Counted from the stretch's first letter, positions 1 to 21,106 are shown. The stretch is DNA of 21,106 nucleotides from a bacterium (GCA_043801585.1 JAZDLX010000016.1:1-21106); one strand, 5' to 3'. Numbers and translations: made by a program. Notes: generated from the sequence alone by a model not told the origin.

Positions 1-94
1 CTGAGAACACCACCATGCAAACCCCTGGGAGATCACCGCGCGCGTCTGACGACGCACTGGTGATGACACCTCGTGCCAAGGTCAGTAACCTGCT

Positions 95-171
95 TGTAGC
101 CCGGAATCTCGATTCCGGGGAGATGGATTCTTCCGCACACAATAATCCCGGATTCAAGAATCCGGGTTGCA
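95..171. repeat. Inverted REP-like doublet (GTAG-CCCGGAATC-TC-GATTCCGGG and an inverted degenerate partner)
   Basis: 96-119 is GTAG plus a perfect 9-bp stem with a 2-nt loop. 147-171 read on the minus strand is TGCAA-CCCGGATTC-TT-GAATCCGGG, the same architecture facing the first copy. Confidence 0.65.
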
Positions 172-194
172 TGATCTAACCAGACAAGGCACTA

Positions 195-223
195 CAAAAA
201 CCCCGATCTTGAGGACCGGGATT
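195..223 (-). terminator. Rho-independent terminator downstream of rplT
   Basis: Minus strand ATCCCGGTC-CTCAA-GATCGGGG followed by TTTTT, about 45 nt after the rplT stop. Confidence 0.75.
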
Positions 224-266
224 GATCGTGTCGGTCGAACGAAATCTCAGACCATTTCAGTCCGAA

Positions 267-614
267 TCAGGCCTGGACCTGTTTGACCACCTCGTCGAAG
301 GCGTTCGGGTCGTGAAACGCCAGGTGTGCAAGGGCCTTGCGGTCCATGTTCAGGCCCTTCTCTTTCGCGAGGGCCATGAACTTGCTGTAGCTGAGGCCGT
401 GCTGACGGACCGCGGCATTGATCCTGATAATCCACAGGGCGCGGATGTTGCGGCGGAACAGCCGGCGGTGTTCAGTGGCGAACCGGTCGGCACGCTCGGT
501 GAGGCGCGTCGCGGCACGGATGGTGTTTTTCCCACGGCCAAAGAAACCCTTGGCACGATTCAGAATCTTCTTACGGCGTGCTTTGGACGCCGGATTGTTT
601 GTTGCGCGTGGCAT
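267..614 (-). CDS. rplT: 50S ribosomal protein L20
   Basis: MPR..RRKKILNRAKGF.G, R.LWI.RINAA, GLSYSKF and DRKALA motifs; follows rpmI. Confidence 0.98.
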   Translation of the reverse strand: MPRATNNPASKARRKKILNRAKGFFGRGKNTIRAATRLTERADRFATEHRRLFRRNIRALWIIRINAAVRQHGLSYSKFMALAKEKGLNMDRKALAHLAFHDPNAFDEVVKQVQA

Positions 615-625
615 GGAGGTCTCCC

Positions 626-820
626 TTACGCCGAAATCATCTTGCGGACGCGAGGAGCATCCACTTTATCCACGAGGGCCGCCTTGGCAAGCTCACGCTT
701 GCGCTCACGCGACTTCTTCGTCAGAATATGGCTCTTGAAGCTGTGTCGGCGCCTGATCTTTCCGGACCCCGTCAGCTCAAACCGTTTTGCGGCGGCACGC
801 TTCGTCTTTGTCTTCGGCAT
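626..820 (-). CDS. rpmI: 50S ribosomal protein L35
   Basis: MPKTKTKRAAAKRF..TGSGKI, H.LTKKS..RKR; 64 aa; lies between infC and rplT. Confidence 0.98.
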   Translation of the reverse strand: MPKTKTKRAAAKRFELTGSGKIRRRHSFKSHILTKKSRERKRELAKAALVDKVDAPRVRKMISA

Positions 821-861
821 GGCTCTTCCGTCCTGCTATATGATCGTGCGAAGCGCACGAC

Positions 862-1407
862 CTATTTCTTCATAAAGGTCATCACCATGTAGCGATGACC
901 TTCCATCTGGATGTCGCCTTCGAGCTTCGCGATATCCTCGAGCGCGGCGACAAAACGGTCCATGACCTCTCGCCCAAGCTCCTTGTGGGTGATCATCCGG
1001 CCCTTGAACATCAGCGTCACCTTCACCTTGTCCCCATCTTCGAGGAAGGCGCGCATGAACCGCAGCTTGGTCTTAAAATCATGTTCTTCAATCTTGGGAC
1101 TGACACGGATCTTCTTGATCTGGGTCTGATGTCCCTTTTTGCGACTGCTCTTTTCCCGCTTCTGCTGCTCGTAACGGAATTTGCCGTAATCCATGATCCG
1201 GCAAACGGGAGGATTCGCCAGCGGCGCTACCTCCACAAGATCCAACTCAGCGGCTTCGGCACGCCGTAAGGCATCCGGAGTAGGAATAACTCCAACCTGC
1301 TCGCCTTTTTCATCGATCAGCCGGACCTCGGGAACCCGGACGAGTTCGTTGATATTGTGTTCCGGCGGCTGTGGTGCCCTGCGGTCAGGGGCTTTTCCGT
1401 ACGCGAT
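862..1407 (-). CDS. infC: Translation initiation factor IF-3 (probable non-canonical ATC start at 1407)
   Basis: DLVEVAP.ANPPVCRIMDYGKF.YEQ and GDKVKVT.MF.GR motifs. The frame stays open upstream of the listed ORF (1245) through INELVRVPEVRLIDEKGEQVG, the IF3 N-domain. AAGGGAG lies 8 nt before an in-frame ATC. Confidence 0.95.
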   Translation of the reverse strand: MAYGKAPDRRAPQPPEHNINELVRVPEVRLIDEKGEQVGVIPTPDALRRAEAAELDLVEVAPLANPPVCRIMDYGKFRYEQQKREKSSRKKGHQTQIKKIRVSPKIEEHDFKTKLRFMRAFLEDGDKVKVTLMFKGRMITHKELGREVMDRFVAALEDIAKLEGDIQMEGHRYMVMTFMKK

Positions 1408-1461
1408 GAGTGGATCTCCCTTGTTATTCTTTCCAATGGTACATCCGGCACGAACGCCGGG

Positions 1462-1535
1462 TGGGCGCTACTGGAGTCGAACCAGTGACCTCTGCCATGT
1501 CGAGACAGCGCTCTAACCAACTGAGCTAAGCGCCC
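1462..1535 (-). tRNA. tRNA-Val(GAC)
   Basis: Acceptor stem GGGCGCT/AGCGCCC, TAGCTCAGTTGGTTAGAGC D-arm, CTGTC-TCGACAT-GGCAG anticodon arm, GTTCGAC T-loop; CCA not encoded. Confidence 0.95.
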
Positions 1536-1577
1536 AAATATCAACCATCTGTCCGAGCCTTTGCACGCGGCCTCAGG

Positions 1578-1662
1578 TGCCGAGGGCCGGACTTGAACCG
1601 GCACGGAGCCATGCTCCAGCGGATTTTAAGTCCGCTGTGTCTACCAATTCCACCACCCCGGC
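1578..1662 (-). tRNA. tRNA-Leu(TAA)
   Basis: GCCGGGG..., GCGGA-CTTAAAA-TCCGC anticodon arm, long variable arm, GTTCAAG T-loop. Confidence 0.96.
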
Positions 1663-1740
1663 ATTGCGGAACGGCGCAGATTTTGCGCAGAAAAACGCTT
1701 ACTTCCGCCCCTCCTCCGGGGCCCATCCGAACTGCTCCCA

Positions 1741-1816
1741 TGGAGGCGGCGGCCGGATTCGAACCGGCGAATAAAGGTTTTGCAGACCTTCGCCTTAGCC
1801 ACTTGGCTACGCCGCC
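1741..1816 (-). tRNA. tRNA-Cys(GCA)
   Basis: GGCGGCG/CGCCGCC acceptor stem, AAGGT-CTGCAAA-ACCTT anticodon arm, U73 discriminator, encoded CCA. Confidence 0.97.
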
Positions 1817-1913
1817 CGGACCGCGCTCTGGCGGATGTGGTTTCCGGTACGGTGCGACCGGAAAAGACCCGTCTGCCGACTGCCAGACTGAGGCGCGGCG
1901 GACGGGTTGTCGG

Positions 1914-1986
1914 AGCGAGAGACGGGACTCGAACCCGCGACAACCACGTTGGCAACGTGGAGCTCTACCAACTGAGCTACTCTCGC
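1914..1986 (-). tRNA. tRNA-Gly(GCC)
   Basis: GCGAGAG/CTCTCGC acceptor stem, CCACG-TTGCCAA-CGTGG anticodon arm, U73. Confidence 0.97.
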
Positions 1987-2201
1987 AGGCAGCGGCTCTT
2001 TGCCGGCGGAAAAAGGTAGACGCTGAGGGCGTGAAACGCAAGATTTCATGCCGGAAAGTCTCGAGACTCCAGCGTTGAAACCCATCCGCTGACAGGTCGA
2101 AACACCTTCTTTCCGTCCGCCAGTCCCGGCTTCGTTCCTCGCCGTGCCGCTTGTTAAAAACCATCCTCCGAATCCAGGACAAACCACCGCCGCTGGACGT
2201 G

Positions 2202-2274
2202 TGGAGCTGAGCGGGATCGAACCGCTGACCTCCTGAATGCCATTCAGGCGCTCTCCCAACTGAGCTACAGCCCC
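2202..2274 (-). tRNA. tRNA-Ala(GGC)
   Basis: GGGGCTG/CAGCTCC acceptor stem with G3:U70, CCTGA-ATGGCAT-TCAGG anticodon arm. Confidence 0.97.
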
Positions 2275-2326
2275 AGAGAATCAACAACCTTTCCAAAGGA
2301 TTGTTTTTCAGCAACCCGTTTGAAAA

Positions 2327-2365
2327 GGCGCCGGAGAATATAGGCGGCATGGGTATCTGTGTCAA
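2327..2365 (-). promoter_or_regulatory. sigma70-type promoter of the tRNA-infC-rpmI-rplT operon
   Basis: Minus strand TTGACA (2365-2360), 17 nt, TATATT (2342-2337), then the GC-rich discriminator CTCCGGCGCC typical of stable-RNA promoters. Confidence 0.85.
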
Positions 2366-2398
2366 GCAAGTCCCAACCCCACCGCTCGGAGCCGTGAT

Positions 2399-2842
2399 TC
2401 AGGCGGATTTTACGACCAGTACTGGGATTTCCGCGTGCCTGACGATGTGTTCAGCGACCGATCCGATGAACACCTGTTTCAGGTCGCTGCGGCCGTTCGA
2501 AGCCATGACAATGCAGGTCGCACCGAGGTCGGAAGCGGTGTTCAAGATCTCTCTGCGGGGCGATCCCTCACGCAGAATCACCTCGCATAGATCCCCCGCC
2601 TCGTTGTCCTGCACCAACTCGTCCATACGTTCACGGCTTTTCACTGCCTTTTCGCGCATCATCTCCTTGTAATGCTCGGGGCTGACACGCAGGTACTGCA
2701 TCTCCGATTCCGACATGAACTCTTCGTGGATATTCAGCAGAGTGATCTTTCCCCCGAACTTCCGCGCGAGATCCACTGCGGCGGCAAACGCCTTGCGCGA
2801 CATTTCCGACAGGTCTGTCGGGAACAGAATTTTGGAAAACAT
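2399..2842 (-). CDS. Universal stress protein (UspA family)
   Basis: KILFPTDLSE.S..A, G.P..EI, IVMASNGRS....FIGSVAE.IVR.A..PVLVV; GGAG Shine-Dalgarno. Confidence 0.93.
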   Translation of the reverse strand: MFSKILFPTDLSEMSRKAFAAAVDLARKFGGKITLLNIHEEFMSESEMQYLRVSPEHYKEMMREKAVKSRERMDELVQDNEAGDLCEVILREGSPRREILNTASDLGATCIVMASNGRSDLKQVFIGSVAEHIVRHAEIPVLVVKSA

Positions 2843-2867
2843 GGCTTTCTCCTCTCCCTTCAGTGGA

Positions 2868-4448
2868 TCATATAAAGAAAATCAGGGTAATCAGCACAAA
2901 GACCGGAATCAGTATGCCAAGTGACCAGATCATGTACCCGAAGAAGCTTGGCATCTTGATATGGTTTTCTTCCGCGATGGACCTCACCATGAAGTTGGGG
3001 GCGTTACCATTATAGGTCATCGACCCGAAAAACACGGCGCCCACACTGATCGCTTTCAAATCCCAGACAAAGGAAGCAAGGAATCCGGGCGAAGCCTGAC
3101 CTAAAAGCATCATGTTCACCATGTGGTCATTAACCCCGTAACGCCCCTGCGCCAAATTGTAGAACGTCAGGTACGTCGGCGCGTTGTCGAGGAAGGATGA
3201 AAGCGCTCCGGTAACCCAGAAATAATGGAAGGGTTCGTGGACGAAATTGACAACCGCCGCGAGGTGGCCGGATGTTCCGGCACGAAGCATTGCCAGTGCC
3301 GGAATGATTGTCATGAAAATGCCCGCAAACAGGTACGCCACCTCGAGGATCGGAAACCACGTAAATCCATTATCCTTGCGGATTTCCTTCTTCGTCGTCC
3401 GAACCGAAAGAAAGACCATAAGGAGAATCCAGAGGTCGCGGATCAGGTTCTGCAGGGGCATATGGACCCCGAGCACATTGACAATCGCCAGTTTCACGGA
3501 ACCGCTGAACAATACTCCTATGATAATCCCTATGAGAAACAAGAAGTTATGAGATCCAGCGAGGGATAGCGGGACTTTCTCCGAACTTACGGGTTCCGGC
3601 GTATTCCCCTTCTCTTTGCGATAGAGAAAATTGTCGAGGATGAAATAGAGGATCAGCAGCAATCCGGCCGCTGTCGCGAATTCCGGGAAAATGTGGAATG
3701 TCCAGAAAAACGGCACACCGTGCAGGAAACCGAGAAACAGAGGTGGATCGCCAAGAGGCGTCAGTGAACCGCCGATGTTGGCGACCAGGAAGATGAAGAA
3801 AATGACGGTGTGCATCACATTTTTCCGTTCCCTGTTCGCACGCAGAAGCGGCCTGATCATCACCATCGCGGCACCCGTGGTCCCCATCCAGCTTGCCAGA
3901 ACGGTGCCGATCAACAACAGGATGAAGTTTACACGAGGGGTGCCGACAAGGCTTCCCCTCAGGAAGATGCCACCGGACGCTGTAAACAGGCCCAACAACA
4001 GAATGATGAAGGGGATATAATCCACGAGGTAGATGTGGAGAATCTCATTCAGCGCGTCTCCTTTGAAAGCGATCAGAAAGGGTATCGCGAAGACGAGTGA
4101 CCAGAACGCTGAGATCTTCGGGAAATGGTGATGCCAGAAGGATGGAGCGAGCAGCGGAAACAATGCGATCGACAGCAAAATACCGACAAAGGGAAGAGCG
4201 GACCAGATCGGGAGTTTCTGCCCGATACCTTCCTCACCTTGGTGGGCCTCCCCCCCTTCTCCGTGTGCCAGGTCGGCGGCTTGTTCCACGCCGGTCACCA
4301 CCCCCTCGGCGTGGCTGGAATCGGAGGATGAAGCCTCCATCTCCTGTACAGCACTGGTGTCCTGGTGGTTCGTGTCATCGGCCATGCCACTCAGCGGCAA
4401 CGCCATCAGCGCCACTGCGAGAAGAAAGACCGTTGCGAAACGTGTCAT
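2868..4448 (-). CDS. Ion-transporter-superfamily membrane protein (putative Na+/H+ antiporter or citrate-transporter-like)
   Basis: Many TM helices with GTTGAAM, ANIGGSLTPLGDPPLFLGF, LSSFLDNAPTY and YNGNAPNFMV motifs. Start moved to ATG 4448 (GGAGG SD, signal-peptide-like MTRFATVFLLAVAL) rather than 4553. Confidence 0.8.
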   Translation of the reverse strand: MTRFATVFLLAVALMALPLSGMADDTNHQDTSAVQEMEASSSDSSHAEGVVTGVEQAADLAHGEGGEAHQGEEGIGQKLPIWSALPFVGILLSIALFPLLAPSFWHHHFPKISAFWSLVFAIPFLIAFKGDALNEILHIYLVDYIPFIILLLGLFTASGGIFLRGSLVGTPRVNFILLLIGTVLASWMGTTGAAMVMIRPLLRANRERKNVMHTVIFFIFLVANIGGSLTPLGDPPLFLGFLHGVPFFWTFHIFPEFATAAGLLLILYFILDNFLYRKEKGNTPEPVSSEKVPLSLAGSHNFLFLIGIIIGVLFSGSVKLAIVNVLGVHMPLQNLIRDLWILLMVFLSVRTTKKEIRKDNGFTWFPILEVAYLFAGIFMTIIPALAMLRAGTSGHLAAVVNFVHEPFHYFWVTGALSSFLDNAPTYLTFYNLAQGRYGVNDHMVNMMLLGQASPGFLASFVWDLKAISVGAVFFGSMTYNGNAPNFMVRSIAEENHIKMPSFFGYMIWSLGILIPVFVLITLIFFI

Positions 4449-4670
4449 GCCTGATCCTCCCGCTTCCCGAATCCATCTCGCCATCCACCTCAAACAACCT
4501 GTTCGAGGAGATGCGGCAAGTTCGTGAAACTGTTGGTCCTGCGCAAGCGACACGATCGGAGCTGGTGATCTACTCAGGGCACTTCATTAAAACGAAATTC
4601 TTCACATTCCAATGTTTGCTGTCCGAATCCCTTTGTTCTACCTTATGCCAGACCACGTATAGGGGGAATC

Positions 4671-5885
4671 ATGCAAAAGATCTTGACGATCGTTTTTCTT
4701 CTGGTGCTGGCAGCAGGAACCTATGCCCAATCCGTTCCCATGGATTGGCAGACTGGCGTGCCTGTCGTAAACAGTTCGCGAGCATCGGCATTGGGCCATA
4801 CCGAAATGTTCGGCGCACTCGACGGTACCGCGATGTTCGCCAATCCCGCGTGGATGGCTGACACTCATGACCTGAATGTGGAAATCGGTGTTTCCTCCAT
4901 CTTCGGAAAGACTCCCTATGATGATCCCATCTTCGGGAACAGTCATGAGCAAAAATACCTGGGCAGCGTGAAACCCGAGTATGCCGTAGCGTCCATGCCG
5001 TTGCGTATTCATGGAATCCCCTTGAGCCTGGCGGTGGGAGCCGGCATCTGGACGATGCATCGACCGGGATGGGACCAGGAAACAACGTGGGAAGAGTACA
5101 GCAGCTCCATCGGCGGTTATGCCACCTATACGGACAAAATTACCTATGATGGGTTGATCCAGTTGGTGGGGCCTGCAGTCGCAGCAGATCTATTCGATAT
5201 GCTCTATGCCGGGCTTTCCATCGGCACTTCCACAGGTGGAACAATCACTGTAAAAGATGAACAGAATTATCCGGGGAATGAATCGTCTGATGAGATTTCC
5301 TATTCCCCCTCGTTCCAGGTAGTGACGCTAAGCGCTGTATTGAGACCGAACAAGAATTTTAAACTTGGCGTCATGATGCGCCCTGCCTATGAGATGACCT
5401 TTGGTGATGTTGTCTACAACTTACCTAGTATTGGTTTCAGCGGCGATGGTCCGAACACAATCTTGTCGATGCCTGAAACCATTGGCGCGAGTTTTTCCCT
5501 GACAAGCGCGGACCAGATGATTGAACTCGTTGGGGAGTACCAGTCCCGCCAGCTAAGCAAGATTCGATACGGGGTTGAGAACTTCGAGCTCAGCGATGTT
5601 CCGCTGGATGACGGGCAGGCGCTACGTCTTGGCTTACAGTTGGGCGCGATCCAGGCTGGTTATTTCATGGAAGATGTTGCCGTAGAAAAAACACAAAATG
5701 AAAGGAAACCAGCCGTCCACAAAGGATTTACGTTCGGATTGGGCTATCGGGGTCATCGGATCAGCCTGCATGCGTTCGGTGAGTACGGAGCGTTGGAATA
5801 CGACAGGATCTTCAACGGAACAACAATCGGTATCAAGGAAACCATCTGGCGAATCGGTGGAGGGATCGGGATCCACCTCTTCTGA
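4671..5885 (+). CDS. Outer-membrane beta-barrel protein, OmpP1/FadL/PorV-like
   Basis: Sec signal peptide (MQKILTIVFLLVLAAGTYA), an SRASALG...DGTAMFANPAWMA motif resembling the FadL/PorV 'RA.GMG...NPAGL' plug, amphipathic beta-strands and a C-terminal Phe. Confidence 0.65.
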   Translation: MQKILTIVFLLVLAAGTYAQSVPMDWQTGVPVVNSSRASALGHTEMFGALDGTAMFANPAWMADTHDLNVEIGVSSIFGKTPYDDPIFGNSHEQKYLGSVKPEYAVASMPLRIHGIPLSLAVGAGIWTMHRPGWDQETTWEEYSSSIGGYATYTDKITYDGLIQLVGPAVAADLFDMLYAGLSIGTSTGGTITVKDEQNYPGNESSDEISYSPSFQVVTLSAVLRPNKNFKLGVMMRPAYEMTFGDVVYNLPSIGFSGDGPNTILSMPETIGASFSLTSADQMIELVGEYQSRQLSKIRYGVENFELSDVPLDDGQALRLGLQLGAIQAGYFMEDVAVEKTQNERKPAVHKGFTFGLGYRGHRISLHAFGEYGALEYDRIFNGTTIGIKETIWRIGGGIGIHLF

Positions 5886-5912
5886 TTTCCGAGGATGTTT
5901 CAGCAGTCTTTG

Positions 5913-5960
5913 GGACGTATACAAACAGTGCCGCTGACGCGGCACTGTTTGTATACGTCC
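5913..5960. repeat. Perfect 22-bp inverted repeat with 4-nt loop between convergent genes (possible bidirectional terminator or stabiliser)
   Basis: GGACGTATACAAACAGTGCCGC-TGAC-GCGGCACTGTTTGTATACGTCC. Confidence 0.85.
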
Positions 5961-5984
5961 AGGGAATATACTATCCCAGATAAA

Positions 5985-6530
5985 TCACTCCACCGGCATC
6001 GCCTCTTCTTCCAGCACCGCAACAGTGTCCGGCACCGCCCAGATTCCCAGGTGATTCAGTTTCGATTCAGCCTGAAAGGATGCGTAATCAACTTCACGGG
6101 GATGCTGATGTTCGGGATTGACCTTCGCCAATCCCTGAGAGAGGATCCATGCACCGAGATCGCTCCCATCCTCCAACCTCATGTAGACATGCAAATCCGG
6201 CGAGGCGGTATCGGGGGCAAAGGCTTTTGAATAATCAAGGATCACAGGCTGACCGATAACACGTTCCGCGATGCGATTGATGGACGAGGTATCCATGCCG
6301 ACAATTCTCACTTCTGTCTCAAGGGTGCTGTCGGGTAGCACCGACACTACATCTGCATAGATTGCTGACGGCGCCAGCCCGATCAGGTGAACGGTACGCC
6401 CTTGCCTCAACACCACTGTATTGACATCATCCACCCTCACCACCCGGTCATGATCGCTGAGGTAACCGACGAACCACAGCAATAGTACCATCAACAGAAG
6501 GATCAGGATGACACCGACATTTCCTCTCAT
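5985..6530 (-). CDS. Membrane-anchored thermonuclease (SNase)-fold protein, catalytic residues degenerate
   Basis: N-terminal TM helix; VVRVDDVNTV, VHLIGL, L..GLA and A......GIW pattern of the SNase family. ATG 6530 with GGAG SD preferred over 6557. Confidence 0.7.
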   Translation of the reverse strand: MRGNVGVILILLLMVLLLWFVGYLSDHDRVVRVDDVNTVVLRQGRTVHLIGLAPSAIYADVVSVLPDSTLETEVRIVGMDTSSINRIAERVIGQPVILDYSKAFAPDTASPDLHVYMRLEDGSDLGAWILSQGLAKVNPEHQHPREVDYASFQAESKLNHLGIWAVPDTVAVLEEEAMPVE

Positions 6531-6562
6531 CGTCCGCTCCCAGGACTTGGATACCAAACCGT

Positions 6563-7906
6563 TCAGGCTGCCTCTCGCGCCGCTTCCTGCTCGGCGTCAT
6601 GAATAATCGGGTTCAAACGGCGCAGTTGTGTCAGCAGGACCAGCGCGATCACCGCCAGCATTCCAGCGATGAGGAACAAGTACTCGCTGTGAGACATCCG
6701 GTACCAGAGATGGCCGATTTGCCCGGCCATGCCACCACCAATACCACTGACCAGGAACCAGCCGCCCATCATCATTCCAAGCCTGCGTTTCGGGGCCAGC
6801 TTGCTGACGAGTGAAAGACCCATCGGCGAGAGCATCAATTCCGCGGTGGTAAGCACACCATAGGCGATGAGCAGCCACCAGACGCTGACATGACCCGTAT
6901 CCCCACCCGCCAAACCGGCGAATCCCATGATGACAAACGCCGCGGCGGCGAAAAGCATGCCGATAAACATTTTCGAGGCTGTCGTCGGTTCCTTGCCAAA
7001 CCTCCGAAGCAGACCCCAGAAGGCGACAAGCGGGAACGTCAGCAGAAGGATGTACATCGGATTGATCGACTGGAACATCTCGGGCGCGATTGCGGTGTTC
7101 GTCGCGCTTTGCGCCCAGAATGTGAGCGTCAGGCCCTGCTGTTCAAACGCCATCCAGAAGAAAATGACGATAATGAAGATCACGATCAACGCCCAGGTGC
7201 GCTGGCGATCCTTGACGGGATCTGCCGATGCCTCGACAACCTTTTCCCTGTGCATCGGATCTTTGCGGCGCATCCGTGCCGCAGACTGGTCACCTTTTTC
7301 GACCATCCGTTGCATCGACCAGAAGATCGCCATCGAGATCATCATGCCGATGGCCGCAGCGCCGAATCCGTAATGCCATCCGTAGTGAACACGGAGTGTA
7401 CCGGCGACCATCGGGCTGAGGAAAGCGCCGAGGTTGATACCCATGTAGAAAATGTTGTATCCGTCATCCCGCCGTTCAGGCACCTCCCGATAGAGGTTGC
7501 CAAGCATCGTCGAGATATTCGGTTTGAACATGCCATTCCCAATGATCAGGCAGATCAGTCCGGCAAAGAAGAACGGCACGGGTGGAACCGCGAGCAGGGC
7601 ATGCCCGGCAATGAAGAAAATACCGCCGATCGTAATTGACCGACGGATGCCGAAGACACGGTCCGCGAGGATTCCTCCGAAGAACGGTGTGAAATAGACC
7701 AGTCCGACGTAGAGACCATAAATCGTCGCCGTGAGATCGGGGCTGAATCCCAATCCCCCCTGCTCCTTGGGGGTAATCATGTAGAGTGCAAAGATGGCCC
7801 TCATCGAGTAGAAGCTGAATCGCTCCCACATCTCCGTGGTGAAAAGGACCGGCAATCCCTTTGGATGGGGTCGCTTGACCGCAGATGCCGTGCTCATGTC
7901 GGCCAT
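6563..7906 (-). CDS. Proton-dependent oligopeptide transporter (POT/PTR family, DtpT-like)
   Basis: EMWERFSFY (ExxERF motif), GNGMFKPNIS, FYMGINLG, FQSINP, ELMLSPMGLS. Start most likely ATG 7906 (GAGG SD). Confidence 0.95.
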   Translation of the reverse strand: MADMSTASAVKRPHPKGLPVLFTTEMWERFSFYSMRAIFALYMITPKEQGGLGFSPDLTATIYGLYVGLVYFTPFFGGILADRVFGIRRSITIGGIFFIAGHALLAVPPVPFFFAGLICLIIGNGMFKPNISTMLGNLYREVPERRDDGYNIFYMGINLGAFLSPMVAGTLRVHYGWHYGFGAAAIGMMISMAIFWSMQRMVEKGDQSAARMRRKDPMHREKVVEASADPVKDRQRTWALIVIFIIVIFFWMAFEQQGLTLTFWAQSATNTAIAPEMFQSINPMYILLLTFPLVAFWGLLRRFGKEPTTASKMFIGMLFAAAAFVIMGFAGLAGGDTGHVSVWWLLIAYGVLTTAELMLSPMGLSLVSKLAPKRRLGMMMGGWFLVSGIGGGMAGQIGHLWYRMSHSEYLFLIAGMLAVIALVLLTQLRRLNPIIHDAEQEAAREAA

Positions 7907-8102
7907 AACGCCTCGCTGCCTCCTCAACAGTGGTCGTTTAGCTGCCGTAAACCATCAGGTAGTCCTGTTCCATTCCGATGACCTATGATGAATCAGGAAA
8001 ACCCAATGAACGGGAACATAGGCCCGGCTGCAGCCACAGTGCAACCGAAATTCGCTTCAAACCACGTGATTTTTTCGTTCAGGTCCGGATCCGGTGCATC
8101 CC

Positions 8103-9287
8103 TCACAAGATGAGTTGGAGGGAGACCTCCTTTTCGGTGATAAAGTCCACCTGCATCGGCTTGACCTCGTTGTGGTATGTGTCATGCGTGAGGAGTACCA
8201 TTGGCTTCGACTGCACCTCCGGATTTGATCTGGCGATGATACCGTACCATCCGTCATAATTTCCGCTCGATGTCTTCCCGACCCGGACAATGGCGCCCGT
8301 TGGATAGCACTGGATCAATTGAGGGAGAATATTCAGGATGTGCGGATTAAATTTTCCCTTCATCACTGTCGCCATCTCCGTAATCGCCTCTTGAGGACTG
8401 CGAGACGTTCCATCGTGTTCACCGCGAACGAGGTTGTCGTAATAATTCGCGGTGGCGACAATCTCTGAGAAGCGGTGCATGGTGTTCTTCTTGCGCTTGA
8501 ACGCCCTTGTCGGGGGAAACATCTCCCCTTTCACACGGTTTGGATATCCGCTTCCGTCGAAAAGCTCATGATGCTGAAGCACCACCACGTGCTCGATGAA
8601 CGCGTCTGGATCTGATCCCCGCAGGATCAACATCGAATAAACCGGGTGTTCCCGAATGATCATTCGTTCCTCGCGTGATCGTTCCGCAAAGGTTTTACTC
8701 TTGATCGCGGGAAACGCCAGCTTGCCGACATCGTGCAGCATCGCCGCCGTGCCAAGCTGCTTCATCTCCTCCTCATTGAAACCGAATTTCTGTCCGATGA
8801 GAACGGACAGAACGGTTACATCCAGACTGTGCTGCAAATCGGACGCTGACCCTTCACCGATCGGAAGGGCGGCGAATACCTTTTTCCCCGACTGGATGAT
8901 CTCATCAACCAGGGAAGTGACCGCTTTACGAACCTGGGACATGCGAAAGGACGGCCCTTCCGAACCTTCCTCAAGACGCTTCTTGATCTCTTCCGGTGCG
9001 AAAGCCTCAAAGGCAAGGTTAATACTCACACTTTCCAGGGCATCCGCGATCAGTCGGTTCGTCATCACACGAACTGTCTCACTGACGACTTCCTCGGGAT
9101 AGATATCCTTGGTCAGCTCGTCCATTAAATAGATGTAATAGTATTTGCGACGGCGGAGGGTGTCGATCATTTCTTCGGTGAGTTTGAACCCTGCAGAAAC
9201 AACCAGTTCGTAAACCTTGTTGTAAAGAGATTTGCCGAGAATATCGCCCGGACTGACTTTGTCGATATTGACGATCCGCATTTGCAT
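8103..9287 (-). CDS. HD-GYP domain protein (c-di-GMP phosphodiesterase family)
   Basis: HSLDV, LHDVGK, HP..S, HHELFDGSGYP, FNP, and C-terminal YPTG..V plus P.V motifs. Confidence 0.88.
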   Translation of the reverse strand: MQMRIVNIDKVSPGDILGKSLYNKVYELVVSAGFKLTEEMIDTLRRRKYYYIYLMDELTKDIYPEEVVSETVRVMTNRLIADALESVSINLAFEAFAPEEIKKRLEEGSEGPSFRMSQVRKAVTSLVDEIIQSGKKVFAALPIGEGSASDLQHSLDVTVLSVLIGQKFGFNEEEMKQLGTAAMLHDVGKLAFPAIKSKTFAERSREERMIIREHPVYSMLILRGSDPDAFIEHVVVLQHHELFDGSGYPNRVKGEMFPPTRAFKRKKNTMHRFSEIVATANYYDNLVRGEHDGTSRSPQEAITEMATVMKGKFNPHILNILPQLIQCYPTGAIVRVGKTSSGNYDGWYGIIARSNPEVQSKPMVLLTHDTYHNEVKPMQVDFITEKEVSLQLIL

Positions 9288-9475
9288 TCTCCCATCAAAC
9301 GCATGCTATCGGGAAGACGAGAGAATCGTCTTCTTCCATTCACATGCTGTGTAAACGCCCCAATGGAAAATAGTCGCTCGAGCAGCCGCACTCAACGAGA
9401 AAAAGAGTACCTTCTCGTGCATGCTCGCTGCTGCGTGCGGCAACCACGACGCGGTGAAATCCCGTATACTTCAGC

Positions 9476-10627
9476 ATGACCACAACACCCGGGCTTGATC
9501 GGCGGCGACTGAAAGCTCTGCGCCATGCGCTCAGGTCATGGTACGTGATGTCCGCAAGAAATCTGCCCTGGCGCCGCACCGACGATCCTTATCGTATCTG
9601 GATCAGCGAGGTGATGCTGCAGCAAACACGTGTGGATACCGTCCTCGCCTACTACGATCGTTTCCTCAGTGCATTTCCCGACATCATCAGCCTTGCAAAT
9701 GCGGACCAGGACCCGCTGCTCAAACAATGGGAGGGACTGGGCTATTATCGCAGGGCGCAGAACCTGAAACGCGCCGCCCGCATCATTCTTGACCGGTACG
9801 GTGGAGAGCCACCGCACACATCGGAACAATGGTCACGACTTCCCGGAATAGGCCGTTACACCGCCGCCGCCATCGCCTCAATCGCCTTCGGTGAACCAGC
9901 CGCCGTGCTCGACGGAAATGTGAAGCGGGTTCTCGCACGGCTGTTTGCGATCCGTGACTCCATTGACAAGCCCGCCGTCGAACGGATTCTCTGGCAGGCC
10001 GCACAGATGTTGCTCGATCCCGAACATCCGGGCAATCACAACCAGGCAATGATGGAACTTGGCGCCACACTCTGCACTCCTTACACCCCCTCCTGCGATC
10101 TCTGTCCCCTCTCTGCTCATTGTGAAAGTTTCCAGAAGGGGCTGCAGGATACCCTGCCAGCGAGGTCAAAAAAGAAATCGGTTCCAACGCGTCAATCGGT
10201 TGTGGCGGTCATCCGCCGTTCGGACGGTGGATTGCTGATCGTCCGTCGTCCCGACCGCGGACTTCTCGCAGGGCTCTGGGAATTGCCACAGGTAGAGATG
10301 AAGAAAAGTGAAAGCAAACGTGCAGCGTTTCGTCGATTGATGCGCGAATATTTCGGGGAATCGTTTGAACCAGGGGAAAAAGTTGCGAATGTGCGCCATA
10401 CCTATTCTCATTTCCACCTTGAGGCAACCGCCTTTTCATGCAAAAATGCCGTCGCGATTGAAAAATCCTTAAAGCTTTTCTTGAAGAAAAACAGAATCAG
10501 CAGTTACACGATTCCTGCAGGAAAGGTGACACCTCGATCTTTTGCCTGGTTGTCGGATAAATCAAAAGAAAACCATGCTCTGCATAGAGCTCACCAGAAA
10601 CTGATCGAAGCGATGGAGTCTTTGTGA
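9476..10627 (+). CDS. mutY: A/G-specific adenine glycosylase
   Basis: RNLPWR, WISEVMLQQT, WEGLGYY, HhH LPGIGRYTA..IAS, DGNVKRV, MELGATLC-x6-C-x2-C-x5-C Fe-S motif, NUDIX-like C-terminus (GLLAGLWELP, HTYSHF). Confidence 0.97.
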   Translation: MTTTPGLDRRRLKALRHALRSWYVMSARNLPWRRTDDPYRIWISEVMLQQTRVDTVLAYYDRFLSAFPDIISLANADQDPLLKQWEGLGYYRRAQNLKRAARIILDRYGGEPPHTSEQWSRLPGIGRYTAAAIASIAFGEPAAVLDGNVKRVLARLFAIRDSIDKPAVERILWQAAQMLLDPEHPGNHNQAMMELGATLCTPYTPSCDLCPLSAHCESFQKGLQDTLPARSKKKSVPTRQSVVAVIRRSDGGLLIVRRPDRGLLAGLWELPQVEMKKSESKRAAFRRLMREYFGESFEPGEKVANVRHTYSHFHLEATAFSCKNAVAIEKSLKLFLKKNRISSYTIPAGKVTPRSFAWLSDKSKENHALHRAHQKLIEAMESL

Positions 10628-10806
10628 TATGAAATCACTAATTCCATAATTCTGATAATATATCTCCATTATCTAATTCATTATTTCGTTAATCACTCCA
10701 AACTGCTTTCATTCCCGCTCTCAATTTCTATATTTGAAGTTCCTTTGTGCCAGCTTTGCTTATTACAAGAGCCCCGTTTCACCATTTTACTATGCTGGAG
10801 CCGATG

Positions 10807-12951
10807 ATGAAGAAGTTATTGATCCCACTGTCCGTCCTCCTCGTTGTTTCCAGTTCCGCCATTGCAAAAGAAGGCATGTGGTTGATGACCCAACTTGGCG
10901 ATCTCGATCTGGCCAGTCAGGGTTTGAAGGTTACTGCGGAACAGATCTATACACCGGGTGAAACATGCCTTCTCGATGCGATTGTCAACATGGGAGGAGC
11001 GTCAGGAGCCTTTGTGTCCCCTCAGGGATTGATCCTGACGAACCATCATGTGGCGTTCAGCGCCATCCAGCGGGCGTCCACAAAAGGCAAGAACTACCTG
11101 GAAGAGGGGTTTGTCGCAAAATCGATGGAGGATGAACTCCCCGCCCCGGGTTCCTATGCGAGGATCATCACCGAAATTCGCGATGTCACCGCTGAAGTAC
11201 AGGCAGCGGGGGCAAAGATCAAGGACCCCGTAAAAAAACGGCGTGCGATCCTGAAGAAGATGACAGAGTTGGAGGAGATCGAACGAGCCAAGGGTGAAGA
11301 CATCGACGCGACGGTTGCCGAGCTTTATGACGGGATCCTTTACCACCTTTACGTTTACAAACGGTTCAGAGACATCCGTATCGTTTTCGCGCCCCCGCAG
11401 TCCATCGGGAATTACGGAAGCGAAATCGACAACTGGATGTGGCCGAGGCATACCGGCGACTTCACTTACCTGCGGGCGTATGTCAGCCCGGATGGAGTCA
11501 GCCGTGAGTACAGCGCGGAGAACGTGCCCTACCAACCGAAAAAATGGCTGAAAATATCGACGGACAACCTCAACGAAGGTGACATGACGTTCATCATCGG
11601 TTTCCCCGGGAAGACTGATCGTTATGCGAGCCATTATGATGTTGAATTCTACAGGGATGTGCAGTACCCCTACTCGATCGCGACCAACCAGATACTGATC
11701 GACCTTATCGAATCCGCCTGCGACACAACAGAGCTTTCCAGGATCAAGGCCACCGGACGCACTCGCTGGCTTTACAACGGGATGAAAAACAACAAGGGCG
11801 TGCTGCGCGGCATGTACGCCGAAAATTTCCTCGAACAGAAAAGGGCCTTTGACAACGATTTACAGGCGTTCATCATGTCCGACCGTAAGCTGCGCAAGCA
11901 ATACGGCAATTTGCTCGAGGAAATCGGCAACACTTTCAAAGAAAAAAAGTCCACCATCGAACGGGAAAGGGTTTTTTCGCTGTTCGGCAGGAGCGGTGCG
12001 ATGCCTCTTGCCCGCGCGTATTTCGCCTATGAAACCGCCCGGGAAATCGAAAAGCCTGCCGATCAGCGCCGTGCGGACTGGTCCAAAACGGAAACCGAAT
12101 GGTACAAGCGTTATTACCGCTACGGGTTCGTCAACGTCTTCGAACCGTTCGAGAGAGCATTGCTCAGGTACACGCTTCAGCGCGCAAACGACCTTCCTGC
12201 CGATCAGAGGATCAAAGCTGTGGACGACCTGATCGCCGCGCACGGATCCATCGACGCCTTGCTCGAGTACCTGTTCGACGGCACAAAGATGATGGATGGC
12301 TCCTTTGCCATTCCGCTCCTCGATGCAACCAGCAAGGAAATCGAAGCGATCGACGATCCGATTATTCGGTTTGCCGTCGCTCTCTACCCTGAACAGGACG
12401 CCTTGCATCAGCTGGAGGAGACGCGCAAAGCACGCCAAGATGAGTTGAGCCGGCAGTACATGGAGATGATCGAGGCGAAAAACGGGCTCCCCTATCCGGA
12501 TGCCACGGGAACCGTTCGTTTCACCCTCGGGAAAGTCGAGGGGTATTCGCCCCGTGATGCGGTCGTCTACAAACCCTTCACAACCCTGACTGGTGTCATC
12601 GAGAAGAACACCGGTGAAGAACCGTTTGACATGCCGCCGGAGCTTGGGGTGCTGGAGAAAAACCGAGATTTCGGCATCTGGGAGGATCCGGAACTGAAGG
12701 ATATTCCGGTGGCATTCACCCACGTCCTCGACATCACCGGTGGCAACAGCGGCAGCCCGGCGTTCAACGCCAAGGGTGAGATGATCGGCATCGCCTTCGA
12801 CGGCAATTTCGAGGCACTGCTCGGCGACTGGAAATTTCAGCCGGAAATCAACCGGACAATCAGCGTGGACACCCGTTACGTGATGTTCCTGACGGAAAAA
12901 TTCGCCAAGGCGCAGTGGCTTCTCGACGAGATGGGAGTGAAAACGAAGTAG
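10807..12951 (+). CDS. S46 family dipeptidyl peptidase (DPP7-like)
   Basis: Signal peptide then EGMW, LILTNHHV, DNWMWPRHTGDF, GFPG.T.R, YPDA..T.R and DITGGNSGSP catalytic Ser motif. FDGN has Gly at the S1 position as in DPP7 rather than Arg as in DPP11. Start ATG 10807 (or 10804) after GGAG. Confidence 0.95.
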   Translation: MKKLLIPLSVLLVVSSSAIAKEGMWLMTQLGDLDLASQGLKVTAEQIYTPGETCLLDAIVNMGGASGAFVSPQGLILTNHHVAFSAIQRASTKGKNYLEEGFVAKSMEDELPAPGSYARIITEIRDVTAEVQAAGAKIKDPVKKRRAILKKMTELEEIERAKGEDIDATVAELYDGILYHLYVYKRFRDIRIVFAPPQSIGNYGSEIDNWMWPRHTGDFTYLRAYVSPDGVSREYSAENVPYQPKKWLKISTDNLNEGDMTFIIGFPGKTDRYASHYDVEFYRDVQYPYSIATNQILIDLIESACDTTELSRIKATGRTRWLYNGMKNNKGVLRGMYAENFLEQKRAFDNDLQAFIMSDRKLRKQYGNLLEEIGNTFKEKKSTIERERVFSLFGRSGAMPLARAYFAYETAREIEKPADQRRADWSKTETEWYKRYYRYGFVNVFEPFERALLRYTLQRANDLPADQRIKAVDDLIAAHGSIDALLEYLFDGTKMMDGSFAIPLLDATSKEIEAIDDPIIRFAVALYPEQDALHQLEETRKARQDELSRQYMEMIEAKNGLPYPDATGTVRFTLGKVEGYSPRDAVVYKPFTTLTGVIEKNTGEEPFDMPPELGVLEKNRDFGIWEDPELKDIPVAFTHVLDITGGNSGSPAFNAKGEMIGIAFDGNFEALLGDWKFQPEINRTISVDTRYVMFLTEKFAKAQWLLDEMGVKTK

Positions 12952-12982
12952 GTTTGTTTTGCCGATAAGGCGGATTCATGAG

Positions 12983-13020
12983 ATGGCCTGGGGATAAGAA
13001 TCTTCGGGTCATTTCTTATT
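12983..13020 (+). terminator. Probable terminator of the S46 peptidase gene
   Basis: ATGGCCTGGGGAT-AAGA-ATCTTCGGGTCAT 13-bp stem with G:U pairs, followed by TTCTTATT. Confidence 0.65.
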
Positions 13021-13022
13021 AG

Positions 13023-13108
13023 TTGTGGCAGGTCGTGAATCAGTCGGCTGACTGATGGAGACCTGCCACAAGAATTCCGTCAGGTCTCCGCTTCGCTAAC
13101 AACCTGAC
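13023..13108. repeat. Nested palindromic element (TTGTGGCAGGTC...GACCTGCCACAA with inner ATCAGTC/GACTGAT) plus a related GTCAGGT...ACCTGAC hairpin
   Basis: 12-bp inverted repeat at 13023-13034/13060-13071, 7-bp inner stem at 13039-13056, second hairpin at 13079-13108. Confidence 0.7.
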
Positions 13109-13209
13109 AGAACAGAAAAAAAACGGCATGAAACCCGACTTGCAGGCAAATCGGGCCACCCGCGAATCCCCGGGCCATTTCTTTAGGTCATCCTGACGTC
13201 GAAGTTCAT

Positions 13210-13447
13210 GTAAGCCGGGGTCTCCGAATCCGGCTTATGATCTTGTAGGCCGGGGTCTCCGAACCCGGCTTATAGTCCTTGTAGGCCGGGGTCTCCGAAC
13301 CCGGCTTATGATCTTGTAGGCCGAGGTCTCCGAACCCGGCTCATGATCTTGTAGGCCGGGGTCTCCGAACCCGGCTTATGGTCCTTGTAGGCCGGGGTCT
13401 CCGAACCCGGCTTATGGTCCTTGTAGGCCGAGGTCTCCGAACCCGGC
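13210..13447 (+). repeat. Tandem array of 7 REP sequences (GTAGGCCGGGGTCTCCGAACCCGGC) with 10-11 nt linkers
   Basis: Copies start at 13210, 13245, 13281, 13316, 13351, 13387 and 13423 (period 35-36). Each is a GTAG tetranucleotide (GTAA in copy 1) plus an imperfect hairpin GCCGGG..CCCGGC. The array abuts the RAYT stop. Confidence 0.95.
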
Positions 13448-13457
13448 TTCCTGCCAT

Positions 13458-13961
13458 TTATTCTCCATATCGTACATCACTCTCTACTTCAACGAATGCC
13501 GACCAATCCACCGGATACTCTCCCCGATCGACGTATTCATGGAAACTTGACGTTCCGTAATCACATGGGCTTTTCACAAAACCATGCTTAACAGGATTGT
13601 AATGGATGTATTCCACCGCCCGTATCTGATCATCCGCATCGTGAATCCGATGTTCCCAAAATCGGGGCTGCCAAAGCGTACCCTTTCCCTGCAACATCGC
13701 ATAATTCAAACGACGTTTCATGTTTTCCACCCATCTTGAGAAAGGCAACTCTCCCTGACGAATGACAACGTGGTGGTGATCGGGCATGAAGACGTAGGCA
13801 ATCAATGTGCCTTTCGCTTCATCCGCACAGCGATTCCATTCTGCCTGGGCACGTCGTTGCGTTTCGATCTCTGCGAAATGTGGAGCACGGTTTCGAGTTA
13901 CACAGGTGAGGAAATAAAGATCGTCTGGGTTGCCAACTTGCAGGCGGATATAATTAGACAT
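13458..13961 (-). mobile_element. REP-associated tyrosine transposase (RAYT/TnpA-REP, HUH Y1 family)
   Basis: YFLTCVT.NR, VFMPDHHH (HUH), LWQPRFWEHRI, YIHYNPVKHG (catalytic Tyr) and SSF; 167 aa; flanked on both sides by GTAG REPs. Confidence 0.95.
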
Positions 13962-13974
13962 GGTGCAGATTCAC

Positions 13975-14029
13975 CGTTCGTTGACGAAAACAGAATGCCG
14001 GGTTCGGAGACCCCGGCCTACAACTACTG
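13975..14029 (+). repeat. 55-bp direct repeat copy 1, containing an inverted REP (13997-14021)
   Basis: CGTTCGTTGACGAAAACAGAATGCCGGGTTCGGAGACCCCGGCCTACAACTACTG, identical to 14229-14283. Confidence 0.95.
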
Positions 14030-14085
14030 AGAAGTTCGACCATGCGCAATGGCTGCTCGACGAAATGGGGGTGAAAACGAAGTAG
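14026..14085 (+). pseudogene. Diverged orphan copy of the S46 peptidase 3' end (TEKFDHAQWLLDEMGVKTK*)
   Basis: 50/60 nt identical to 12892-12951 (TEKFAKAQWLLDEMGVKTK*), followed by a homolog of the S46 3' flank and terminator (14095-14156 vs 12960-13022). Confidence 0.9.
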
Positions 14086-14199
14086 TCCCCGCAGTGCCGA
14101 TAAAACGGATTCATAAATGGTCCAGGGATGCGAATCTCCGGGCCATCTCTTTTCAGTCATCCTGAACGAAGTGAAGGATCTTTGAGTCATTCTGTGAAA

Positions 14200-14223
14200 C
14201 CCGACCCTGAAGGGTCGGGCCAC
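14200..14223 (-). repeat. Second REP-like family (GTGG-CCCGACCCT-TC-AGGGTCGGG)
   Basis: Perfect 9-bp stem preceded by GTGG on the minus strand; related copy at 13134-13159. Confidence 0.65.
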
Positions 14224-14228
14224 CTTGT

Positions 14229-14283
14229 CGTTCGTTGACGAAAACAGAATGCCGGGTTCGGAGACCCCGGCCTACAACTACTG
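14229..14283 (+). repeat. 55-bp direct repeat copy 2, containing an inverted REP (14251-14275)
   Basis: Identical to 13975-14029. Confidence 0.95.
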
Positions 14284-14341
14284 CACTCTTTCGCTCCACG
14301 ACGTTTCTTTTGTGCTATTCAGCTCCATTTTCCCACAAATA

Positions 14342-14366
14342 GCCGGGTTCGGAGACCCCGGCCTAC
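14342..14366 (-). repeat. Isolated cognate REP copy
   Basis: Reverse complement of GTAGGCCGGGGTCTCCGAACCCGGC. Confidence 0.93.
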
Positions 14367-14383
14367 ATTGCTGTTGAATAGAT

Positions 14384-14416
14384 AAAGGAAAACGCCGGAT
14401 TTTCAGTCCGGCGCTT
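14384..14416 (-). terminator. Rho-independent terminator of the nucleoside salvage operon
   Basis: Minus strand GCGCCGGA-CTGAAAA-TCCGGCGT followed by TTTCCTTT, about 40 nt after the nupC stop. Confidence 0.7.
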
Positions 14417-14456
14417 AGAATTTTCTTAAGAGACAACCAATAATAAAAGCGTTCTT

Positions 14457-15764
14457 TTAAATCAGAATCCCCGCGATGGTCGCGGTCTGCCAGCTCGCCA
14501 ATGCGCCGGCGATCATCGCACGGGCGCCGAGACGGGCGAGATCCTTGCGCCGCTCGGGAACGAGGGCGCTGATCCCGCCGATCTGGATCGCGATGGACGA
14601 GATGTTGGCGAAACCGCAGAGGGCGTAGGTCGCAATAATGAAGCTGCGCGGAGTGAGTTGGCTTTTCAGGGCGACCAGATCCACATAGGCGACGAACTCG
14701 TTGATCGAGATCTTCACGCCCATCAAATAGCCGACGTCGATGATGTCCTTGAACGGCACACCCATGAGGAACGCCAGCGGGCTGAACACCCATCCGAAGA
14801 TCACCTTGAGGCTGAGATCATGCAAACCGAAGAGGCCACCCGCCCATCCGAGTATGGCATTCAGCATCGCCACCAGAGCGATGAACGCAATCAGCATCGC
14901 CGCAACGTTCACCGCGAGCTTGAGGCCGTCCGAGGCACCACTCGCCGCAGCGTCGATAACGTTTGAGGAGGTCTTCTCAACGTTGATCTTCAGCGTTCCG
15001 CCGGTTTCCGGCTTGTCCACTTCGGGCACCACGATTTTCGCCATCACCAGCGCCGCCGGAGCGCTCATCACCGAAGCCGCGAGCAGGTGGCCCGGATCGA
15101 TTCCGAAGCGCACATAGGCCGCGAGCACCCCTCCCGCCACCGTCGCGAAACCGCCGGTCATCACCGCCATGATCTCGCTGGGAGTCATGGTTTTGAGGAA
15201 AGGTCGCACCACAAAGGGTGCTTCGGTCTGGCCGACGAAGATGTTCGACGCCGTGCTGAGTGATTCGGCGCCGGAGGTGTGCATCGCGCGCATCATCACC
15301 CAGGCGAATCCCTGCACCAGCCGTTGCATGATTCCGAGGTGGTAGAGCACCGCCATCAGGCTGGCGAAGAAGATGATCGTCGGGAGCACGTGAATCGCGA
15401 AGACCGTGCCCATCTCGACGAAATTGCCGCTGGCGGGGTTGAACACCTGATAGCCTTGAGTGAGGCCACCGGGGACGATGTCATCGGGGATGGAATCGGT
15501 AATGCCGGGGCCCGTCAGGTAAAGGTTCCCGAAGATGAAATGGGCGCCATAGTCGGTGAAGGTGAGAATCTTTGAAATGAAAACCCGTGCGCCCTCGAAG
15601 ATCCACTTCCCGGGCAGGGTTTTCAAAACGAACAGCGCAAAGAAGATCTGCAACCCCACTCCCACACCAACCGTCCGCCATTTGATCGCCTTGCGGTTGT
15701 TGGACATCAGGTACGCGATGCCCATCAGGGCAAAGATGCCAAAGATGCCAATCAGTCTTTCCAC
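14457..15764 (-). CDS. nupC: Concentrative nucleoside transporter (CNT, NupC family)
   Basis: LPTIIFFASL, GAESL...SNIFVGQTEAP, MTGGFATVAG, ASVMSAPA, INEFVAY, YALCGFANISSIAIQIGG; GTG start with AAGGAGG SD. Confidence 0.95.
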   Translation of the reverse strand: MERLIGIFGIFALMGIAYLMSNNRKAIKWRTVGVGVGLQIFFALFVLKTLPGKWIFEGARVFISKILTFTDYGAHFIFGNLYLTGPGITDSIPDDIVPGGLTQGYQVFNPASGNFVEMGTVFAIHVLPTIIFFASLMAVLYHLGIMQRLVQGFAWVMMRAMHTSGAESLSTASNIFVGQTEAPFVVRPFLKTMTPSEIMAVMTGGFATVAGGVLAAYVRFGIDPGHLLAASVMSAPAALVMAKIVVPEVDKPETGGTLKINVEKTSSNVIDAAASGASDGLKLAVNVAAMLIAFIALVAMLNAILGWAGGLFGLHDLSLKVIFGWVFSPLAFLMGVPFKDIIDVGYLMGVKISINEFVAYVDLVALKSQLTPRSFIIATYALCGFANISSIAIQIGGISALVPERRKDLARLGARAMIAGALASWQTATIAGILI

Positions 15765-15824
15765 CCTGCCTCCTTTTCAGTATCGTCAACGCCTACCAGG
15801 TGGTAATCATGTTTTCGGATCTCC

Positions 15825-16049
15825 TCACGCATCGGAAGACGGCGCATCCTCATCCCTGGTTTCTCGAGTACTCAGCATGAGCAGAATCGACATGCCAATG
15901 AAAACACCCGACAGAAAATCCGCGATTTTGAACGCACCGGTGAGGTCCAGACGGTTGACAACAACCAGCAGAATCGTGGCAACGGAGGCGAAGACAGCCG
16001 CCCACGCCCGGCGTTGCACAGCGCTCAGTCCGAGAACCCACCATTTCAT
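15825..16049 (-). CDS. Small two-TM hypothetical membrane protein
   Basis: 74 aa with two hydrophobic segments. The ATG overlaps the tdk stop (ATGA), consistent with translational coupling. Confidence 0.55.
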   Translation of the reverse strand: MKWWVLGLSAVQRRAWAAVFASVATILLVVVNRLDLTGAFKIADFLSGVFIGMSILLMLSTRETRDEDAPSSDA

Positions 16050-16672
16050 GCTTTCTTGTCCTCACCGTTGACCCCGTTGAAGAGCCGTCTCTGCCCCAGT
16101 GGCTCACCGGAGTCGCTCGGCGGTTCCCAACAGCGGCGGCAGCGTGCTTCGTAGATTGCCTCCCCGCCAACGAGGACTCGTTCACTTCCTCCACTGATAC
16201 GTTGGGTGCGATGAGCGGGCGCTCCGCATTTGTGGCAGACGGCTGTCAATTTGGTCACGAACTCGGCTTCACACATCAGTTGTGGAATCGGTTCAAACGG
16301 AACGCCCCGATAATCCGTGTCGAGTCCCGCGATCACCACCCGCTTTCCGATGTTCGCCAGCCTCCGGACTACGGTCGGCAGATCGCCCTCGATGAACTGG
16401 GCTTCATCGATGCCGATCACCTGGGCGTTGCCCACCATCTCCTCGATGTCCCGGGCGTTCTTCACGGGGATCGAGGGAATCCGTTGATCGCTGTGGCTGA
16501 CGACATCCTCAGTGTCGTAACGGTTGTCGATGGCGGGTTTGAACACTACCGCGACCTGCCGTGCAATTCTGGCACGGCGCAAACGACGGATCAGTTCCTC
16601 GGTTTTTCCCGAAAACATGCATCCGCAGATGACCTCGACCCATCCATGGCCGCGTTCGACAACGTTCAACAT
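16046..16672 (-). CDS. tdk: Thymidine kinase (TK1-like)
   Basis: GCMFSGKTEEL P-loop, FKPAIDNRY, IDEAQF, AGLD.DYRG.PF, CxxC...YEARCRRC zinc lasso. Confidence 0.97.
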   Translation of the reverse strand: MLNVVERGHGWVEVICGCMFSGKTEELIRRLRRARIARQVAVVFKPAIDNRYDTEDVVSHSDQRIPSIPVKNARDIEEMVGNAQVIGIDEAQFIEGDLPTVVRRLANIGKRVVIAGLDTDYRGVPFEPIPQLMCEAEFVTKLTAVCHKCGAPAHRTQRISGGSERVLVGGEAIYEARCRRCWEPPSDSGEPLGQRRLFNGVNGEDKKA

Positions 16673-17358
16673 CAGGCTCGCCCCCTTGGGGGTTTGACAT
16701 TCCTTCCAGATACGGAGTGGCGGCTCCGTCTCGGAACTCCTGCTTCGATCAGCGCGAGGACATGGTTTGACAGAATTTCAATCCCCGCGTGATTTTCTCC
16801 ACCGCGCGGAATGATGATATCGGCATAACGTTTCGACGGTTCAACAAAGGTTTCATGCATCGGACGCACCGACTCCTCGTATTGCAGCAGCACGCTTTGC
16901 GCGCTCCGCCCGCGCTCAACCTCGTCACGGCGGATCCGGCGCGCGAGGCGAAGGTCCGCATCTTCATCGACGAACACACGAAAATCCATCAGGTCACGCA
17001 GACATTCGTCCGCAAGGACGAGAATCCCCTCGATCACGATCACCGGGAGGGGCTCACGCCGTATTGTCTCCTTTGTCCTGGAATGATCGACAAAGGAGTA
17101 CACAGGTTCACGAATAGGACGTCCACTCATCAACTGTTTGATATGCCTGTGCAGAAATTCCTGGTCGAAAGCCTCCGGGTGGTCGAAGTTGACACGTGCC
17201 CGCTCGGAGGCGTCCAGGTCGCGCAGGTCGCGATAATAGCTGTCCTGCTTGAGGATCAGCACCTTGTCGGCACCGACCTGTTCGGAGAGACGATTTGAGA
17301 CGAGAGTCTTTCCGCTGCACGTGCCACCAGCGATGCCCACAAGAGCTACGGGCTTCAT
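16672..17358 (-). CDS. udk: Uridine kinase
   Basis: GIAGGTCSGKT, QDSYY, NFDHPEAFD, IEGIL, RRIRRD..ERGR, FVEPSKRYADIIIP. The true start is ATG 17358 (MKPVALV, GGAGG SD, overlapping the cdd stop), not 17607. Confidence 0.96.
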   Translation of the reverse strand: MKPVALVGIAGGTCSGKTLVSNRLSEQVGADKVLILKQDSYYRDLRDLDASERARVNFDHPEAFDQEFLHRHIKQLMSGRPIREPVYSFVDHSRTKETIRREPLPVIVIEGILVLADECLRDLMDFRVFVDEDADLRLARRIRRDEVERGRSAQSVLLQYEESVRPMHETFVEPSKRYADIIIPRGGENHAGIEILSNHVLALIEAGVPRRSRHSVSGRNVKPPRGRA

Positions 17359-17819
17359 TCCTCCTCCTCGAGGTCGGAGTCGCCGAAGGCGTGAGGGATC
17401 AATTCCTGGAGAGCCTGGATACGGGTAGCCTTGGTTCGGGGGTTGTGCAAGATGACCTGCAGATCCGGCGCATAGTCGTGCAACACCTGCCGGCACGCCC
17501 CGCAGGGAGTTGCGATGTTCGGTCCACCGGCGACAATCGCAATTTTCCGGAACGAACGCACCCCCTCGCTGATCGCCTTGAACAGGGCGACCCGTTCCGC
17601 ACAGCAACTGAGGCCATAGCTGGAAGACTCAACGTTGCAGCCTGTCCAGATACGCCCCTGGGTATCCTCAAGTGCAGCCCCCACCCGAAAATGCGAATAG
17701 GTTGCCGCTGCGTTTCGGCGAGCTTCGATGGCAGCTTTTATCAGGGCTTCCTGATCCGGAGTCACCGTGTTCTGTTTGTCGGAAGGCATGGGGTTATGCG
17801 TCCTTGATCTCTCTGACAT
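17355..17819 (-). CDS. cdd: Cytidine deaminase (homotetrameric type)
   Basis: YSHFRVGAAL, GCNVE.SSYGL..CAERVA and PCGACRQ zinc motifs. The start could be 17819 or 17789. Confidence 0.96.
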   Translation of the reverse strand: MSERSRTHNPMPSDKQNTVTPDQEALIKAAIEARRNAAATYSHFRVGAALEDTQGRIWTGCNVESSSYGLSCCAERVALFKAISEGVRSFRKIAIVAGGPNIATPCGACRQVLHDYAPDLQVILHNPRTKATRIQALQELIPHAFGDSDLEEEE

Positions 17820-17909
17820 GCAAGGGATTTTGCGTGTTCACGGAAAAGTAACCGAGAGGGACCACAGGGGCAAGGCGTTTCGTGCCCAACGAGACCGTGG
17901 GGATTTGAC

Positions 17910-18005
17910 GAAAAATTCAGACAGTTTAAATATTCGATCTCGTGCATGCGTTCTTCGGGCGAATCATATTTATCAAAACGAATATTTAAACTGTCTGAAT
18001 TTTTC
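17910..18005. repeat. Perfect 27-bp inverted repeats around a 42-bp spacer in the divergent cdd/gatE intergenic region
   Basis: GAAAAATTCAGACAGTTTAAATATTCG (17910-17936) and CGAATATTTAAACTGTCTGAATTTTTC (17979-18005). Confidence 0.93.
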
Positions 18006-18022
18006 ACGCCTCCTGGCGTTGG

Positions 18023-18051
18023 TTGCGCCGGATGCGCCTCAAACGTAGTTT
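18023..18051 (+). promoter_or_regulatory. Possible sigma70 promoter for gatE
   Basis: TTGCGC, 17 nt, TAGTTT, 40 nt upstream of ATG 18092. Confidence 0.35.
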
Positions 18052-18091
18052 ACCCGCGTCCTAAACGATCGGTCAACACGGCGGAAGCGGC

Positions 18092-20050
18092 ATGACAACA
18101 CTCACCCCCGCCCTTTCAGCACGGAAACGCGCCATGCAGCAGAATGTCGGCAACGCCGAACTGTGGAAGAAACTGAACTTCCGTTGTGGATTGGAGATCC
18201 ACCACCAGATTCTGACCGAAAAGAAGCTCTTCTGCCACTGCCCCGCCGGAGTCTATACCGACGAGTGGCACGCGGAGGCGCTGCGTCACATGCGTCCTAC
18301 CCTGTCCGAACTCGGCGAATATGATGGCACGGCGTTGATGGAGTTCAAGACGAAAAAGGAGATCATCTACCGGCTGAACAGGAACACGGTCTGCACCTAT
18401 GAGATGGACGACAACCCGCCGTTTCTGATCAACGACCAGGCGGTGGACATCGCACTGACCATCGCCCTGGCTCTCAAGTGCAAGATCGTCGGCGAGTTAC
18501 ACATCATCCGCAAACAATATCTGGACGGCAGCATCCCCGCAGGATTCCAGCGCACCGCCATCGTAGGCGTGGACGGGCAGATCGAACTGAGTTCAGGCAA
18601 GGTTGTATCGATCATCCAGCTCGGACTGGAGGAAGATGCCTGCCGGGAAATCTCCGACCGCGGTCATCTGATCATCTTCAGCACCGACCGGCTGAGCATG
18701 CCGATCATCGAGGTAGTGACCGGCAACAACCTCGCAACCCCCGAGGAAGCCGCCGAGGCGGGAATGCGTATCGGCCGGTTGCTGCGGGCGACCCAGCTCG
18801 TGCGCAGGGGCATGGGGTCGGGACGGCAGGATGTGAATGTTTCGATTGAAAGCTCCACCCGTGTCGAGATCAAGGGTGTTCCCCGCATCCCCCGCATTCC
18901 CGAACTGACCGCTCTCGAAGCCATTCGCCAGCAGCGGCTGATCGCGCTCCGGGACCGTCTCCAGGAAAGGGGATTCAAGCCGGGCGAGGCTCCCGGCGAG
19001 GAGGTTCCGTTCAAAGCGCGTCCGGGAGACTTGAACCGTCCGGAACTGTCCGCGGCGTTGCGCGCCGGAGACAACGTTCGTGTGGTCAAGATCCCCAGAT
19101 CCCGCAAAATTCTGAACTGGGAACTCTCCGGTGGCCGGACCTTTACGGACGAACTGGCGGGCCGTGTGCAGGTGATCGCCTGCCTCGACCAGATGCCGAA
19201 CCTCTTTCACACCGATGGTCCCGCAGGTGGGCTTGACCCGGAGGATCGCGAACGGTTCGCCAAAGCCGCCAATCTTGGCCCGGAAGATGTAGCCGTGATC
19301 GTGTATGGTAAAGACGAGGACACCCGGACCGCCGCTCAGGAAATCCTGATCCGTTTCGCGGAAGCAACCGCCGGTGTTCCTGGAGAAACCCGCCAGGCGC
19401 TGCGCAACAACGCCACAGGCTTCGAGCGCATTCTCCCGGGTCCAGACAGGATGTACCCCGACACGGACAGCCCGCCTTACGAAATCGCCGACGAACGAGT
19501 CGAAGAAGCTCGCAAACGAGTGCCGGAGGTCCCCTGGGTGCGTGAGGAACGTTACCGAAAACTCGGTCTTCCCGAAGATGTGCTCTGGCGTCTCGCAATC
19601 AGCCCCTACGCCGCGCTGTTCGACCGCCTCGTGAAAAAGAAGGCGGTTCCCCCGATGCTGGCGGGTGAAGTGCTGACCCGTTTCCTCGTCTCCGCACGGC
19701 GCAAAGGTGCGGATGTCACCGTGCTGAATGAAGAACATTGGGAAACACTGTTGCGTGCGTTGGGTTCCGGTACGATTTTCCGTGAGGGCATCTACGCGAC
19801 ACTCTCGCTGTGGTGCAAAACGCCGGAAGCGAGTCTGCACGAGGTGATCGAGCGGTTAGGCATGGGCAAGGTGGTCAGCGACAACGATCTTGAGAAGACA
19901 GTTAAAAAAGCCGTTGCGGTTGCTCAGCAAAGCGTCATGAGTACGGACGGCGTATTGGTCGATGTGGCAATGGGCGAAGCGATGTCCGAACTTGCGGGAC
20001 GAATTCCCGGTCGAAAAGTACGCGAATCGATCCTGAAAGTTCTGGCGTAA
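18092..20050 (+). CDS. gatE: Glu-tRNA(Gln) amidotransferase subunit E (archaeal-type GatE)
   Basis: GLEIHHQ..KLFC.CP, RPTLSELGEYD, C..EMDD.PP, RK..LDGS...GFQRT, LEEDA, RG.G..RQDVNVSI, RVEIKGV, GVPGETR, LPG..RMYP.TD. At 652 aa it has the central insertion that distinguishes GatE from the roughly 480-aa GatB. Alternative start 18134. Confidence 0.9.
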   Translation: MTTLTPALSARKRAMQQNVGNAELWKKLNFRCGLEIHHQILTEKKLFCHCPAGVYTDEWHAEALRHMRPTLSELGEYDGTALMEFKTKKEIIYRLNRNTVCTYEMDDNPPFLINDQAVDIALTIALALKCKIVGELHIIRKQYLDGSIPAGFQRTAIVGVDGQIELSSGKVVSIIQLGLEEDACREISDRGHLIIFSTDRLSMPIIEVVTGNNLATPEEAAEAGMRIGRLLRATQLVRRGMGSGRQDVNVSIESSTRVEIKGVPRIPRIPELTALEAIRQQRLIALRDRLQERGFKPGEAPGEEVPFKARPGDLNRPELSAALRAGDNVRVVKIPRSRKILNWELSGGRTFTDELAGRVQVIACLDQMPNLFHTDGPAGGLDPEDRERFAKAANLGPEDVAVIVYGKDEDTRTAAQEILIRFAEATAGVPGETRQALRNNATGFERILPGPDRMYPDTDSPPYEIADERVEEARKRVPEVPWVREERYRKLGLPEDVLWRLAISPYAALFDRLVKKKAVPPMLAGEVLTRFLVSARRKGADVTVLNEEHWETLLRALGSGTIFREGIYATLSLWCKTPEASLHEVIERLGMGKVVSDNDLEKTVKKAVAVAQQSVMSTDGVLVDVAMGEAMSELAGRIPGRKVRESILKVLA

Positions 20051-20078
20051 AGCACAGCCGGAAATCGTCGGAGCCTGG

Positions 20079-21089
20079 ATGAACATTGAAAAAAGACTTC
20101 TCTTCAGCCTCTTTGCCCTGCTGATGATCTTTGTCATCGGAACCATCGGCTATTTCCTCCTCGAAACCAACTGGTCCGTTCTCGACTCCCTGTACATGAC
20201 AATGATCACCATCAGCACAGTGGGATTCCACGAAGTGCACATGTTGAATCCGAATGGACGTTTCCTGACGATGTTCCTGATCATCTCCGGGTTGACAGTC
20301 GGAGCCTATGGTATTACCAACCTCACCTCGTACATCGTCAGCGGACAGATTGTGCAAACCCTGAGGGGAAGGCGCATGGAAAAACGCATTCAGTCTCTTC
20401 GCAAACACATCATCGTCGCAGGATTTGGAAAACTGGGCCGTGAGATTGCGGAAGAGTTATCCGAGGCGGAAGCGGATTTCGTTGTCGTCGAACAGGACGA
20501 AGAACACTGTGAAGCCGCCGAGGAAAAAGAATTTATGGTCATCCGCGGGGATGCCAGCGAGGAGGAAACCCTCGAACGTGCCGGTATTAAAAACGCCTAC
20601 GCGCTTGTCGCCGCTCTGACCGGCGACGCTGGAAACGTGATGGTGACAATTACAGCGCGTGAAATGAACCCGGGCCTTTATATCGTCGCGCGCGGGATCG
20701 ACGATAACAGCCTGAAGAAACTGAAACGAGCGGGCGCCGACCGGGTGGAGATGCCGTTCAAGATCTCAGGAAAACGGTTGACGACACTCGTACTGAAACC
20801 GGGCTTTGTTGATTTCATCGACCTTTTCAGCCGCACATTCGCCCGTGACCTGCAGATGGAACAATCGATCGTGCCGCCGGGAAATCCCCTCGTCGGCAAA
20901 ACCCTCGCCGGTCTGGACCTTCGGAAGAAAACGGGTGGCTTGTTGGTGCTCGCCGTCGAACGGGAGGACGGGCAGATCATTCTCCATCCGACTGGGGACA
21001 TGGAATTGCGCGAAAACGACCGCATCCTGCTGATGGGCAACGAGGAACAGATCGAGCGCTATCGAAAGGAATACAGTCTCACGACATGA
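20079..21089 (+). CDS. Potassium channel protein with TrkA-N/TrkA-C (RCK) domains
   Basis: Two TM helices with TISTVGF pore signature, HIIVAGFGKLG Rossmann motif, GDAS..ETL..AGI, AGADRV, C-terminal RCK-C; GGAG SD. Confidence 0.93.
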   Translation: MNIEKRLLFSLFALLMIFVIGTIGYFLLETNWSVLDSLYMTMITISTVGFHEVHMLNPNGRFLTMFLIISGLTVGAYGITNLTSYIVSGQIVQTLRGRRMEKRIQSLRKHIIVAGFGKLGREIAEELSEAEADFVVVEQDEEHCEAAEEKEFMVIRGDASEEETLERAGIKNAYALVAALTGDAGNVMVTITAREMNPGLYIVARGIDDNSLKKLKRAGADRVEMPFKISGKRLTTLVLKPGFVDFIDLFSRTFARDLQMEQSIVPPGNPLVGKTLAGLDLRKKTGGLLVLAVEREDGQIILHPTGDMELRENDRILLMGNEEQIERYRKEYSLTT

Positions 21090-21106
21090 TGGGCGGCGAT
21101 TGGATG

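Follow-up and report, generated by a model that had tools for sequence, protein, structure and literature searches.

An archaeal-type gatE gene in a bacterial genome as a member of a multi-phylum bacterial GatDE clade

What does an archaeal-type GatE do in a bacterium, from where might its gene have come, and where is its partner GatD? Passages of two 2022 reviews (PMC8762117, PMC9499178) state that GatDE is found in archaea alone, and this restriction underlies their account of LUCA and of the lack of GlnRS in archaea. Our study analyzed a window of 21,106 nucleotides, which is the entire contig C42 of a 3.28-Mb bacterial genome (G000; 92.4% complete, 1.7% contaminated). The original prediction had noted that a gene at positions 18092-20050 of this window conflicts with the archaea-only view, and this conflict stands, since the gene belongs to a large bacterial clade.

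Identity and architecture of the protein

The features of the gene that are needed below are as follows; the roles of the Mg2+ ligands are taken from passages of PMC2330236.

18092..20050, + strand: gatE open reading frame, 652 aa (curated profiles, structural alignment, predicted model)
18173..18967, + strand: catalytic cradle, N-terminal part, residues 28-292 (alignment to 2d6f_C; 110 bacterial GatE columns)
18200..18202, + strand: His37, equivalent to M. thermautotrophicus His15, Mg2+ ligand (alignment)
18629..18631, + strand: Glu180, equivalent to M. thermautotrophicus Glu157, Mg2+ ligand (alignment)
18710..18712, + strand: Glu207, equivalent to M. thermautotrophicus Glu184, Mg2+ ligand (alignment)
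18881..18883, + strand: Pro264, replacing the archaeal Gln (M. thermautotrophicus Gln240) (column tallies)
18980..19375, + strand: AspRS-like insertion domain, residues 297-428, GatE-specific (structural match to 1c0a)
19376..19486, + strand: cradle, C-terminal part, GVPxETR ... LPGPDRMYPDTD (alignment, column tallies)
19487..19867, + strand: helical domain, residues 466-592 (predicted model)
19868..20044, + strand: YqeY-like tail, reader of the tRNA D-loop (match to YqeY 8xjg; role from a passage of PMC2811023)

In profile searches of the window proteins, this reading frame passes both curated GatE cut-offs (505 bits against 456 for PRK04028; 440.5 bits against 319.55 for TIGR00134, gatE_arch) and misses every GatB cut-off, the top GatB model giving 159 bits against 338. 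The protein aligns over its full length to P. abyssi 1zq1_C (E 1e-95) and M. thermautotrophicus 2d6f_C (E 2e-92), and 2d6f and 1zq1 are also the top structural matches of the predicted model (pLDDT 93.9), the closest being 2d6f_D (Z 38.3, rmsd 4.1, 511 aligned). Within the model, residues 297-428 resemble the insertion domain of AspRS (1c0a; Z 12.6, rmsd 3.1, 120 aligned) and residues 593-651 resemble YqeY (8xjg; Z 8.3, rmsd 2.0, 55 aligned). The profile scores and the AspRS-like domain rule out a GatB with an insertion, and phylogenetically the reading frame groups with GatE, the split from GatB having an SH-aLRT of 100. It is thus almost certainly a GatE and not a GatB, as the original prediction proposed when it described a 652-residue GatE with a long central insertion. 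The true start is probably Met15 (18134), which would give 638 aa, since three close homologues are 637 aa long and start at the equivalent Met.

The homology to archaeal GatDE (2D6F, with tRNA-Gln, and 1ZQ1) is full-length, at 34-35% identity in the structure-based alignment; shared features are all domains, the AspRS-like insert among them, the three Mg2+ ligands and the basic first-base-pair loop LVRRGMG, and the GatD of relatives has the N-terminal domain and the catalytic motifs. Unlike the archaeal system, the gene resides in a bacterial host that has GlnRS, AsnRS and a bacterial Arg-type GluRS in lieu of an archaeal non-discriminating (ND) GluRS, and whose tRNA-Gln is mostly U1-A72/G73; moreover, Gln240 is replaced, the GxxAxGx tail motif is absent, and the clade has its own motifs (CTYE, YLDGSIP, EEDACRE, RVIAC, YPDTD). 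Three of these motifs recur in the N-terminal cradle as CTYEMDD, YLDGSIPxGFQR and EEDACRE, together with H37, E180 and E207. Across 110 bacterial GatE, the Glu180 and Glu207 columns are E in all 110, and the His37 column is H in 108, with gaps in the remaining two. Bacterial GatB, of GatCAB, is built from the same parts (cradle, helical, YqeY) and has the same chemistry (Z about 30), with Y143 and P149 in common, but it is without the 130-residue insert and is paired with the amidase GatA.

Genomic context, the missing gatD and spread among bacteria

The surroundings of gatE contain the following features.

17355..17819, - strand: cdd (cytidine deaminase), divergent to gatE (profile match)
17910..18005, no strand assigned: dispersed 96-bp repeat in the cdd-gatE interval, bounded by perfect inverted ends of 27 nt
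20079..21089, + strand: K+ channel (Ion_trans_2 + TrkA-N/C), 28 bp downstream of gatE (profile matches)

These profiles agree with the original prediction that gatE is flanked by cdd and a K+ channel and that neither is gatD. The cdd gene belongs to a nucleoside-salvage run (cdd-udk-tdk-nupC); the K+ channel, which lies beside gatE in 15 of 110 gatE loci, is a lineage-level neighbour outside the enzyme, and the repeat is not a component of the GatE system. Positions 14461-21090 are collinear with a related locus (L040) at 77-84% DNA identity, and gatE is ordinary in GC3 (0.71, the 74th percentile among 621 long ORFs) and in codon distance (the 54th percentile among 601 ORFs). The collinearity and the composition rule out a chimeric contig, and both the bacterial context and the old, neighbour-like acquisition that had been claimed for the gene are upheld. 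The gene is under purifying selection, judging from a dN/dS of about 0.10 against its same-genus orthologue, a rough value given a dS of about 1.0. Among the 110 gatE loci, we found no conserved accessory gene beside gatE besides gatD. A tRNA-Gln or tRNA-Gln-like gene lies immediately upstream of gatE in two of them (L074 and L079), that of L079 being tRNA-Gln-like, with A73 and an anticodon loop (CUA) that departs from the normal form; a relaxed ARAGORN search for further tRNAs by gatE returned noise alone, and with 2 of 110 loci the idea of a conserved tRNA partner next to gatE was dropped.

A profile search of the G000 contigs (92% complete) gave no match to GatD or to any asparaginase. The original prediction that no gatD is adjacent is correct insofar as the gene is unlinked to gatE throughout the family and missing from the assembly, but a true absence does not follow, as the assembly has a gap at the expected site. 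GatD is matched in all 15 same-family genomes (one match partial) and, across the phylum, scores above the cut-off in 40 of 61 genomes; in most relatives it is the sole asparaginase-family match; the motifs GTGGTIAS, HGTDT and KMH(S/T)S are present in 30 of the 30 relatives' GatD examined. In G001, of the same genus, a priA-like gene (so called from its resemblance) is followed by der, tRNA-Gly(CCC) and gatD. Contig C141 of G000 terminates within the gene that precedes der in G001, and neither a der match above cut-off nor tRNA-Gly(CCC) was found in G000; der is a normally essential gene. Because C141 ends at this point and both genes are missing along with gatD, the gap is far likelier than a loss, and the missing gatD is almost surely an assembly gap. 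Public reads searched for gatD yielded one weak DNA dataset (share 0.06) and no RNA, with short foreign pieces on the G001 region. The sole amidase of the genome, on C179, was ruled out as a replacement ammonia donor: it belongs to the PRK08137 type, carries a long N-terminal leader and is not GatA (220 bits against a GatA cut-off of 481). A gatE without its partner, orphaned or decaying after a genuine loss of gatD, is therefore highly improbable; apart from the empty search in G000, it could draw on the frameshifted gatE of the relative G009 (decay or sequencing error), and it is opposed by the intact reading frame and its dN/dS as well as by the joint disappearance of der, tRNA-Gly(CCC) and gatD.

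In the host phylum, GatE exceeds the cut-off in 39 of 61 genomes, and partial or frameshifted copies occur in three more. A genome scan yielded at least 564 confirmed gatE loci, the best 80 of which all have bacterial titles; these 80 include Bacteroidales, Ignavibacteria, Aminicenantes, KSB1, Holophagae, Gemmatimonadota, Cloacimonadales, Caldisericia, Zixibacteria, Myxococcota and others, and Ca. Electryonea and Ca. Hatepunaea are among the named homologues, which hints at Electryoneota as the host phylum. The gatD gene lies inside the gatE locus in 65 of 78 loci (L042-L119), and among the remaining 13, several stop shortly past gatE. Thus, the gatE gene of our window is one long-resident member of a widespread, multi-phylum bacterial GatDE clade. 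NCBI and JGI already annotate many of these homologues as GatE, which bears on the question, raised by the original prediction, of how often such genes are labelled in uncultured bacteria. In titles and opening abstracts, mostly of open-access papers, we found no description of a bacterial GatDE; apparently, it is annotated in databases yet undiscussed in the literature.

Phylogeny and conservation of bacterial GatE

The bacterial sequences form one clade with support of 99-100 in all three of our trees (a FastTree of 158 rows, a quick IQ-TREE of 43 rows without GatB and a quick IQ-TREE of 29 rows with four GatB). We kept rows of 570-720 aa that have the N-terminal motif. The archaeal-type rows, four of which carry archaeal names, were drawn from the 150 best of 618 hits with E <= 1e-30, so the tree sampling is biased toward the query. 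The sister of the bacterial clade (support 98 and 91) is P0152, whose 90% cluster includes a Heimdallarchaeota-labelled protein, and P0175 (Thorarchaeota) and P0210 (Odinarchaeota) branch nearby. These Asgard-labelled GatE are the nearest branches in all three trees and, like the bacterial clade, have Y103, Y143, P149, F111 and D457; they differ from it in having Gln240 (8 of 8) and, more often, the tail motif (5 of 8), and P0152 outscores our reading frame on archaeal models (746 against 505 bits). An Asgard affinity of the bacterial clade is supported by these sequence comparisons. The outgroup, bacterial GatB, gives a long-branch root whose position shifted between trees, and archaeal monophyly survived an AU test (p = 0.244). 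The inter-domain transfer that had been suggested fits the best trees, and given this p value we dropped transfer from archaea to bacteria as a proven course.

The pattern of conservation differs between the bacterial and the archaeal-type proteins. Mean pairwise identities over 73 bacterial and 69 archaeal-type rows, two sets sampled unequally, are 0.625 against 0.513 and 0.684 against 0.601 for the cradle, 0.32 against 0.33 for the insert, 0.21 against 0.25 for the helical domain and 0.19 against 0.295 for the tail (bacterial value first). The equivalent of Gln240, which we take to be a tRNA-contact residue in the M. thermautotrophicus enzyme, is Gln in 2 of 73 bacterial rows, 67 of 69 archaeal-type rows and every Asgard-near row. 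By pattern match, the GxxAxGx motif of the tail occurs in 1 of 73 bacterial and 19 of 69 archaeal-type rows; in the gatE of the genome analyzed here, the fold of the tail is kept and the motif is absent. C184, H192, C364 and R358 are near-invariant residues of the bacterial clade. Taken together, bacterial GatE holds its chemistry tightly and its tRNA-reading parts loosely.

Routes to Gln-tRNA and the role of bacterial GatDE

The original prediction suggested that this lineage may make Gln-tRNA by an archaeal-type route, and the other enzymes of the genome argue against it. In G000, we found the N-terminal part of a GlnRS (92 codons assembled), truncated by the end of contig C7 and 88% identical to the GlnRS of G001; profile searches found neither gatB nor gatA. 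In the same family, 14 of 15 genomes have a GlnRS match. When GatE, GatD, GlnRS and GatB are written in that order as E, D, Q and B, with partial genes scored as present and the GlnRS fragment of G000 entered by hand, the 61 genomes of the phylum distribute as EDQ- (23), ED-B (11), EDQB (5), ---B (11), --Q- (5), -DQ- (2) and E-Q-, E--B, --QB and ED-- (1 each); GatB is kept in 12 of the 13 gatE genomes without GlnRS. In 50 further gatE genomes, picked for spread from 78 loci, GlnRS is present in 48 and GatB in 17. Altogether, 90 of 92 gatE genomes have GlnRS or GatB, in a count where related genomes are non-independent and most assemblies incomplete; the two with neither are G056 (87% complete) and G108 (a 2.1-Mb assembly). 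According to a passage of PMC2978374, a single Arg (T. thermophilus Arg358) renders bacterial GluRS discriminating. The one GluRS of G000, of bacterial type, has Arg at this position, which points to a discriminating enzyme, and not to the non-discriminating gltX that an archaeal-type route would call for. Among the 24 genomes with GatE and GlnRS and without GatB, 19 have a single GluRS, with Arg in 17 of 17 examined, and five have two, the top copy having Arg in the four viewed. As a control, at least one non-Arg GluRS copy occurs in 12 of 12 examined genomes (of 23) with GatB and without GlnRS; two GlnRS genomes also hold a non-Arg copy, although divergent second copies align less surely at this site.

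The 1-72 pair of tRNA-Gln, which the original prediction offered as a marker, gives a divided answer in G000, where tRNA-Gln(UUG) has the archaeal A1-U72, with G73 and one extra D-loop base, and tRNA-Gln(CUG) the bacterial U1-A72. In the best 30 of 46 matching genomes, tRNA-Gln(UUG) has A1-U72 in G000 and G001 and U1-A72 in 28; with 2 of 30, A1-U72 was dropped as a general reason for GatDE. Every tRNA-Gln(CUG) found among 21 genomes (9 of 9) has U1-A72. The extra D-loop base of tRNA-Gln(UUG) occurs in 8 of 18 genomes without GatB, G000 included, against 0 of 12 with GatB, and these eight, all from one family, probably reflect a single event. Passages of PMC2330236 describe A1-U72 as a determinant and extra D-loop bases as antideterminants for archaeal GatDE, and U1-A72 is tabulated as a bacterial GlnRS identity element in a part of PMC9976931. 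Drift after the loss of GatCAB fits both changes no worse than adaptation to GatDE does.

We tentatively favor, with a probability of roughly 0.45, the reading that bacterial GatDE is an accessory enzyme acting on Glu-tRNA(Gln), for rescue or for a conditional supply of Gln-tRNA. By analogy with the archaeal enzyme, GatD would free ammonia from Asn or Gln, the ammonia would reach GatE by a tunnel, and GatE would use ATP to phosphorylate and then amidate the glutamate at the tRNA's 3' end. Archaeal GatDE does not hydrolyse Asn or Gln when acyl-tRNA is absent. The housekeeping route to Gln-tRNA would be GlnRS in G000 and GatCAB in other lineages, while GatDE would rescue Glu-tRNA(Gln) leaked by GluRS or, alternatively, make Gln-tRNA under certain conditions, such as low Gln with Asn available. 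Loosened tRNA-reading parts, suggested by the low identity of the tail (0.19 against 0.295) and the loss of Gln240, would let bacterial GatE accept U1-A72 tRNA. This accessory role is consistent with the intact fold, the dN/dS, the conserved cradle and the GatD motifs of relatives, with the redundancy of GlnRS or GatB in 90 of 92 genomes, with the tRNA-Gln-type genes upstream of gatE in L074 and L079, and with the retained AspRS-like insert, which bars pairing with ND-AspRS in archaea according to a passage of PMC2943598. Against it, the Arg of GluRS, in G000 and in 17 of 17 cases examined, leaves Glu-tRNA(Gln) with no evident steady supply, and gatD itself was not recovered from G000. Many bacteria with GlnRS live without any amidotransferase, including 5 of 61 genomes in the host phylum, so a rescue role explains the strong conservation weakly. 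Furthermore, the extra D-loop base, an archaeal antideterminant in the passages of PMC2330236, may mean that tRNA-Gln(UUG) is lost as an amidotransferase substrate.

Other readings keep the enzyme active and change its substrate or its weight in the cell. It is rather unlikely, yet worth considering, that GatDE has been repurposed, retaining its phosphorylate-then-amidate chemistry for a substrate that is not housekeeping Glu-tRNA(Gln), for example a dedicated non-coding tRNA-like carrier or another acyl-tRNA, or for a tRNA-gated release of nitrogen from Asn or Gln. A core conserved above the archaeal level while the tRNA-reading parts drift, the near-invariant C184, H192, C364 and R358, the position of GatD as sole asparaginase-family match in most relatives, the discriminating-type GluRS, the replacement of GlnRS/GatCAB in at most 2 of 92 genomes and the odd tRNA-Gln-like gene (CUA loop, A73) directly before gatE in L079 would all suit such a change; that tRNA is found in 1 of 110 loci, however, gatD is the one conserved partner in all 110, every GatE domain including the tail is retained, and we know of no alternative GatDE substrate. 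Should the substrate be Asp-tRNA(Asn), with GatDE making or rescuing Asn-tRNA, which we consider quite unlikely, the scarcity of GxxAxGx in bacterial rows (1 of 73) would be accounted for, this motif being implicated in the exclusion of Asp-tRNA(Asn) in a passage of PMC2811023, and tRNA-Asn of G000 is U1-A72; the motif is scarce in archaeal-type rows too (19 of 69), though, and the insert that blocks ND-AspRS is kept. AsnRS exceeds its cut-off in 57 of 61 genomes, which also leaves unsupported an archaea-like split with GatCAB for Asn and GatDE for Gln, and G000 encodes asparagine synthetase A (394 bits with PRK06462, whose cut-off is 309) together with two AsnB-family genes. Its AspRS has RDLGG, as in Asp-only enzymes, against RDHGG in the ND-AspRS of P. 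aeruginosa, a site that we presume to mark the two types.

A division of labor confined to the genus, in which tRNA-Gln(UUG) would be served by GluRS and GatDE and tRNA-Gln(CUG) by GlnRS, has a slim chance of being right. In G000 and G001 both sides of the pair have changed, from U1-A72 to A1-U72, which accords with the determinants cited above, as does the invariant U1-A72 of the CUG species, but the two genomes amount to one event, drift after GatCAB loss covers both tRNA changes, and the same tRNA-Gln(UUG) also has the extra D-loop base and G73 beside a GluRS with Arg; because 28 of 30 tRNA-Gln(UUG), mostly from GatDE genomes, retain U1-A72, the division cannot account for the clade. We regard it as very unlikely that GatDE serves, in archaeal fashion, as the main route to Gln-tRNA(Gln). 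The absence of gatB and gatA from G000, the mere 92 assembled codons of GlnRS, the imperfection of the Arg marker and the two genomes with gatE and neither GlnRS nor GatB speak for it; those two assemblies are the incomplete G056 and the 2.1-Mb G108, all but one of the 15 same-family genomes and 48 of the 50 gatE genomes from other loci have GlnRS, and GatB is kept in 12 of 13 GlnRS-less gatE genomes even though AsnRS would make it dispensable. A combined history, in which an early bacterium took gatDE from a Heimdall-like Asgard archaeon, the genes spread over many phyla and the enzyme came to amidate another substrate, persisting beside GlnRS and a discriminating GluRS with its active site tightened and its tRNA-reading parts loosened, is unlikely as a whole.

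The existence of a large and conserved bacterial GatDE clade contradicts the archaea-only statement of the 2022 reviews, and its Asgard affinity is relevant to early gene flow between the domains. More pointedly, the clade endures where its substrate has no known enzymatic maker, which raises the question of whether bacterial GatDE is a new step of translation fidelity or rescue, or an amidotransferase with a new substrate. What is particular to this genus is a tRNA-Gln(UUG) with A1-U72, a natural test of first-base-pair reading by bacterial GatE.

Repeats and unassigned reading frames of the window

Two unassigned open reading frames and two repeat-bearing sites were noted in the window:
4671-5885, ORF of 404 aa
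5985-6557, ORF of 190 aa
13458-13961, minus strand, REP-associated tyrosine transposase, within the region 13196-14283
17910-18005, element of 96 bp that precedes gatE and whose 27-nt ends are perfect inverted repeats

Neither ORF had any match in Pfam or NCBIfam; the product of the longer one looks like an exported beta-barrel. Tandem palindromic REP repeats of about 35 bp lie on the flanks of the transposase gene, and positions 14035-14085 hold a partial copy of the S46 peptidase gene's 3' end. The 96-bp element has the appearance of a MITE or a REP-like repeat. Related copies are carried by seven other contigs, and it is absent from the corresponding place in L040, a locus collinear with window positions 14461-21090.

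tRNA and asparagine synthetase genes

Outside the window, the following genes were located in the source genome, G000, and in two Holophagae gatE loci:
G000 contig C213, 670-743, tRNA-Gln(UUG) with A1-U72, one extra D-loop base and G37-G38
Locus L074, 5839-5913, tRNA-Gln(CUG) with U1-A72 and A73, directly upstream of gatE
Locus L079, 4188-4263, tRNA gene with U1-A72 and A73, directly upstream of gatE
G000 contig C32, 1862-2830, AsnRS-like asparagine synthetase A (PRK06462 type)

Among the 30 examined, only the same-genus genome G001 shares the A1-U72 pair of the G000 tRNA-Gln(UUG). The L079 tRNA shares its body with the L074 tRNA-Gln(CUG) but has an abnormal loop whose anticodon is read as CUA. 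A tRNA-Sec gene is also present in G000 (C78, 90415-90507). Besides asparagine synthetase A, other parts of this genome encode a normal AsnRS and two members of the AsnB family.

gatE and gatD loci in relatives

One relative, G009, carries a frameshifted copy:
G009 contig C33, 547245-549124 (L161), gatE with several frameshifts

These frameshifts reflect either decay or sequencing error; the same genome also has GatD, GlnRS and GatB. A gene that appears to resemble protein-L-isoaspartate methyltransferase lies near gatE in 7 of the 110 gatE loci (L013, L015, L017, L023, L026, L033 and L117). Across the window's family, tRNA-Gly(CCC) is found close to gatD (L135, L136, L142 and L154-L160).
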